Positions 1 to 64,000 of a stretch of 64,000 bases of DNA are shown here, piece by piece. This stretch comes from Candidatus Velthaea sp. GTDB taxonomy: Bacteria; Vulcanimicrobiota; Vulcanimicrobiia; Vulcanimicrobiales; Vulcanimicrobiaceae. The notes under the pieces were generated by a model that did no database searches, was not told the origin of the DNA, and saw only the letters and a program-made list of their open reading frames with translations. Position 1 is the stretch's first letter; every line of letters starts with the position of its first letter. Location of the stretch: the NCBI GenBank assembly GCA_050012475.1, contig JBEKHC010000009.1, positions 1 to 64,000 of the forward strand, in the 5' to 3' direction. A program made the position numbers and the translations under genes.

Positions 1-68
1 CCTCGCTGCGGTAAGCGAGGCTTCCCCATTACTCGTGGGCCCTGTCCCCTGCCAGTATCCCTCGGTGC

Positions 69-377
69 TCAGCGACGCCAAGAATGCGCGAGCGATGCTC
101 GCCGCCGGAATTGCGCGTTTTTGACCGCCATCAACACCCCGGAATACGCAGATCCGACAATCGGAGTGAGTGCGGCGAATGTTTTGCTCTGCGCTGAAGA
201 AAAGCAGCTTGTTGAGGATGTGATCGTGCCTGACGCCGCATACCCAGAGGTCGTCGGAAAGTTGAGTTGATACTGAAGTGGCGAACAGCCCCCAAAGAGG
301 CCTCCGGCGCCGGAGCAGCCATGCAATAGAACCGTTAGGAGCAGAGCGACAAAAGGACGTATGGTACGAAGTCTCAC
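69..377 (-). CDS. Possible lipoprotein (hypothetical, may be a fragment)
   Basis: GTG start at 377 gives a basic N-terminus, hydrophobic stretch and lipobox-like LHGC. The C-terminal part looks degenerate. Confidence 0.3.
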   Translation of the reverse strand: MRLRTIRPFVALLLTVLLHGCSGAGGLFGGCSPLQYQLNFPTTSGYAASGTITSSTSCFSSAQSKTFAALTPIVGSAYSGVLMAVKNAQFRRRASLAHSWRR

Positions 378-708
378 TTCCGCAACATCGGCTCGCCGGC
401 CGTCGACCTCGAGCGAGACTTCTTGCCCGTGAGTGCTTGGGGGAACATCCAAGGCGGCTCGCTGGCGAAGAGGCGGCGGTGAATGAGTCGGTCGCTTTTC
501 TTGTAAGCGGTTGCTTCTGAGAAGGCTCCGGAGTATTCCCAGCCCCGAGCTTCTCGGCGAAATTAGACCTGCGCGCGCACGGCCGGCACGAATCGATAAT
601 AGGAAAGCCGGAAAGCGGGCTCGTCAAAGGCGCCCTTCAGAATACGAGCGTGCTCCGAACCCCTCTTAATTTGACCTGCTGATTCTACCCGGGTATAATT
701 GACGCATT

Positions 709-1311
709 ATGACCGACGAACCTACCTGCACCGCTTTTGCCGGTTTCCAGCGCATCGCATCTGGAAATCTCGCGGACGTCGCGATCGCCGTGAAGGAATT
801 CGTCGATCGCGACGAGCGCACGAGCGTGCTGGTCTTCGACGATGCTACGAGCCGCCAAGTCGAACTCGACGTGCGGGGCAGCCGTGAGGACGTGGAGCGC
901 CGCATGCGCCGCACCGCCGACGGCGCGACGGTCACCGCGCGGCGCTCGGCGGGACGGCCGAAGCTCGGTGTCGTCGCGCGGGAAGTAACCTTGTTGCCGC
1001 GGCATTGGGAATGGCTCAACCGCCAGCCCGGTGGTGCTTCCGTCGCACTCCGCAAACTCGTCGAAGAGGCACGCTGGACGAATGCCGGTCGCGACCGCGT
1101 TCGGCATGCCCAAGAGGTCGCGTACCGCTTCATGTCGGCGCTCGCCGGCAATTTGACGGGCTATGAAGAGGCGACGCGTGCGCTGTTCGCCGCCGACGGC
1201 GCGCGGTTCGAGCGTTACGTTGGCGCCTGGCCGGCGGACGTCGGCACGCACGTGAAAAGCCTCGCGTCCGCTGCCTTTACGGATCCGGGCCCAGCGGACA
1301 CTCAAACATAA
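709..1311 (+). CDS. DUF2239 family protein
   Basis: Signature GRPKLGVVAREVTLLPRHWEWL...PGGASVALRKLVE; 200 aa. Confidence 0.9.
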   Translation: MTDEPTCTAFAGFQRIASGNLADVAIAVKEFVDRDERTSVLVFDDATSRQVELDVRGSREDVERRMRRTADGATVTARRSAGRPKLGVVAREVTLLPRHWEWLNRQPGGASVALRKLVEEARWTNAGRDRVRHAQEVAYRFMSALAGNLTGYEEATRALFAADGARFERYVGAWPADVGTHVKSLASAAFTDPGPADTQT

Positions 1312-2795
1312 TTGCGCTCGGCGGCGCGCATTCCGCGATAGCGCGAAAAGGCCAGCCGTTCGTCTTCGAGTCCCAAGAACGTCTTGACGGTCGAACCGCG
1401 GAAGTTGAAATCAAAGATGCGCTTGATGTTGCGCGCCATGAACAGCGGATCGTGTTTCACGAGCGTCCACCAGTGGCGCGCTTTGATCCACCGCTCGGCC
1501 CTCCAGCGCATGAATTCAATCTCTTCGCCGCTGACGTTTTCGCAGGCGACGACGGACGTCGTGCCGTCGTATTCCTCGAGCCGATCGGAGGTAATGAGGC
1601 CGAGGGCGGCGAGCTGCTTGGTCATCGGCGTGCGCGGATACGGCGTCGGATGCTGAATGTAGGGCCAATCGATGAATCGCCGCGCGAACGTCAGGTTGGC
1701 CTCGATGCTTTCGCGCGTATCTTCCGGGTTGCCGACGATGAGGCCGCCAAGCACGTACATCTTATTGCGATGAAGATGTTCGATCGCGGTGAGTGCCGCA
1801 TTTCCGGCGCGCTTGCCGTTTTCGTGCTTCGTATTCTTGGACGACGCGTGGAGAAAGCTCAGGTCCGACTCGACGACGTTCTCAATGCCCAAAAACACAT
1901 AGCGAAACCCGGCCTTGCGCATCAGCGGCGCAAGCGTCTCACCGTGGTCGGCGATCGCCGACGTCATCGCCTGGACGGTGTAGTCGATCGTGTTGAGTCC
2001 GGCCTCGATGATGGCGTTGCACAAGCCTTCGAATCGTTTGATATTGAGCGTCAGGTTGTCGTCGACGATGAAGATGCTGCGCGCGCCGTGATCGCGGGCA
2101 TCCCGGATGTCGGCCAGCACGCGGTCGAAAGAAAACTTATTGAAGTTGCGGCCCCGCATCTCGATGATCGAGCAGAAACTGCAATCGAAGGTGCAGCCGC
2201 GCGACGTCTCGATGACGTCGCTTTGGCGGCCCAGCAGCGTGTAGCCGCGCAGCACGCGGCTGCGCCGCGCGGGCAACCGAATATCGGATCCTTCGAGCGT
2301 GCTCAATGCACGATCCGGGTTGTGAGCGAAGCCGGTGTCCGTGCGATACGACAGGCCGTCGATCGCAGCGTAATCGGTGCTGTTTTCGATCGCGCGCAGC
2401 AGCTCGCGAAAGGTCAGCTCACCTTCACCGCGCACGATAAAATCGATGCCGCAGGCCGGGTCGGTATACGCTTCGGTCGCGAGGCTTGGATCGTATCCGC
2501 CGACGACGAACCGCACGCTTGGACGCAGCGAACGGATGAGCTCGACAATTTTGAACGCCGTCTTGCGCTGGAAGGTCATCGTCGAAAGTCCGACCACGTC
2601 GGGCGCAAATTCATTCACCAGCCGGATGACGGTTTCACGGACGCGGCCTTGGACCAAGATGAGATCGGCAACCGCGACCCGGTGGTGCGGATCGACGTTC
2701 CCCGCCAGCGAGACCAGGGCGCCGTTGGGCATGCGCACGGCGCTGGTCGGCATGTGCTCGAACGAGTCCGGCATCGACAGAAGAAGAACATTCAC
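1302..2795 (-). CDS. B12-binding domain radical SAM protein
   Basis: N-terminal cobalamin-binding-like region (PDVVGLS, VVGGY, DFIVRGEGE) and the ETSRGCTFDCSFC CxxxCxxC motif. Confidence 0.9.
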   Translation of the reverse strand: MNVLLLSMPDSFEHMPTSAVRMPNGALVSLAGNVDPHHRVAVADLILVQGRVRETVIRLVNEFAPDVVGLSTMTFQRKTAFKIVELIRSLRPSVRFVVGGYDPSLATEAYTDPACGIDFIVRGEGELTFRELLRAIENSTDYAAIDGLSYRTDTGFAHNPDRALSTLEGSDIRLPARRSRVLRGYTLLGRQSDVIETSRGCTFDCSFCSIIEMRGRNFNKFSFDRVLADIRDARDHGARSIFIVDDNLTLNIKRFEGLCNAIIEAGLNTIDYTVQAMTSAIADHGETLAPLMRKAGFRYVFLGIENVVESDLSFLHASSKNTKHENGKRAGNAALTAIEHLHRNKMYVLGGLIVGNPEDTRESIEANLTFARRFIDWPYIQHPTPYPRTPMTKQLAALGLITSDRLEEYDGTTSVVACENVSGEEIEFMRWRAERWIKARHWWTLVKHDPLFMARNIKRIFDFNFRGSTVKTFLGLEDERLAFSRYRGMRAAERNYV

Positions 2796-2973
2796 CCGAA
2801 AATCTCCTCAACTCGAATGTGGCGCGATCGCTCATAGGCCGGCTCGCGAACGAGCCGGTCAAGTCATTGCGGCCGACCCGACCAGTGTGCCCTCTTTTGG
2901 CATTGATGTCCTTGGCGGCAACGCTTGCCCGCGATGCTGGCGAAGCGGCCGAGATGCGTGACCGCTGCGCCGT

Positions 2974-4152
2974 CTAGCGAATCGCTCCGTACGTCAACGT
3001 CCAGAAGTCCGTGTAGAGCGACGGCGGTTCGGGTGAATCGATCATGCGCTGTGTCAGCAGGATGCCGATGGTTTCCTCCGCCGGATCGGTATATGCCGAC
3101 GTGCCGAAGCCGCCGTCCCAGCCGAAGCGGCCCGGGTTGTGGAAGATCTCGTCGCGTGCGATGTCTACGCCCAGGCCCAACCCCCAGCTGCCGTACGCGC
3201 CGAAAAAGATATCGCAGCCGGCACGCTGCGCCGGCGTAAGCTGATCCGCCGTCATCAACTCGATGCTCGACCGGGAAAGGATCTGTTCGTCGCCGGCGCG
3301 GCCCTTGCCGAGCATCATGCGGCTAAAAGCAAAATAGTCATCGATCGTCGAGACCAGCCCGCCGCCGCCCGATTCGAACGGCGGCTGCCCGTACCATGCG
3401 CTGGTGCTCACGTCGTCGACGGATTGTAACCTGCCGGCGGCAGGATCGAACGCATAAAATCCGCACAGACGCGTGCGTTTTTCGGGCGGCACCTGGAAGC
3501 CGGTGTCGTGCATGCCGAGCGGCGCGAAGATGCGCTCGCGCATGAACGTGCCCAGCGATTGGCCCGAAACGCGAGCGACGAGCACGCCGAGCACATCGCT
3601 GCTGACTTGGTACATCCAGCGTTCGCCGGGCTGCGCCAGCCACGGCAACGACCCCAGCCGGCGCAGCCACTCATCGGTTTGGGGATAGTCCGTCGGCAGC
3701 ATCGGACCGTCGCCGCCGATGCGATACTCGCGAATGAACTTCTGAATCGGATAGGTGCCGGGCATGGCCATAACGCTGCCGAAGCCCATGCAGGAGGTGA
3801 GCAAGTCGCGCAGGGTAAGCGCGCGCAGTGCTGGCACCGTGTCGTCGAGCTGTGCGGAGAGCGACGTCAGCACGCGCCGATCGGCGAGTTCGGGCAGCCA
3901 GGGTTCGATCGATGCGTCGAGCCGAAGCTTGCATTCTTCCACCAGAATCATCGCTGCGACGGCCGTGACCAGCTTGGTGATCGAGGCGATGCGAAAGATC
4001 GTATCATGCCGCATCGGTTGGCCGCCGCCGGCCGCGAGCGTGCCCACGGTTTCGACGTGAACGTCGTCTTGGGCCAGCAGCGCCTGCTGCTCATCGGCCG
4101 TGAGAGCCTGCCAATCTGCCTCGGCGCCGTAGGCCAAGCACAAGTACTTCAT
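2974..4152 (-). CDS. Serine hydrolase (beta-lactamase/PBP-like family), fused to the N-terminus of a YciI-like protein
   Basis: FRIASITK (SxxK), PGERWMY, GGGLVST, FGWDGGFGT. ATG at 4152 follows an AAAGGAG RBS. The first ~30 aa (MKYLCLAYG...) look like a YciI/DGPF protein start. Confidence 0.8.
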   Translation of the reverse strand: MKYLCLAYGAEADWQALTADEQQALLAQDDVHVETVGTLAAGGGQPMRHDTIFRIASITKLVTAVAAMILVEECKLRLDASIEPWLPELADRRVLTSLSAQLDDTVPALRALTLRDLLTSCMGFGSVMAMPGTYPIQKFIREYRIGGDGPMLPTDYPQTDEWLRRLGSLPWLAQPGERWMYQVSSDVLGVLVARVSGQSLGTFMRERIFAPLGMHDTGFQVPPEKRTRLCGFYAFDPAAGRLQSVDDVSTSAWYGQPPFESGGGGLVSTIDDYFAFSRMMLGKGRAGDEQILSRSSIELMTADQLTPAQRAGCDIFFGAYGSWGLGLGVDIARDEIFHNPGRFGWDGGFGTSAYTDPAEETIGILLTQRMIDSPEPPSLYTDFWTLTYGAIR

Positions 4153-4176
4153 CGAAACTTCTCCTTTCGTTGCAGG

Positions 4177-4192
4177 TTGCAACTAGTTGCAA
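4177..4192. promoter_or_regulatory. Perfect 16-bp palindrome TTGCAACTAGTTGCAA, probable HxlR-family operator
   Basis: Lies between the divergent hydrolase and HxlR regulator genes. Confidence 0.55.
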
Positions 4193-4237
4193 TATAGCAT
4201 CGGATATGCGACACTGCAACGGCGAGGAGGCAGCCTA

Positions 4238-4762
4238 TTGCCGCACGATCACCGCTCCGGTTGCCCGATCAATCTGACGCTCGAGATTTTGGGTGACAAG
4301 TGGAGTCTGCTCGTCATCCGGGACATGATTTTCGGCAATCGCCGGCACTTCCGCGAACTCTTGACGAAATCGGAAGAAGGCATCGCATCGAACGTGTTGG
4401 CCGATCGGCTGCAGACGCTCGTCGAACAAGGCATCATCACCAAGGGCGAGGATGCGACGCACAAACAAAAGGTACTGTACAGCCTGACCGAACGCGGCAT
4501 CGCGCTCGTTCCCGTGCTGGCTCAGATCGGCGCGTGGGGACGCCGGTTTCTGCCCGTTAGCGAAGAGTTGGCCATCCGCGCGGAACTGTTGGAGAAGGGC
4601 GGTCCGCGCATGTGGGAGGCGTTCATGGCCGAGCTGCGCGAAGCGCACTTGGGCAAGGCCCGGCGCGGCAAGCCGCAATCGGTCGCGCTCAAGCTGCAGC
4701 GAGCGTATGAAGCGGCTCTGCGTCGGCGCGCGCAGCGTTCGCGACCGGCACCCGAAGTGTGA
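4238..4762 (+). CDS. HxlR family winged-helix transcriptional regulator
   Basis: RSGCPINLTLEILGDKWSLLVIRD...YSLTERG; TTG start after GAGGAGG. Confidence 0.9.
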   Translation: MPHDHRSGCPINLTLEILGDKWSLLVIRDMIFGNRRHFRELLTKSEEGIASNVLADRLQTLVEQGIITKGEDATHKQKVLYSLTERGIALVPVLAQIGAWGRRFLPVSEELAIRAELLEKGGPRMWEAFMAELREAHLGKARRGKPQSVALKLQRAYEAALRRRAQRSRPAPEV

Positions 4763-4764
4763 GG

Positions 4765-5088
4765 TTAGCTGGACTTGCGCTGGTGCAGTGCGAACCGGTT
4801 TCCGTCGGCGTCCGAGACGAAACAGGTTTGGCAGGCGGGGAAGTCCATGACTTCGGTAACGGTGACCGCTTGTGCGACGACTTTTTCGCGCATCGCCTTG
4901 ATGTCGTCGACTTCAAAGGCGGCGGAAAATTGGGTGCCGGGCGTCAGGCCGACCGATTCGGCATTGCCCACGACTCCGAAGGTGCTGCCGCCGACATCGA
5001 ACTGGATCCACGAATCACCGAATGCTTCGGTCGAAATCAGGCCGATGACATTGCGCTAAAAGGCGACCGCTTTCCGGTCCCTGCTACG
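4765..5088 (-). pseudogene. VOC/glyoxalase family pseudogene
   Basis: KAVAF*RNVIGL...FEVDDI...FVSDADGNRFALHQ; in-frame TAG at 5056-5058 where Tyr is expected; N-terminus missing. Confidence 0.7.
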
Positions 5089-5396
5089 CTAAGCCGACCG
5101 CCGAATCCGTGGAACGCCGCCGCTATCGGTGCGGGCGTCGGACGGGCTCGAAAACGCGCAGTTCGTGTCGGATCACGAGCGGTCAAAACGTTCCGCGAGT
5201 AGATACATTATGCCGACCGACGAGTTATGCCGCTTCGAACGAAGTTCGCTCGGACGAATCAAGCGTATCCACCCCGGGCCTCGGCATAAAAAAGAGCGTC
5301 GACCTCGCCCGGCCGTACCGCGAGCACGCTTCAGCGGGCGTGCACGTCCGCACCGCGCGCCGATCAGGCAGCGATGGCGGTTTATGGAGTGCCGTG

Positions 5397-5792
5397 TTAG
5401 CGCTCGCGGGCACCGTTCTGAACCGAGAGCTCCCAGCGGTACCCGTCCGGATCGTGAAACCACAGTCCCATATGCGGCGAGCCCGGCGATGTAGGGCCGA
5501 TCTCGTTGCCGGGATCTTCCAGTTCTACGCCGTTGTTCTTCAGCATCTCGAGCGCTTCGTGTAGCGCACGCATACTGTCGAGGTAAAACGACATGTGGTC
5601 AATCGTGTCCGGATGTGGTGTGCCTTTGAAGAACCCGATGATAATTGCGTCGTTCGTCAGCGCGATGGCCTCATCGGACCGGAACATTTCATGCAGATCG
5701 AAGTTCTTGGTCCAAAACTGCGCGCTCTTCTCCGGGTCTATGACGGCAAGGCTGAAATGCCAGACCGCGCCAAGTTGTACTTTCACGTCCAT
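5397..5792 (-). CDS. VOC family protein
   Basis: WHFSLAV..., IDHMSF, WFHDPDGYRWEL. Confidence 0.85.
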   Translation of the reverse strand: MDVKVQLGAVWHFSLAVIDPEKSAQFWTKNFDLHEMFRSDEAIALTNDAIIIGFFKGTPHPDTIDHMSFYLDSMRALHEALEMLKNNGVELEDPGNEIGPTSPGSPHMGLWFHDPDGYRWELSVQNGARER

Positions 5793-6156
5793 ACCTCTTC
5801 GTAACGCATCAATCGCGGCTTGTTCGCGCGATGATGCGAGCTTTCTGCACATTCGTCAGGCCCCCATCATTCCACCATCGACACGGTAAATCACGCCCGG
5901 CTATGAACTTCCCGCGATCCGACGCGACCAGTGCGACGGCGTCAGCGGCCTCCTCGGTGGCGCCGATGTGACCCAGCGGAATATGTGAGCCGCTGGAATT
6001 ACAATCTCGAGGCGCGAGCTCAACCAGCGCTTTACCGCGACCAGCAATTGCAATCCGCAGACATCACAGGCACAATCTCCAAGCGACACGCCAAGCTTTG
6101 GTCAATGCGACTGCTCTATATAGCGTCCTTTTGCGCGCCGTATCGGTGTCGATGGG

Positions 6157-6573
6157 TCAGGGCCTCGGGCTTGAGTCCAACTCGGAGGCCCGCGCCAGTG
6201 CTTGCGTGTCGATAAACTCTCGGACGTTCGTCAGTTTGCCATTTCGAACGGTAATGGCGAAGATCCAATTGTCCTCGAACGTCTTATTCGTAGCTAAGAT
6301 TTTCCCTCGAGTGTGGCCGACGACCAGAACACGGTCTCCCTGCGCTACGAATTCGCGGGCCTCAAAGAATGAACTTTCCACCGTTTCGGAATCCGTCTCC
6401 AACAGATCCGCCAATCCCGCGTGCCCGCGGCGCGTGCCGGCCAACGGCCGGTTCTCGCCCGGAACGATCCACTCAATATCTTCGGCAGACAACGCCTGCA
6501 GATCGCGCATATCGCCGCGGCCGATTGCTGCAAACGCATCCTTCACAATCCGGACATTCTCTTGTATGCTCAT
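6157..6573 (-). CDS. NTF2/SnoaL-like family protein
   Basis: ENVRIVKDAFAA...AEDIEWIVPG...FAITVRNGKLTNVREFIDT. Confidence 0.9.
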   Translation of the reverse strand: MSIQENVRIVKDAFAAIGRGDMRDLQALSAEDIEWIVPGENRPLAGTRRGHAGLADLLETDSETVESSFFEAREFVAQGDRVLVVGHTRGKILATNKTFEDNWIFAITVRNGKLTNVREFIDTQALARASELDSSPRP

Positions 6574-6939
6574 CGAAAATTCTCCACTTTCGTGACATTG
6601 GGTTGTGTCCGATCTAATCAGACAACTCCACTGGAGCTGGTTGATGAGAACGACTTGAGAGTTGACTGCTCTGTGGTGTTCTGGACGTGCCGGCGAAGAC
6701 GTGGTGTCGGTGATTCAGCCCGCCGCGTGCCGCGTCGATATTCGGTTCGATCGACGCGGCAATACGGATATATTAAAGGGCTTCGAGGAATGCGAGTAAG
6801 TCGTCTTCGGGCCGATATCGCCCTGGACAAAGATTCGTGGGCGTCACGCGCTCCAAGGCTTTCTCTTAGAGGCGCATGTCGGCGTGCATGTAGATTTGAG
6901 TTGTCTCGATGGACTCATGCCCAAGCCACAACGCGCATC

Positions 6940-7259
6940 GGGTCGTTCGCCGCGTACACTATTTGGGTTTGGCATCACACCGCGGTCACGACATTGCACG
7001 CAAGCAGATGCGGGGATTCGGTGGCATGCTTTCATTTGAAATCGAAGGCGGCCGGTCGGAGGCATTTGCGATGCTCGGCCGGCTCCAACTCGTCAAGCGC
7101 GCGACGAGTCTTGGCGGAACGCACACGCTGATCGAGCATCGGGCGTCGACCGAAGGTCCGCACTCTCGAGCACCCGAGTCGTTGCTTCGCCTTTCCGTCG
7201 GGATCGAGCATCCGGCCGATATCACCGCCGACCTCGAACAAGCTCTGGTCACCATGTAA
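6940..7259 (+). pseudogene. C-terminal fragment of a PLP-dependent Cys/Met metabolism enzyme (cystathionine gamma-synthase/lyase family)
   Basis: VHYLGL...QMRGFGGMLSFE...ATSLGGTHTLIEH...LLRLSVGIEHPADITADLEQAL; the N-terminal two thirds, including the PLP lysine, are absent. Confidence 0.8.
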
Positions 7260-7286
7260 CGAAGGCATTGCCGGGCGGCTGGACCG

Positions 7287-8234
7287 CTACGAAGCCGCCC
7301 CGCGACGGCGCGCACCGATCGAGTCGGCCAGCGCGGCGGCGAAGATGACCGCGCCTTGAATGAATTGCACCCAAAACGGCTGAACGTTCTTGAGCGTCAG
7401 GCCGTTGTTGATCAGGCCGATGATGAGGACTCCCAGCAGCGTCCCGCCGATATTGCCTTTCCCGCCGAAGAGCGAAGCGCCGCCGATGACGACCGCGGCG
7501 ATGGCGTTGAGTTCCAAACCGGTGGCGGCGATCGGCTGCGCCGAATCGAGCCGGCCCGTGAGGATGACGCCGCCGACACCGGCCAGCGCGCCGGAGACGA
7601 CGTACGCGGCGAGCAATGTTTGCCGCACTGGAATGCCCGCGAGCCGCGCGGCTTCGCGGTTGCCGCCGACGGCATAGATGTTGCTGCCGAATACCGTGCG
7701 CGAGAGGACGAAAGCGCCGACCGCCACGATTCCCAGCGAAATCAGCGCGGCGATCGGCACCGGCCCGAGATTGCTGCCGCCCAGATCGTCGAAGGCCTGC
7801 GGAAAGCCGAAGACCGTATTGCCGCCGCCGACGATGAACGCTAAGCCGCGCGCCATCGCGAGCATCGCCAGGGTGACGATGAACGAATTCATGCCGAAGA
7901 TCGCGACCGCCACGCCGTTGAAGAGCCCGATGAGTCCGCCGAAGACGATCGCCAGGCCGACCGCCGCGGGGACCGGAAGTCCGGCGTGCAGCGCGAGGCC
8001 GGTGATGATTCCCGTCAGCGCAACGTTCGAGCCGATCGAGAGATCGATGCCGCCGGTCACGACGACGAACGTTTCGCCGACCGCAACGACCGCGATCAGC
8101 GATGTGGCCAGCAGGATCGAGAGCCCGTTGGTCGTCGTCGCGAAGCCCGGCGTCGTCAAGGCCAAGAATGCGGCAAGCACGATGAAAGCGACGAGGATCG
8201 TCGCTTCCGTGAGCGCGCGGCGCAGCAGATTCAT
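7287..8234 (-). CDS. Sugar ABC transporter permease (RbsC-like)
   Basis: GGIDLSIGS, YAVGGNREAARLAGI, ELNAIAAVVIGGASLFGG. Confidence 0.93.
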   Translation of the reverse strand: MNLLRRALTEATILVAFIVLAAFLALTTPGFATTTNGLSILLATSLIAVVAVGETFVVVTGGIDLSIGSNVALTGIITGLALHAGLPVPAAVGLAIVFGGLIGLFNGVAVAIFGMNSFIVTLAMLAMARGLAFIVGGGNTVFGFPQAFDDLGGSNLGPVPIAALISLGIVAVGAFVLSRTVFGSNIYAVGGNREAARLAGIPVRQTLLAAYVVSGALAGVGGVILTGRLDSAQPIAATGLELNAIAAVVIGGASLFGGKGNIGGTLLGVLIIGLINNGLTLKNVQPFWVQFIQGAVIFAAALADSIGARRRGAAS

Positions 8235-8238
8235 TCCG

Positions 8239-9729
8239 TTATCCCGTCATAGCGAGTGACATGAGGCGCTCTTGCGCGAAATCGGGCCGATCGACGACAC
8301 CGGTGAGTTGTCCCGTGCGCATCACCGCGATCCGGTCGCACAGGCCGATGAGCTCCAAAAGCTCGGAGCTTACGATGAGGATGGCGGCGCCTTCGGACGC
8401 CAAGCGGCGGATGATGCGATAGACCTCGACCTTCGCGCCGACGTCGATGCCGCGTGTCGGTTCGTCGAGAATGAGCACGCGCGGCTTGAGGGTCAGCGCC
8501 CGTCCGAGCACGACTTTTTGCTGGTTGCCGCCCGACAGCCGGCGCACGAGCTGCATGATCCCGCTCGTGCGGATGCGCAGCGACGACACCGCGTCGGTCG
8601 CCGCCGCGTTCTGCTTGCGGCGGTTGACGATCGTGCGGAACAGCGCCGTTTGGGCGACGATCGACAACACGATATTCTGGCGGATCGGGAAATCGAGCAC
8701 CAATCCCTCGAGCTTGCGGTCCTCGGGAACCAGGACGATACCGGCTCGCAGCGCCGACTGCGGATTCTTGATCGACAGCGTCCGGCCGTCGATCGAGACC
8801 TCGCCCGCGGTGCGCGGCAGCGCGCCGAAAATCGTTTTGGCCACTTCGGTGCGGCCCGCGCCGACCAGGCCCGCCAGACCGACGATCTCGCCGGCACGCA
8901 CGTTGAACGACACATCGGAAAAGCGTTGTTCGGAAGCCAAGCCGCGCACGTCGAGCCGCACGTCGCCCAGCGGGGTTTCGCGCTCCGGAAAAACTTCGGA
9001 CATCGGCCGATTCACCATCGCGGCGACCAGCGCGTCGGTCGTCCAGGCCGAGGTCGCCCGCGTTTCGATTGCGCGGCCGTCGCGCAAGACCATCACGCGG
9101 TCGCAGATCACGAACACTTCTTCGAGGTGATGGCTGATGAAGATCGTGCCGACGCCCTCGGCGCTCAGCGCGCGGATCGCGGAGAAGATGACCTCGACGT
9201 CGTGCTCACCCAACGACGACGTCGGCTCGTCCATCACGACTACGCGTGCTTTGCGGGTCAGCGCGCGCGCGATTTCGACCAACTGCTGCTCGGCCAGCCG
9301 TAAGCGGCGCACCGCTCGCGTTGGATTGACGCGTAAGCCGACGCGCGCCAAGACCGCAGCGGCGTCGGCGTTCAAGCGTTTCCGATCGACGACGCCGGCC
9401 GCGTTGCGCGGCAAGTTTCCCAGATACAGGTTCTCGGCGATGCTGCGTTCGGGCACCAGGCTGAGCTCTTGATAGATGACGACGATCCCGGCGGCAAGTG
9501 CGGCACGCGTTTGGGCCGTCTTCATCGTCTCGCCGTCGAGCACGATCGCCCCGCTGTCGGCTGCTTCGGCGCCGCCCAAAATTTTCATGAGCGTGCTCTT
9601 GCCCGCGCCGTTTTCGCCGACGATCCCCAGGACTTCGCCGCGCTCGAGCTGGAGCGCGACGTCGTCGAGTGCGCGGACCGGTCCGTACGACTTGCCGATC
9701 CCGCGCATTTGGAGAAGGGGTTCGCTCAC
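8239..9729 (-). CDS. Sugar ABC transporter ATP-binding protein (RbsA-like, tandem NBD)
   Basis: GENGAGKST, MDEPT, LSGGNQQK, LDEPTRGIDVGAK. Confidence 0.95.
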   Translation of the reverse strand: MSEPLLQMRGIGKSYGPVRALDDVALQLERGEVLGIVGENGAGKSTLMKILGGAEAADSGAIVLDGETMKTAQTRAALAAGIVVIYQELSLVPERSIAENLYLGNLPRNAAGVVDRKRLNADAAAVLARVGLRVNPTRAVRRLRLAEQQLVEIARALTRKARVVVMDEPTSSLGEHDVEVIFSAIRALSAEGVGTIFISHHLEEVFVICDRVMVLRDGRAIETRATSAWTTDALVAAMVNRPMSEVFPERETPLGDVRLDVRGLASEQRFSDVSFNVRAGEIVGLAGLVGAGRTEVAKTIFGALPRTAGEVSIDGRTLSIKNPQSALRAGIVLVPEDRKLEGLVLDFPIRQNIVLSIVAQTALFRTIVNRRKQNAAATDAVSSLRIRTSGIMQLVRRLSGGNQQKVVLGRALTLKPRVLILDEPTRGIDVGAKVEVYRIIRRLASEGAAILIVSSELLELIGLCDRIAVMRTGQLTGVVDRPDFAQERLMSLAMTG

Positions 9730-10760
9730 TTGGCCTTGCTGACGTCGTCGCCCCAGAGGCCGTACGCCTTCGCTTCGGCGCTATCCACATTCGCTTTGGT
9801 CAACAGCAAGTGCGGCCAATAGGCGTGCTGCGGGATGCCGGTCTTTTTCCCGCTTAGGTATTGAGCGATGTATTTCACCGACTGGGCCGCCATCGTGAGA
9901 GGGTTCTGCGACAGCGTCGCGTCGAGCGAGCCTTCGCGGATTGCGGTGAGAGCCTGTTCGGTCCCGTCGATGCCGACGACGATGATGTGTTTGGGATCGC
10001 CGATCGGGACGGCCCGGTTAGCCTGCCGGATCGCCCGCAGTGCACCGACGGCATTGTCGTCGTTGCCGTTGAAGACGGCATCGATCTGCGGGTTCGCCGT
10101 CATAATGCTCGTCATCGCGTTGAACGACTTCTCGGCGTCGAAACCGCCTTCCTGACGGGCCACGACCTTGAGATCGGGATTGGCTTTGGAGAGCGCTTCG
10201 ATTTCTTTGGTGAAACCCGCTTCGCGATCGTCGCCGGCCGTCGTCCCGATGAGGCCTTCGAGGTCGACCACGTTGCCTTTGACCGAACCGTAGCGCTTTT
10301 TGAGCTGCGCTGCGATGTAGTCGGCGCCCTCTTTTCCGAGCGCAATGTTGTTTGTCTCGAGGAAGTTGACCTGACACGGACCGCACGCTGCACCGCGGTC
10401 GAGCGTGAAGACCGGGATGCCCGCCTTATTGGCGGCTTTCACCGTCGGCACGATCGCTTCGGCGTTGATCGGATTGATCACCAGCGCGTCGACTTTGCGG
10501 TTGATGAGATCTTGAATCTGCGACGCTTGGGTATTCGCATCGCCTTGGGCCGACGTGTTGATCAGCGTCAATTGCGGATCGGCTTTGACGGCATCGACGA
10601 CGCCCTTGGTCATCCCTTGGAAAAATGGATTCGCCAGCGTCGCGACGCTGTAACCGACGGTATATTGCTTATCCGCAGCACGTGCGGGAACGACGCCGCT
10701 TGCCGTGACGGCAAGTAGTGCGGCAACTGCGGCTGTCGGGCGGAGAAGAGGTGCCATCAT
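9726..10760 (-). CDS. Sugar ABC transporter substrate-binding protein (RbsB-like)
   Basis: Signal peptide, LANPFF, NDDNAVGA, VGIDG; start taken at MMAPLL. Confidence 0.9.
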   Translation of the reverse strand: MMAPLLRPTAAVAALLAVTASGVVPARAADKQYTVGYSVATLANPFFQGMTKGVVDAVKADPQLTLINTSAQGDANTQASQIQDLINRKVDALVINPINAEAIVPTVKAANKAGIPVFTLDRGAACGPCQVNFLETNNIALGKEGADYIAAQLKKRYGSVKGNVVDLEGLIGTTAGDDREAGFTKEIEALSKANPDLKVVARQEGGFDAEKSFNAMTSIMTANPQIDAVFNGNDDNAVGALRAIRQANRAVPIGDPKHIIVVGIDGTEQALTAIREGSLDATLSQNPLTMAAQSVKYIAQYLSGKKTGIPQHAYWPHLLLTKANVDSAEAKAYGLWGDDVSKAK

Positions 10761-10865
10761 AAAAAAAACTCCGTCAAAGAGAAGTGCCGAACGAGGGGGC
10801 CGATCGGCGGCGGCCATGGCCATCCGGCGTCAAGTTTTGGGAGAAATGTTCTTGACCTGCCGGGC

Positions 10866-11127
10866 GCAACGGTTCTCGCGACCCGCCCGGCGCGCCCACG
10901 GGACGTGGCCTGCGCGCCGGTCGAGCAAGCGGCAAAGCCACTGGGTTCGTCGCCGCTTCGCTCGACGAATTCGCTCGACGAATTCGCTGGATTGCGCGAA
11001 GCGGCAACGGTTCTCGCGACCGCCCGGCGCACCCACGGGACGTGCCCTGCTCGCCGGTCGAGCAAGCGGCAAAGCCGCTAGGTTCGTCGTCGCTTCGCTC
11101 GACGAATTCGCTGGATTGCGCGAAGCG
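10866..11127. repeat. Two imperfect tandem copies of a ~125-138 bp GC-rich non-coding unit
   Basis: Copy 1 10866-11003, copy 2 11004-11127; both begin GCAACGGTTCTCGCGACC and end GGATTGCGCGAAGCG; copy 1 has an extra 13-bp internal duplication (CGACGAATTCGCT). Confidence 0.85.
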
Positions 11128-11232
11128 AAGTCCCCGCGTTCGGGCTTCGCCCAACCTGGAGGGTGAAGGCGTACCGAGCGGAGCCGAGGACACCCAAGCT
11201 GTCGTGGTTTGTCCGAGAGGTCGGAAAAACTT

Positions 11233-12540
11233 CTAGTCGCGTTCGATCATGAGTTTCAGGCTATGCGTCGCGCATGAGATACAGGGATCGTAGTTGCGAA
11301 TCGTCTGCTCGCAGCGCCAGCGAAGTTCTTCGTCGGGCAGCGTGATATTGGCCGAGACGACCCCGAGCAAATCGGCCTCGATTTGCTTTTGATTCTGCGA
11401 CGTCGGCGGCACGATGTTGGCTGCGAGAATGCGGCCTGCGGGGTCGAGGTCGTAGCGGTGATAGCACAAACCGCGCGGCGCTTCGGTCGCACCGCAGCCG
11501 TGACCGGCGCGAATCGTGATCGGAACGGACGGCGGGTCCGGCGGGACGTACGCGGCCACCAGCCGCCGGGCCTCCTCGAGCGCATACACGACCTCGAGCG
11601 CGCGCACGAGGATGCTTTTGAACGGATTGCGCACCACGCGCCCCAGCCCCGCCTCCTTTGCCAAACCTTTGACGAGCGGCGAAAGCTGATCGAAGTTGAG
11701 CGCGTAACGCGCCAGCGGACCCAGCAAGTACGGGCGATCGACGCCTTTCATCACGCCGTGCAGCGCGGTCGAGTGCGCGACGTGCTCTTCGCTGAAGATC
11801 GACTCGAATGCGGCGACGTCGAGATCGAGCCCGGTATTGGAGACGATGCGCCCGCGGTCGATCGCATATTCGGATGGATGATGAAGCGCCACGAAGACGT
11901 AGTCGTCTTCATACTCGGGGAAGGAGAAGTTGGAGAAGAAGTGGACCGTGTCGATCGCGCCGTCGAGCGCGCTTTCGAGCGGACCGTCGAGGGCGGCGAT
12001 GTCGGCCCGCGACGGCGCTTTGTAGAAGCCGCCGATGCGGGTGTTGACCGGATGCACGGCGCGGCCGCCGATCGTTTCCATCAACAGGTTGCCGACCTTC
12101 TTCACCTGCAGCGCGGACTCAACGACGCCGGGGTGGTCTTTGGCCATCTCAAAAGAATCTTGGTAGCCCAGAAAATCGGGCGCGTGCAACAGATTGGTAT
12201 GCAGCACGTGGCTTTGCACCCACTCGCCGCAATAGACCAAGCGCCGCAACGCGCGGATCGGCTCGCCGACGTTGGCGCCCAGCGCTTCTTCCATGGCGAG
12301 ACTGGCGCCCAGAATGTAGGCGATCGGACAAATGCCGCAAATGCGCGACGTGATGTCGGGTGCGTCGGTATAGGGCCGGCCGCGCAGCAGTGCCTCGAAA
12401 AAGCGAGGCGGCTCGAAGATGCGGAACGCGATGGTATCGACCTTCCCGCTCTTGACGCGGACGGTCATCGCGCCCTCGCCCTCGACGCGGGCGAGGGCGT
12501 TGACTTTGATCGTCCGGTTGCGGAGGTCATTTCCGTTCAT
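11233..12540 (-). CDS. hydA: Group 3b [NiFe] hydrogenase large (alpha) subunit
   Basis: ARVEGEG, EPPRFFE, L1 RICGIC, EAPRG, L2 YDPCISCATH plus a short C-terminal extension; ATG at 12540. Confidence 0.93.
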   Translation of the reverse strand: MNGNDLRNRTIKVNALARVEGEGAMTVRVKSGKVDTIAFRIFEPPRFFEALLRGRPYTDAPDITSRICGICPIAYILGASLAMEEALGANVGEPIRALRRLVYCGEWVQSHVLHTNLLHAPDFLGYQDSFEMAKDHPGVVESALQVKKVGNLLMETIGGRAVHPVNTRIGGFYKAPSRADIAALDGPLESALDGAIDTVHFFSNFSFPEYEDDYVFVALHHPSEYAIDRGRIVSNTGLDLDVAAFESIFSEEHVAHSTALHGVMKGVDRPYLLGPLARYALNFDQLSPLVKGLAKEAGLGRVVRNPFKSILVRALEVVYALEEARRLVAAYVPPDPPSVPITIRAGHGCGATEAPRGLCYHRYDLDPAGRILAANIVPPTSQNQKQIEADLLGVVSANITLPDEELRWRCEQTIRNYDPCISCATHSLKLMIERD

Positions 12541-13318
12541 GAGCGTCGCCTTCTTTGCGAAACGCGTCGGCGTTGGCGTTGAACGAGCGGTAGAGCTCCG
12601 CCAGCTCGCGCTCGCCCAGACCGAGCTCCTTGATCTGCTTGGTGAGGCTCGCCGTATTGGCACGTTCCTGCGGGCCAAAGCAGCCGTAACAGCCGCGGTT
12701 GTGACCCGGACAAAGGCTTCCGCATCCGGCATGCGTGACGGGACCTAGGCACGGCGTGCCGTGCGCGACCATCACGCAGACCTGGCCGCTGAGCTTGCAC
12801 TCGACGCAGACGCTGTGCGGCGAGATCAAGGGCTTGCGTTTATTGAGATACGCCGAGAGCACTTCGAGCAATTGATGCCGGTCGACCGGGCATCCGCGCA
12901 GCTCGAAATCGACTTTCACGTGATCGGCGATGGCGGTCGACGTGGCGAGGCTGTCGATGTATTCGGGCCGGGCGTACACCGCGCGCACGAAGCCGTCGAA
13001 GTCGCGGAAGTTGCGTAAGGCTTGAATTCCGCCCGACGTCGCGCAGGCGCCGATGGTGATGAGCGCGGCCGAACTGGCGCGAACCTTCTTGAGCCGTTCG
13101 ATATCATGCGCGTTGGCGATCGAGCCTTCGACGAGCGAAACGTCGTAGGGTCCATTCGATTGCGCGCGCGTGGCTTCAAGGAAATAGGCGATCTCGAACG
13201 CGCCGGCAACGGCTAAGAGTTCGTCTTCACAGTCGAGCAGGCTGAGCTGGCAGCCGTCGCACGAGGAGAATTTCCACACGGCCAGTTTGGGCCGCGTTCG
13301 GGCTTTCTTTAGGCGCAT
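12527..13318 (-). CDS. hydD: Group 3b [NiFe] hydrogenase small (delta) subunit
   Basis: KFSSCDGCQL, IGACATSGG, LRGCP, VCVECK, CLGPVTHAGC...C...RGCYGC. Confidence 0.92.
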   Translation of the reverse strand: MRLKKARTRPKLAVWKFSSCDGCQLSLLDCEDELLAVAGAFEIAYFLEATRAQSNGPYDVSLVEGSIANAHDIERLKKVRASSAALITIGACATSGGIQALRNFRDFDGFVRAVYARPEYIDSLATSTAIADHVKVDFELRGCPVDRHQLLEVLSAYLNKRKPLISPHSVCVECKLSGQVCVMVAHGTPCLGPVTHAGCGSLCPGHNRGCYGCFGPQERANTASLTKQIKELGLGERELAELYRSFNANADAFRKEGDAHERK

Positions 13319-13319
13319 G

Positions 13320-14219
13320 TCACAACTCCCGGATCGCGTAGATCTTCTCGATCGTGTCAAACCGGTAGACGGGGCCTTCCTTGCACATGAAGGTCGGGCC
13401 GAATTGGCAGTGACCGCAGAACCCGATCCCGCATTTCATGTTGCGCTCGAGCGTCACGAAAATACGATCGGTGGTCACGCCGCGATCTTGCAAGACCTGC
13501 ACGGCGGGCCGTGTCAGCGCCTCGGAACGGCACACGAACGCGACGGCATTTTCGCCGTCGAAGCGCGAAACCTTGATCGCCGCGGCGACGCTTCCGACCC
13601 GCCCGCGGTAGCCGCTGTGGGCCGTGTGCACCGTAACGTGCACTTCGAGATCGAACCGGCCGCGCCACATGTGCAGATCGCGTTCGAAGAGGATGTCGTC
13701 GGTGCCGCGCGAGCCATAGTTGATGATGACTTTGCCGTATTTTTCGCGCCGGTTCAACACTTCGTAAATGAGCGGCCGCAGCGGGGCCAGCCCGATCGTG
13801 CTGGTAATGAACACGACGTCTTTGCCGTATCCGGCCTCGACCGGCCAGGCCGATCCAAACGGCCCGCGCACCCCGATCATGGCCCCGGCGCGCAGTGCGG
13901 CCATCGCCTTGGTCACGGTGCCGACTTCGCGAATCGTATGCACGAGCGTCGTATGCTCGCGGCAGTCGCCGCTCACGCTGACCGCCACTTCACCGACGCC
14001 GGGCGCATACAGCATATTGAATTGGCCGGGCAGGAAGTTGAACGGTGCGCCGTCGAGCGGCTTGAGGTTCCAGCTGAAGCACCCCGCGACTTCGCTGCGG
14101 ACGCGTTCGATACGGAAGGGACGGGGAATCATCGGGTCGAGGTCCGGAGCGGCCCGGCGCACCGCCGGCGTGGGCGTTACGGGCTCCGCGATGGGAGTTA
14201 CGATGGTTCGGTTACGCAT
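13320..14219 (-). CDS. hydG: Sulfhydrogenase-type gamma subunit (FAD/NAD(P)-binding, [2Fe-2S])
   Basis: PGQFNML, RGPFG, LERNMKCGIGFCGHCQ...C..GPV; the NAD(P)-binding motifs are degenerate. Confidence 0.88.
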   Translation of the reverse strand: MRNRTIVTPIAEPVTPTPAVRRAAPDLDPMIPRPFRIERVRSEVAGCFSWNLKPLDGAPFNFLPGQFNMLYAPGVGEVAVSVSGDCREHTTLVHTIREVGTVTKAMAALRAGAMIGVRGPFGSAWPVEAGYGKDVVFITSTIGLAPLRPLIYEVLNRREKYGKVIINYGSRGTDDILFERDLHMWRGRFDLEVHVTVHTAHSGYRGRVGSVAAAIKVSRFDGENAVAFVCRSEALTRPAVQVLQDRGVTTDRIFVTLERNMKCGIGFCGHCQFGPTFMCKEGPVYRFDTIEKIYAIREL

Positions 14220-14665
14220 TCGACCAGCCGTTCTCGGGCGCTCGAAAGCCGGCGGGCCATCACCGGAATGAAACGTTTCATAACTTCATAACCTAAAATC
14301 GGATCGCTGGCGAAGCGCTCGCGCAATGCAGCGGCGTCGATGTCGATCAGCGACGACGGCTCGACGGCGCGCGCATCGAATCCCCAGCGGTACGGCGCGA
14401 CGAGCCATGACCAGCCGACGACGTCACCGTCGTAAACCTGCTCGACGACGATCGGGTCGCGTCCGGGCGCGTAGAGTTCGACGGCGACGAGCCCGCTCTT
14501 TACCAAATAAAAATGGTCGGCGCGATCGCCCTGCCGGAACAGCAGTTCGTCGATGCCGGCTTTGCGTTCAGCCGTGAGTTCGCCGATCGTCGCGGCGACG
14601 TTCTCGGGGACGCTCGCGAAAAAACCTTGCTCGACTAAGAGACTGGCCATGCTCGACGTGCTCAT
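14198..14665 (-). CDS. Cyclic-nucleotide-binding (Crp-like) domain protein without an HTH
   Basis: [19 protein letters not shown]...[17 protein letters not shown]; overlaps both neighbours in the operon. Confidence 0.88.
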
Positions 14666-15822
14666 GTCTTCTCCCCAGATCCCGATCCGGCCGGCGCGGC
14701 GGCTCCGGCGGCGATTGCCGCGACCTCCTCCGTGATGTCGATGCCCACCGGGCACCAGCTGATGCAGCGTCCGCATCCGACACAGCCGCTGCTGTCGAAT
14801 TGATCGTGCCAGTGTGCGAGCTTGTGTGTGAGCCACTGGCGGTAGCGCGAAGCGCCATCGCGGCGAACGCTGCCGCCGTGAATATAGCTGAATTCGAGCG
14901 TAAAACAGCTGTCCCAGCGCCGCTCGCGCCCGATGTGGTCGCCCGTAAGGTCGGTGACGTCCTCGACCGTGCTGCAGAAGCACGTGGGACAAACCAGCGT
15001 GCAGTTGGTGCAGGCCAAGCAGCGCTTGGCCACGTCGGCCCACCGCGGATGCTCGAGATTCGCCTTGAGGACGTGCTCGGCGTCGGGGTGCATCTCGCGG
15101 ACTTGGCTGGTTGCCGCTTTTTCGACCGCGGCATCGGCCGCCACGAGGTCAGCCGGCTCGGCTTGCCGCTGCGCGACGCGCGCGAGCAACGCAGCGCCAC
15201 GCTTGCTGCCGATTTCGACCACGAATTCGTGCCGGTCGTGGGTGCACAACTCGGTGAGCGCCAAATCATAGCCGGCTCGCGCCTTGGGTCCGGTCTTCAT
15301 CGAGACGCAAAAGCACGTTCCCGTCGAGCGTCCGCAATTGACCGCGATGATGAAAAGTGCGGCGCGGCGCGCCGCGTATCCGGCGTCGACGAAGGGGCCT
15401 TCGAGAAAGACGCGATCCTGGATCGCGATAGCCGCCAGTTCGCATGCGCGCACACCCAAAAGCGCGGTGGGGGGCGCCTCGATCGGCGCCGGTTCGATCG
15501 AAAACTGCGAACCTTGCCGTTCGCCTTGCCACAGCTTCTGGCGCGGGGGGAAGAGGATGCGTTTCCAGCCCTGCGGCCCCACCGTGTGCGAGAAGACCGA
15601 TTGATCCGGTCCACGGACCAGCCGGTAGCGCCCCGGCTCTTGTTCATCGAGCCATCCCGCGGGGAGGGCGTCGCCGCTTTCGAGCGTTTCGTAGACGATC
15701 GCGCCGTCGACAGCCTGGGGGCCGACTACGCGGTAACCCTCGGCCCGCAATACTTCGATGAGCGTATCCAAACCGGCCCGCTCGATGACCACGGATTGCT
15801 CGCCGATGTCCGCCTCGTGCAT
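14662..15822 (-). CDS. hydB: Sulfhydrogenase-type beta subunit (4Fe-4S dicluster)
   Basis: [45 protein letters not shown]. Confidence 0.92.
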
Positions 15823-16011
15823 CACTCTCACTTATACGCCTTTCGAGGTTCAGCGTCAGCTACATACGACGGGTTTTCCTCTTCGCACAGCGGTTCCCGG
15901 ATCGAGCGTCCGCGCGCACGGAGGCCCGCGCGGCATCGCGCTCTCTGCCGCTGCCCAACGCTACGGAAGCTGCGGCCGCGGCGCGGTCCGCTTCGGCGAC
16001 CGAGACAATTG

Positions 16012-16039
16012 TAAAGTCAGGCCGGCTGCGGGCCGATAC
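16012..16039 (+). promoter_or_regulatory. Putative sigma-28 (FliA/SigD) promoter
   Basis: TAAA-N16-GCCGATAC, ending 9 nt before the ATG at 16048. Confidence 0.55.
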
Positions 16040-16047
16040 AGAAAAGT

Positions 16048-16419
16048 ATGGCGATCAACGTGGCTGGAACCAACGCACTGGGCGACTACCTCGTAAGCCA
16101 AATCGCCAACACGCGGACACTCATCGATGGCGCCACGGCCGACACGAGTTCGTCGCCGTTCGGGGCTGCGCTGGCCGCCGAGACCGCGACGCCGCAGCAA
16201 CCGTTGAGTACGACGGCTCTGCAGGCACAAGTGAGCGCCGACAATCTCGCCAACACGCAGATGCTCGTGGGCCAAAGCGGCACTTCCGACGCCGAAACGC
16301 TGGCGACAATTCCGGGTGAGAGTTCGCTTGAGGCTGCGCAGCTGGCCTCGCAGTTTTCGACGGCCACGACCTTATTGGGCTCGAACGCGATCGGTACGAA
16401 TACAAATACGACCGCTTAG
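16048..16419 (+). CDS. Hypothetical A/T/S/Q-rich protein, possibly motility-associated
   Basis: Coherent 123-aa ORF; VSADNLAN segment and a C-terminal GTNTNTTA tail; sigma-28-like promoter upstream. Confidence 0.65.
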   Translation: MAINVAGTNALGDYLVSQIANTRTLIDGATADTSSSPFGAALAAETATPQQPLSTTALQAQVSADNLANTQMLVGQSGTSDAETLATIPGESSLEAAQLASQFSTATTLLGSNAIGTNTNTTA

Positions 16420-16440
16420 TAGCGGTCGTACTTGTATTCG
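16397..16440. terminator. Long hairpin (20-bp arms, 1 mismatch, 4-nt loop) between convergent genes
   Basis: CGAATACAAATACGACCGCT-TAGT-AGCGGTCGTACTTGTATTCG; the loop contains the stop codon of 16048..16419. Confidence 0.55.
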
Positions 16441-16507
16441 CGAGCTTGACTAGGAACGTCGAGGGCATTTCTCTACTCGCGCCCGTCGATCGTACTATCG
16501 GTACGAC

Positions 16508-16744
16508 TTAGATTCCGCCGCCAAGTAAAGGCTCGACCTCGGCCCACGTTACGGGGCTGGACCAGGCTTCCGTCGCTTGATTGGAACTCGACGAACTCGT
16601 TGCCATACCGGCGTTCGTGCTCGTAGGCGAGGTCGAAGGCGATGTCGCCGTTTGCGCCGACGCGGCTACTCCTACGGAGAGCAGTCCGGAGGCCAGCGCG
16701 CCTGCGATGACCAACTTTTGGACCGTTCTCATACTGCTGCTCAT
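16508..16744 (-). CDS. Small secreted S/T-rich hypothetical protein
   Basis: Signal peptide ending ASA, S/T linker, C-terminal WSSPVTWAEVEPLLGGGI; GGGAG upstream. Confidence 0.65.
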   Translation of the reverse strand: MSSSMRTVQKLVIAGALASGLLSVGVAASAQTATSPSTSPTSTNAGMATSSSSSNQATEAWSSPVTWAEVEPLLGGGI

Positions 16745-16987
16745 GTTTTTCTGTGATCTCCCTGTGTTTTGTTTCGTCCGATGCGAAAAGGACCTTACGC
16801 AGCCGGATTCGGCTCGGCGTTCGCGCTAACAGCGAGTGGGACTCGGCGCGCGTTGTGATCCCGCATCACGCCGTGAAATGTACCCATTTTTCACAACGCA
16901 ATGAAGCCAACGTGGACTAGACTACAAGCCTGTAGTTGGCCGTATAGCCGTATATCTGATGATCGGCACGCTCATCGGCTCCGGCAA

Positions 16988-17230
16988 TCAGCGACGCTCC
17001 GCTTGCTGCTCCGCAAAATCATCCCACCATTGTTCGAGCGCCGCCTCACGATGCGTTTCAACACAGCGCATACGTTCAGCCCAGCTCATCACGCGGCGGC
17101 ACGGAACGACGACGATCTTAGGCCGCGTCCAGCGCGGGATGTCGAGTGCGTGGGACGCTTCGGAGACCGGCGGTCGCCAGCCGAACAAAGCGATCAGACA
17201 GAAAACAATCGCGCAAACGAAAATCTTCAT
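16988..17230 (-). CDS. Small hypothetical protein with a hydrophobic N-terminus
   Basis: ATG after GGAAAGGG; signal/TM-like N-terminus. Confidence 0.4.
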   Translation of the reverse strand: MKIFVCAIVFCLIALFGWRPPVSEASHALDIPRWTRPKIVVVPCRRVMSWAERMRCVETHREAALEQWWDDFAEQQAERR

Positions 17231-17834
17231 GTCGCCCTTTCCCCGGTCGGATGAATGCTAGGACCCATTGTTTTGGGCCAGTACTCAACCGTCGCCTTTT
17301 TCGAAGCCCGAGTCGGCTCCCCGGCGTGCGAAGCCCTCAACGTGCAGGGGACGTACAGGCGCTCGTTTGACTTGCCGCCGCGCTGAGGTGGACCGCCCCG
17401 CCGTCGGGCTTTCGGCGTTCGACGCCTGCAAGGGGTCGATTGCATCGGGGTGCTGCCCGTAAACGGTCAGAGACGGTTCCCTTCATTATGCACGGTCAAC
17501 GAATAGCGCGAAGTGCGGTCAGCGGCCCGTGATCCATCGTGCGAACCCGGGCGAATCGCCAGGTTTACCGTGCGATAGCGCGTCCATCTCCAAGGCGGTC
17601 TTCTGTCGATTTCAGAGGCAATCTTCTGCGGGGGATTGGCGTTCGAACGAAGCTGTTTGCATGGCATCAACCGGCATTTCCACTTTCCGTTTCCAACTGT
17701 CGCGATGCGTGTCACGAGTTGCGGGTTCGATAGTCCGATAATTGCTTGTCTTCACCGAACCCAGGTACGCTCGACAACGACAGTCGGAACCTGTGCGACG
17801 AAGCGAGTGCGATCTTCAGGTGAGCCGCTTGCCT

Positions 17835-18161
17835 TTATTTGAGGTGCGGCATTCTGGCTTCGGCCTCGATCAGGCCGCTCTCGACGAGCACAATCTCGAA
17901 TTCAGCGGCACCGATCCGGTACTTTCGCACTTCTTGGTAGGCTGGACTCTCATACCATCGCGTCGCGAGTTCCATTGAGGGAAACTCGACCAGGACAACG
18001 CCCTCTACTGCACCAGGCCCCTCGAGCGATCTTATCTGAGTATAGACCGCTAGCAGCTTAGCGTCGAAGCCCTGGAAGGTCGGTCTTTAATGTGCCCAAT
18101 ATTGTTCGAGCTTACGGCGATCGGAGACGCCGCGGCAGATCGATATTAGATAAGCAGACAT
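17835..18161 (-). pseudogene. DUF1330 family pseudogene (absent from the ORF track)
   Basis: Manual translation gives MSAYLISIC...YWAH*RPTF...VVLVEFPSMELATRWYESPAYQEVRKYR; in-frame TAA at 18087-18089. Confidence 0.8.
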
Positions 18162-18382
18162 AGATAGCTCCGTTCGTGACTAGCAAGGCACTGCATCTTC
18201 ATCTCCGGCTCTAAACCGGCTCTGGTTTGCGGTCTTGCCGGCAGCGGAATCTACGGCTAATGATTGGGGAATGTCTGCCAGACGAGCATCGGGCTCGACA
18301 GCGCCCAGAGCACTCCCTGTACCCGGCCCAATGTCGGATCTGACCGCGCTTGGCGCGAGTTGGTTTGTGCTTTTGGCTTACA

Positions 18383-19805
18383 CTACGCCGTCGCCCGCGC
18401 CGGCTTGATGAAAACCACGAATGCAAGCCCGCCCACAAACACGCAGGCGCAAATGCGAAACAGATAGCTATACGCAATCGCGCTCGCAGATTGCATGAGC
18501 AGCCCGTTGATCTGTCCCATCGATGCGCCGGAGCTGCGGGTTACCCCGCCGGCGAGAGCCATCCAGGCGACGCTCGTTTCTCGTGCGAGCAGTGTGGTCA
18601 GCACCGCGATGCCGACGCTCGCGCCGAGCTGGCGCACGAGCATGGACACGCCGGTCGCGCTTGCGAGCTCGTTTTTTGGAATGGGAGCGAGCATCGTGGC
18701 CGTCACCGGCACGAAGGTCAGGCCCATGCCGAGTCCTTGGATCAGCCGCGGCCAGAAAACATCGGTGAGGCCGGCGGACCCGTTGAGATCGCCGAACCAC
18801 CAGCACGACCACGCTGAGAGCAGCAAGCCGGCGGCGGTGAGGATGCGGGCATCGACGACGGGCATCAGCCGGCCGACGACGACCATCGCGACGGCCGTAG
18901 CAAGTGCTCCCGGTAAGAGCGCCACTCCGGTCCCGAAAGCCGTCATCCCCATCGATGTTTGGAAAAATAACGGCATGATGAGCGCCGTTCCATACAGGCC
19001 GAATCCGACGATGATCATCAGCAGATTCCCGAACACGAATGTCGGAAAGCGGAACGACCGTAAATCGACGAGCGGGTGCGCTGCGCGGAGCGTCCGGATC
19101 AGAAACCACGCCGTCGCGAGCACCGCGACGAAGCTCAGAACGACGATCGTCGAAGAATCCCACCAATCATCGTGCTGACCGCGTTCGAGCACATACTGCA
19201 GGGCAGCCAGGCCGGACGAAAGCAGTGCCAAGCCGAGCCAGTCGACGCCGCCCTTTGGTTTTTGCAGATAGTGCGGATCGGGAATGAACGCGATCGTCAT
19301 GAAGAAAGCCGCAATGCCGATCGGCAGGTTGACGAAGAAGATCAGCGGCCACGTCGCGTTGTCGATGATGTAGCCGCCGAGCAGCGGTCCCAGAGCGGGT
19401 CCGACCATCGCGCCGACGCCGAAGATCGCGGTGGCCATACCGCGCTTCTCCGGAGGAAACGTTTCGAAGAGGATGGCTTGCGCGGTCGGCTGCAGCGCCC
19501 CTCCGCCGAATCCTTGGATGATGCGATACAACGTCAATTGCCAGACATTGGCGGCCGTGCCGCACAGCAGCGACGCAAGCGTGAACAGCGCGCGGCATCG
19601 TGATGACGCTCGCGAGCAGATAGCCGGTCACGATCCACGCCGCATCGTCGATCGAGGCTCCCAAATTTCCGGCGATCGTATTCAATCCCACGTTGACGAT
19701 CGTGCCGTCGACGATCGCCATGATCATGCCGAGCATGACCGTCAGCGAGATCAAGAGCGGCGAGGTCGCCGGTCGTGCCGGCGCAAGAACAGATGCCGCG
19801 TTCAT
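18383..19805 (-). pseudogene. DHA2 family (EmrB/QacA) MFS efflux permease disrupted by an internal deletion and frameshift
   Basis: N-part (MAIVDGTIVNV...WIVTGYLLASVITMP) jumps at ~19593 into another frame (ALFTLASLLCG...YRIIQGFGGG); the motif-A loop of about 19 aa is missing. Confidence 0.8.
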
Positions 19806-20197
19806 CGCTCTGGTTGGTACACCGCCGGCGCATCGATCTGCGCCTCGAGGTGATCGGCGAGCCGTTCGCTGCCCGACGCTGCTATCGCGTACACGCGCCT
19901 GCCTTCGACCTCGCGGCCGGTGATGAAGTCGCCGTCTTCCAACATTCGCAGCGTCGGCTCGATCGATTCGGCCCGTGGGCGATAGCCGCATTGGCGTTCG
20001 ACGGCGAACGCGATACCGAGGCTGTCCCGCGGGCCGTCCCACAGGATGCGCAGGACATCATACTCGATTTCTTCGCACGCTGGTTGCCGCGCCGGCCAAT
20101 CTGCCGAGGGCTGCCGAAACGCGGCTCGGATGCGCGAAAGACGGCCTTCGCGATGCCAAAAAAGCATGGGCGGCTTCTCCTCGCTCGTGTGCCTCAC
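19802..20197 (-). CDS. PadR family transcriptional regulator (somewhat degenerate)
   Basis: YRPRAESIEPTLRMLEDGDFI...GRRVYAI; ATGA overlap with the MFS gene. Confidence 0.75.
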   Translation of the reverse strand: MRHTSEEKPPMLFWHREGRLSRIRAAFRQPSADWPARQPACEEIEYDVLRILWDGPRDSLGIAFAVERQCGYRPRAESIEPTLRMLEDGDFITGREVEGRRVYAIAASGSERLADHLEAQIDAPAVYQPER

Positions 20198-20245
20198 TCG
20201 TAAAGAGAGCCGCGAGCGGCCAGGTGATCACGAGAACTCGAGACG

Positions 20246-20274
20246 ATATTATTCGATATATCGAGATATGTCAA
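20246..20274 (-). promoter_or_regulatory. Sigma-70 promoter with a palindromic operator in the spacer
   Basis: Minus strand TTGACA-17 bp-TAATAT; the spacer holds the perfect palindrome TCGATATATCGA (20253-20264). Confidence 0.75.
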
Positions 20275-20754
20275 CTTCGCAATGGTCGTGTCGTTCTCCA
20301 TGAGGGCGCGGTCGCCGGTTCGGCATCAAAGCGAGGTGACGGCTGCTTGTTTGCGCCATGAGAATCTTGTGAACCTCGGCACGCACCGTCGCCGCACCAA
20401 CCGTAGGAGCGCTGTTCGGAAGCCCCGGTTCGCTGGGCAGCCGAATGCAGCGATCGCTAACGGTCGCCCAGTCCGCTGCCCGACGTCGCGTGCTCTGTCC
20501 ATTGCTAGGCTGTATTGCACGATCGGTGAATGCGGTCAAAAGCGAGGCACGATGATGCTAATGTCGAGAAATCGAATCCAGCATACCGATGCAGTATACC
20601 GATCCTGTATGGCACCCTGCGATACATCATCCAAGTCGGGGGCAGCGCGCATTGCGTAAGTACTTGGATTTCGCAACGTTAAGTTTATTGGAGAACGTCG
20701 AGCGTTCCGCTCGCGGCCGGCGAGTCTGCCAACAAGATGCCGCGTATTTTGCCC

Positions 20755-21102
20755 TTATCGACCGAGCATTTCGACGATGCGCGCCCGAATCTCATCGAGA
20801 TGCCCGGACGAAATGTGGTAGTCGGTTTGTTTCACGATGCGCGCTTTCGAGGCAGTCGTAACGTTGTGCGCGATCGCCCAGTTTGTGCGGTCGAATCCAT
20901 TTCGTTCGTCGGGTGCGATCTGCACGCAGAGATCGCGCACTTCAAATGTTAAGGTAGTCGTACAAGGAACAACAACGACGTTTGGATATTCCTCCGCAAA
21001 CAGGCCTGAATCTTCGACTACAATAGCGGGTCGCAATTTATTTGCTTCCTTTGGGGCGGCATCTCGGCGGAAATCGACCCAAAGAATTCGGCCGGCGGTC
21101 AA
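20755..21102 (-). CDS. Type II toxin, PemK/MazF family endoribonuclease
   Basis: GRILWVDF...EANKLRPAIVV...VVVVPCTT; TTG start overlaps the antitoxin stop (TTGA). Confidence 0.88.
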   Translation of the reverse strand: MTAGRILWVDFRRDAAPKEANKLRPAIVVEDSGLFAEEYPNVVVVPCTTTLTFEVRDLCVQIAPDERNGFDRTNWAIAHNVTTASKARIVKQTDYHISSGHLDEIRARIVEMLGR

Positions 21103-21386
21103 GGCCGGCTTCCGCCTACGGTTCCTTCGTATGGTGCAATTCCCGCCCAAACGTCGGGATCTAAGCCGTCGCTTGGCTCGATATCCGTGCCCGCGGGGCT
21201 GGCCGCATGATACCGCTCCGCTGCGTCTCTGCTCTGACGCAGAATCCGCTCCCGGCGGAGCTCACGCAGCCGTTCGTCAAGAAGATCGCGAGCAAGCGTC
21301 GAGGGGCCCACGCCCCGCGCCGCCGCCTCCGCATCAAACAGTCGACGTTGCTCGCGGTCTAGTCGAATCGTCACGGTATCAGCCAC
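21099..21386 (-). CDS. Putative antitoxin (RHH/CopG-like N-terminus, acidic C-terminus)
   Basis: TVTIRLD...AAARGVGPSTLARDLL; directly upstream of and coupled to the MazF-like toxin. Confidence 0.75.
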   Translation of the reverse strand: MADTVTIRLDREQRRLFDAEAAARGVGPSTLARDLLDERLRELRRERILRQSRDAAERYHAASPAGTDIEPSDGLDPDVWAGIAPYEGTVGGSRP

Positions 21387-21392
21387 GACTCA

Positions 21393-21421
21393 ATAGTAGC
21401 ACACAGCTATGTGCGACACAA
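21393..21421 (-). promoter_or_regulatory. TA operon promoter with an inverted-repeat operator; probably leaderless
   Basis: Minus strand TTGTGT-17 bp-TACTAT; the spacer contains GCACA-N6-TGTGC; only 6 nt separate the -10 box from the GTG start. Confidence 0.6.
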
Positions 21422-21530
21422 ATGTAATCGACAAAGGTAAGCCAATAGGTCCCACCCGCACGGAGGTGGACTTCGGCAGCCGACCCCCCAGGGGGGCGCT
21501 CGCGGTAGAGTCGTGAGAGCCTACTTCCTC

Positions 21531-21562
21531 TTGTAGCCGGAAAGTGGAATTTCCGGCGATAA
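21531..21562. other. Candidate recombination site (lox-like 13-6-13 inverted repeat)
   Basis: TTGTAGCCGGAAA-GTGGAA-TTTCCGGCGATAA; arms match at 11 of 13 positions; 37 bp upstream of the recombinase ORF. Confidence 0.55.
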
Positions 21563-21599
21563 AGGGCGAGCGGAAGATGCGGGCGAAAAAAGGGCTTTC

Positions 21600-22799
21600 A
21601 TGGGAATCGATCCTCCGGTTAGCGGATTTTATGAAGGCCCGTCCCCGGACGTTGGCTCGTCCGATGCACCGGGTAGCTCGCCGGCCGTCGCGGGCTCGGA
21701 TTCGATCGCGCGGTCCGATGTTGCTGCTCTTGCCGACGTCGCTGCGTTGGGCATCGGGCACCGTCTGTTCTCGCCCTGGCCACGCGACGGCAGGCCCGCC
21801 GCGGGCGCCGACCGCATCGCCGCAGCGATCGCGACGTCCCGCAAACTCATCCAAGCCGACCGCGCTGCGCTGACGCTTGACAAATACGCCCGCGATTTCG
21901 CCTTGTTCGGCTATTGGGTCATCGCGAACCGTCCGACAAATGCGATCGTCCCGACGCACCCCGCCGTGCTCGGCATCTACATCGGCGACCTTCTCAACCA
22001 GGGTTTGTCAAAAGGCCGCGTCCTCAGCCGCATCGCCGCGGTCCAGTTCGCGAACGAGGCTCTGGGTCATAAATTGCGGATCGACGAAGGCCCGATCCAT
22101 CGCCAGATCCGCGGGTTGCGCCGGCTAACGGAGGTCGACCGCCAAGAACGCACGGCCCTACGGCAGGAAGAGGCGACATCGATCCTCGAGGAGCTCGGCC
22201 CGCCCAAAACGCTGTTCGACTATCGGGAACATGCGCTGCTTGCGCTCGGCTGGACTTCCGCGCTGCGCCGCTCGAACATCGCGCGCCTGCGAGTTCACGA
22301 TGTCAAAATTAAATACGACGCCGTCAACAGCAATCGTTACCTCGAAGTCTACGTCGCGACGAGCAAAACCGATCAAGAAGGGAGAGGTCGCTTTCTCCAA
22401 ATTACCGAGATGCCCGGAAACCACCCACTCTGCGCGGTACGCGCAATCGAAGCCTGGATCACCCGAGCGGGCATTGCCGGCGAACCAAACAGCCCACTCT
22501 TCCGCTCGTTTACACCACGAGGCTTCAAGATCAAAGCCAGCGGCATCGGCGGCCGCGATCTGAGCCTTGCCCTCAAGCGAATGGCGAAAGCAACCGGTCG
22601 CGACGAAACGAAACTTGCCGCACACGCCCTTCGCCGCGGCTTCGCCACATCCGCCGACGAAAAAGGGCTCCGCCGCTCCGTCATTCGCGAACACGGCGGC
22701 TGGAAGTCCGACGCGATGATCGATCGCTACACCCGTGTCAATGCGGCTCGCGACAACGCCATTGCCGAAATCTTTGGTCGAAAAAACGGCGGCAAATAG
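21600..22799 (+). CDS. Tyrosine recombinase/integrase, Cre-like
   Basis: Catalytic set R (ALRRSNI), K (SKTDQEG), H-x-x-R (HALRRG), W (HGGW), Y (MIDRY); helical N-terminal core-binding domain; start codon uncertain. Confidence 0.9.
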   Translation: MGIDPPVSGFYEGPSPDVGSSDAPGSSPAVAGSDSIARSDVAALADVAALGIGHRLFSPWPRDGRPAAGADRIAAAIATSRKLIQADRAALTLDKYARDFALFGYWVIANRPTNAIVPTHPAVLGIYIGDLLNQGLSKGRVLSRIAAVQFANEALGHKLRIDEGPIHRQIRGLRRLTEVDRQERTALRQEEATSILEELGPPKTLFDYREHALLALGWTSALRRSNIARLRVHDVKIKYDAVNSNRYLEVYVATSKTDQEGRGRFLQITEMPGNHPLCAVRAIEAWITRAGIAGEPNSPLFRSFTPRGFKIKASGIGGRDLSLALKRMAKATGRDETKLAAHALRRGFATSADEKGLRRSVIREHGGWKSDAMIDRYTRVNAARDNAIAEIFGRKNGGK

Positions 22800-23051
22800 G
22801 TCGTATTGCTGTCTTCTGCAAGAAGCTCGTGACGGATGCGTGGCCGCAATCGAAAGCCGCTCGATCGTGGCGTCGACCGAGGGCCCGAGTCTTCCATCGA
22901 TGAACGATTTATTCAACGATTCGGCAGCGTCCGCCGTCCTCGAGCAGGTTGCGCAATGTCCTGCTTGGTCGCGCCGGGGGCCCCGCATCGCCGCGCAAAA
23001 ACGTGCGCGCGTCGTGTCGTCGCGGTTGAACACGTAGCCGTGAATCCGACG

Positions 23052-23646
23052 TTAGCGTGTCGACGCTTCGCTCCCGCCTGGGCGTCCGATTCGCGCCCGT
23101 TCGTAGAGCGCATCGAGGTCGAGTACGTAGTCGATCGATGTAAGGACGATGGAACCACCGATGAAATCACGGGGTGCGACGAAGAGTCCCTGCGCATCAC
23201 GAACGTAGAGAATGGCCCATCGCCTGCGTGAGTCGACGACGAGATACTCTTGGATCGACGAAATCGCCTGATATTCGAGCAGCTTTGTGCCAAGATCGTC
23301 GTCCGCAGTGGGCTCGGAAAGCATCTCGATGACGAGCGACGGCCGGCGAACCTTGCGCACCTCGTCATCCGATAGATCATTCTGATCGCAGGTGACCATC
23401 AGATCCGGAGCGCGCTCGTCGTCGCTCGCGTCCGAGAGTGCGAGGGTCGAGACGGGCAGTACATCGCACCCGCGCGCCTGCACGTGACTTTGCGAGAAGA
23501 TTGCCGAGCGCGATAGCGAGGCGTTGATGGCGCTTTGTCGGTTTTGCTTGTGCGATAATCTGACCGTTCACAAACTCGAACTTTTCGTCATGCGCTTCGC
23601 CGTAGGCGAGGAAGTCGGCATAGCTAATCCGTTCGGGGTTGAGCAT
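23052..23646 (-). pseudogene. Uma2 (PD-(D/E)xK, DUF820) family endonuclease, frameshifted
   Basis: KFEFVNGQI...HQRLA / PDLMVTC...PSLVIEMLS..T...D...KL.EY; one extra A in GCAAAGT near 23490. Confidence 0.85.
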
Positions 23647-23903
23647 CGGCAGTCCTCAACGGGGGTCCCGGATTTTCGAGCCAGCCGACGGATTTCCGCG
23701 AGCCGGATGAACCCCGAGCGAGGTGCCGGGCAAGACTAAGGTTATCCAGCGCCGTTCTCGAAAAGTCTGACGGGGTCGCAAAAAGAAAGTTGTCTGCACC
23801 CCCGCAAGTCTTGTTGTGCGAAATAGGGATGTGCGAACGGCGCATATGGTCGAAGCGGATATCTTCGGTGGCCGAGGTGTAGTTTACGGGGGACGGCGGG
23901 TGT

Positions 23904-24509
23904 ATGAAAACTGAGGCCGACCCGGACGCCCCTTCCACGTCATTGTCCGCTGAGCGTCTCGCCAGTTTGAGCGATGGGATGTTCGGTGTCGCGATGACTC
24001 TGCTTGTAACGACGCTGATCTTGCCCGTCCAGGCGCTGACGGGATCGGCCGTCAATGTGGTACATGATTTGGGCAGGGCGCTTTCCCCCGTTGTGCTCAG
24101 CTTCGCCATCTCCGGCGTTTTCTGGTTAGCGCAGCAGCGTCAGCTCTCGATGACGCGCTTCATAACGCCTTTACCGACGCTGCTGCACTTTATTTTCTTG
24201 TTTCTCATCGTGCTCTTGCCGATCACGACCGCCCTTTCTAACCGCGGTGTCGAAACACAATGGGTGGTCATGATCTATGGGACGCATCTCGCGCTGCTCG
24301 GTTTGGTAAACCTGCTGCTTTGGATCGAAGTCCGCAACGTCGCGCCCCCGGGCCGGATCGTGGGGTCGTCGTTAATGCTAGTGTCGTTGGTCGCGGCACT
24401 GGCCATCGGCGCGGTCTGGCCCGCGGCCGCCCAATACTTCTGGTATGCCGGTTTCGTTCTGCCGTGGATCGGCCGACAACTTACGCGTAGGTTCTCGAAA
24501 ACGCAATAA
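23904..24509 (+). CDS. TMEM175 (DUF1211) family potassium-channel-like membrane protein
   Basis: ERLASLSDGMFGVAMTLLV, SFAISGVFW, FLFLIVLLP.TT; about 6 TM segments. Confidence 0.85.
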   Translation: MKTEADPDAPSTSLSAERLASLSDGMFGVAMTLLVTTLILPVQALTGSAVNVVHDLGRALSPVVLSFAISGVFWLAQQRQLSMTRFITPLPTLLHFIFLFLIVLLPITTALSNRGVETQWVVMIYGTHLALLGLVNLLLWIEVRNVAPPGRIVGSSLMLVSLVAALAIGAVWPAAAQYFWYAGFVLPWIGRQLTRRFSKTQ

Positions 24510-24592
24510 GTCGGCATTTAAAGCGCGGCATCATCGTAGAGGTACTTCAGGTGTTGGATGGAGATCGGCGATGACCGCGAAAGCGTTTTCTG

Positions 24593-25717
24593 GTGTTTAC
24601 GTTTGCTCGAAGGAGCGTCGTTGCTCTCGCTGCAGCCCTAGTGGTCATTTCTCTCACTCTCGATGCCCAAGTCGCAAGTGCGGCGGAAAGCGCCGTCGGA
24701 TTTACGTTTGTGAGCGTCCCGGGCGACACCGCTCTTCGCGGTGACGCCTCCGGGCGCCTAAAGGTCGTCGTTTGGTACCCGGCTCCCCGCCAAACAGTGG
24801 TGCGGGCGATCGCCGTCGGACCACCGAACGCGCCGTATTTTGCTGAAGGCGAGGGCGCGCAGGACGCGCCAATCGCAAACGCGCCCAAGCCCCGGCCGTT
24901 CGTCGTGGTCTCACACGGTACCGGCGGAACGGCGATGGACCTGGCCTGGTTGTGTGCCGGCCTCGCGGCGCGTGGCTATATTGTCGCGGCGGTCAATCAT
25001 CCCGGAAACAACGCGCTCGCACCGCCGACGATCGCCGGGAATACCGTGTGGTGGTTGCGCGCGGACGATTTGTCGCGAGTCATCGACGGTTTGTTGGCGA
25101 CGCCGCGTTTTGGATCGCGCATCGATCGCGCTCGGATCGGCGCTGCTGGCCTCTCGCTCGGCGGTTTCACCGTGCTGGTGTTGGCCGGCGCTCGGGCCGA
25201 TAGCCGTCTTCTCGGCCCGTATTGCGCGCACAAGCCGAAGACACCGGTGTGCAGCGGTGAAGCCACTCCGGAAATTCCCAACCTCAAGGCAAAGGCGCAG
25301 GCGCTCGCGGCCAGCGATGCCAAATATCGAGCCGCCGTAGCAGCCAACGTGAATCTGCATCATGACTCACGGATCAAAGCGGTGTTGTCTATCGAGCCCG
25401 CCGAAGGACCGGCAACCATTCCGGAAAGCCTCGCCGCGATCGACATCCCGATCGCGTTCGTCGCAGGCTTCGGTGATCGGATTCTGCCGCTATCGGACAA
25501 CATCATCCCCGATGCGCTTGCCGTACCGAACGCACAGCTTATGCTTTTACCGAAGCCTGCCGGCCACTATACATTTCTGATGGATTGCACGTCTGCGGGT
25601 CGTCAGAAGTACCCAGCGATCTGCGCTGACGCGGGATCCGAGCGCGTCGCCGTTCACCATGATACCCTCGAGCTGGCGACATCATTTTTTGCGCGGACAA
25701 TCGGAGTTACGCCGTAA
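24593..25717 (+). CDS. Secreted alpha/beta hydrolase (dienelactone hydrolase/PAF-AH-like)
   Basis: Signal peptide, VWYPA, VVSHGTGG, GLSLGG nucleophile elbow, GHYTF. Confidence 0.85.
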   Translation: MFTFARRSVVALAAALVVISLTLDAQVASAAESAVGFTFVSVPGDTALRGDASGRLKVVVWYPAPRQTVVRAIAVGPPNAPYFAEGEGAQDAPIANAPKPRPFVVVSHGTGGTAMDLAWLCAGLAARGYIVAAVNHPGNNALAPPTIAGNTVWWLRADDLSRVIDGLLATPRFGSRIDRARIGAAGLSLGGFTVLVLAGARADSRLLGPYCAHKPKTPVCSGEATPEIPNLKAKAQALAASDAKYRAAVAANVNLHHDSRIKAVLSIEPAEGPATIPESLAAIDIPIAFVAGFGDRILPLSDNIIPDALAVPNAQLMLLPKPAGHYTFLMDCTSAGRQKYPAICADAGSERVAVHHDTLELATSFFARTIGVTP

Positions 25718-25864
25718 CGAAAACAACGGCCGCGGCGCTCGTCGGACTTGTGCTCGGATTTCGCTCACAAGAAGGAGAGCGGTGCCGAAAAGCCGCAGGT
25801 GCTTTATGCGTTAGCGGGCAGAGCTAACAAGAAGACTGGCGACAAGAAGGGTCGAGGCCGTAAC

Positions 25865-26030
25865 GTGCTCGTTGCGTATGACGATCGCCTGACCGAACAC
25901 CTCGCCGGAGTGGGGCATCCCGAGCGGCCCGGTCGCGTGCGCATCATCGCGCGCGAACTCGAACGGCGGGAGATGCTCGACGAGCGCATTGATACCGCCG
26001 TCGTACAAGCCGGGGAACTCGCACGCGTCG
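25865..26030 (+). pseudogene. N-terminal fragment of a histone-deacetylase-family (AcuC/AphA-like) protein
   Basis: VAYDDRLTEHLAGVGHPERPGRVRII...ELARV; similarity stops before the catalytic core. Confidence 0.65.
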
Positions 26031-26274
26031 ACATGCGGCGCTTCGTCGAACTGGTCGGCACGAGTGCCTGCGGCTCAAACCGGTTGACGCCGAGCTGGTC
26101 TCGAGCGGTGACACTTTGGAACGCATGGAATGGCCGACCGGCAAGGATTCTCCGCCGGATCAGTCGCTGGCCGGCGCTCTCCGTTGTGACGACGGGAACC
26201 GTCCGGTCCACATGGCCATAGAGGATCTGGCGCGCCACTCCAAGCTCCCGGCAGAGATTACTCCGCGCGACGCC

Positions 26275-28965
26275 ATGGGTTTAATGGTGAACCCCATCGA
26301 GGCGCTGTTTCGACCGCGCAGCATCGCGGTCATCGGCGCGACCAACAAGCCGCCCAAGCGCGGGGCCGGCGTCTTCGTCAACCTGATGGCGAACGCGTGT
26401 GGCGCCACGGTGTATCCGGTGAATCCGCAACACGCGACAGTGTTTGACCAGATCTGTTACCCTTCGATCCTGGATGTGCCCGGCCGCGTCGATCTGGCGG
26501 TGATCGCAACGCATGCGAGCGCGATCCCGGAAATCGTCGGCCAGTGCATCGCGGCCAAGGTCCGAGCCGCGATCGGGCTGGCCTCGACATTCCGGGAACG
26601 GGGACCTGACGGCGGCGGGACGTTGGACGATGCGCTTCTCGAGCGAGCCCGCGCCGGCGGGCTGCGCATCCTTGGGCCGAATTCTTTGGGTCTGATGTTG
26701 CCTGGACTCAACGTGACGTTTGCAAAGACGGCGGCGAAACCGGGTACCGTTGCCTTCGCGAGTCAAAGTGCATCGCTTTGCGCGTCGATTCTGGACTGGA
26801 GCCTCACGCAAGGGTTCGGGTTGAGCGCATTCATCTCGATGGGTTCGATGCTTGACGTCGGTTGGGGCGACGTCATCGGCTATCTGGGCGACGACTCGCG
26901 CACCAAGAGCATCGTGCTGTTTATGGAGTCGGTCGGCGATGCACGGTCGTTTCTGTCCGCTGCGCGCGCAGTCGCACAAACCAAGCCGATCATCGTCCTC
27001 AAGGCTGGCCGCAGCGAGGACGCGGCAAAAGTGGCGGCATCGCATACGGGCAAGCTCACCGGCAGCGACGAGGTCCTCGATGCGGCATTCCGCCGGTGTG
27101 GTGTGTTGCGCGTTGAGACGATCGGCGAACTCTTTGCGATGGCCGAGGTGTTGGCGAAACAGCCTCGGCCCCGAGGGAACCGTTTGGCGATCGTCACCAA
27201 CGCCGGCGGTGCGGCGGTCCTGGCGGTCGACGCGCTCATTGGAGGTGGTGGCCAGACGGCCTCGCTGGACGAATCGACACGAAATCAACTCGATGTGCAA
27301 CTGGCACCGTTCTGGAGTCGCTCGAACCCCATCGATATCCACGGCGACGCCACATCCGAGGATTTCGCCAAAGCAGTCGAAACTGCCGCGGCTGACGCGG
27401 GCAACGATGGAATCCTCGTCACGTTCTCACCGCAAGCCGGACAGGGGGCAGTCGAGGTGGCGCAGCGGCTGATACCGTTTGCCAAGCTGCCGCACAAGCC
27501 GATTCTTGCAAGCTGGATGGGTGGTGCCGATGTGGCAGACGGGACGGGTGTGTTGGAACGAGCCGGCATTCCGACCTTCGGCTTCCCCGACGCTGCTGCG
27601 CGGATATTTAATTACATGTGGCGCTACGACGCGAACTTGCTCGCGCTCTTTGAGACGCCGGCGGCTTTGCCCGAAGAGCTTGCGCCCGACCGCGCTGCCG
27701 TCAGCGCCCTGTTCGCACGGGCGCGGGCCGATCGGCGGACGGTCCTCACTGCCGCAGAATCGGTGTGTCTGCTCGAGGCGTACGAGATTCCAAGTGTCCC
27801 GACGCGGGTCGCAAGCACTCCGGAGGCAGCCGTCGCTGCGGCAGAGTCGTTCGGCTTTCCAGTGGCAGTAAAGTTGCGGTCCGACACCGTTCTGCATAAG
27901 GCTGACGTCGGCGGCATCCGACTGAGTGTTCGCGACGCCGGTGGGGTCGCGCAGGCGTTTGCCGATATTGCTGCGGCGGCCCGCGCCGAGGCACAGCCGG
28001 GCGCCTTCCAAGGCGTGGTGGTCCAGCCGATGATCGCCACCGAAGACGGCTACAACCTCATTCTCGGGAGCAGCGTCGACCCGCAGTTTGGCCCTGTGCT
28101 CCTGTTCGGCTACGGCGGCAGGTTGGTCGAAATTCTTCGCGACCAAGCGCTCGGGTTACCGCCACTGAACGAGACGCTCGCACGCCGCATGATCGAAGGA
28201 ACCCGAATCTCCAAGGCGTTGGCCAACACGCTCGGCCGGCGCGGAGTCGACAAAGGCGCACTCGCGCGTCTGCTCGTCCGGTTCAGCGCGTTGATCGTCG
28301 ATCAGCCGCGCATCAAAGAGCTGGACATCAACCCGTTCTTCGCCACGCGCAACTCATTCATCGCGCTCGACACGCGCGTCGTGCTGCATCCATTCGAGTT
28401 CGCCGACGATGCGTTGCCGCGACCGGCGATTCGGCCGTACCCGTCGGAGTATGTCGGGACGTGCACCTTGCCTGACGGCACCGTCTTGATGGTTCGACCC
28501 ATCCGGCCGGAGGACGAGCACTTGATGCGGCCCTTTCACGAAAAGATTTCCGACGAGAGCGTGTACACTCGCTACACGCACGCTTTTCGCTTAGCGGGCC
28601 GCATCGCGCACGAATATCTCTCGCGCATGTGCTTCATCGACTACCTGCAAGAGATGGCCCTCGTCGCTGTCTCTGCCAATGCGGCAGGAGAACCGGAGAT
28701 CGTGGGCGTCGGACGATTGCTCATGGAGCGCAACCGCAATGAAGCCGAATTCGCGGTGCTCATTACCGACGAGTTTCAGCGCCGTGGGATGGGCACTGAG
28801 CTCCTGCGCCAACTCGTCGAGATCGGGCGGAAGGAGCACGTCTCTCGCATCGTCGGTTATATTTTGACTACTAATTCCGCGATGCTTCATGCTTGCAAAC
28901 ACCTTGGGTTTCGTCACGAACACGAACTCGGCGACGAGATGGTTCGGTCGATCATCGACCTTTGA
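26275..28965 (+). CDS. Bifunctional acyl-CoA synthetase (NDP-forming)-like/GNAT protein lysine acetyltransferase (Pat family)
   Basis: LFRPRSIAVIGA, GPNSLG, SHTG, TNAGG, HKADVGG, DPQFGP, and a C-terminal GNAT (RPIRPED, AEFAVLI...QRRGMG). Confidence 0.92.
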   Translation: MGLMVNPIEALFRPRSIAVIGATNKPPKRGAGVFVNLMANACGATVYPVNPQHATVFDQICYPSILDVPGRVDLAVIATHASAIPEIVGQCIAAKVRAAIGLASTFRERGPDGGGTLDDALLERARAGGLRILGPNSLGLMLPGLNVTFAKTAAKPGTVAFASQSASLCASILDWSLTQGFGLSAFISMGSMLDVGWGDVIGYLGDDSRTKSIVLFMESVGDARSFLSAARAVAQTKPIIVLKAGRSEDAAKVAASHTGKLTGSDEVLDAAFRRCGVLRVETIGELFAMAEVLAKQPRPRGNRLAIVTNAGGAAVLAVDALIGGGGQTASLDESTRNQLDVQLAPFWSRSNPIDIHGDATSEDFAKAVETAAADAGNDGILVTFSPQAGQGAVEVAQRLIPFAKLPHKPILASWMGGADVADGTGVLERAGIPTFGFPDAAARIFNYMWRYDANLLALFETPAALPEELAPDRAAVSALFARARADRRTVLTAAESVCLLEAYEIPSVPTRVASTPEAAVAAAESFGFPVAVKLRSDTVLHKADVGGIRLSVRDAGGVAQAFADIAAAARAEAQPGAFQGVVVQPMIATEDGYNLILGSSVDPQFGPVLLFGYGGRLVEILRDQALGLPPLNETLARRMIEGTRISKALANTLGRRGVDKGALARLLVRFSALIVDQPRIKELDINPFFATRNSFIALDTRVVLHPFEFADDALPRPAIRPYPSEYVGTCTLPDGTVLMVRPIRPEDEHLMRPFHEKISDESVYTRYTHAFRLAGRIAHEYLSRMCFIDYLQEMALVAVSANAAGEPEIVGVGRLLMERNRNEAEFAVLITDEFQRRGMGTELLRQLVEIGRKEHVSRIVGYILTTNSAMLHACKHLGFRHEHELGDEMVRSIIDL

Positions 28966-29261
28966 CCGCAAGCTGACACCACTCAGGCATCGCTTAAACG
29001 CCGTGCGAGAGGCTTTGAAGGCGTGGCTCGTCGCTCCGGAAGCGCGATCCGTGACGATCTGTAGTGCGCTCCTCTGCCTTGCTTCGAGCAGCAGGTTCGT
29101 AGAGGCCATTGCGACCGCTCTGCGGCGAGTGGCGCCACCGCGATCGCTGCGCCGCAGGTTTCGGCGGCTATCCGAAATCCAGACCGTCGATCTGGGCGGC
29201 CGGCCAGGCGCGCAGCTTCTCAGGCTTGCTTCGAATGGTCATATCCGTTAGACTAGGTCGT

Positions 29262-29528
29262 GTGAACAAGACTATCGGCATTGCGGAAGCGAAGGCTCGG
29301 CTTTCCGAAGTGATCGATCGTGTGGAATCGGGCGAAACGATAATTATCGCGCGTAACGGAGCACCCGTTGCGGAGCTGAGGCCGCTGGGGAAAGTGTCTC
29401 CCGAGGACGCCGTAAGGCGGATTCGGGCGATCGGGCTTCGGGTGGCCAAGCGAAATCGGGGCAAGGACTCTTGGCCGCCCAGCGGGACGAGTCTGCGTGA
29501 CGTCGCCCACGATCGACACCGCTTCTAA
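29262..29528 (+). CDS. Phd/YefM family antitoxin
   Basis: IGIAEAKARLSEVIDRVESGETIIIARNGAPVAEL. Confidence 0.88.
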   Translation: MNKTIGIAEAKARLSEVIDRVESGETIIIARNGAPVAELRPLGKVSPEDAVRRIRAIGLRVAKRNRGKDSWPPSGTSLRDVAHDRHRF

Positions 29529-29529
29529 C

Positions 29530-29885
29530 ATGGCGGTAGTCGTCGATGTTTCGATCGCGGCGAAATGGTTTCTCCCCGATGAACGTAGCCAAGCCGCTGG
29601 CACTTTGCTCGATCGCGTCTCAAAAGGCGGGGCGTACGTTCCGGCATTCTTTCGCTGGGAGTCGATGCTGCCTTGGAATCGCTGCGGGACCTGCCCATCG
29701 CCTTCGAACCTGCGGGCGACCGCTTCTTCTCCGGGAACGAAGTTCGGCTTGCACGTCACTATGACTTGACCCCTTATGATGCCGCGTATTTGTGCCTTGC
29801 GGCAAGCCGCAATATTCCGCTGGCCACAACGGATGCCGCCCTGGCTCGGGCCGCACGTGACCTCGGTCTCGTCGTTGTACCCTAA
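29530..29885 (+). pseudogene. VapC (PIN domain) toxin disrupted by an internal deletion/frameshift
   Basis: MAVVVDVSIAAKWFLPDE...FFRWE, then at ~29660 a different frame VDAALESL...LTPYDAAYL.LA...LATTD; one helix is missing. Confidence 0.8.
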
Positions 29886-29897
29886 CGGCAAGGCGTC

Positions 29898-30989
29898 ATG
29901 AGGAGGCAGACCATCGACCGTCGAGCGGCGGGTGTTTCGTCGGAGGCGCTTCGCGTCAAACGCGTGTGGTGGCTTCCGAGTATCTGTCTCCTCTCGCTCG
30001 TGCTCACCGCTGCGGCAACCGCCCTCGCGCGGGCTTTTCCTCTGCCGTCGTTTCCGCGGTACGCGCCCATCGACCGCCCGGGACCGGCGGTCACCGTTTC
30101 GGAAGCCGCGGTTGAACGGAACCTCTTCTGTTGGCATCCGCCGGCGCCGCGCGGCCGACCCGTTCTGCTGGTTCCTGGAACGGGCACGATTCCTAGCGTC
30201 GACTATGCCTGGAACTACGAACGGGCGTTCCGGAAGACCGGCGTCGCGTGGTGTGCGCTCACATTGCCGGCGAGCGCGAACGGCGACATCCAGACCGCCG
30301 GCGAATACATCGTTGCCGCGACCCGGGTGATGGCGAAGGCGAGCCGCTCGAAGATCGACATCGTGGGTTGGAGTCAAGGCGGCATGGTACCGCGCTGGGC
30401 GCTTCGATTTTGGCCCGACACGCGGACACTCGTTGCAAACGTCGTCGGACTCGCTCCGTCAAACCACGGAACCACCGCCGTTGCCGGAGTCTGTCGTTCG
30501 TCGTGTCTGCCGGCATTGCGGCAGCAAGGCAGAGCGTCGCGCTTCATCTTTGCACTCAATAGCTATGCCGAAACGTTTCCGGGTATCGCCTACACGAACA
30601 TTTACACGCGTCACGATGATATCGTCATACCGAATCTGGATGCGACGGGAAGTTCAGCGCTGCACACGGGCGCCGGCGTCATCTCGAACGTCGCCCTTCA
30701 GGACGTCTGCCCGCAGAATAAGGCGCGCCATTTCGCCATCGGAACGTACGATCCGGTTGCCTACGCGCTTGTCACGGATGCGCTTTCACATAGCGGTCAG
30801 GGCGCGTCCGCGGCGCGGCTTTCGCGGGCGGTTTGTCGGCAGAGCTACCAGGCCGGGGTAAACCCCGCGGCATTCCGGCGCGATTTCGCTGCGCTCAACG
30901 CGTTTGTCGCCGCAAATCGGTACGTCGGCGGCACCAGCCGGTCCGAGCCGCCGCTGGCGCCATATGTATTTGCGTCAGATCGCAGATAA
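29898..30989 (+). CDS. Secreted lipase, CALB-like alpha/beta hydrolase
   Basis: PVLLVPGTG, DIQTAGEYIV, GWSQGG, RWALRFWP, LAPSNHGT, YTNIY. Confidence 0.85.
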   Translation: MRRQTIDRRAAGVSSEALRVKRVWWLPSICLLSLVLTAAATALARAFPLPSFPRYAPIDRPGPAVTVSEAAVERNLFCWHPPAPRGRPVLLVPGTGTIPSVDYAWNYERAFRKTGVAWCALTLPASANGDIQTAGEYIVAATRVMAKASRSKIDIVGWSQGGMVPRWALRFWPDTRTLVANVVGLAPSNHGTTAVAGVCRSSCLPALRQQGRASRFIFALNSYAETFPGIAYTNIYTRHDDIVIPNLDATGSSALHTGAGVISNVALQDVCPQNKARHFAIGTYDPVAYALVTDALSHSGQGASAARLSRAVCRQSYQAGVNPAAFRRDFAALNAFVAANRYVGGTSRSEPPLAPYVFASDRR

Positions 30990-31120
30990 CGCACGCGCGT
31001 TTGCGCATACCGAACATTCGTAGCCGTCAACCAGGTGCGCTACGGTCAGCGATAAGGACGAAAGAAGGCGCGAATCTCGGCGGCCAAGAGACCGGGTTGC
31101 TCGATATGAAAGCGCGGCGG

Positions 31121-31591
31121 TCAGCCAGCAGCACCCTCGAGCGCGTCGAACCGCACGCGCGCCCGCAGTACGACGGGGTGGCTGCGCTCCGCCCACTCCA
31201 CGAGGGCGCTCATCGACTCGAGGAGCGATTCACCCAGCTCGGTCAAGCGGTATTCAACGCTCGGCGGTTTGGTCGCGAACACGTGGCGCGAAATCATGCC
31301 GTCGCGTTCGAGCGAGCGCAGCGTCTGGGTCAGCATCCGCTTCGAGATGTCGGGGACCGCGCGCCGCACCGCGCTGAAACGCAGCGGCTTAGCTGCGAGC
31401 GACATGAGAATGAGCGTCGACCACTTGTCCCCGATGGAGTCGAGCAGATCGCGCGTGGGGCAAAGCCATCCCTCCAAGCTCCGGCGCTGCCAATCAGCAA
31501 AATACGCGGCGAAGCGCGCGCGCGCCGCGCCATGGGGTTCCTTCGGGGTAACCTCGGCACCATTTTCTGCCTCATTGTGGCTGACGACCAT
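31121..31591 (-). CDS. HxlR family transcriptional regulator
   Basis: [15 protein letters not shown]...[17 protein letters not shown]...PPSVEYRLT. Confidence 0.9.
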
Positions 31592-31639
31592 GGTCTCTAT
31601 TATAGTCCAATCCTCAATTCGTTTCCTGGAAGGGACACC

Positions 31640-32507
31640 ATGTCAGCGAACAAACCACCGCCTCCTCATTACCAGAGCAAGCGGTCAGCTCGGCCGCCTC
31701 GTCATCGAACACCTGCGCCGACCCCACCCCGATGCCGACATCACGGCAATGGTCCGCACTCCGCAAGCAGCGGACGTGCTCGCGCCATTTAGCGTCACGA
31801 CGCGGAAAGCCGATTATACCGATCCCGCGTCGCTCGACGCGGCCCTGACCGGCATCGATCGGGTACTGTTGATCTCATCAAGCGTCCTTGGTAAGCGCGC
31901 TGCGCACCATAAGAACGTCATCGAGGCGGCAATGCGGTCCAGCGTGTCGCTCATCGCTTACACCAGCATTTTGCGAGCCGACACGTCGGAGCTGAGCCTC
32001 GCTGCCGAACATTTGGCAACCGAAAAGATGTTGCGCGAGACCGGACTGCCGTACGTCCTATTGCGCAACGGCTGGTACCTAGAGAACGATACCGCGATGC
32101 TTGCGCCGGCGGTCGCGAACGGCGCAATCATCGGCAGCGCCGGCGACGGACGACTTTCGTCCGCGAGCCGATCGAACTATGCGGAGGCGGCAGCATTGGT
32201 CCTGCTGCACGGGGCGCCCGCCGGTACCATCTACGAACTTGCCGGCGACGAAGCGTTCACGTTGACGCAGCTTGCGGCGTCGGTGAGCCAACGAACTGGA
32301 AAGACGGTTGGCTATCGGAACATGAGCGAGGTGGAATACCGCGCGGCCTTGCTCGGCATGGGTCTACCGGACGCTGTGGCGACGATGCTCGCGGAAACCA
32401 GTGCTCGCACGGCGAAGGGCGCCCTCGAAGATCACGGTCGCGTGCTGAGCCGCCTTATAGGCCATCCCACGACACCGCTCGCCGACGCCGTAGCCGCCGT
32501 TGTATAA
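31640..32507 (+). pseudogene. NmrA-like/SDR NAD(P)H:quinone oxidoreductase (YtfG/QorB-like) with a 5' frameshift
   Basis: ATG at 31640 (after GGAAGGGA) is out of frame with RLLITRASGQLG...LLISSS...YTS...LRNGWYLEN; the Rossmann Gly is replaced by Arg. Confidence 0.75.
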
Positions 32508-32508
32508 C

Positions 32509-32954
32509 GTGGTTGACGGACGAGCATTCCTGCTGTGGCTTCATGTCGGCGCGATGATGCTCGCGTTCGCGGGTTGCCGATTGCCGGAGTTATCTTTCGG
32601 GTGATCGTGCAGCACCTCGATGAGCAACGGGTATTGCAGATGCTGGCTACCGCCTTCAGTCGCATCTTCGCAGCCGGCGGCGTATCGGTCGGGATAGGAG
32701 TGCTGTCCGGTGTGTTGCTTGCGCATACATACGGTTACGCGTCTGGCTGGCTCGTGCTGTGCTATGTGCTTTCAACAATTGCGGCGCTCATCGGTATTCT
32801 GATCGACGAACCGTGGTCGCGACGCCTCGCCTCTGTGGACCGCCAAAATTTACCGCTCGTCCGTAGCGCGTTGCTGCCACGTGTCGCCGCTCCACTCGGA
32901 ATCGCCGTTTGGCTCTCCATTCTCTGGCTGACGATTGCGAAGCCATCCCTATAA
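32509..32954 (+). pseudogene. DUF2269-like membrane protein, frameshifted
   Basis: GTG frame FLLWLHVGAMMLAFAG shifts at a G-run (~32570) into LPIAGVIF...GWL...LWLTIAKP. Confidence 0.6.
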
Positions 32955-33267
32955 TGCTCCTGCAAAGTCGCCGTTTATCGCTGGGATCCGGAGCGGCCGG
33001 AAACTGATCTGGTCCGAGCGCCGGTGACGTGCCCCAGTGGTAATCGCCAGTCGTCATCATGGACTTGTCTTCCGGAAATCGCCACCCTGAGGTCAAAGAG
33101 AAACGGCAAACTCGAGCGAACGATCTCAGGTGGTGTGGATGCGAATCTTCAACTCAGGACACGGCAAGCAGAAGTGAGCGTGGTTCGACACGGAACTTAT
33201 GCCGAACTGGTCCACGATTGAATCGCGACAGAACGGCCGTCACGCGCCGGTATGCTTTCCCAGTCAG

Positions 33268-34221
33268 ATGAGACGCAGTGTCTGGATCTCAATCGTCGTC
33301 CTCGCCATCCCCATCGTTGCGAGCGCCGACATCTTCGCAAGCTTTGCGCATGACCTGACGGCCGCGCGCGCCCGCCTCGTCGGTCACAGCGAGACGATCC
33401 AGACGTCGTTCGGTACCTTGGAATACGCTACGATTGGCGAGGGCGAGCCGATACTCGCCGTCCACGGTGCCGGCGGCGGCTTCGATCAGGGCATCGATAT
33501 GACCGGTGCGCTCGTCAGGCAAGGATATCGGCTCATCGTGCCGTCCCGTTTTGGTTATCTTCGTTCGGCCATGCCCGCCAACCCCACGACGGCGATGCAG
33601 GCCGATGCTTACGTCCAACTTCTCGACCGTCTTGGCATGAACAAGGTGGTGGTCATCGCCATTTCTGCCGGCGCATGGTCTTCGATGCAGTTCGCGATCC
33701 GGCACCCGGGACGCTGTCGGGCGCTCGTGCTTCTGGTTCCGGCGAATTACTTGCCGGCGGGCACGTCCATTCACGGCGGCCCGTTTGCCCAGGCAATTTT
33801 TGAGTCCGATTTTCTCGCCTGGGCAGCCCTGAAATTGATGCCGCTCATGCCTGGCGCAATGACCCAGATGATGCTTGGCACGGACGCCTCCGTTTTGCGC
33901 AGCGCCGAGCCGAGCGAGAAGGCGCGCGTTCAGCAAATTCTCGACCACCTTCTGCCGGTAAGCCTGCGCTCCGGAGGAATGCAGTTCGACGTAAAGACTG
34001 CCGCCACGCGCGCGCCCTACCGGATCGACAAGATCGGCTGCCCGGTTCTGGCGGTCAGTGCCCGCGACGATCGGTTCGGCACCGCCGGTCGCGCGACGTC
34101 TATCGCAGCTAACGTGCCTTACGGCAAGGCGATGATCTTTCCGACCGGCGGCCATGCCTTGGTCGGTCGCTCGGCCGAGACGCTCCGCGCGATCACGTCC
34201 TTCCTCCGAAGCGTGCGGTAG
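33268..34221 (+). CDS. Alpha/beta fold hydrolase with N-terminal signal/anchor
   Basis: VHGAGGGFDQG, SRFGYLRS, AISAG nucleophile elbow, GGH. Confidence 0.85.
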   Translation: MRRSVWISIVVLAIPIVASADIFASFAHDLTAARARLVGHSETIQTSFGTLEYATIGEGEPILAVHGAGGGFDQGIDMTGALVRQGYRLIVPSRFGYLRSAMPANPTTAMQADAYVQLLDRLGMNKVVVIAISAGAWSSMQFAIRHPGRCRALVLLVPANYLPAGTSIHGGPFAQAIFESDFLAWAALKLMPLMPGAMTQMMLGTDASVLRSAEPSEKARVQQILDHLLPVSLRSGGMQFDVKTAATRAPYRIDKIGCPVLAVSARDDRFGTAGRATSIAANVPYGKAMIFPTGGHALVGRSAETLRAITSFLRSVR

Positions 34222-34521
34222 CGGACGGGCATCGGCGCGCGCGGCCGCGGTGAATCTGGGTCAAACATGACTCGATCGAGCTGATCGACGATCTGAGCGC
34301 GTCCTTGCCGGCCCGTGCCCAGGGCCCATGCCGCAGGCGCCTACACCGTAGGACAAAGCAAGTATTCTCCAGCTGTGTGTCCGGAATTCTCCGTTACCAG
34401 CCTGTAACCGCCGAGCCGTATCGTCAGAGCCGTCAGCGGTTCGCCCTAGCGACCCGCTCCACACCCGGCGCACGATTCATGCTGCGCCTCACTCGGCGTA
34501 TGCCGCAAGAGGATCATCACC

Positions 34522-35127
34522 ATGCAATTGCTCAAACTCGCGCAAGCACTTGGGGTTACCGGCTCGCTGTTGCTGACCGCCACGACCGGCGCGTTTGCCT
34601 CCAATCGCATCCAATTTCCCATGGCCGTGTCAGCCGGCGCCAAAGCCTGTCTGCCGCACGCTGCCGGGCTTGTGACCGACGTTTCGGTCGGGCCGGTCGA
34701 GGAGCTGAAAGTCCAAGTCGCCGGCTTGCCCAAGAACACCGACTTCGATTTCTTCGTCATCCAAGACCCGGTTGCGCCCTTTGGGCTGTCTTGGTATCAG
34801 GGCGACATCGAAACGGACGCGCACGGCGAGGGCTCAGGCTATTTCATCGGCCGATTCAGCGTCGAAACGTTCATCGTCGCGCCCAACGTCACGGCCGCAC
34901 CGCTGGTGTTCAATAACCTGCCGTTCCCGGACGCGAGCGCGAATCCGAAGACCGGCCCCGTCCAGCTGTACCATCTCGGGCTGTGGTTCAACGCCCCGTC
35001 CGACGCAGCGCACGCCGGTTGCGCGCCAACCGTCACGCCCTTCAACGGCACGCACAACGCGGGCATCCAGGCCCTCAATACCGCGAACTTCCCGGCGCTT
35101 CGAGGGCCGCTCTTCTACCTGCACTAA
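34522..35127 (+). CDS. Secreted hypothetical protein
   Basis: Signal peptide (AFA); HLGLWFN...PFNGTHNAGIQALNT; AGAGGA RBS. Confidence 0.75.
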   Translation: MQLLKLAQALGVTGSLLLTATTGAFASNRIQFPMAVSAGAKACLPHAAGLVTDVSVGPVEELKVQVAGLPKNTDFDFFVIQDPVAPFGLSWYQGDIETDAHGEGSGYFIGRFSVETFIVAPNVTAAPLVFNNLPFPDASANPKTGPVQLYHLGLWFNAPSDAAHAGCAPTVTPFNGTHNAGIQALNTANFPALRGPLFYLH

Positions 35128-35191
35128 GTGCGCCGCATTCCGGAGGACGAGCTCCGCGGCTCGTCCTCCGCCAGAAACGAAAGGAACTTCG

Positions 35192-35842
35192 ATGCATACG
35201 AACATTCGACGAAGCGTCATTGCGTTCGCTCTTCTTCTCTCGGTCGCCGCAGTTACGCCGATCGCGCGCGCCGCCGATGAGCCGGCCCGAGGCGACTACG
35301 TGGGCCAACTACAGGGACTCGAACGCGGCGCCATCGCGATCTCGACCGACGGCCGCAGCGTTCTCGCTTATGTGTGCGACGGCACCGCCGAACACGTGAC
35401 GGTCGCGCAGTGGTTCAAAGGAACCCCGTCGGCCAACACGCTATCGTTGGGCGCCGGCAGAGCGACCCTGGACGCACGACTCGATACAGATCGCGCCAGC
35501 GGAACGGTCACGCTCGCGGACGGACGAACCTTCGCATTCCGGGCCGTCGCGGTCGCAGATCCGGCCGCTAGCGCGGGTCTATTTCGCAGCGAGCTGGATA
35601 GCGGCGGCCACCACTACATCGCCGGCTGGATCGAGGAACCGGCCCGCACCGAACTGCAGCCGGCACAAGTAACCTTCGCGGACGGCTGGATCGACTGGTC
35701 GAACGCCGGCGCCCTCGGCGGCATCATCGACGAGTTGCGTTTCCCGCGGGTGGCTCCGACGATCGGACCGGCGACGACGCGGATCGCATCGCCAATCGGC
35801 GAATTGGACGTTCGCCGTGTCCGTCAAGGCCGGACGGAGTAA
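35192..35842 (+). CDS. Secreted hypothetical protein (beta-rich)
   Basis: AAAGGA RBS, signal peptide (ARA), AYVCDG...WFKG motif. Confidence 0.7.
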   Translation: MHTNIRRSVIAFALLLSVAAVTPIARAADEPARGDYVGQLQGLERGAIAISTDGRSVLAYVCDGTAEHVTVAQWFKGTPSANTLSLGAGRATLDARLDTDRASGTVTLADGRTFAFRAVAVADPAASAGLFRSELDSGGHHYIAGWIEEPARTELQPAQVTFADGWIDWSNAGALGGIIDELRFPRVAPTIGPATTRIASPIGELDVRRVRQGRTE

Positions 35843-38697
35843 CGCGCAAAGCGCCCGTGCGCCAAGTCGCGCAATGCGCTCGATGGTTCCGTGTCGAGTT
35901 CTTGCGCCAACGTCGCAGAATAGCGTTTGAATTCGCGCTGCGCTCCGATTTCGTCTCCGCGGGCATACCGGGCAAGCATGGCAATCTTGCAGCCGATCTC
36001 GTCGTGCGGGTCGTGGGCCGCGATCTCGCGCGCCAGATTGAGCGCCTTATCGGTGTCGCCGTTCTCGATCGCACTCGTGGCCAAGCGCTCCACGACTTCC
36101 AAACGCAGTTCGGCGATCCGCCGCGCCGTCGGAGCGAACCACTCCCATTCGGTCATGAACGCCGGCAGGCCGATAACCAGCGTTCGATAGATGCCCGACA
36201 ACTCGCTCGCGCCCTGCTCGTCCAACGGCCTGGGGCCGCGCAGCGCCGCAACCCGCTCTTCGGCGCGCCAGAGGTCAACCCGAATTCCGGCGCCGAGCCG
36301 GTAGCCGCGTTCGCTCCCAACAATCGCCGTTTCCCTTCCGAGCCGCTGCCGCACGCGATAGACGCAGACCTTGAGCGCGTTGCGGGCGGCGGCGCCGTCG
36401 AGTTCGGGCCAAAGCATGTCCCCGAGCGCGTCCCGATGCACGTGCGCTTGCCGCCGAGCCAAGACGAACAGCAGCTGCAGCTCTCGATCGGAGACTCGCG
36501 CGACCTCTCCGGCGCGATAGACCGCGCCGGAGAAAACGGCAATCTCGATGTCATCACGCACGCGTTCGGCCAAACTTTGCACGCGGCGCACGAACGGCGC
36601 GAGCATGCCGAGTTCGCCGCTGCGATCGGCAAGATAACCGGCCACTGCTTTGCGCAACGGATCGGATTCGATGCCGGCGGCAAGCCGGCGGAGTTCGTCG
36701 CGCAGCTCAGCACGGTGTGCCTGGTCGAGTTCGGCCCGGAACAGCGCGGATAAGAGCTGCGTAAACGGCAGTCCCAGCTCCACGGCGGCGCGATGGGCGG
36801 ACCGCGCGTGCAGCCGAGCCAGCTCCGGCGTCTCGGCGCAGCCGCACGCGATGAGATGCCCGAAGATGTGGGAGTTGAGCGAATCGAGTCCGCCCGGCGA
36901 AGCGTCCGTTCGACCGTGCGCGCAGTCGAGAAAGAACTGCGTGCCGCGGACTTGGAAACGCTCGGCAACTTCGCGCATCTCCGCGGCGCTCTTGGCGAAC
37001 CCGTCGTCATCGCCGCATAGCCAAGTCGAGACCGTGACGCCGAAAAGCACGGAAAGTTCGAGCGCTTTCTTCCCGCTGCCGCGCGTCTGCTCGAGCAGGC
37101 GCTGCATGGTCGTCGAAGCTTCTTCAAAGCGGCCGAGCATCGGAAGCTCGTAGCTTGCGCGTCCGACGAGTACGGCTTCGGCCAGCGCCGGTGACGCCGC
37201 GAAGAACGGCTCGATGGCCTCGCGGATGCGGCTCCACTCGTTCAAGCGTCCGGCACGTACGTGCAGATACCCGACGAGATGAAGCAGCAGTGCCTGCGCG
37301 AGATCGCGCGGTGGCTGGTCGATGCCGAACTTTTGCGCGTAGCGTTTGACGAGCACTTCGGCGTCGCGATCCTTCCCCACCCGGCCGAGCGCGACGATCA
37401 AAAGACGGAGGATGGAGAACTCGTGTTCAGCGTCGACGTCCGCCGGGAGCCCCGCCCACATCCGCTCGATCTCATCGAGCAAGGCTTGCGGGCTCATCGA
37501 GAAGCGGCGTTCGGTGTACGAATACAACCACAACATCGGGAACTGACGAACCAGCTCGGGGTCGACCGACGCGAGCGTTTCCAGCAACGCCGGTGTGTTG
37601 GGCGCGTTGCCCAGCGGGATCTCGTTGAGCGCTTGCACCGCGCGCCGCTCGTCGCCGGCCGCAATGAAAAGCTCGGCCGCACGAACGATGTCACCCCGCT
37701 CACGCCGCCGTTTCGCCATCTCGAGCACCAGCTCGCGCAACTCGGTTGCGAACCGGGCTTCGATCGTCGCTCGGACCAGCGGGTGCACGTCATACGCGTC
37801 GTTGGATTCCGTGCCATTGATGAATGGCATGGTCTTGGCCCATTGCGCCAGTGCGGCGATGCGCAGAGCGTCGTCGTCGAGCGCCCAGGAGACCTCGAGC
37901 GCCGTTACTGCCGGCACGGCGCACGCGATCAGCCCGCGGAGAATCTCCGGCTTGACCGCAGCGAGCACCTCGTCCCAGAGATACTCGTACAATTCTTCAA
38001 ACGCCACGTCCTCGAAGCGCCGCATCATCGCGTCGAGGATTCCTTCGCGTGCGAATCTCGCCAAGAGCAAAACCGCGATCGGCCAGCCTCGGCAGATGTT
38101 CACGATGGCCGGCGTCATTGCGTCGTTTCCGCGCGGGAAGAACGAGCGCGTCTCCTGCGGCGTGAACGCGAGATCCCCGGCCTGCAAGGAAACGATTTCG
38201 TGCGGTGCTGCGAAGCGAGTCAGTCGCAGGCGCAACGGTATCCGGGAGCAGATCGCGATGATCCGGTTTTCGGGCCGCGAGACCAGAAAGCGTGCCAGCA
38301 GATCTTCGCATGCGCCATGCTCGAGCAAATGCTCGAGATTTTCGAAGATGAAGACGGAGTCGTCGCAGGGCAATCCCCAGGCTTCGAGTGCTGCAACGAC
38401 CCCGAAACGTTCGTCGGACTCGGCTCCGACCGCAAGCTGCGCACGCTGCAGGCTCAGCCGCGCGTGAGGCAGACTCGTCGCCAGCGTCGCCAGCAGACGC
38501 CGCGTGAAGTCCGCGCGTCCTTCGACGAAACTGCAATCGCAGACGGCGCTCGCGCGCCCCTCGGCAATCTGATGCGCCAGCGTCGTTTTGCCGTAGCCTG
38601 CGGGCGCGATCAGCACGACGAGCTTTGGTCGAATGCGCCGGATGCGGGTGAGCAGATGCCGCCGCTGGAGGAGATCCTTTCCTTGCGGTCTCTTCAT
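35824..38697 (-). CDS. MalT-like STAND ATPase regulator with a C-terminal winged-helix plus BTAD domain
   Basis: APAGYGKTT, LAFT, GWP, helical repeats, MLWPE...NALKV.VYRVR, DPHDE...GIEPS-like tail (DTEPS). Confidence 0.85.
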   Translation of the reverse strand: MKRPQGKDLLQRRHLLTRIRRIRPKLVVLIAPAGYGKTTLAHQIAEGRASAVCDCSFVEGRADFTRRLLATLATSLPHARLSLQRAQLAVGAESDERFGVVAALEAWGLPCDDSVFIFENLEHLLEHGACEDLLARFLVSRPENRIIAICSRIPLRLRLTRFAAPHEIVSLQAGDLAFTPQETRSFFPRGNDAMTPAIVNICRGWPIAVLLLARFAREGILDAMMRRFEDVAFEELYEYLWDEVLAAVKPEILRGLIACAVPAVTALEVSWALDDDALRIAALAQWAKTMPFINGTESNDAYDVHPLVRATIEARFATELRELVLEMAKRRRERGDIVRAAELFIAAGDERRAVQALNEIPLGNAPNTPALLETLASVDPELVRQFPMLWLYSYTERRFSMSPQALLDEIERMWAGLPADVDAEHEFSILRLLIVALGRVGKDRDAEVLVKRYAQKFGIDQPPRDLAQALLLHLVGYLHVRAGRLNEWSRIREAIEPFFAASPALAEAVLVGRASYELPMLGRFEEASTTMQRLLEQTRGSGKKALELSVLFGVTVSTWLCGDDDGFAKSAAEMREVAERFQVRGTQFFLDCAHGRTDASPGGLDSLNSHIFGHLIACGCAETPELARLHARSAHRAAVELGLPFTQLLSALFRAELDQAHRAELRDELRRLAAGIESDPLRKAVAGYLADRSGELGMLAPFVRRVQSLAERVRDDIEIAVFSGAVYRAGEVARVSDRELQLLFVLARRQAHVHRDALGDMLWPELDGAAARNALKVCVYRVRQRLGRETAIVGSERGYRLGAGIRVDLWRAEERVAALRGPRPLDEQGASELSGIYRTLVIGLPAFMTEWEWFAPTARRIAELRLEVVERLATSAIENGDTDKALNLAREIAAHDPHDEIGCKIAMLARYARGDEIGAQREFKRYSATLAQELDTEPSSALRDLAHGRFARYSVRP

Positions 38698-38924
38698 GCG
38701 ACGCTGTACCAAACCTCGAGTTCACAAGCTCGGAGACGGAGCTGCCGTGTCGCTTGTTTCAACCTTGCGAACCGAAGTTCCAGCGTAGACGTAACCGCGT
38801 TCGCTCGGTCGCTTATGCGGCTATCAAGGGCCAAGCTCTTGCGGGAATTGCTTATCTGAGCTTCGCTGAGTGCGACGTCCTCGGGATTGCCCGGCCGTGA
38901 AGCAAGGGGGCTATCATCGCCAGC

Positions 38925-39779
38925 TTGTCCGCTGTAGTACCGTTGAATAGCGGTCGTTCTCTGGGACATTTCTTGCGTGAACGGCGCCTAAAGCTCGATC
39001 CCAACATCCGCTTCCTGGGGGGCCGCGAGCGGCCAGCCGTTCGATGGGGAAAACGCGTAACTCAGGAGGAGATGGCCGAGGCGCTGGAAGTCAGTCGGGT
39101 CTGGTACGGCGCACTCGAGTCGGGATCCAGGGCGCGAACGTCGACCAGCCTGCTGGATCGCTTGGCCTCAGTTCTCATGTTGGACGGAGACGAAAGAAGT
39201 GAACTCTTCGGCATGGCTTTGCCCGAACTGAAGCCGATGGCGCTGCAAACGCAGTCCAAAGAGGCACTGGGCGGCTTTCGGATACTTCGCTCGACCGCGA
39301 AGCGACTCTGGAGCGCCACGACCGACGTTGAAGCACTGGTCATTGCTACAGAGCAGCTCGCCGGAATTTTTCGCGACGCCCACCTCGTGTTCTATTCCCG
39401 CCGCATCCGAGTCGGGACGTGGGAGTGGCCGTACATCGTCGATCGCGGTCTCGGCGACAACAATAGACAAGCTTTCGAGGCCATCACCAGCGGAAAGACG
39501 CCCGCTGAAGTGGACGACGTCGTGCAATATCCACTGCTGTGGAAGCCTGGGGATCTCGCCACCTCCGAAGACTACCCAGCTGACGTCCGCAACGATCACA
39601 AGCGCATATTTGGGGAGCCGACCCTCGACCTCGATTCATTTCTTCACGCTCGCGTACGCTCGCGTTCCGGAATCGTCGCCGGCTTGCAAGTCAAACACCG
39701 GGGTTCGTATTCCTACACTTCCGAGGTCCGAACCATCATCGCGACCCTGGCGGACCTCGCTTCGCTCGCGCTGTCATAG
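38925..39779 (+). CDS. XRE-family HTH regulator with a C-terminal sensor (GAF-like) domain
   Basis: LGHFLRERR...VTQEEMAEALEVSRVWYGALESG...LLDRLA; C-terminus TLADLASLAL; start uncertain. Confidence 0.75.
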   Translation: MSAVVPLNSGRSLGHFLRERRLKLDPNIRFLGGRERPAVRWGKRVTQEEMAEALEVSRVWYGALESGSRARTSTSLLDRLASVLMLDGDERSELFGMALPELKPMALQTQSKEALGGFRILRSTAKRLWSATTDVEALVIATEQLAGIFRDAHLVFYSRRIRVGTWEWPYIVDRGLGDNNRQAFEAITSGKTPAEVDDVVQYPLLWKPGDLATSEDYPADVRNDHKRIFGEPTLDLDSFLHARVRSRSGIVAGLQVKHRGSYSYTSEVRTIIATLADLASLALS

Positions 39780-39850
39780 GGAGCTCAGCGCAACCGCGTT
39801 CCAACTCGCAGTTTGCAGACAACGGCGGCTCCGGTCTGCATACTCGGGAC

Positions 39851-40918
39851 ATGTCTCATCATCTCGATTCACCGCTGGCACGGCAAGACGTTCGCCTGGA
39901 TATCACCGATCTCTACGTTTTTCCGGGCGAGAAAGGCACGACGTTCGTGATCAACGTCTGCCACTCCATCGCCCAAAATGTACCCGTCCCCGGCTACCAC
40001 CCTGAGGGCATGTACGAAATCAAAATCGACTTCAATCGCGATGGCGTCGAAGAACTCACCTATCGCTTTACCTTCGACGCGCGCGATGCGGACGGCAAAC
40101 AGCGCTGGATGCTCCGCCGGGCCGCCGGTGCCGACGCCAGCATCACTGACGCCCCGGGGACAATCATTGCCGAAGGCGTGACCGACGAAGTTACTACGAC
40201 ATCGACAAACCTTCGAGCGTGGGCCGGGAAAGCTGGCGATCCATTTTGGATCGAACCGAACGTGCTCCACGCCGTCGGCCATGCGTTCCAGGATGGAACA
40301 ACGATCGATCTCTCGACCTGGGATCCCCGTCAAGCGAAAAACCTCTTTGCCGGCCACACCGTCTACTCGATGGTTTTGGAGGTGCCGGATGAAGAACTCC
40401 TGACTCTGGGTAGCGGTGAACGTCGCCTCGGAGTATGGGCAGTCGCATCGTTAGCGACCGACGCCGGAGGCTGGCGCTCGATCAACCGTGTCGGTCTTCC
40501 CATGATCCACCCGTTGTTTACGCAAAACAACGAGGACCTCGGGAACCGTCTCAACGCCGGCCACCCGGCAAACGATTTCACGACGTATGGCCGTGCAATC
40601 TCGAATGCCATTGCGGGTGTCGTCGCCGCTTACGGAACTGCCGAAGATCCCCGCGCGTACGGTGATAAAGTTGCGCATCGGTTCTTTCCCAACATCCTAC
40701 CGTACACGATAGGAACACCGGCCTCATTCGGGTTTACGGAGTGGAACGGTCGATCGTTGATCGACAACGCCCCGGACGTGATGTTTTCGATAGCCGCCAA
40801 CACTCCGGTTCGCCTGGGCATCGGCAAAGAGTCCGTCACGTCGAAGCCATCGGCTACGTTCCCGTACGTTCCGACGGCCGCTGAGACGTTAGCCGCTGCA
40901 GCCGCGGCCCACGGCTAA
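39851..40918 (+). CDS. DUF4331 family protein
   Basis: MSHHLDSP...DITDLYVF...DPFW...INRVGLP...NGRSL.D...FPY. Confidence 0.85.
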   Translation: MSHHLDSPLARQDVRLDITDLYVFPGEKGTTFVINVCHSIAQNVPVPGYHPEGMYEIKIDFNRDGVEELTYRFTFDARDADGKQRWMLRRAAGADASITDAPGTIIAEGVTDEVTTTSTNLRAWAGKAGDPFWIEPNVLHAVGHAFQDGTTIDLSTWDPRQAKNLFAGHTVYSMVLEVPDEELLTLGSGERRLGVWAVASLATDAGGWRSINRVGLPMIHPLFTQNNEDLGNRLNAGHPANDFTTYGRAISNAIAGVVAAYGTAEDPRAYGDKVAHRFFPNILPYTIGTPASFGFTEWNGRSLIDNAPDVMFSIAANTPVRLGIGKESVTSKPSATFPYVPTAAETLAAAAAAHG

Positions 40919-41003
40919 AGCAGAACGATTGCGCTCACGACGATCCAAGGCAGCGATATTTGCATAGTCGCTGCGGGAGACGCCTGACGCTCGCGAACGG
41001 TCT

Positions 41004-42434
41004 ATGACGTATACTTCGGGCATGGCCGGTCGCGCTGCGCTCCGCACATTACCCGCCGCCCTAAGCTCGATCTCTGCCGTCCTTCTGAGCTTCGGCGCAA
41101 TGGACGCGCTCTGCGCGCGTTTGGGCGTCGATTCGTCGCCCGCCATCTTGGCGGCCGCGCTGTCGGTCGGACTCATGCGCAACCCCGAGCGTCTCGGCGC
41201 ACGCGCTCTGGGGACCAAGATCGTGGTGCTCCCGCTGATCGCGCTGGCGGCCGGGCTCGTCGGGCTGGCCATCGTCGTCGTGCCGGCACTGGGCGCCTCG
41301 CTCTTTGCGGGCAGCATCGCCTTGTCGATCTGGCTGCGCAACTTCGGCGAACGCGCGACAGCGGCCGGCCGCACGATCGCACTGCCGTTCATCGCGATCT
41401 TGGTCGCGCCGCTTCGCCCCGACGCCGCGCACGGCAGATGGACGTCTGCGCTGCTTCTGCTCGCTGCCGGCGCGGCCGCGCTGGTGAGTACGACCATCGT
41501 CGCGGGGTTAGCCGCGCGCTTCGGAATGGCTCCCGAGCCCCGGCCGGCGCGGTTGGCACGCCCGCGGCCGGTACGCGCCGGAGAATTACCCGTAGCGACC
41601 CGCATGGCGCTGCAAATGCTCGTCGCGCTCGGCCTTGCATTCGCCATCGGCATGCTCGCGTTTCGCGCGCACTGGTCGTGGGTCGTGCTTACCGCGTTCA
41701 TCGTCTGCAGCGGCGCGGCGGGCCGCGGCGATGTTTTTTACAAAGGGCTGCTGAGGTTGGGCGGCGCGATCGGCGGCACGCTCGCGGCGGCGCTCGTCGC
41801 CCAGATCGCCTTTCCCGATCCCGTCGCGTACGCCGCGGCGGTCTTTTTCGTGCTCTTTTTGGGCCTGTGGCTGCGGCCACTGAATTACGCGTATTGGGCG
41901 GCCTGCGCCACGTTGATCTTCGCCCTGTTGCAGGGCTCGCACGGCGCGGCGATTGTGCCGCTTTTCGCCATGCGCGTGTTGTGCATGTTCATCGGGGCGC
42001 TCTGCGGAGTTGCCGCGACTTGGTTCGTGTGTCCGATTCGAACCGAGCACGTCGTGCGCAGACGCATCGCCGGCGTCCTCGCGGCACTGCGCGACGTACT
42101 GGCCGGCACTCCAGAGGGGCCGGCGCACGAGTCGCGCCTTGCCGTGCTCGAGCGGCATGCCGCCGAACTCAAGCTGGTCGAACCGCCCGTACGCCTGCAC
42201 CGCGCGGTGTTCGGCGCGAAGCGTCCGGACGAGGATCCTGCGACCTGGATCGACCTGACGCACGCGCTGCTGGCCCAGGCCCGAACGCCCGGCTTCGACC
42301 GCACGCACCTCGGCGCCGAAATGCGCCGCCTGCGCGGCATGCTGCAGTTCGACACGCTCCCGTCCGGGTCGAAGAAATCGGCATCGAAGGCATCCGCTCC
42401 AAAGCAAGGACACTCCGAGGCGCCTGAGTGCTGA
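41004..42434 (+). CDS. FUSC family membrane protein
   Basis: TRMALQM...HWSWVVLTAFIV...KGLLRLGGAIGGT; multiple TMs. Confidence 0.85.
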   Translation: MTYTSGMAGRAALRTLPAALSSISAVLLSFGAMDALCARLGVDSSPAILAAALSVGLMRNPERLGARALGTKIVVLPLIALAAGLVGLAIVVVPALGASLFAGSIALSIWLRNFGERATAAGRTIALPFIAILVAPLRPDAAHGRWTSALLLLAAGAAALVSTTIVAGLAARFGMAPEPRPARLARPRPVRAGELPVATRMALQMLVALGLAFAIGMLAFRAHWSWVVLTAFIVCSGAAGRGDVFYKGLLRLGGAIGGTLAAALVAQIAFPDPVAYAAAVFFVLFLGLWLRPLNYAYWAACATLIFALLQGSHGAAIVPLFAMRVLCMFIGALCGVAATWFVCPIRTEHVVRRRIAGVLAALRDVLAGTPEGPAHESRLAVLERHAAELKLVEPPVRLHRAVFGAKRPDEDPATWIDLTHALLAQARTPGFDRTHLGAEMRRLRGMLQFDTLPSGSKKSASKASAPKQGHSEAPEC

Positions 42435-42555
42435 ACTGGGCCGGCGGATCGAGCCAAATTTCACCTGTTCGGTGCGCTGAAGGCGAGCAGTCTTGGCCGG
42501 CGCAGAAATCTTTGGCGCGAATTTTGCCGGGATGGCGCCGTAGTCACCGAGCGCC

Positions 42556-42640
42556 CTTCGCGAACGCACATCTAGCAAACGCGGATCTGCGCGGCGTGTA
42601 TCTCAAACGCGCCAGTCTGCGCGCTGCGAATCTCGAAAGC
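42556..42640 (+). pseudogene. Pentapeptide-repeat fragment
   Basis: FANAHLANADLRGVYLKRASLRAANL; no credible start. Confidence 0.4.
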
Positions 42641-42727
42641 GCGCGCGAGATCCGCGACGAAAGCGTGCGAACGGCGAACACCAACGATCCGGCCGGCGGG
42701 AAAATCGGGCCCAGCCAGTGATGATCG

Positions 42728-43186
42728 TCAGTCCGTGGGCCGAGGCGGTCCCTGGCGCGCGATTCCCAACCGTCGGGCCAGGCTACGCGTATTGGAGCCG
42801 GCAACATCGGCTAACGTATACCGATCCAGCACGCCGAGCGTCGCGGCTTGCGCTTCGTCCATGATCGTTTGCAGGCTGCAGGCACCCTTGATGACGCACG
42901 ATTGACCGGCCTGGCATTCGACGAGCGCGATGCGCGGTTCGGTGGCGCGTACGACGTCGCCGATGCCGATCGCATTGGCCGCTCGGGCGAGGCGCATTCC
43001 GCCGTTGCGGCCGCGAAGGGTTTCGATCAACCCGGCCTGGCCCAGATGATGCACCACTTTGGTCATGTGGTTTTCCGAGATCCCGTACGCGGTTGCGACC
43101 TCTTCGATCGACGCCAGTCGATCCGGGCGAAGCGCCAAATAGATGAGCGTGCGCAGTCCGTAGTCACTAAAACGGGTCAGCTGCAT
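42728..43186 (-). CDS. Rrf2 family regulator, NsrR-like
   Basis: MQLTRFSDYGLRTLIYL...SENHMTKVV...RGRNGG; three Cys (LVEC...C.I...C.L) for an Fe-S cluster. Confidence 0.9.
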   Translation of the reverse strand: MQLTRFSDYGLRTLIYLALRPDRLASIEEVATAYGISENHMTKVVHHLGQAGLIETLRGRNGGMRLARAANAIGIGDVVRATEPRIALVECQAGQSCVIKGACSLQTIMDEAQAATLGVLDRYTLADVAGSNTRSLARRLGIARQGPPRPTD

Positions 43187-43217
43187 TGGGGGCCTGTTGT
43201 CCTCTCCGCGCGCGCCT

Positions 43218-43775
43218 CTAGGTCTGAAAGACGCGCTCGGCGATGGTTTGTACCGCCGGGATGGCGTGTTTCCGGGCCACTTGCGTTATCGCGTCGAGCT
43301 GCTTCGGCGGTCCGCAGACATAGACGTCGGGTGCCTCGATCGCCGATCGTAGATAGGCACTGAATGCTTCTGCCGGGGTGCCGGAAAACCCGGTCCACGC
43401 CGGCCCCGGACGCCAGACGCTCAGGGTAACGCCGAGCTGCGGCAGCGCCTCGCGGAGCGCCGCGATCTCATCGGCAGAGAACAGTTCGTCTTCGTGCGTG
43501 GCCCCGAAGATCAGATGCGTGGGTTGCGTATCGCCGAAGTCAGCGAGATGGTGCAGCATCGAGAGCACCGGCGCCGTACCGCATCCGCCGCCGATGAGGC
43601 AGCGCGGGACGCGGACTGGTTTCATCGAGGACGAAATTGCCCAGCGGACCGCGCACGATCAGCGGGTCGCCGACGCGGGCGCGTTCACCGAGATACGTCG
43701 AAAACGCACCGTTTGCTTGGAGTCGAATCAAAAATTCGAGCCGGCCGTCCCAGTTGGGACGATTCGCCAAGGAAG
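43218..43775 (-). pseudogene. Truncated, frameshifted FAD/NAD(P)-binding oxidoreductase (oxygenase reductase-like)
   Basis: SLANRPNWDGRLEFLIR...GPLGNF / GGGCGTAPVLSML...YVCGPP; frameshift near 43608; ferredoxin N-terminus absent. Confidence 0.8.
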
Positions 43776-43891
43776 CCCGGTCAGCGAAAACGGTCTGCCT
43801 TGCCGGCTGGAATCGGCGGACGGATAGCGGGCCCGAACGGACTTTTCGGAGATAGTTGCTAAAAGCAACCATTGAGTTTATAGTGAAGCCC

Positions 43892-44863
43892 ATGGACGGC
43901 ACGACGGCTTCGATTCGGCAAGCAGAACAGGTGGCGCTAATTCGGGACTTCAACCGCTTTTATACCGCCCGCTTGGGGCTCCTTCGAAAACGATACCTCA
44001 ATGGCGCGTTCTCGCTGACCGAAGGCCGCATTCTGTACGAGATCTGGTCGAATCCGCCGCTGACCGCTGCCAATCTTTGCGGTATCCTCAAGCTGGATGC
44101 GGGCTATATCAGCCGGAATCTTGCCTCTTTGGGAAAACGGAAACTCGTGCGGCAAAAAGTATCGAAGCTGGACGGCCGCGAGCGCAGCCTTTCACTAACT
44201 TCGACCGGACAGAAAGCCGTTTCCGAACTCAATCGGCAATCGTCGGCGCAGATTGCGGACCTGTTGCGCGGACTGGACGCGACCGATCGCGAGACGCTCG
44301 TGACCGCACTTGCCAAAGTGCGCTCGTTGTTGGCACCGCCGCCGAACGAAGAAGTTCGGATCGTCCGGTTGTCGGAATTGACCGACGATGCCCGTGACCT
44401 GTTGCAACAGTATTTCGAGTCGATCGCCGTGGTCGTAAGAGACACGCCGGACGACGTTCGAAGAGTCATCGAAGACCCCAACGGCGGAGTGTGGATTGCC
44501 TACTTGAATGGAAAAGCCGTGGGCTGCGTGTACCTTCGCGGTCTTGCTTCGCTTCCTGATGCCGCTGAGTGCAAGCGATTGTTCGTGAAGCCGAGCGCAC
44601 GCGGAAACGGCGTGGCTCATGCGCTGCTCGATGCGCAGGAGGCGTTTGCCAAAAGCCGCGGGTTCAAGCAGATCTATCTCGACAGTAAGGATGATCTGAA
44701 AGTCGCCCGCGACCTGTATGCCAGAAGAGGTTTTGTCGCCTGCGACCGCTACAACGACAATCCGCAGGCGACAATTTTCATGGTGAAGACCATTGCCGGC
44801 GACCGTCGCAGCGGCAGCTCCGGCGAAAGGTTAACTGCTGCCGTTTGCGAGCGTCGCCGTTAA
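43892..44863 (+). CDS. Bifunctional MarR-type HTH/GNAT N-acetyltransferase
   Basis: IRDFNRFYT...LDAGYISR...DGR; ECKRLFV.P.ARG.G...LY..RGF...YNDNP. Confidence 0.9.
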   Translation: MDGTTASIRQAEQVALIRDFNRFYTARLGLLRKRYLNGAFSLTEGRILYEIWSNPPLTAANLCGILKLDAGYISRNLASLGKRKLVRQKVSKLDGRERSLSLTSTGQKAVSELNRQSSAQIADLLRGLDATDRETLVTALAKVRSLLAPPPNEEVRIVRLSELTDDARDLLQQYFESIAVVVRDTPDDVRRVIEDPNGGVWIAYLNGKAVGCVYLRGLASLPDAAECKRLFVKPSARGNGVAHALLDAQEAFAKSRGFKQIYLDSKDDLKVARDLYARRGFVACDRYNDNPQATIFMVKTIAGDRRSGSSGERLTAAVCERRR

Positions 44864-45283
44864 GTTGATGGGGACGGCGCGCAGGGCACGGCTGAGCGGG
44901 CACGATTCCTTCGCCTCGGTAGCGAGTTTGGTGAACTCCTCGGGCGAGAGATTCGGCACGACTCCGGTTACGGCCAAGTCGATTGCGGGAATCTCGAAGC
45001 CGCCTTGAATCGGCGACAGATGGACATTCGCTTTCGTGTCGAGTGCCGTGGGCGCATGGCCCGCTCGCGTGAGCTGGGCACTAAGAGCCATGGTGAAACA
45101 CGCCGCGTGCGAAGCCGCCAACAGCTCCTCCGGATTCGTACCCGGGTCGCCGCTAAACCGCGTGCCGAAAGAGTAATCGGCGCTCACTTTCCCGCTCTGG
45201 GTCGCGATCGAACCGCGCCCGTGCGCGATGTCGCCCTCCCAATGAATCGTAGCCGAGCGGACGATTTGTTGGGTCGTACTCAT
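44831..45283 (-). CDS. osmC: OsmC family peroxiredoxin
   Basis: GTNPEELLAASHAACFTMALS...AKESCPLSRAL. Confidence 0.92.
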   Translation of the reverse strand: MSTTQQIVRSATIHWEGDIAHGRGSIATQSGKVSADYSFGTRFSGDPGTNPEELLAASHAACFTMALSAQLTRAGHAPTALDTKANVHLSPIQGGFEIPAIDLAVTGVVPNLSPEEFTKLATEAKESCPLSRALRAVPINLTATLANGSS

Positions 45284-45389
45284 CTTTCACCTCATCTTTG
45301 CTCCTGGCCCGGATGGCGAGTTTCGGCCATTGGAGCCGACGATAACATAGCGCACCGGATTGCTGCAACGTCAGCCGAGCGGCATGCCG

Positions 45390-46463
45390 TCAGCGCGGAT
45401 GCGCCGGCGCCGTCCGAGCGATGAGCTTGGCAATCGCCGGTCCCGTAAGGATCACGAAGAAGACGCGCATGGTCTGGATCGCGAGGACGAGCGGAACGTT
45501 CGCGCCGCTGCCCAAGGCGATGATCGTAACCGAGTCCAGGCCGCCCGGGCTCGTCGCAAGGTACGCGGTGAGGGGGTCGGCACGGATGAATCCGCGGAGC
45601 GCTTCCCCGACGACCGCGCACAGCACGATGAGGGCCAGCGTCGAACCGATCAAGGTCGGCAGCGAGCGCAGCGCGTAGCGGACGACCTCGCCCGTGAAGG
45701 TCAGACCGACGTACCAACCGATCGTCGCGTACGCGCTCCCGACGACCCACCACGGCAGCACGATCGTCAGCAGGCCGCTGCCTGAGGCCACGGCCGCGGC
45801 GATCATCGTAAGCAAAATCGCACCGGCGGGAATGCGCAGAAGCGTGGCGGCAACGCAGCAACCAGCAATCAGCGCCAGCGACGGGGCGAGTTGGAGGATC
45901 GGTGGCAGCGTCTGGTCGCCAATCGCAACGATGCCTGCGTGCGGAACCGAACCCAGCATGATCTTTGCAACCGACGACGCGCTCAGCACGACGAGTATCA
46001 CGCGCAGATACTGCATGAACGCGACAAGCCGCGTGTCGGCACCGAAATCGGCCGACGCCGCGACCATCGCGGATGCACCGCCGGGTGATGAGCCCCAAGC
46101 CGCCGTTATCGAGCCGAGCGACGTGAAACGCGCCAGCAGCCAGCCGACGAGCGCGGCGGCGACGATCGTGCCGCCGACAAAGCCGATCATCACGACCGCA
46201 TTGCCCGCCACATCGCCGATGATTGCCGGCGATACGCTTCGTCCGACGAGCGCTCCGACCACCCCCTGAGCCGCAATGAAGAACGGCCGCGGGACGGTCA
46301 ACTCGGCTCCCGCGCAGGCGAACGCAATCGCGACGAGCATTGGACCGAGCAACAGCGACGCCGGGATTTGAAAATGAACGCAAGTAAGCGCCAGCGCCAT
46401 GGACAGTGCCGCCAGGGCCGGCCATGCGATACTTCGCGTGGATCCCCATCGCCGCACCCGCAT
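45390..46463 (-). CDS. AbrB family membrane protein (AidB regulator / putative ammonia monooxygenase-like family)
   Basis: LLGPM, AQGVVG, SPGGASAMV, VAFMQYLRV, AYLATSPGGLD, QTMR. Confidence 0.88.
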   Translation of the reverse strand: MRVRRWGSTRSIAWPALAALSMALALTCVHFQIPASLLLGPMLVAIAFACAGAELTVPRPFFIAAQGVVGALVGRSVSPAIIGDVAGNAVVMIGFVGGTIVAAALVGWLLARFTSLGSITAAWGSSPGGASAMVAASADFGADTRLVAFMQYLRVILVVLSASSVAKIMLGSVPHAGIVAIGDQTLPPILQLAPSLALIAGCCVAATLLRIPAGAILLTMIAAAVASGSGLLTIVLPWWVVGSAYATIGWYVGLTFTGEVVRYALRSLPTLIGSTLALIVLCAVVGEALRGFIRADPLTAYLATSPGGLDSVTIIALGSGANVPLVLAIQTMRVFFVILTGPAIAKLIARTAPAHPR

Positions 46464-46566
46464 CCGACGTCCGGTATCGCCGCGACGAACGCTTCTTCCT
46501 ATGGTTTCGCGTGCAGCGCCGCCCAACACGCAGGTCCGTTTTCGCCATCTGCAGGAACGCTCGAGC

Positions 46567-47361
46567 GTGACCGAACCGTTTGCCGCTGCGCAGGCCTACG
46601 AGGGCTACATCGGCCGCTGGAGTCGGGTGGTGGCAGCAGAGTTTCTGCGCTGGCTGGGGGCGCCCGAGCGCGCAACCTGGTGTGACGTCGGGTGCGGAAC
46701 GGGTGCACTGACGTCGGCCGTGTTGGCGTTCTGCAATCCGGCGCGCGTCGACGCATCGGACCCGAACGCCGAGCGGATCGCGTTTGCCCGGCAAGCCATT
46801 GCGGATGCGCGCGCGACCTTTACCGTCGGCGAGGCCGCGCGCATCTCGGCGCCGGATCGCACGTACGACGCAATTGTCGGCGGCCTGGCCTTTCCGGCGA
46901 TCCGCGACACCGCAGCGGCGCTCGCGGAGCTGATCCGCGTCGGCAAACCGGGCGGGATCGTCGCCGGCTACGTCTGGGACTTCGACGGCGAGATGCAGGT
47001 GCTGCGCTATTTTTGGAACGCCGCGGCCGAACTCGAACCTCAAGCCGAAGCGGACAGCGCCGACGAACGCTTCGCTCTTTGTCACCCCGACCAGCTGTCC
47101 GCGGCTTGGCGCGCGGCGGGCTTACACGACGTGGCGGTTCGCGCAATCGACGCGCGCGCCCGGTTCGCCGGCTTCGATGATTTTTGGACCCCGTTCCTGA
47201 GCGGCGACTCACCCGCCCAGACCTACGTAGGCTCGCTCGACGAACGGCGCCGCGCCGAGCTGTGCGCCGCGTTGCGCCGCGCGCTTCCGATTGCGAGCGA
47301 CGGCTCGATCACGCTCGTCACGCGGGCTTGGGCGGTGAGCGGCGGCATAGCCGGCGCTTGA
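46567..47361 (+). CDS. Class I SAM-dependent methyltransferase
   Basis: YEGYIGRWS, WCDVGCGTGAL, KPGG.VA.YVWD. Confidence 0.88.
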   Translation: MTEPFAAAQAYEGYIGRWSRVVAAEFLRWLGAPERATWCDVGCGTGALTSAVLAFCNPARVDASDPNAERIAFARQAIADARATFTVGEAARISAPDRTYDAIVGGLAFPAIRDTAAALAELIRVGKPGGIVAGYVWDFDGEMQVLRYFWNAAAELEPQAEADSADERFALCHPDQLSAAWRAAGLHDVAVRAIDARARFAGFDDFWTPFLSGDSPAQTYVGSLDERRRAELCAALRRALPIASDGSITLVTRAWAVSGGIAGA

Positions 47362-47433
47362 CTCGGGCATAGCAAAAAATCCGGGAAGAAGCTCCGGTAA
47401 ACGGCGTGTACGAAAGCGAACGGCGAGGCGGGC

Positions 47434-47955
47434 ATGGATCAGGAGCTCGGTAAAAAAATCGTTTTGGAGCTGGAGGCGAATTTACTCGCGCTGCGGTTCA
47501 AGCGCCAGCTCCATGCCTACCGCGACAATATGGAGACGATTCTGGGTTCTCACGTCGCAGCCAGCGTGATCGCGCTTGGCGCGATCGGCGCTTTGCTGAT
47601 CGGCCGCTCCGTTGCCGGAATGAGCGTCTTAGCGATCTACCTTGCCATTAGCTGCGTGATCCTGCCGGTTTGGAGCCGGCGCAACGCGCTCGCTTGGCAG
47701 CAGATGGCCGTCCCGCTGTACCTGCTTCTCACCCACGAGGACGTCTTGATTCTCGACGAACGCCGACTGCGCAGCGTCGGACAGTGGCTGTCCGCGCGCG
47801 GGTTGTGCGTTGGTCTGCCTTCCACGGATGGAACGCAGCCCGAATTCGTGCAAACCGAACTCGGCGCGCGCGTGCGGCAGCGACTCGAACTCGATGATTT
47901 GCTGCCGCGCGATCTCTTCGGGCGTCCGCGCGTGAGCAATCTCCTCTGCGCATGA
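47434..47955 (+). CDS. Hypothetical membrane protein
   Basis: ATG after GAGG; two hydrophobic segments. Confidence 0.55.
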   Translation: MDQELGKKIVLELEANLLALRFKRQLHAYRDNMETILGSHVAASVIALGAIGALLIGRSVAGMSVLAIYLAISCVILPVWSRRNALAWQQMAVPLYLLLTHEDVLILDERRLRSVGQWLSARGLCVGLPSTDGTQPEFVQTELGARVRQRLELDDLLPRDLFGRPRVSNLLCA

Positions 47956-47962
47956 TCGCCGT

Positions 47963-49429
47963 TTACTCGGCCCGTTTGTGACCCTTGTCTTCCGCTTTAT
48001 CCGGGAGATTGCGAGCCGGAGCCGTGGTGCCAGCGCGCGGCGCGCCGTGCATGGAAGGCTCGCGCGGCGGCGCAGCGGGGCGAAGCCGGTCCGGCGGAGC
48101 GGCATACACGGCGGGCCGATGTGCTGGTGCAGCCAATTCGTCGACCGGCTGGTGAACCACCGGCGCGTGAACCAGCGGCGCAGGCATGGGCGCGGCTTCA
48201 CGAACGAGCGGCGGTTTCTCCGCTGGCGGAATGCTGCGAACGCGCGGGCCGGTTTGGGACGCGGGCCGCACGGCCTGCACGCGCGGCTGAACAGGTGCGA
48301 CATTGGCTTGCGGGTTCACCCGGTCGGCCGGCTTGACCGGGACAAAGCCCGCCGGAGCGTTCTTGGTGCTTAGCGGCCGGGCTACGGCAAGAACCGGCGG
48401 CTGGCTATGGTTGACGCTTGCGAGCATGCGGCGATCCTGTTCCGCCTGCCGGACATGTTGCTGCTGCTGCGTCGTCATCCCCAAGTGCCTTCCGCCAGCA
48501 ACGGTTAGCTGTTGGGACGTCGGCCGCGCCTGCAATCCGCTCGTGCCGCCGTTGTAGCTCATCCGCGTCGTCGAATCATTGACATACACCCGGCGATCGA
48601 CGTACACGTTGCGCACGATCGTCGTGTCGACGCGCGTTACGTAGGTGTTGTAGTTGAAGACGTTGTTCGCCCAGCGGCCACCGTCGTAACCGTTCCCGAA
48701 ATAACCGGCACCGTAGTTGACGCCGCCGTAGAAGCCGATTGCCAGCGCCCAGTACCCGGGATTCCAGTTGTAACCGCCGTTGTTCCATTGCCAGTATCCC
48801 GGCGTCCACAAATAGCCGGTTTGCGGCGGTTGGACCCACGTCCCCGGAACCCAGTAGTACCCGTACGAACCCCAAGCCCAGTAACCGGGCTGCCAAAGGT
48901 AATTCGGCGCCGGAACGTCGGGCTGCGCATAGCTGGGGATCGGCGGCGGCGGCGTATCGACGTAACTGGCCGTTCCGGGCGTAAAATAGGTTGCCGAACC
49001 GCCGCCCGTGTCGATGGCGGCAATGCTGTTCGCATCGTCCCAAGTAACGCTGTCACCGAGCGCCTCGGAAATGAAGCGGAGCGGAACGTACGTACTTTCG
49101 CCGACGATGAACGGAGCGACGTCGAGCGTTTGCGGTTGGCCGTTGACCGTCGCTTGGGTCGAACCGATGCGCAGCGAGATGTCGCGACCATTGCCCGTTG
49201 CGTTGATCGTGCCGTCGGAATAGACGACGCTCGCGCCGAGCTGCTCGAACACGCCGCGCAGCGGGACGAAGACGCGTCCGGCCTGGATGATGGGGGCCGG
49301 GGACAGATCGACCGCGCTGCCGTTGACCGTCACCTCGGCTTGAGCGTCGGCCGCAACCGCGGTCGCACCACATGCGGCGAGCACCGCTAACGCAGCGGTC
49401 AGGCGCAGCGCGACATGTTTCAAGTTCAA
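47963..49429 (-). CDS. Secreted protein: copper-amine-oxidase N-terminal (stalk) domain, YXWGXW repeats and Pro-rich tail
   Basis: GRVFVPLRGVFEQLGA, TYVPLRFISEALG; YLWQPGYWAW, YYWVPGTW, YLWTPGYW, YNWNPGYW. Confidence 0.88.
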   Translation of the reverse strand: MNLKHVALRLTAALAVLAACGATAVAADAQAEVTVNGSAVDLSPAPIIQAGRVFVPLRGVFEQLGASVVYSDGTINATGNGRDISLRIGSTQATVNGQPQTLDVAPFIVGESTYVPLRFISEALGDSVTWDDANSIAAIDTGGGSATYFTPGTASYVDTPPPPIPSYAQPDVPAPNYLWQPGYWAWGSYGYYWVPGTWVQPPQTGYLWTPGYWQWNNGGYNWNPGYWALAIGFYGGVNYGAGYFGNGYDGGRWANNVFNYNTYVTRVDTTIVRNVYVDRRVYVNDSTTRMSYNGGTSGLQARPTSQQLTVAGGRHLGMTTQQQQHVRQAEQDRRMLASVNHSQPPVLAVARPLSTKNAPAGFVPVKPADRVNPQANVAPVQPRVQAVRPASQTGPRVRSIPPAEKPPLVREAAPMPAPLVHAPVVHQPVDELAAPAHRPAVYAAPPDRLRPAAPPREPSMHGAPRAGTTAPARNLPDKAEDKGHKRAE

Positions 49430-49768
49430 GGTTCACCTCTAAACAAAATGCGACGCGCGGCGGCGTCGAACGGCGCTTTCGATTCGTAAGCGATCCGTCC
49501 GGTAACGAAACTCGTTCGGCGGACGGCACGGACGGCATTCGCGGCGCGTGAGAAGTGTGACTTCGCGGGGCCGGCGCGCCGCTCGCGCCGCCGGCGCCCG
49601 CAGCGCAAAACCGACGCATTGCCGCTAGGCATATTAACCAATCGCGGTGTCGCCTTACCCGCCTTGCCGATTCCTACTTGCGCGTACCGCAAGCGGAAAA
49701 TGTCGTTCGAGCCGCGGAAATTGACCTGCAGGGCCGCCGGTCGCGCGCCGGAACGTATCTCCACGGCG

Positions 49769-50983
49769 ATGGAACAACGGAACGGACAACTGGTTGCGGA
49801 TGCCTTCGAAGTGCCGGCCGCGGAGCTGTCTGTCGCATCGAGCGAGCCGCAGCACGCGCCGCAAGAGCGTCCGCGCGCCGCAACGTGCGGCAACGTCGAT
49901 GCCTGCTCCATCGCGCGCTCGGGCGAAGAGGTCGAATGGTATGCGGGCGCCGGCGAATACTGTCCGGAGTGCGGCGAAGCGTTAAAACCCGGCGATCTGC
50001 CGTTCGTTCCGACGCTGAAGTTTGACAGCTTCGCCCAGCTCGAAACACCTCCGTCGAACGCTCCCGCGAACAGCGTCGCGGCGGGAGTGCCCGACGCACC
50101 AGCCGTGCCCGGTGCGCCCGCGCAAATCGGCCACCGCCGGGCGCCGCTCCCCGTCGGCGTTCCGCCGCACCTTGACCCTTCGCGCCGGTGGCTGTGGGCT
50201 GCGGCAGGGGCGATCGCGGTCGGCGCGGTGATCATCTCGGTCGAACTCTACGCCGCCGGGCGGCCGGGCGCGCTGCAGCAGCGGGCGTCCGGATCGATCG
50301 AGGTCTGCGCGATCCCGAGCGCGCGGCAATTGGCCGCCGACCTCGTCCGCGGCTTCGCCGCCAAGACGGGAGTCGGTACCGAACGATTTATGCTGCGGAA
50401 TGGAAGCGCATGCGACGTTCGCTTCTCGAGTGCGGGAACGCCGGACGACGTCATCGCCCGCGACGGCATCGTTGCCGTCGTGAACCCGCTCAACCCGGTC
50501 GCCCGGATCAGCGAAAGTCAGCTGCACGGGATTTACAACGGATCGATCCGGGACTGGTCGCAACTCGGCGGGCCGCGGGGCAAGATCATTGCGCTCATGC
50601 CTGCCGACGCGTCGGACGAAGCGACGGCCATCGCCTCCTCGGTCTTCTTCGGCGCAACAATTGACTCGAGCGTCCGCCGCGCCGGTTCGAGCGCGGATGT
50701 TACGCGGGCGGTCACCGGAGCCGACGCGAGGAGCCGTGCCTCGATCGGGCTCGTCCCCTTCAGTCAGTCCATTCCGGCAAAGGTGGTTCCGCTGGCCTAT
50801 CTTCCGCCGCCCAGCGTCGTGTCGATTGGAACGCGCCGGTATCCCTACACGCTGACGATCGCGGTCCAAGCATCATCCGCAACGCCGGGTTCGACGGCAC
50901 AGCGTTTCGTCGACTACGCGAAGTCGGTCGACGGTGAGCAACTCGTCGCAAAAGACGGACTCGTGAGCCGAGGCGACCTCTGA
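49769..50983 (+). CDS. Membrane-anchored PstS-like substrate-binding-domain protein with an N-terminal Zn-finger-like region
   Basis: CGNVDAC...YCPECGEAL, Pro linker, TM helix, IARDGIVAVVNP.NPV...IY.G.I.DWSQLGG. Confidence 0.75.
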   Translation: MEQRNGQLVADAFEVPAAELSVASSEPQHAPQERPRAATCGNVDACSIARSGEEVEWYAGAGEYCPECGEALKPGDLPFVPTLKFDSFAQLETPPSNAPANSVAAGVPDAPAVPGAPAQIGHRRAPLPVGVPPHLDPSRRWLWAAAGAIAVGAVIISVELYAAGRPGALQQRASGSIEVCAIPSARQLAADLVRGFAAKTGVGTERFMLRNGSACDVRFSSAGTPDDVIARDGIVAVVNPLNPVARISESQLHGIYNGSIRDWSQLGGPRGKIIALMPADASDEATAIASSVFFGATIDSSVRRAGSSADVTRAVTGADARSRASIGLVPFSQSIPAKVVPLAYLPPPSVVSIGTRRYPYTLTIAVQASSATPGSTAQRFVDYAKSVDGEQLVAKDGLVSRGDL

Positions 50984-52230
50984 TGACGCCGGGCGTTCGT
51001 GCCTGCGCCGGCGCGCTGGCGTTCTGCATCGGCACGGCGGCCGCGCAAGCCGCCGGTGCCGAGCAACACGCGCGTTCGATCCTTTTTGGCGCCGCCGTGT
51101 CGCTCTCCGGATCTCAAGCCAAAGAAGGACGCCTGACGCAGGAAGGGTACGATTTCTGGGCCCGCTACGTCAACGAACGCGGCGGCTTACGGGTCGGCAA
51201 CCGCACCTATACCGTCGCGATACGCTATCGCGACGACGGATCGCAGCCGACGAAGACGGCGTTGGCGGCACAATCGCTCATCGCCGATGGCCGCGTGGAC
51301 TTCTTGCTCGGACCATATGGTTCGGCGCAAACGTTCGCGGCGGCGGCGGTCGCTGAGGAACATCGTGTTCCGCTCATCGCCAGCGGCGGATCGGCGGAAC
51401 GCACGTTCAATCAAGGGTATCGCTACGTGTTCGGCGTCCAGTCGCCGGCGCGTAAGTATCTGACCGGAATCATCGAGTTCGCCGTGCGCCGAACGCCGCG
51501 CCCGCAAACCATCGCGATCTCAGCGGCCGGCGATCCGTTCTCGCGCGAAGTTCAGCAGGGCGCGGTGCAATCGGCCAACGATCACGGGATCCGGGTCGTC
51601 TACGCAGGCCGGTACACCGACGATCCCGCCGGGATCACCAGCACCGCAGCGGCGATCGTCGCGACCCATCCGGATATCATCGTCAATGCGGGTCACTTGC
51701 AGGACGCGCTTGCGCTGCACCGTGCGTTGATCGCGGACAACGCGTCGGCGAAGATGTACGGCTATTCCGTCGGCCCCGACACACCGGAGTTTCGCGCAAC
51801 ATTGGGCGCCAATGCGCAGGCGGTCTTGGGCAGCGCGCAGTGGTCGCCCGCGGTGACGTACAAAGGCGAAGCCGGCTTCTACCGGACCGCAGCACAATAC
51901 AGCGACGCCTTCCAACGCCAATACGGTCACGCCCCCGACTATCACGACGCCGAAGCCACGGCGGCATGCTTGGCCTTCGCTTACGCGCTGAAAACGGCGC
52001 AGACGGTCGACCGGGACGCCGTTCGCGACGCCCTCGCTCGGCTCAATGTGACGACCTTCTTCGGCCAGCTCAAATTCGATGAGCGCGGCGTCAACATGTA
52101 CAAACCGATGGTCGTCAACCAAATTCAAGGAACCCGGCTGGTGACGATCTACCCCTACCGGCTCGCCAACGCGCGCTTTATTTTTCCGGCTCCTGCGTGG
52201 GCCACGAACGAGACCGCGACTCCGCAGTGA
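50983..52230 (+). CDS. Branched-chain amino acid ABC transporter substrate-binding protein (LivJ/K-like)
   Basis: GAAVSLSG...VNERGG...YRDDGS...VDFLLGPYGS...T.FG.LKFD. Confidence 0.9.
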   Translation: MTPGVRACAGALAFCIGTAAAQAAGAEQHARSILFGAAVSLSGSQAKEGRLTQEGYDFWARYVNERGGLRVGNRTYTVAIRYRDDGSQPTKTALAAQSLIADGRVDFLLGPYGSAQTFAAAAVAEEHRVPLIASGGSAERTFNQGYRYVFGVQSPARKYLTGIIEFAVRRTPRPQTIAISAAGDPFSREVQQGAVQSANDHGIRVVYAGRYTDDPAGITSTAAAIVATHPDIIVNAGHLQDALALHRALIADNASAKMYGYSVGPDTPEFRATLGANAQAVLGSAQWSPAVTYKGEAGFYRTAAQYSDAFQRQYGHAPDYHDAEATAACLAFAYALKTAQTVDRDAVRDALARLNVTTFFGQLKFDERGVNMYKPMVVNQIQGTRLVTIYPYRLANARFIFPAPAWATNETATPQ

Positions 52231-53635
52231 TCGCGCTGACCTCGACGGGGCTCGGCATGAGGATGACGCCGGCCCCCGCGAGTTGCGTGCGCAGTTCGGC
52301 GATGTCGGCGTGCGTGCGAGCCAGCGTCTCGAAGTCGGTCCGGGTTTTCGTCGCGATCGCGGCGGCGTTCCCGGCGGCTTCGCCTTCCTCGATCGTCGTG
52401 GGAATGACGCGCGCGCTGCCCGATGCCAGATGCGACGCGGAGATCGCGGGGCTCGCGAGGATCATGTTGGAAAAACCGAGCGGCACCAGGCTCCCGAACG
52501 GAACGCCGTACACGTGCCGAATCGGCGCGAAGGCGGGCTTATCGTCCAGCGTGACCGGATGGAGATCGAGCGGATACGAGCTTAGGCCGATCGAGTCGTC
52601 CGGGATGCGTCCGTCCCAAATTCCGTCGGCCGTAAGCCGTTCCAAGCCCGCGAAATGACGCGTTTCGCGAACGTAGATGGTGTCGGCGTAGCGGCCGATC
52701 TGGGCGCTTTCCAAACCGGGGATGCGACCGCGCAGCCATGCGACGAGGCGCGGAGCTTCACGCTCGGCGATCGAACGCGCGCGCGCCAGGTCGGCATAGT
52801 CGCATCCGTCGATGCCCAGCACGTCGATGGCGTTGACCGTGACGCCGCCAGTGCTCTCGTGACCCAGGTTCAAGTCGGCCACCACCACATTGGGTTGGCT
52901 GGGCCGATACGCGCTTAGCACTTTTGCGTAACCCCAAGCCCGCCGCTCGGTCGCACCGCCGAATCCGTCGCGCACGGTGCTGTACGCCGCCGTCAGCCGG
53001 TCCCAATCGACGCCGGTGAGCGAGAACATGAGCGTCACCGGCTGCATGCGGTCGTCGCGCCCGGTATCTTGACGCCCGAGATCGAAGCGGGCGCCGGCGA
53101 GCGCGGCGACGTCGCCGTCATCCGATGCATCGATCACGTAACGTGCCTCGACCGAAAACTCACGGTTCATCCCGGCAGTGCGAAAAAGCACGCTGGTGAT
53201 CCGGCGCGTGTCCGACACGTCGACATGCACGGCGATCGGCGCGGCCTGGGTGACGAGCTGGATGCGCGGCTCGGCCGCGACGAGGTCGTCAAAGGCCGCG
53301 GCCGCTTGATCGGGCGTGAACGAATCGCCCAAGCGGGCATAGATTTCGGCAAAAATCCCGCCTTCGATGGCCTTGCCGTCGCCGGCCAGGTTGAGATCCC
53401 ATTGATCCATCATGGCATCGGTAAGCACCCCGCCGAGGTGACGTCCTTTTGCCACCAGCTCGACGGATTGACCGCAGCGCGCAGCCGCGACCGCCGCAGC
53501 AACGCCCGCGGGAGTGCCTCCGACGACGAGCACGTCGGGTGCCACGGGCCGCGCCGCGGCGCCCGGCGGCTGTGCGGACAGCGTAAAAACGAGCAGTGCG
53601 ATAAGCAGCGCTGTAAGCGATCGAGTCTTCATCAT
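52178..53635 (-). CDS. Secreted FAD-dependent oxidoreductase
   Basis: Signal peptide, DVLVVGGTPAGVAAA, IDASDDGD, YVRETRH, GEAAG. Confidence 0.85.
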   Translation of the reverse strand: MMKTRSLTALLIALLVFTLSAQPPGAAARPVAPDVLVVGGTPAGVAAAVAAARCGQSVELVAKGRHLGGVLTDAMMDQWDLNLAGDGKAIEGGIFAEIYARLGDSFTPDQAAAAFDDLVAAEPRIQLVTQAAPIAVHVDVSDTRRITSVLFRTAGMNREFSVEARYVIDASDDGDVAALAGARFDLGRQDTGRDDRMQPVTLMFSLTGVDWDRLTAAYSTVRDGFGGATERRAWGYAKVLSAYRPSQPNVVVADLNLGHESTGGVTVNAIDVLGIDGCDYADLARARSIAEREAPRLVAWLRGRIPGLESAQIGRYADTIYVRETRHFAGLERLTADGIWDGRIPDDSIGLSSYPLDLHPVTLDDKPAFAPIRHVYGVPFGSLVPLGFSNMILASPAISASHLASGSARVIPTTIEEGEAAGNAAAIATKTRTDFETLARTHADIAELRTQLAGAGVILMPSPVEVSAITAESRSRSWPTQEPEK

Positions 53636-53807
53636 CGTCCCGGAACGAACAACGCAGCGCCCCGTTCGCGCGTTGCTCCTTTTATGTTAATGTTGCATCG
53701 CCGTCGCGCGGTCTAAGCCAATTCCCAGCAGCTTCTCATCCGGCGCTTAACTTGTTTTGCCGCCATTGGTCGTGAGTGGGTGTTTTCACGAGTAGGAGAC
53801 ACCAGCG

Positions 53808-54260
53808 TTGAACACGAGCATTACGTCAAAACTCACCACAGCGATCGCTGCTGCGACATTCGCGGGCGCGATCGGCTTATTCGCTGCCGTTCCGGCCGCC
53901 GCACAGCCGGTTCCGAGCTACGCGAACCCCAACACGGACGAGACCATTCACGGCACGATTGCCGCGGTCAACGGTCCGTACAACATCAGCGTTCGGGACG
54001 CCCGCGGATTCATCGATAACGTCACGTTGCATCAAGGGACCATCATCAACCCGACCGGGCTTACGCTCGAACCGGGACAAAGCGTGACGATCGTGGGCCG
54101 CAACGACGGCAGCGCCCTTGCTGCCAATGAAATCGATACACCCTACGCGCTCTACCCGGCCTACGGCTATTACGGCTATCCCTACCCGTACGGCTTCGGA
54201 CCGTCGTATCACGTCGGGCTGCGCTTCGGCCGCGGTTTCGGCTTCGGCTTCCGCGGCTAA
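53808..54260 (+). CDS. Secreted hypothetical protein (beta-rich, Tyr/Gly-rich tail)
   Basis: AGGAG RBS, signal peptide, VTLHQGTIINPTGL, YGYYGYPYPYG tail. Confidence 0.75.
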   Translation: MNTSITSKLTTAIAAATFAGAIGLFAAVPAAAQPVPSYANPNTDETIHGTIAAVNGPYNISVRDARGFIDNVTLHQGTIINPTGLTLEPGQSVTIVGRNDGSALAANEIDTPYALYPAYGYYGYPYPYGFGPSYHVGLRFGRGFGFGFRG

Positions 54261-54299
54261 GGCCAGAGGCAGCCGGACCGGCGCTGCGAAGAACCGGCC

Positions 54300-54524
54300 A
54301 TGAAACATTTGCGTCTGGCGGTCGGCGCAGCCTCGGCCGGCGTAGCTTCCATGGGCGCATTCGCGGTCGGCGCATTCGCGGTCGGTGCGCTCGCGGTCGG
54401 TGCGCTCGCCGTCGCGCGCTTCAGAGTCGGCACCGCGCGCATCGAACGCCTCGAGATCGATGAATTGTTCGTTCGGAAGCTTACGATCGTCGAGCGAACA
54501 GCAGTGGATACCCCGGTGCCGTAA
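54300..54524 (+). CDS. Small hypothetical protein with GA(F/L)AV repeats
   Basis: GAFAVGAFAVGALAVGALAV...RLEIDEL.VRKL. Confidence 0.7.
   Translation: MKHLRLAVGAASAGVASMGAFAVGAFAVGALAVGALAVARFRVGTARIERLEIDELFVRKLTIVERTAVDTPVP
54354..54413 (+). repeat. Four tandem 15-bp coding repeats
   Basis: GGCGCATTCGCGGTC twice, then GGTGCGCTCGC(G/C)GTC twice. Confidence 0.8.
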
Positions 54525-54542
54525 CACCCTGGGGCCGGTGCG

Positions 54543-54905
54543 TTAGGGCAGCGGACCGAAAGCCACGATTTTTTGCATCGGTCCGAGCTTGCCCGGCGCC
54601 GGCTGACGGGCGCCGGCAGCGGCCGTTGCGATCGACGGCGCCGTCGCGGCCAGGGTCCCTGCGCGGCTTTCGCGTCGTGCGCGCTCGACGATCTGTAAGG
54701 TCGCGGCAATGTTCTTGTACATCAAAGCATGCGGCTCTCGAGCGCCAGCCGGTCCAGGATCAGCCCGTCGGCAGCGTGCGCCGCACGCGTGCCGGGTCCG
54801 AGAATTTTCCACAATTTGGCCCGGTTGGCTCGGATGCCGGCACGAATAGCGCGCTCGACGTCGCCGTCGGGATCGTGTGCCGAACAGGTGCAGCGCGAAT
54901 CATGC
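54543..54905 (-). CDS. Two possible small coupled hypothetical ORFs (about 54905-54722 and 54722-54543)
   Basis: TGATG stop/start overlap at 54722; no recognisable motifs. Confidence 0.3.
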
Positions 54906-55043
54906 ATCGGAGTCACTGGAGCCACCTCGGAACGAAGCCGGGCGGTCGCGAAACGCCGCCTCTGAATTGAATATCGTCATATCGCCGGCGGGGATGAGCC
55001 GCGAAATGCTCTCGCTCGCGGGTGCGCGAAACGTGGCGTCCTG

Positions 55044-55580
55044 ATGCCCTTCTATTCGATCGACGACGTTCGCCCCACGGTGCCCGACGACGAGGACTAC
55101 TGGGTCGCTCCCAACGCTACGCTGATCGGTCACGTCCGTCTGGAACGCGCCGTCGGGATCTGGTTCGGGGCGGTGCTGCGCGCCGACAACGACACGATCT
55201 TCATCGGAGCGGGAAGCAACGTCCAGGACAACTGCGTGCTGCACGCCGATCCCGGGTTTCCGGTTTCGATCGGCGAGTACTGCACCATCGGACACCACGC
55301 GATCGTCCACGGCTGTTCGGTCGGCGACAACTCCTTGATCGGCATGGGCGCGACGGTCCTCAACGGCGCGCGTATCGGACGAAACTGTTTGGTCGCCGCC
55401 AACGCGCTCGTCAGCGAAAACGTCGTCATCCCAGACAACAGCTTGGTGCGCGGGATACCGGGAAAAGTCGCGGGCACGATCGATGACGATCGCGCCCGCT
55501 CAATGCGGCTGTCCGCGGAGGAATACATTCGCGCGTGGCGGCGCTATCGCCAAAGCGTCCGGCCGATCGAACTTCTTTGA
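55044..55580 (+). CDS. Gamma carbonic anhydrase family protein
   Basis: WFGAVLRAD, SNVQDNCVLH, TIGH.AIVHGC hexapeptide repeats. Confidence 0.92.
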   Translation: MPFYSIDDVRPTVPDDEDYWVAPNATLIGHVRLERAVGIWFGAVLRADNDTIFIGAGSNVQDNCVLHADPGFPVSIGEYCTIGHHAIVHGCSVGDNSLIGMGATVLNGARIGRNCLVAANALVSENVVIPDNSLVRGIPGKVAGTIDDDRARSMRLSAEEYIRAWRRYRQSVRPIELL

Positions 55581-55625
55581 GACGGACGGGCGAACAGGCT
55601 CGACTCGGTCGAACGCGTCAGGTTC

Positions 55626-55991
55626 TTATGGCATTTTGGCTTGCCACAGCCCGAGCATCGCGCCCGTCGGATCTTCGATGATGCTCAGCCACCCCATGTC
55701 GGGGACTTCGTCGACGTCCTTCATGACCGTCGCGCCCAGCGCTTTTGCCTGCGCCGTCGCGGCCTTGATGTCATCGACCAGCACGTATGCCATCCAGGCG
55801 GATCCGGCACCGGGAATCAGCTGCTTCAGCATGCCGCCGCCGGTACCGTCGCCGACGTCGATCATCGTGTACGTGCCGACCGGCATTTCCATGTCTTGCA
55901 GCTTCCAGCCGAAGAGTTTCGAATAAAACCCCTTCGCTTTATCGGTATCGGTAGTGCTGAGTTCCACGTGCACGAACGGATTGGGCATCAT
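55626..55991 (-). CDS. VOC family protein
   Basis: NPFVHVEL...FYSKLFGW...W.AYVLVDD...DPTGAMLGLWQ. Confidence 0.9.
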   Translation of the reverse strand: MMPNPFVHVELSTTDTDKAKGFYSKLFGWKLQDMEMPVGTYTMIDVGDGTGGGMLKQLIPGAGSAWMAYVLVDDIKAATAQAKALGATVMKDVDEVPDMGWLSIIEDPTGAMLGLWQAKMP

Positions 55992-56135
55992 CTTCTCCCT
56001 CGATGAAAAAAGCGCAGGATTCGGGCGCCGCGTCAATGGAGTTTTCAGTGCACCGCGCGAAACGGCAATCCTCCGCCGAATTGTTGCGCCGGCACGCGCA
56101 GCGTCGGAACGAGCGCAACTCGAGGGTGGGTGAAC

Positions 56136-57110
56136 ATGCGGCAGCCGGTGGTTTTTCGAGCGTTCGTGACGGCCGGATTGGTCGCGGTACTGATCGGCGG
56201 AGCCGCCGGAGCAGCGCGTAGCGGGCTGGATTGGGCGTTCCCGACGGCCGGCAGCGACAGCGGGCAGGCGTCCAAGCCCGCTCGCGCTTTGACGCTCGCA
56301 AGCAGCCCCGCACACTATACGCGCAGCGAGATCGAGAGCGGTTTTGTCGCGATCGATTGGTGGCCGCACCGCCACTCTTCGCTGCCGGCGGTGGTCGAAC
56401 GCGGCCGCAAACCCGACGTTTTGGCGTGCGGTTTTTGCCATCTGCCCAGCGGCCAAGGGCGTCCGGAGAACTTCGCCCTGGCCGGGTTGGGCGCGCGGTA
56501 CATGCGCGAGCAGCTGCGTGACTTGCGCAGCGGCGCGCGCCGCGGCGTTCATCCGGCGTGGCTTCCGGCGGCCGTCATGACCCAAGTCGCGCACGCGGTC
56601 ACCGAAGCCGAAGTCGCTTCTGCCACGGCGTACTTTGCAAAGCAGACGTTCGTTCCGCGAACGCGAGTCGTGGAAACCGCGGAGATTCCCGCCGTCACGG
56701 CCGAGGCGTTCGTTTATCGCCGCTTGCCCGGCAACCGGCGGGAAACCCTGGGCGAGCGGATCGTCGAAACGCCGGACGACTTCGGACGCTTCGAGCTTCG
56801 CGACAGCACGGTGGGGTATACCGCCTACGTGCCGCGCGGTTCGCTCGCTCGCGGCGCGGAGCTTGCAAGAACTGGCGCCAACGACCACGTCACCGCGTGC
56901 ATAATGTGCCACGGCGCGAACTTACGCGGCGTCGGGGACGTTCCGCCGTTAGCCGGCCGGTCGCCGACCCAACTGTTTCGCCAGCTCGCCGGATTTCGCG
57001 CCCGGACGCGCCACGGCGCGGGCGACGCGCCGATGCTCGCCGAGACCGCGCCGTTGTCGAATGCCGAGATGATCGACGTGGCCGCGTATGCCGGTTCGCT
57101 CAAACCGTAA
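56136..57110 (+). CDS. Diheme c-type cytochrome (c4-like)
   Basis: Signal peptide; CGFCH and CIMCH, each followed by a distal Met. Confidence 0.88.
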   Translation: MRQPVVFRAFVTAGLVAVLIGGAAGAARSGLDWAFPTAGSDSGQASKPARALTLASSPAHYTRSEIESGFVAIDWWPHRHSSLPAVVERGRKPDVLACGFCHLPSGQGRPENFALAGLGARYMREQLRDLRSGARRGVHPAWLPAAVMTQVAHAVTEAEVASATAYFAKQTFVPRTRVVETAEIPAVTAEAFVYRRLPGNRRETLGERIVETPDDFGRFELRDSTVGYTAYVPRGSLARGAELARTGANDHVTACIMCHGANLRGVGDVPPLAGRSPTQLFRQLAGFRARTRHGAGDAPMLAETAPLSNAEMIDVAAYAGSLKP

Positions 57111-57254
57111 ATTTTTTTGATTTGGCAGATCACTAGCTTTTTTGAAGCACGGTGCGTATAGTCACTCCAGACTCCACGCGATAACAACATTCTTTGGTTG
57201 CTGTCTCGCGCGCCGCGCACCAGGCGCGGCGCTGCTGAACGAAAAGGAGTACCG

Positions 57255-57692
57255 ATGACATCCACTGCGAATGCGCCGACTGCGCTCGCTCACCTCCGGC
57301 CGTACATTTTTTTCTACGGCCGCTGCCAAGAAGCGCTCGACTTTTACGCGGACGTGCTGGGCGGCACATCCGAGGTGATGTTGATCAAGGACACGCCTGT
57401 CGCCGAGCATTTTCCCACCGATTTTCGCGACAAGGTCATGCATGCGTCGTTCACGGCTCCCGGGATTTCTTTCTTTGCGTCCGACGGCCGCGAAGCAAAA
57501 GGCGTCGATCCCGATGCGGGCAACATCTCGATTGCTCTCTCATTCACGGATAGCGCACTTGGCCAGCGGGTCTTGGACGGGCTCTCCGACGGCGGTAAAG
57601 TCACCATGCCGCTGGGCGACGCGTTCTGGGGCGGACGATTCGCCTCGTTGGTCGACCGCTTCGGCGTCGAGTGGTTGATGACGCTTCCCTAG
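57255..57692 (+). CDS. VOC family, PhnB-like protein
   Basis: PYIFFYGRCQEALDFY...KVMHA...MPL..AFWG..F....DRFGV.W; AAGGAG RBS. Confidence 0.9.
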   Translation: MTSTANAPTALAHLRPYIFFYGRCQEALDFYADVLGGTSEVMLIKDTPVAEHFPTDFRDKVMHASFTAPGISFFASDGREAKGVDPDAGNISIALSFTDSALGQRVLDGLSDGGKVTMPLGDAFWGGRFASLVDRFGVEWLMTLP

Positions 57693-57959
57693 CAGCAGCA
57701 CGATTGCGCCACGCGCAACCCGTGGTGTTGCGGCTGCGCCGCAAGCCGCGGTCGCGTGGAAGCTTCACACAAACCGCACGGTTCGGGTGTGGGCGGTCGG
57801 GCGGGCGCTCATCCGAACGAAGCCGAGGGCGCCCATTCGCCCATCCGATGGTCGGTGTGAACGAGTGTTGAAGCGCATTTGAGGCGACTTTCGCGACGAG
57901 TACTCAACTCGTTGCTGCCCTCGGTGCACATTTCGACGAAACCGCCCCGCTCAACAGCG

Positions 57960-58096
57960 GTGGTCATGTATCACGCCTGGCGGATTTTCGACGATCCGGG
58001 CAAGCGGTGGCCGCGCGCGCTGTTTCGCTACTCGCTGCTGACCTCGCGTTAATGTGCGTGGCCATGGTCGCCGACCGCATGATCCACATCGGGTAG
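57960..58096 (+). pseudogene. C-terminal fragment resembling heme O synthase (CtaB/CyoE)
   Basis: YHAWRIF...RWPRALFRYSLL(Y)LALMCVAMVADR, needing one frameshift. Confidence 0.5.
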
Positions 58097-58221
58097 CAGC
58101 AAGATTCGGGGCATCCGAATCCGTGGCACTTCGCGCGGAGCCGTACGCGGCGTTTCGGCGCTTCGCGCCGAGCCGCACGTGGCGTTTGCGGCTGCGCGGC
58201 AAGCTTGGGGTGCTTGCCGCC

Positions 58222-59613
58222 TTACACGATGTGGGTGATGTAGAAAACCGCGATGACGAAAAATACCGCCAGCGTCTTGATGCATGTAATGGCGAAGATA
58301 TCGCGGTACGATTGACGATGCGTCAGACCCGTAACGGCGAGCAACGTGATGACGGCGCCGTTGTGCGGCAGCGTATCCATCCCGCCGCTGGCCATCGACG
58401 CGACGCGATGCAGGACTTGCGGCGAGATGCCCGCGGCGTTTGCGGCAGCGAGAAACTGGGTGGCCATCGCGGCCAACGCGATGCTCAGTCCGCCCGAGGC
58501 CGACCCGGTGATCCCGGCGAGTGCCGTCACCGTGATCGCTTCGTTCACCAGCGGATTCGGAATCGCGCGCAGCGCTTGCTTGATGACCAGGAAGCCTGGA
58601 AGCGCGGCCATGACGGCGCCGAAGCCATACTCGGAAGCCGTGTTCATCGAGGCCAGCAGCGATCCGGCGACTGCCGCCTGCGTTCCGGCCACGAAGCGCG
58701 TCCGCATCGTGTTGAAGGCCAGCACAACGACGGTCAGGATGCCTAAAATAAGCGCGGCCTCGACGGCCCAGATCGCCACGACCTTCGGCACTTCGGTAAC
58801 GATCGGATCGGCCAGACCGGCGAGCTTCACGGTGTTGGTCGGCCCGAACGCGGCCGGGATGAGCGACGTGAAGGCTTTGTTCATCACGAACACTACGACT
58901 AGCGGGAGCATCGCAAGCCAGGCCGCTGGCAGCTTCGTCTCTTCGCCGATTTCGGGCTCCTGGGAGTGCCCCGTGCCGTAACCCTCGCCCGCGCGCAGCG
59001 CCTTCCCGCGCTGCCATTCCAGGTACGACAAGCCCAGCGCGAGGATGAATGCCGAGCCGATGATGCCCAGCCAACCGGCGGCATACGTATTCGTTTGGAA
59101 GAACGTCGACGGGATGATGTTTTGGATCTGCGGTGTGCCCGGCAGCGAATCCATCGTGAAGGTGAACGCGCCGAGCGCGATCGTGCCGGGGATCAGCCGC
59201 TTGGGGATGTTGCTCTGGCGAAACATCTCAGCGGCAAACGGATACACGGCAAACACGACGACGAAGAGCGACACGCCGCCGTAGGTGAGAATCGCGCCGA
59301 CGAGGACGATTGAAAGCATCGCGCGCTGCGGTCCCAAAATGCGGATGACTCCCGAGACGATCGCACGCGCGAAGCCCGACAGTTCGATCACTTTGCCGAA
59401 GACCGCTCCCAGCAAGAAGATCGGAAAATAGAGCTTCACGAAGCCGACGAGCTTGTCCATGAACAGCCCGGTGTACACGGTTGGAACGCCGGACGGATCG
59501 GTGAGCAGAACTGCGAACAGTGCGGCGATCGGCGCGAAGAGGATGACGCTGAAACCCCGATAGGCAACGAACATCAGGAACGCGAGAGCAGCGACGGCGA
59601 TCAGTAAGCTCAT
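58222..59613 (-). CDS. GntP family permease
   Basis: LTYGGVSLFVVVF, PGTPQIQN, GITGSASGG, GGMDTLPHNGAV. Confidence 0.92.
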   Translation of the reverse strand: MSLLIAVAALAFLMFVAYRGFSVILFAPIAALFAVLLTDPSGVPTVYTGLFMDKLVGFVKLYFPIFLLGAVFGKVIELSGFARAIVSGVIRILGPQRAMLSIVLVGAILTYGGVSLFVVVFAVYPFAAEMFRQSNIPKRLIPGTIALGAFTFTMDSLPGTPQIQNIIPSTFFQTNTYAAGWLGIIGSAFILALGLSYLEWQRGKALRAGEGYGTGHSQEPEIGEETKLPAAWLAMLPLVVVFVMNKAFTSLIPAAFGPTNTVKLAGLADPIVTEVPKVVAIWAVEAALILGILTVVVLAFNTMRTRFVAGTQAAVAGSLLASMNTASEYGFGAVMAALPGFLVIKQALRAIPNPLVNEAITVTALAGITGSASGGLSIALAAMATQFLAAANAAGISPQVLHRVASMASGGMDTLPHNGAVITLLAVTGLTHRQSYRDIFAITCIKTLAVFFVIAVFYITHIV

Positions 59614-59804
59614 ATGTTTCCTTAAGAGTTGAGACGGTGGCGGCGTTCCGAGGGAACCGCTGCGCGTGAGTCTCCTCCGCATCGTGGCAAGCACGTGCGA
59701 CCAAAAATCGCTCGCCCGCGCTTAAGGTTAGGAGCGACGGATACTCGCTCCTCTCCATTTGGTGAGGGGGCATAACGTGGCACCCTCGGTGGTAGCGTTG
59801 TACA

Positions 59805-61115
59805 ATGGAGTACGACGTTATCGTCCTCGGCGCGGGTATGGCGGGAATGTTCGCTGCGCGTGAACTCGCGCGCGGCGGGTGCAGCGTGGCGCTCGTCGAG
59901 GCACGCGATCGCGTCGGCGGTCGAGTGCGCGCAGCTGTCGATCCGCGCGCGCTCGCACCGGTCGAACTGGGCGGAGAATTCGTGCACGGCCGGCCCGCGG
60001 TCACCTACGAACTTTTGCGCGAGATCGGCGCAACGGTGGTCGACAACGCCCAAAGTCACGCCGACTTCCGCGGAGACGCCTTACCGTCCGCATCGGATGC
60101 CGGCCGCGAGGAGGTCGGAAAAATATTGGCGACGGCCCTCGAACGGGAACGAGACGAAAGCGTCGACGCGCTCGTCGCGCGCGGTTCGAACCGCGCCCCG
60201 GCGCCGGCGACGGCGCAGTGGATACGGCGCCTGGTAACGGGGTTCGACGCCGCGGATCCGGCGCGAGCCAGTGCGCGCGCGATCGCGCAGGAATGGGCCG
60301 GCGATGCCTCCGCCGACGGCGCCCAATCTCGCCCGATCGGCGGGTATGCGCCGCTCGTCGCGCATTTGGCGCGATCGCTCGATCCCGCCCGCGTCGATCT
60401 GCAGCGCGAAACCGTTGCAACGCACATCGCGTGGGATGCGCGCAGCGTGCGCGTCGCAGCGCGCGCGCACGGGCGCGATCGATTCTTCCACGCTCGCCGT
60501 GCGGTCGTCTGCGTGCCGCACGGCGTCTTGACCGCCGAGCCTGGCGCCGAGGGCGCGATCGCATTCGAACCGCCGCTGCCGGCGACGACGCGCGCGGCTC
60601 TGACGAGCATCGCAACGGGTCCGGTGATCAAAATCGTGCTGTGCTTTCGCTCCGCGGTGTGGGAAACGCTGCGCGGCGGCGCTTGGCGCGACGTGGCATT
60701 CTTCACCGGCGACGGTCCGTTTCCGACGTTCTGGACGCAACTGCCCGTTCGTGCGAACACCCTCGTCGCGTGGGCTGGGGGACCGGACGCCGATCGTTTG
60801 GCACAGCACGCCGACGCGGCGCGCATCGATCTGGCGCTGGAATGCGCGGGCCGCTATTTCGGCGACGTCGTGTCGATGCGCACGGCGTTCGCCGGAGCGC
60901 ACGTTCACGATTGGCAGCGCGATCCGTTCGCGCGCGGCGCTTACAGCTATCTGCTCGTCGGCGGCGAGCGGGCGCGCGAAGCACTCGCGGCGCCGGTCGA
61001 CGGCGCGCTGTGGTTTGCGGGAGAAGCCACCGCCGCCGGCGGCGAGGGCGGGACGGTCGCCGGAGCGCTCTTGAGCGGCCGCCGGGCCGCGCATCAGATC
61101 CTTGCCGAACGATAA
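59805..61115 (+). CDS. Flavin monoamine oxidase family protein
   Basis: GAGMAG...EARDRVGGR, ELGGEFVHG, DPFARGAYS, FAGEAT, GTVAGALLSG. Confidence 0.92.
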   Translation: MEYDVIVLGAGMAGMFAARELARGGCSVALVEARDRVGGRVRAAVDPRALAPVELGGEFVHGRPAVTYELLREIGATVVDNAQSHADFRGDALPSASDAGREEVGKILATALERERDESVDALVARGSNRAPAPATAQWIRRLVTGFDAADPARASARAIAQEWAGDASADGAQSRPIGGYAPLVAHLARSLDPARVDLQRETVATHIAWDARSVRVAARAHGRDRFFHARRAVVCVPHGVLTAEPGAEGAIAFEPPLPATTRAALTSIATGPVIKIVLCFRSAVWETLRGGAWRDVAFFTGDGPFPTFWTQLPVRANTLVAWAGGPDADRLAQHADAARIDLALECAGRYFGDVVSMRTAFAGAHVHDWQRDPFARGAYSYLLVGGERAREALAAPVDGALWFAGEATAAGGEGGTVAGALLSGRRAAHQILAER

Positions 61116-61311
61116 CGATTGCTTGACCGGAGGGACACAAACCGCGTTCGTAGCACTTGCGCTACACACGCTTTACTCAAAATTGGGACTTTCGTATCAC
61201 ATCGCCGCGCCTTCGGCCAGCATAAAACGAAACGTTTGTGCCGAAGTCCAGTGGTTGAGAAAAGCCGAAAGAGCTAATAGAGCATGACCGCATCGGAGTT
61301 TTAGCGCATCC

Positions 61312-63954
61312 ATGGCATGTAGCGTGTGCTCGTCCGGCAACCATCCGCGGAGTGTTGTTTGTCGGGCATGCGAACCGCAACTTCACACTCGTGGTGAGTT
61401 CGACGCCGACAGCACCGTCTTCGAATCGCACCTCACCGGGCTCGCCAAGCGAGTTCAGATTGCGCGCGGCTCGAATCCGGGCATCACCGAAGTGCTCCGG
61501 CGGCGTGCCCCGGCCGTCGGCGGTTCACCGCGCGGCCGGCAGCCAGCGCCCTCGATCGACGTCGACAAGCTGCGCGTCGTGTTCGGCGGTCCGCACGGCG
61601 CGCGCATCGAGCCGCTCACCGTCTTCGAAGCACCATATGCCGAGCAAGCGCGACGCCAGCCGGCACTCGACGTTCCAGAAACCGACATGCGCGGTCAAGC
61701 CGGCGCGGCGATTTGGCAAGCCCTTGCGAGCGGAGCGACGGTCTTGCGCGTGCGCGGTAGCGAGGGATCGGGAGCAACGACGCTCATGAAGCGGCTCGCC
61801 GCGGGAGCGCGTCAGCACGGCTTCCCCTACGGCGCAGTCTACGCGGCAAACGTCGTCGGACCGCCGGCCGACGTCGCGCAGCGAATCGCCGCCCTGCTCG
61901 ATCCAGCGCAGCGGCTGCGCTTCTACACTGCTTCGGATCGGACGCAATTCATCGCCGGCCGCCGCTTTTTGGTGCTGCTGGACGGCGCGAATTTGACCGT
62001 GGAGGACGTCGCCGATTTGAGCCGGGCGCTGCCCGACGTGCGCTTCGTGATCGCCGATGCCCCGGCGCTTGCCCAGCCCGACGCGGTCGTCCTTGGTCCG
62101 CTCGCCGCGAACTGCGTCGTAACGCTCCTCGAAGAGACCTACGGACGGCGGCTCGACGATGAAAACTTGCGTGCGGCGCTCGATCTCTGCGCGACGGCGG
62201 GGTCGTTGCCCGGCTACACCCGGCTCATCGGAGTCGCCGCCCGGGTGCTCGGGCGGTCGTTCATCTCGCTGAGCCTGAGCCACAATTCCGGCGAGGCGAT
62301 CATTCGCGAATTGGTCGCCGGCCTGCCGCCGGCGGAACTGCGCATCCTGAGCATGCTGGTCCTCGCCCGCGTGCCGCTGGCCGCTCATCACGTCGCCTAC
62401 GTCGTTCGCAGCGGCGAGGTTCGCGCTTGTTTGGACCATCTCGTCGAGTACGAATTGATCGGTACATGTGGCCCGACGGGCGACTTGTATGAAGTTCCCG
62501 GACACGTGGAACATCTCGTTCCGCCGCTTACCGACACCGACACGACGTTGGCGCGAATCTTCGATGTGTTGGGCGACGTCTTCGATTCATGGCAGGCCGT
62601 CCCGGTTCTCGACCGTCAGCTGACGGCAGCCGAAGCGCTGCTGCAAAGCGCGGCACAGCGTTCGGCTTGGAAGAGCGTCCTTGCGCTTGGTCCGCGCGTC
62701 GCCGACGCTTTGGCGGCTCGCGGTGCGTTCGGCGGTTGGGGCCGCGTCCTCGATCTCGTCGAAGCGGCGGCAACGCAATTGGGTGATGCAGCGATGCTCG
62801 ACTTCGCGCGCCACGATCAGGGCATCCGGGCCGTGGTCATCGGCGACAACGAGCGCGCCGTCGCTTCTTTGGAATCAGCCGCGCGAGCACGGCGATCCGC
62901 CGGCGACGACAGCGGTGCCGACGCAAGTGCTGCGGCGCTCGCGCTCGTGGAGCGCAAGCCGGCTGCCCCGGCGCCGGCTGCAGCACCGCCCGCCCGCCCG
63001 CCCGAGCCGGCTCCCGCGCCGTCGCACTCGTCGCTCCCGGGCCGCAGCCTGCTCCTGCTTGGTTTCGGCATCATCGCCGTAGCCATCATCGTGCTGTCGC
63101 TGCACTTCAAGCCGAGCGCCGCCCCAGTCATCCGCGAACTCTCCGTCAATCCGGTCGCCGGCGGCGGCGGGGCTGCCCGGCTATGCGTCGATGCGGCCAA
63201 CGCCGCCGTCGTCGAGGTTTTTCCGGATGCCGTGCGACTGCCCAGCGGCAAACACTGTTTGCACGTTGCGCCGGCGGCGACGACGACCTACGTCGCGGTC
63301 GGAACGTCGCTCGACGGCCGCCAAGTTCGCCGCGCGGTTACCGTCGCCGTGAAGCTCCCTGCGCCGCCGGCGCCGGTGCGCATCAGCCGCTTCAGCGTGA
63401 GCCCGGCGCGCGTCCTGGCCGGCGGATTCGCTCGTCTGTGCTACGCCGTCAGCGGCGCGCACGAGCTGCGCATCGTCCCGCGCGTCGGTCCGCTCACGCA
63501 GCTTCGCTCGTGCCAAACCCTGACATTGCGCGAGCCGCACCGCTACCGCTACACGCTTTCGGCGCTCGGCGAAGACGGACAAGTCGCCGTCCGCGACACC
63601 CACGTCGACGTCGTGGCCGCGGCGCCGCCTCCACCCCGGGTTCAGAATCACAGCACGCGCGGCAGCGGTTTGATTCAGCGCGCGGTCTATCAATTCGACG
63701 CGACGCCCAACGTCGTCGAGCGCGGTCAGGCGACGTCGCTGTGCGTGGGGGTCGGCCGGCCGGCTCGGGGATTCGTCACCCATGTCGGCGCGCTTTCCTC
63801 GGGGATCACGCGCTGTTATCGCGTTCAGCCACGCAAAACGACGGTCTACCGTTTGTATGTCGCTTTGGCGGACGAAACCGCGGTTCAGAGCGTCACGGTC
63901 GCGGTTCGGCCGGCTTCCAGACGCGTGGAGGCGACCCGCACCGAGCGCCGTTAA
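61312..63954 (+). CDS. Membrane-anchored multidomain protein: Zn ribbon, STAND/NB-ARC-like NTPase (degenerate), helical repeats, TM, three Ig-like repeats
   Basis: CSVC...CRAC; GSEGSGATT; FLVLLDG; GSLP; Pro/Ala linker; TM LLLLGFGIIAVAIIVL; three repeats of the form (F)SV.P..V..G....LC. Confidence 0.75.
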   Translation: MACSVCSSGNHPRSVVCRACEPQLHTRGEFDADSTVFESHLTGLAKRVQIARGSNPGITEVLRRRAPAVGGSPRGRQPAPSIDVDKLRVVFGGPHGARIEPLTVFEAPYAEQARRQPALDVPETDMRGQAGAAIWQALASGATVLRVRGSEGSGATTLMKRLAAGARQHGFPYGAVYAANVVGPPADVAQRIAALLDPAQRLRFYTASDRTQFIAGRRFLVLLDGANLTVEDVADLSRALPDVRFVIADAPALAQPDAVVLGPLAANCVVTLLEETYGRRLDDENLRAALDLCATAGSLPGYTRLIGVAARVLGRSFISLSLSHNSGEAIIRELVAGLPPAELRILSMLVLARVPLAAHHVAYVVRSGEVRACLDHLVEYELIGTCGPTGDLYEVPGHVEHLVPPLTDTDTTLARIFDVLGDVFDSWQAVPVLDRQLTAAEALLQSAAQRSAWKSVLALGPRVADALAARGAFGGWGRVLDLVEAAATQLGDAAMLDFARHDQGIRAVVIGDNERAVASLESAARARRSAGDDSGADASAAALALVERKPAAPAPAAAPPARPPEPAPAPSHSSLPGRSLLLLGFGIIAVAIIVLSLHFKPSAAPVIRELSVNPVAGGGGAARLCVDAANAAVVEVFPDAVRLPSGKHCLHVAPAATTTYVAVGTSLDGRQVRRAVTVAVKLPAPPAPVRISRFSVSPARVLAGGFARLCYAVSGAHELRIVPRVGPLTQLRSCQTLTLREPHRYRYTLSALGEDGQVAVRDTHVDVVAAAPPPPRVQNHSTRGSGLIQRAVYQFDATPNVVERGQATSLCVGVGRPARGFVTHVGALSSGITRCYRVQPRKTTVYRLYVALADETAVQSVTVAVRPASRRVEATRTERR

Positions 63955-64000
63955 GAGCGCCGGCTCGCGCGGGACGCCGGCGGTCCTGACCAGAACCGCA

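Follow-up and report, generated by a model that had tools for sequence, protein, structure and literature searches.

In the 64 kb stretch of DNA analysed here (the window), the Cre-like tyrosine recombinase P0001 and an inverted repeat just upstream of its gene probably form a Cre-family single-recombinase module for chromosome-dimer resolution, located at the replication terminus and replacing a lost Xer/dif system. Since no Xer/dif was found in the genome (G000) and a relative of Cre lies beside what is likely to be its own 32-base target at the terminus, this soil bacterium has probably taken over an enzyme of mobile elements for the separation of joined sister chromosomes. On balance, we also favour a history in which the terminus module has been exchanged at least twice within one family, the Cre-family module of the G000 lineage having been replaced again by a second Cre-family module. 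The features concerned are the following.

20755–21150, reverse strand: PemK/MazF-type toxin of a toxin–antitoxin pair (PF02452, E 1e-14), neighbouring gene.
21099–21386, reverse strand: probable antitoxin of 95 aa, no Pfam match, divergent from the recombinase gene, neighbouring gene.
21531–21562, no strand assigned: inverted-repeat site, 13-6-13 (or 13-8-13 at 21530–21563), proposed dif equivalent.
21563–21599, forward strand: leader of 37 bp from the site to the start codon, partly conserved in the homologous loci L033 and L034.
21600–22799, forward strand: Cre-like tyrosine recombinase P0001, 399 aa, PF00589 match, intact.

As judged from its predicted fold, catalytic residues and sequence, P0001 is a Cre-type and not a Xer enzyme. 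The signatures attributed to it in an earlier note on this DNA, SKTDQ, HxLRRG, GGW and a catalytic tyrosine, are all present (the second as HALRRG, the last as Tyr377), and residues R223, K256, H342, R345, W368 and Y377, which are invariant in 23 homologues, align with the catalytic set of Cre, listed as R173, K201, H289, R292, W315 and Y324 in the part of PMC10250229 used here. All 17 sequence matches of P0001 in the PDB are Cre or Tre. With the predicted structure (mean pLDDT 75, the first 66 residues being of low confidence) as a Foldseek query, the top 11 rows were again all Cre or Tre, the best match to Cre having an E value of 5e-13, compared with 2e-7 for XerH at rank 34. Alignment with hhalign gave 97.8% over 276 columns for Cre versus 92.4% over 153 columns for XerD, and the NCBIfam Xer-family models scored P0001 at 19–40 bits against cut-offs of 220–371 (18.9 against 267 for the XerS profile). 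In two quick trees, from which XerS and XerH sequences were absent, P0001 grouped with Cre against Xer (SH-aLRT 100, Cre being a long branch) and fell into a well supported clade inside the Cre-like group and outside the Xer clade. Its identity to Cre is about 20% and that to the proteins P0002–P0010 is 68–89%, and the dN/dS ratios of its gene relative to two close homologues are 0.037 and 0.046. Contigs from RNA runs cover parts of the recombinase gene and of the toxin–antitoxin pair, which is no proof of transcription.

The site at 21531–21562 reads TTGTAGCCGGAAA-GTGGAA-TTTCCGGCGATAA, with 13 bp arms that pair at 11 of 13 positions, including all of the inner 8 bp; in other readings the symmetry is 10/12 (12-8-12) or 10/13 (13-8-13). 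Its end lies 37 bp ahead of the recombinase ATG at 21600. The coordinates, arm pairing, 6 bp spacer and distance to the gene given in the earlier note are all borne out, and the absence of a second copy that it reported for the window holds for the whole 5.36 Mb assembly, in which the nearest other 32-mer has 10 mismatches. Taken alone, the repeat is not beyond chance expectation, as identical criteria return 298 repeats in the assembly, equivalent to 5.6 per 100 kb (overlapping readings counted separately), and seven matches at five places within the window. The site is noncoding, being overlapped by just two shadow ORFs from the recombinase region, and a sigma-70 promoter search of 20500–23200 gave no match. 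The exact sequence has no match in viral contigs and two in GTDB contigs, which is about the chance expectation, with no homologue of the enzyme near either. Contigs of four public runs had no joint at the site among the matches listed; since such contigs drop rare forms, this has no bearing on excision. A second inverted repeat, which is probably the toxin–antitoxin operator, lies just upstream of the antitoxin gene at 21397–21425 (degenerate), as well as at L033:1102–1136 (12/13) and at L057:7885–7906 in G291 (shorter).

It is conservation that raises the site above chance. Two close homologue loci, L033 and L034, were retrieved from metagenomes and none from GTDB or viral contigs, so that the comparison has n = 2; in both, the inverted repeat that was expected upstream of homologues is present at an equal distance from the gene (enzymes 87–88% identical to P0001) and with an identical spacer. 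The central 22 bp are identical to those of the window at 21 and all 22 positions, respectively, with 0–1 changes in a stretch whose neighbouring recombinase gene differs from its two homologues at about half (49–56%) of the synonymous sites. In an ungapped comparison, the 60 bp just upstream of the site share merely 25 and 14 identical positions, and the first 18 bp of the leader share 11 and 15. The arms of L034 are perfectly symmetric in the 13-8-13 reading (13/13), and those of L033 match at 10 of 13 positions. L034 has a different toxin–antitoxin pair upstream and different DNA downstream, and the downstream neighbours also differ in L033, which has the antitoxin of the window, missing from L034. 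The preservation of site and gene between the different flanks of L034 suggests that the two move as a unit. Homology between L034 and the window begins exactly at the left arm, and the three loci differ from one another in the outer part of the right arm. In L033 a further tyrosine-recombinase-like ORF (319 aa; 2602–3561, reverse strand) follows the homologue in convergent orientation and stops before the catalytic tyrosine region.

Xer/dif is regarded as an ancient, vertically inherited system. A clear match to the XerD model TIGR02225 (E ≤ 3e-58) was found in 55 of 61 genomes of the family, the unpublished G238 and G246 included; the remaining six are G000, G239, G138 and G271, without a clear match, and G244 and G303, with fragments only. 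In genus g2, xer is found in 36 of 41 genomes, and the five without a full match comprise G117 and G219, which carry a Cre-like gene, G314 and G326, with probable xer fragments, and G285, with nothing. A dif-like 11-6-11 repeat precedes the family xer gene, mostly immediately; of the 41 g2 genomes 35 have the repeat, 34 of them in single copy (including the unpublished G322). Loci with xer and a dif-like repeat in relatives are L084, L092, L093, L095 and L118–L148. In all five single-contig genomes xer lies opposite dnaA, at 0.483 (G011), 0.494 (G036) and, in three more for which rounded sizes were used, about 0.47–0.50 of the genome, from which we infer that xer and its upstream repeat are the family's terminus module. 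Literature searches did not return this one-enzyme module of the family. In G000, none of 14 tyrosine-recombinase Pfam matches is Xer-like, the best match to the family dif-like motif has five mismatches, and neither xer nor dif was found at the position syntenic to that in relatives; FtsK with its gamma domain is encoded. The G000 assembly is 93.8% complete, 5.3% contaminated and divided into 204 contigs, so xer could be absent from it by accident. The P0001 module resembles that of the family in having a single gene, an upstream site with a 6 bp spacer, the same chromosomal position and a left arm ending in CGGAAA, and differs from it in that the family module, which was not found in G000, has a Xer-group enzyme and another right arm.

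The window is placed in the terminus region, on a joined scaffold rather than a closed genome, by contig overlaps, by synteny with the xer/dif interval that lies opposite dnaA in relatives, and by flips of both skew and a strand-biased heptamer. Overlaps of contig ends (two exact of 122 bp, one of 160 bp at 96%) order C12 (reversed), C23, C9 (which holds the window) and C19 (reversed) into a 261 kb scaffold, the C23–C9 join being supported solely by a 122 bp overlap. Homologues of C12 and C19 flank xer/dif in G011; compared with G011, the interval is longer by about 156 kb in G000. The scaffold is collinear with both G291:C10 and G292:C3, and G291 independently backs the C9–C19 join. Along the joined scaffold the cumulative G−C changes by +1176, levels off at about 5–30 kb of the window and then changes by −585, with its maximum at window position 29,688, 8 kb from the site; in single-contig skew the C9 peak ranks fourth, and the joined scaffold is needed to show it well. 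GAAGAAG, the most strand-biased heptamer on 61 other contigs (427 versus 161), occurs 17+/8− before and 6+/14− after the site (p = 0.017), and the best-fit switch lies 12–17 kb from the site, which is within both 95% intervals. At the dif-like site of G011, used as a control, the heptamer counts are 13/3 before and 5/17 after, and the best-fit interval brackets the site. Because cumulative GC skew left no mark at the site in the stretches examined from G011 or G219, the heptamer was relied upon in these two genomes. Strong strand polarization of GAAGAAG, with a switch at the terminus, was seen in G000 and in five relatives; the heptamer is a candidate for a KOPS-like motif, or it may simply follow gene orientation rather than FtsK loading.

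Support for a terminus role also comes from relatives in which a Cre-like gene occupies the xer position. In the phylum, 33 of 301 genomes gave a match at E ≤ 1e-20, which is strong in six genomes besides G000. In five of these (G239, G291, G292, G117 and G219), the enzyme is 45–49% identical to P0001 and encoded inside the thrBC/ilvD cluster, which in G011 and G215 is next to xer; the five genomes themselves yielded no xer (assemblies 88–96% complete), and the dif-like motif of the relatives is missing from all of them. The sixth, G121, has xer, dif and, on another contig, a member of the clade, and G239 has a second clade copy beside a resolvase-like ORF, which we take to be serine-resolvase-like. 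These two cases indicate that the clade includes mobile enzymes and does not strictly exclude Xer. G000 and the five relatives with the gene at the xer position are kin and perhaps represent two or three events.

In the five terminus-type relatives no site was found next to the gene, within 500–1200 bp. The G219 site, TCGTACATGGAAA-ATGCAA-TTTCCAGACACGA, lies 2 kb from the gene and was spotted before any polarity analysis. That of G291, CCGTGTCCGGAAA-ATGCAA-TTTGCGGGCAATA, lies 126 kb away and was picked among 19 repeats on its contig by likeness and position, which makes it an after-the-fact choice. A pattern built from both has exactly one match each in G291, G292 and G239 and none in G000, and its reversed control has none, so that one ATGCAA-spacer site is present in four of the five relatives (G219, G291, G292 and G239). 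The G292 site, found blind to position, falls on the margin of the best-fit switch, with GAAGAAG counts of 11/3 before and 3/10 after; the corresponding counts are 24/3 then 6/31 in G219 and 9/0 then 6/27 in G291, and all three sites lie within about 3 kb of the switch. In G292 and G239 the sites are on contigs other than that of the gene, the G239 contig being too short to place. G117 has a half-site at about 684,927 of C11 (L053, L215), with the spacer and right arm of G219 and an unrelated left arm (symmetry 2/13), some 700 bp from the contig end up to which polarity is positive; an element that integrated at the terminus site of this lineage may have its junction here.

The window site has 21 of its 32 bases in common with the sites of G219 and G291, 20 with G239, 15 with G292 and 14 with G117. 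With a matrix made from the five relatives' sites, it ranks second of 10.7 million positions, the top scorer being internal to an ORF of 589 aa, on a contig whose polarity is uniform; with an arms-only matrix it is not among the best 12 rows. The orientation of its spacer along the chromosome is the same as in G291 and G292. The suggestion of an uncharacterized Cre-like recombinase with its own site thereby gains from the related sites that travel with the clade, in addition to fold, catalytic residues and site conservation. Other patterns were of less use. A 12-base arm pattern with one mismatch matched 7–23 times in each of the five relatives and was uninformative, and a 16-base pattern missed G292 and G117, its reversed control matching once in two of the five genomes. 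A degenerate half-site matched in 24 of 348 family genomes, mostly at scattered positions and probably by chance, and was rejected. One viral scan for the relatives' sites gave seven matches of 6–7/13 symmetry with no convincing recombinase within 3 kb, and another gave none.

P0001 is itself, by sequence and synteny, a xenologue at a new position and not an orthologue of the terminus gene of its genus. The terminus-type gene is syntenic in the five relatives and P0001 is found elsewhere; in G000 the two genes that normally flank the genus-type gene adjoin each other with no such gene between them, and the genus-type site was not found in this genome by pattern. P0001 shows 47–49% identity to the terminus enzymes of its genus, as against 85% among those enzymes themselves, and in quick trees it groups not with these but with other subclades, including the G121 copy that coexists with xer and dif; a single clade of terminus-type and window-type enzymes was not rejected (p-AU 0.13). 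Most simply, the genus-type module would have been replaced by a related one, which arrived together with its own site.

In the proposed mechanism, each sister site would be occupied by two monomers, one per arm. FtsK translocation would juxtapose the two sites of a chromosome dimer at the septum, and a double strand exchange of the Cre type, spanning the central 6 bp, would yield two monomeric chromosomes; simple products would depend on the translocation. The site may also serve as an operator for the recombinase gene. Historically, a mobile Cre-like resolvase would have taken the place of xer in some relatives, and G000 would later have lost that gene and site and taken on a second module of the same enzyme clade. 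Several observations speak against a role in dimer resolution. A clear xer and a member of the clade are both missing from G138, G271 and G285 (assemblies 86–93% complete, that of G285 86%, in 140–350 contigs), and P0001 is not the terminus orthologue; to these are added the G117 half-site, the 12–17 kb offset of the switch, the arms-only matrix rank and the varied toxin–antitoxin neighbours.

In a rival reading the module is real but a passenger, namely a cassette for multimer resolution that a plasmid or island left stranded in a variable terminus, the chromosome relying on an unassembled xer, on the Cre-like paralogue of contig C27 or on nothing. The second intact Cre-like gene of G000 lies at the end of contig C27 (about 51.5 kb), with a canonical-type repeat, GTGGTGTTGATAA-GGGGGG-TTATCAGCACCAC (12/13; L002:1421–1452), just upstream and what is presumably a ParDE-type toxin–antitoxin pair beside it; gene and repeat are a candidate for a separate recombinase/site pair. 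Such a stranding would also agree with the changing neighbours of L034 and L033, with the xenology of P0001 to the resident clade, with the extra DNA in the interval and with the toxin–antitoxin neighbours, which differ between the loci of the module and are found beside four of five plasmid Cre-like genes examined. It is nevertheless unlikely, as the site is similar to the single sites at the termini of relatives, shares its spacer orientation with G291 and G292 and lies inside the skew plateau, and as the genus-type gene and site are both gone from G000. Moreover, Cre-loxP can replace XerCD-dif in Escherichia coli, where its action then requires directed translocation by FtsK (PMC2680272, in the part used), and by extension one would expect any Cre-type module at this place, even a passenger, to act on chromosome dimers.

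That the repeat is an operator alone, controlling the recombinase gene and never recombined, is quite improbable. Its position 37 bp before the start codon, the continuation of conservation into the leader and the lack of the motif common to active Cre-type sites would be in keeping with such a function, against which stand the distance of related sites from the gene (126 kb in G291, other contigs in G292 and G239) and the conservation of an asymmetric spacer. In addition, among distant Cre-like homologues (about 30% identity), eight of 23 loci (L010, L011, L015, L019, L020, L026, L028 and L030) have a CGATAA-N6/7-TTA-type repeat at a similar upstream place; the window site has the geometry of these repeats, with CGGAAA in place of CGATAA, and the eight loci are candidates for further recombinase/site pairs.

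The earlier note had left open a resolution site or a single att site; resolution at the terminus is favoured, and the att part fares poorly. A junction at one end of an integrated element, the other end being degenerate or unassembled, would account for the start of L034 homology exactly at the left arm, for the variable outer right arm and for the hybrid-looking half-site of G117, but it is less probable still, given that G000 has no second site, that both arms are kept despite different flanks, and that the site is missing from viral contigs and its two GTDB matches are far from homologues of the enzyme. For all the frequency of such repeats in G000, a chance palindrome is barely credible in view of the 0–1 changes in 22 bp and the perfect symmetry of L034.

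The preferred reading, a Cre-family module for dimer resolution, has a counterpart in the XerS/difSL system of streptococci and lactococci (and in XerH/difH, XerL and XerA), with one recombinase and a site immediately upstream at the terminus. There, classical XerCD and dif are absent and the site lies beside the gene at the terminus (PMC1914069; PMC5357621), and the role was argued from the same lines of evidence, namely the absence of xer, a module at the terminus and a site upstream of the gene, according to the portion of PMC1914069 used. The inner arms of the window site, GGAAA...TTTCC, resemble those of difSL and difH (PMC5357621, in part). The differences are that P0001 belongs to the Cre group, that its module is patchy within one family and that it was probably exchanged again in G000. 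With Cre/loxP, Dre, VCre, Vika, Panto, Nigri and YR1–YR12, P0001 shares the Cre fold and the six catalytic residues, and its site shares the 32–34 bp inverted repeat, the asymmetric spacer and the position close upstream of the gene; those pairs belong to plasmids or phages, unlike the chromosomal module at the terminus of a genome without xer. Active Cre-type sites have the motif G(T)-A-T(G)-A adjoining the spacer, along with a T at position 7 (PMC10250229, in part). The window site lacks both, its 13-8-13 arm ending in GGAA with G at position 7, which could reflect orthogonality or a wrong prediction of the site. Measured against the site definition in the same source (arms of 13–15 bp, 8 bp spacer, at most two mismatches, at most 1 kb from the gene), the sites of the window and L033 reach 10/13 and that of L034 13/13 in the 13-8-13 reading. 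In the sections of that paper used here, eight of 17 predicted pairs were active, and its supplementary list of about 500 pairs could include relatives of this one. In E. coli with dif::loxP and Cre, a laboratory construct, a Cre-type system at the terminus resolves chromosome dimers; the module in the window would be a natural case.

TnpS/TnpT-rst of Tn4651 and TnpI-irs also combine a tyrosine resolvase, an upstream site and an adjacent toxin–antitoxin pair (PMC7157771, in part). In the module of the window the divergent gene instead encodes the probable antitoxin of 95 aa, followed by a PemK toxin gene, and not a TnpT-sized helper, and no Tn3 transposase was seen among the listed window neighbours. 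The same MazF-type pair is found no more than 7 kb from the terminus site in G291 (C10:60,897–61,543) as well as in G000 (window 20755–21405), the recombinase gene of G291 being distant. Directly downstream of the recombinase gene, at 23052–23646 on the reverse strand, a Uma2-family nuclease gene is split across two reading frames, and 11233–15831 on the reverse strand reads like what we take to be a NiFe hydrogenase operon (large, small, flavoprotein and Fe–S subunits).

As a tool for orthogonal genome engineering, proposed earlier, P0001 and its site are a fair candidate on sequence grounds; the missing motif of active Cre-type sites can be read either way, and a chromosomal resolvase may need FtsK. 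The candidate recombinase/site pairs have arms unlike those of known Cre-type sites and include the symmetric natural site of L034.

No natural replacement of Xer by a Cre-family enzyme was found in the literature, subscription papers being mostly uncovered, and in the part of PMC8138268 used, the domestication of mobile integrases for dimer resolution is a proposal only and is argued against. If the present reading is true, a natural Cre-family replacement of Xer, with genomes from before and after within one family, would be a direct example of such domestication, and would make visible whether a domesticated Cre-type enzyme is constitutive or under FtsK control. In that case the slot of dimer resolution would be exchangeable in nature among mobile resolvases, each bringing an identifiable site of new sequence.

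Follow-up and report, generated by a model that had tools for sequence, protein, structure and literature searches.

A membrane-anchored STAND protein of a Candidatus Velthaea clade with a degenerate nucleotide site and predicted periplasmic Ig-like repeats

Bacterial STAND/NLR proteins have been studied as intracellular sensors. NRC1, Apaf-1, PH0952, and MalT are soluble and keep the P-loop lysine, and paired NLRs are also known. Inactive STANDs and a transmembrane (TM) NLR with Ig domains have already been published, each separately. The former (iSTAND, iSTAND2, and the GT4/HEPN-linked inactive STANDs) are bacterial STANDs with eroded NTP-binding motifs that form parts of MoxR-vWA ternary or heteromeric systems and have been proposed as nucleic-acid receptors; the sections of the two reports that deal with them describe no TM segment with an ectodomain on an inactive STAND (PMC7159879, PMC8195603). 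The latter, AjNLRC4 of a sea cucumber, is according to the relevant part of its report a membrane NLR with an inside STAND, whose outside Ig domains bind microbes and polysaccharides and which was reported to oligomerize (PMC8699970). Among bacterial NACHT proteins, STANDs with C-terminal TM segments are a named category, and in one member, bNACHT01, the Walker A exchanges K-to-A and K-to-R abolished defence, so that the lysine is required there; the portion of that preprint covering these proteins describes no ectodomain series (bioRxiv 2022.07.19.500537).

The protein analyzed here, P0001 (880 aa), is encoded by a peat-soil bacterium, Candidatus Velthaea sp., at 61312–63954 on the plus strand of the window, a 64,000-nucleotide stretch of contig JBEKHC010000009.1; all features below lie on this strand. 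It resembles NRC1, Apaf-1, PH0952, and MalT in its predicted order of nucleotide-binding domain, helical domain 1 (HD1), and winged helix (WHD) followed by a helical arm or TPR (Z 14–18.5), but, unlike them, has a TM helix and an Ig-like part predicted to lie in the periplasm and lacks the lysine as well as an effector domain, for which a Pfam search found no candidate. It shares the eroded NTP site with the iSTAND group, and no MoxR or vWA gene was seen beside its gene. The bacterial NACHT proteins differ in belonging to the NACHT clade. AjNLRC4, an animal NACHT protein with N-terminal Ig domains and two TM helices, has the opposite domain order and is therefore an analogue by convergence; being a TM NLR with extracellular Ig domains, it nevertheless contradicts an earlier note on this DNA, which knew of no characterized example of such an architecture. 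We tentatively favor the reading that P0001 is a hydrolysis-dead inner-membrane receptor or scaffold, which could well grip an envelope component with its periplasmic Ig-like domains and cluster without an ATP cycle.

A STAND core with a degenerate nucleotide site

The nucleotide-binding domain of the NB-ARC type (aa 124–262, 61681–62097) is followed by HD1 and the WHD (aa 263–405, 62098–62526) and by arm/TPR-like helices assigned with DSSP (aa 406–548, 62527–62955). VIA-align matched the P0001 model to the NRC1 NB-ARC (8BV0; Z 18.5, rmsd 4.0, 279 residues aligned over model positions 125–409), Apaf-1 (3SFZ; Z 16.9), the STAND-TPR protein PH0952 (6MFV; Z 15.3 over positions 124–551), and MalT (8BOB; Z 14.4), and PH0952 was also the top Foldseek match (E 2e-8). 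The modelled P-loop domain with subsequent HD1 and WHD is the arrangement of a STAND, as is the C-terminal repeat region, for which TPR_12 was detected at E<=0.01 in 9 of 16 aligned relatives. The relative P0012 clears the Pfam NB-ARC cut-off (28.2 vs 23.5 bits), and Pfam gave sub-threshold matches only on the P-loop of P0001. No match to P0001 was obtained in NCBIfam, and a PDB sequence search returned nothing with profile A1, which consists of clade rows only, and weak matches only with P0012. As the Walker A-like string GxxxxGx[TS][TS] is weak alone, occurring in 1,393 of 20,000 shuffles, the predicted STAND/NB-ARC fold of the center of P0001 is based on the structure model and the relatives. 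The earlier note had proposed a STAND region and had named failure to model as such as the outcome against it; the matches in VIA-align and Foldseek went the other way.

Within the clade, loss of the Walker A lysine is fixed, as is that of the second acid in Walker B. In Walker A (GSEGSGATT, aa 149–157, 61756–61782), Ala155 takes the place of the lysine of GxxxxGK[T/S], which none of the 11 clade proteins has (Ala in nine, Val in two) and which is present in 100% of the 148 family rows compared alongside. In Walker B (FLVLLDG, aa 219–225, 61966–61986), the first Asp of hhhhD[D/E] is present in 11/11 and the second acid in 0/11 clade proteins, with Arg at this position in 10/11 and Gly in P0001. 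With respect to hhGRExE and GxP, R127 and P300 are kept in 11/11, E130 in 1/11, and G298 in 0/11; the family motif G-[HN]-P aligns with S298-L299-P300 of P0001, so that the previously suggested GxP-like motif GSLP has lost its Gly, and no MHD-type His was seen in the helical/winged-helix part. The lysine loss, whose occurrence in homologs the earlier note had set as a check, is thus not a private mutation, and a sequencing error is ruled out by the relatives and by the reads: at the Ala155 codon (61774–61776), three of four read runs, from three studies, contained no differing letter, and the fourth had no coverage there. Open frames and a dN/dS of about 0.25 rule out pseudogene decay. The degenerate domain is under purifying selection, with a dN/dS of 0.24 between P0001 and L043, like the rest of the cytoplasmic core (about 430 residues, ~60% identity, dN/dS 0.20–0.24), whereby our dN/dS figures rest mainly on one pair.

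P0001 may still bind nucleotide, since R127, G152, G154, and D224 are kept in 11/11 clade proteins and T156 in 10/11 (Ser in the other), and since an Arg was gained in Walker B in 10/11. The site could accordingly have been rewired, with the Arg at position 225 replacing the lysine and Mg-ATP or ADP being bound but not hydrolyzed, which would result in a slow or locked switch. This would fit with the closest structures to the P0001 model, which are closed, ADP-state STANDs. However, P0001 itself has Gly at position 225, G149 of the P-loop is substituted in 3/11 clade proteins, and the retained Gly, Thr, and Asp may serve the fold alone. Furthermore, the clade member P0010 has no nucleotide-binding domain at all (33 of 139 columns filled) and retains HD1, WHD, TPR, TM, and three repeats. 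We therefore regard a rewired site as unlikely.

Membrane anchor and Ig-like repeats

A Pro/Ala linker (aa 549–577, 62956–63042; mean identity 37%, pLDDT <50) leads to the single predicted TM helix (aa 578–598, 63043–63105). Its hydrophobic segment 579–597 (KD 2.8) is the only one in P0001, and a TM helix was found in every clade protein tested. Beyond it lie three modelled Ig-like repeats at 63121–63351 (C625/C649), 63373–63621 (C710/C734), and 63679–63915 (C811/C835), and the Cys pair is present in 19 of 19 repeats found. The earlier note correctly described GSEGSGATT, FLVLLDG, the TM segment, and three beta repeats with Cys pairs, but the length of the latter is ~77–83 aa and not ~90 aa. 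Repeat 3 is the best-conserved part of the protein (mean identity 80%, dN/dS 0.08) and was modelled with a pLDDT of 92 as a seven-stranded Ig-like beta-sandwich. Its structural matches are generic at Z 7–8.8 (ICAM-5, 8.6 with rmsd 2.5; a PKD domain, 7.7; SoxY/Z, 8.5–8.8), and no specific Ig-like family can be named for the repeats, as Pfam was empty and Foldseek gave no match at E<=0.001 for repeat 3. With the repeats as best-conserved parts, a diversifying antigen-type sensor is unsupported.

The source genome encodes Omp85 and VKOR, and a search for DsbB found none. As Omp85 indicates a diderm host, the periplasm, and not the cell exterior, is the likely location of the repeats, and we infer an N-in/C-out topology with periplasmic disulfides. 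Of the earlier proposal that extracellular repeats perceive an outside ligand, the predicted position beyond the membrane remains, while the ligand would have to be a component of the envelope. The charge of the ectodomain is +7.1 per 100 aa, as compared to −2.9 to +1.7 in five periplasmic control stretches. In the hydrolysis-dead receptor that we favor, the three Ig-like domains would grip a conserved and probably acidic envelope component, such as peptidoglycan, LPS, or an envelope protein, and this grip would cluster the cytoplasmic STAND-TPR part.

The basic ectodomain and the highly conserved distal repeat could also belong to a structural tether that links the inner membrane with either the wall or the outer membrane, with the STAND-TPR part as a relic spacer or anchor that gives no signal. 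In G003 and G231, the same repeat occurs on TM proteins lacking a STAND part (L011:6443-7309, L055:6425-7675), so the outer repeat module can work without the inner part, and the domain deletion in P0010 and the lack of an effector domain point in the same direction. Against this, a cytoplasmic core of the size and conservation given above would be a costly spacer, and a structural envelope protein would not usually be so patchily present in the genus, where the P0001 gene was detected in two of four genomes. We consider a mere tether improbable.

The TM-STAND family, gene neighborhood, and possible output

A profile search at E<=1e-30 retrieved a TM-STAND family of 2,105 clusters, whose database names are NB-ARC domain-containing protein, ATP-binding protein, and choice-of-anchor D protein. 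Among the 151 top family rows, the lysine is kept in 148, a TM helix in 140, and DD in 123; two Kitasatospora members have Arg in place of the Walker A lysine, and a plasmid search with the Kitasatospora protein gave no match. Outer domains are swappable, with LysM in 8, PASTA in 1, LGFP in 1, CARDB in 11, and ASH-type Ig in 24 of 101 members; together with the Cys pairs, VKOR, and Omp85, these domains speak for the topology given above. P0001 has the STAND-WHD-TPR core, the TM helix, and the variable outer domain of this family, with the STAND core, TPR signature, and TM position in common and the Cys-pair repeat shared with Vulcanimicrobiota members. P0002 and P0013 ranked within the top 150 of the family profile search, whose profile itself includes two clade rows, and A1, independently of that search, retrieved the lysine-bearing G003 member with E 1.6e-19. 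In the tree, the lysine-less clade has a support of 100/100 and the branch of the TM-STAND family versus soluble STANDs 100/99; grouping with three soluble NB-ARC-TPR rows was rejected in the AU test (p 0.0003), and a single origin of Lys-to-Ala and Lys-to-Arg was neither demonstrated nor rejected (p 0.073). The P0001 lineage is thus a pseudo-NTPase branch derived within a large family, in which GK[T/S] and DD are mostly kept among the top-scoring members. The layout is therefore not unique. Our literature search found no study of the TM-STAND family, and the supplement of PMC13581612, its largest files excepted, gave no match.

At the N-terminus, a zinc-ribbon-like CxxC-x10-CxxC (aa 3–20, 61318–61371; C3/C6/C17/C20) is noteworthy in that such a pattern occurred within the first 40 aa in 0 of 20,000 shuffles, but the ribbon pointed out earlier is optional: 6 of 12 clade proteins match the strict pattern, and it is clearly missing from P0008, P0009, P0013, and P0068. 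Pfam DZR stayed below threshold, in P0004/P0005, and residues 1–90 of P0001 have no modelled fold (pLDDT <50). A beta-hairpin (aa 81–102, 61552–61617) is the site of a Gly/Asn/Gln-rich motif in many family members that is absent in P0001. A homotypic adaptor was rejected, as profiles of zinc ribbon, hairpin, and TPR part revealed no convincing second copy in the source genome (G000).

The gene is single copy in this genome (tblastn) and has a codon-position GC of 0.74/0.54/0.78. Two short upstream DNA motifs (61181–61248), common to L043/L044, are likely promoter or regulator sites; a sigma-70 type promoter and a terminator were looked for at the gene and not found. RNA-library contigs cover 61176–61931 in one run and 61150–61364 in another, which is a weak hint, as the runs were chosen by the P0001 gene. 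A related-locus search yielded one genome locus and two metagenome loci. The neighborhood, whose conservation the earlier note had wished to see checked, is a housekeeping one and not the same throughout: flavin amine oxidase and RND transporter genes lie there in G000 and L043, whereas G001 has ABC and pirin genes. That the gene is functionally linked to its RND or amine-oxidase neighbors was discarded, as synteny is limited to the close relatives L043/L044 and absent in G001.

In 10 genomes, lysine-bearing relatives have an N-terminal motif that recurs in a small partner gene next to them. This resembles the amyloid-signaling BASS NLR pairs, in which a motif is likewise shared with an adjacent gene; there, however, it is C-terminal on the effector, whereas the relatives have it N-terminally on both proteins, and the BASS text concerned does not mention transmembrane NLRs (bioRxiv 2020.01.06.895854). 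P0001 has lost both motif and partner. Because P0001 has neither an effector domain nor an adjoining partner gene, the output of the favored clustering receptor would pass through a partner encoded elsewhere.

Such a partner in trans could be a defence effector, with P0001 sensing envelope attack by phages or predators, given that STAND-TPR proteins are phage sensors (PMC13581612) and that some lysine-bearing relatives adjoin baseplate J, eCIS core, amidase, and patatin genes as well as a partner with their N-terminal motif. Yet P0001 shows no effector domain, defence island, or profile match of the kind found with Avs and other anti-phage STANDs: PADLOC gave no match for P0001, P0012, P0068, P0078, and P0080, and P0069 had a single weak one, to TPR. 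The ectodomain is conserved and not diversifying, and the clade resides amid housekeeping genes without motif and partner, which makes a defence receptor very unlikely. Hardly probable at all is a sensor or decoy half paired with a lysine-bearing paralog, like plant sensor NLRs with their helpers, a form of pairing for which G000 offers several soluble STANDs, but no second TM-STAND family member was found in G000 or G001, and in G003, a lysine-bearing member is present and no full-length lysine-less one was found. In three clade loci that were inspected, the gene has no SARP-type gene next to it.

Beyond the favored clustering receptor, it is conceivable, albeit doubtful, that bacteria have a large class of trans-envelope NLRs, in which the outer domain, exchangeable and either periplasmic or wall-binding, drives a STAND ring in the cytoplasm that serves to template an amyloid-like motif at the N-terminus onto a partner; the Ca. 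Velthaea lineage would then be a natural derivative that was disarmed through loss of the motif, the partner, and the P-loop lysine and that relies on clustering alone for its signaling. If this is true, the STAND ATP cycle would be dispensable once the receptor is membrane-anchored. In any case, a family of at least 2,000 sequence clusters combines a STAND switch with a membrane anchor and with exchangeable domains that face the wall, and contains a natural series from the intact site via Lys-to-Arg and Lys-to-Ala to whole-domain deletion. Such a series permits a direct test of what purpose the STAND ATP cycle serves in receptors that can be clustered from the other side of the membrane.

Predicted fold and topology of P0001

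P0001 is an 880-residue protein encoded by the ORF at 61312-63954, and a tblastn search of the 5.36-Mb host genome found no paralog. All motifs that the earlier note had listed for this protein were found in the sequence. Its AlphaFold2 model, built from 11 sequences with a mean pLDDT of 68 and low values for residues 1-126 and the linkers, consists of an alpha/beta domain, helical domains, a helix at 578-598, and three beta domains. The assignment of the central region to the STAND fold was borne out by this model, whose top Foldseek match was the STAND-TPR protein PH0952 (E 2e-8) and which VIA-align superimposed on the NB-ARC domain of NRC1 (Z 18.5, rmsd 4.0, 279 aligned residues), Apaf-1 (Z 16.9), PH0952 (15.3), and MalT (14.4). 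Repeat 3, modelled on its own, reached a pLDDT of 92 and gave full-length matches to Ig-like sandwiches (Z 7-8.8), with no single family prominent. We are highly confident of the domain order.

An N-in/C-out orientation with a disulfide-bonded periplasmic ectodomain is predicted and supported because the Cys pair occurs in 19 of 19 repeats from 17 loci (one from genome G285; the profile was made from Cys-bearing repeats), because VKOR and Omp85 score above cut-off in the host genome, because the cultured relative V. alpinus is described with a Gram-negative wall in the accessible part of PMC9758169, and because relatives carry wall-binding domains. DsbB was not found in the host genome. P0001 has one K/R before and two after the TM helix; in 11 of 12 other proteins the number before is at least that after, which is only mildly informative. 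The same Cys-pair Ig-like repeat also occurs on STAND-less TM proteins at L011:6443-7309 (G003) and L055:6425-7675 (G231).

The gene lies downstream of a flavin amine oxidase gene and is followed beyond the window by an RND transporter gene (contig C9, 64006-67233), the counterpart of which in the syntenic locus L043 is ACR_tran. Further on, the ORF at C9 68141-69040, which we take to resemble phosphoribulokinase, keeps its synteny in L043. Two short DNA motifs at 61181-61248, 5' of the gene, are common to L043 and the second syntenic locus L044, the remaining spacer diverges, and each long form of the motifs occurs once in the genome. The window also encodes, at 53808-54260, a small protein that looks exported and has a tail rich in Tyr and Gly; the respective contig was by far the deepest in RNA run X17 (depth 77 vs. 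2-9 for the others listed). Thirteen of the 20 runs listed as containing the stretch have a peat label.

Loss of the Walker A lysine

The first search gave 10 relatives, to which P0013 from genome G001 and, via a cluster look-up, P0068, the complete form of the fragment P0011, were added. None of the 11 clade proteins having the nucleotide-binding domain carries the Walker A Lys (Ala in nine, Val in two), so that the loss is common to close homologs and not private to P0001, and the Ala codon, being identical in three runs from three studies, is no sequencing error. The second Walker B acid (Arg in 10, Gly in P0001) and the Gly of GxP are likewise absent from all 11, and R127, G152, G154, D224, and P300 are retained in all 11. 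These proteins form one branch (support 100/100, length 1.17), and the Lys loss is derived because all outgroup rows carry Lys; neither the trees nor the AU test singled out one exact sister group. Between P0001 and L043, dN/dS (NG86) was 0.24 for the domain, 0.25 for the whole gene, and 0.08 for repeat 3; for the domain in pairs with P0013 it was 0.33-0.36, near saturation. In P0010 (811 residues), the sequence of a single contig shows an in-frame deletion of the whole nucleotide-binding domain, with 33 of 139 columns filled; the zinc ribbon, HD1, WHD, TPR, TM helix, and three repeats are still intact.

We tentatively favour P0001 as a hydrolysis-dead receptor or scaffold that is clustered from the periplasm. 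The clade has lost the catalytic residues and maintains the scaffold, which the periplasmic side would then cluster; the distal repeat as the most conserved part fits a constant ligand. A rewired nucleotide site is unlikely, and we regard a tether as unlikely to the same degree.

The parent family and its possible output

A search with alignment A2 of 401 genomes from the phylum of the host, Eremiobacterota/Vulcanimicrobiota, gave matches in 32, about half of them unrelated P-loop proteins. Outside the clade, 14 loci encode this core together with a TPR signature of the W[AV]LHQ.G type or an equivalent; 13 of them show GK[T/S], and one is truncated before the P-loop. Of 1.84 billion representatives searched, 2,105 matched profile A3, made of 16 cores including two clade rows, at E<=1e-30; some of these may not be TM proteins. 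Among the best 150 of these plus P0001, Lys was present in 148 of 151 and DD in 123, and 140 have a hydrophobic stretch C-terminal to the TPR part; this score ranking is biased toward intact motifs, as two GRS-bearing Kitasatospora members were placed lower. These two, P0015 and P0016, read GxxGxGRS at Walker A and have a TM helix; they carry a Pro/Ser/Thr tail but no folded outer domain. Family rows, clade included, separate from 13 soluble STANDs with 100/99 support; genome G011 contributes one row to A3, to A4, and to three trees, and no conclusion hinges on G011 or G285 by itself. Anaerolineae, Chloroflexota, and Armatimonadota were met among family members, and look-alike clusters in the Atlas belong to Acidobacteriota, Cyanobacteriota, Actinomycetota, and Chloroflexota.

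Pfam scans of 101 hand-picked proteins from 147 new family members, in batches of 49 and 52, found ASH-type Ig domains (14 and 10), CARDB (5 and 6), LysM (4 and 4), fn3 (4 and 3), DZR (3 and 2), Big_9 (3 of 49), and PASTA and LGFP (each 1 of 52). LGFP of P0135, the only domain positioned, maps to 687-738 behind the TM helix at 514, and we infer that the others also lie after the TM helix. P0082 has about 390 extra N-terminal residues, the end of which presumably resembles a CHAT protease tail.

In genera g34 and g43, a Lys-bearing gene is followed by a gene for a protein of about 140 residues without a Pfam family, and both proteins start with similar Gly/Asn-rich motifs; such pairs are at L045:5898-8766, L046:4931-7790, L047:6248-9425, L049:6991-10151, and L054:5789-8844. 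Among the 401 genomes, the small-protein profile matched 10 family genomes and, weakly, one more. Each of the 10 has a second match at a distance of a few kb (E 1e-5 to 8e-5); in the eight also matched by A2, the eight in which its identity was read, it corresponds to the N-terminal end of the STAND frame (G118 and G395 are the other two). With its beta motif on both proteins, the pair has the look of an amyloid-signalling system whose receptor is membrane-bound, and the motif may already be known as a BASS. The pattern [IVL]Q[IVLM]G resembles the RHIM/BASS3 core G-phi-Q-phi-G, given in the accessible part of bioRxiv 2020.01.06.895854; 67 of 147 family proteins have it within their first 260 residues, and none of 12 clade proteins has it within its first 140, a comparison of unequal windows without a chance control. 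The profile did not find the partner in G000 (the host), G001, or G003. Judged by sequence, the Lys-less clade is without effector, motif, or adjoining partner. Motif loss is not tied to Lys loss, because Lys-bearing G005, G299, and G229 also have neither motif nor such a partner.

Lys-bearing relatives at L053:595-10314 (G003), L056, L045, L047, and L054 adjoin baseplate J, eCIS core, amidase, and patatin genes. The host itself encodes four soluble STAND-type proteins (C12:49164-50840, C2:33011-35641, C33:30422-31951, C29:14478-17198), all with the Walker A Lys and, by eye, apparent GGDEF, winged-helix, LuxR, or XRE heads.

Relation to known STAND proteins

Classical STANDs need the Lys, and K115A or K115R abolishes bNACHT01 defence (bioRxiv 2022.07.19.500537, accessible part). 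A defence role of P0001 is improbable, and its action as one half of a paired sensor slightly more so. For the receptor or scaffold that we favour, the accessible parts of several papers offer comparisons: computational descriptions of inactive STANDs (PMC7159879, PMC8195603), plant NLRs that RefPlantNLR names as degenerate, Pb1 and RXL among them (PMC8559963), and AjNLRC4 (PMC8699970), a tested TM NLR that has its Ig domains outside, in the opposite domain order. The 2026 STAND survey describes intracellular sensors in its accessible part (PMC13581612), and its 589 clades may include the TM-STAND family without naming it. The literature searched, which mostly excluded subscription journals, yielded no study of the family. 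P0001 represents a real, conserved pseudo-NTPase branch of a large, unstudied family of membrane STAND proteins.
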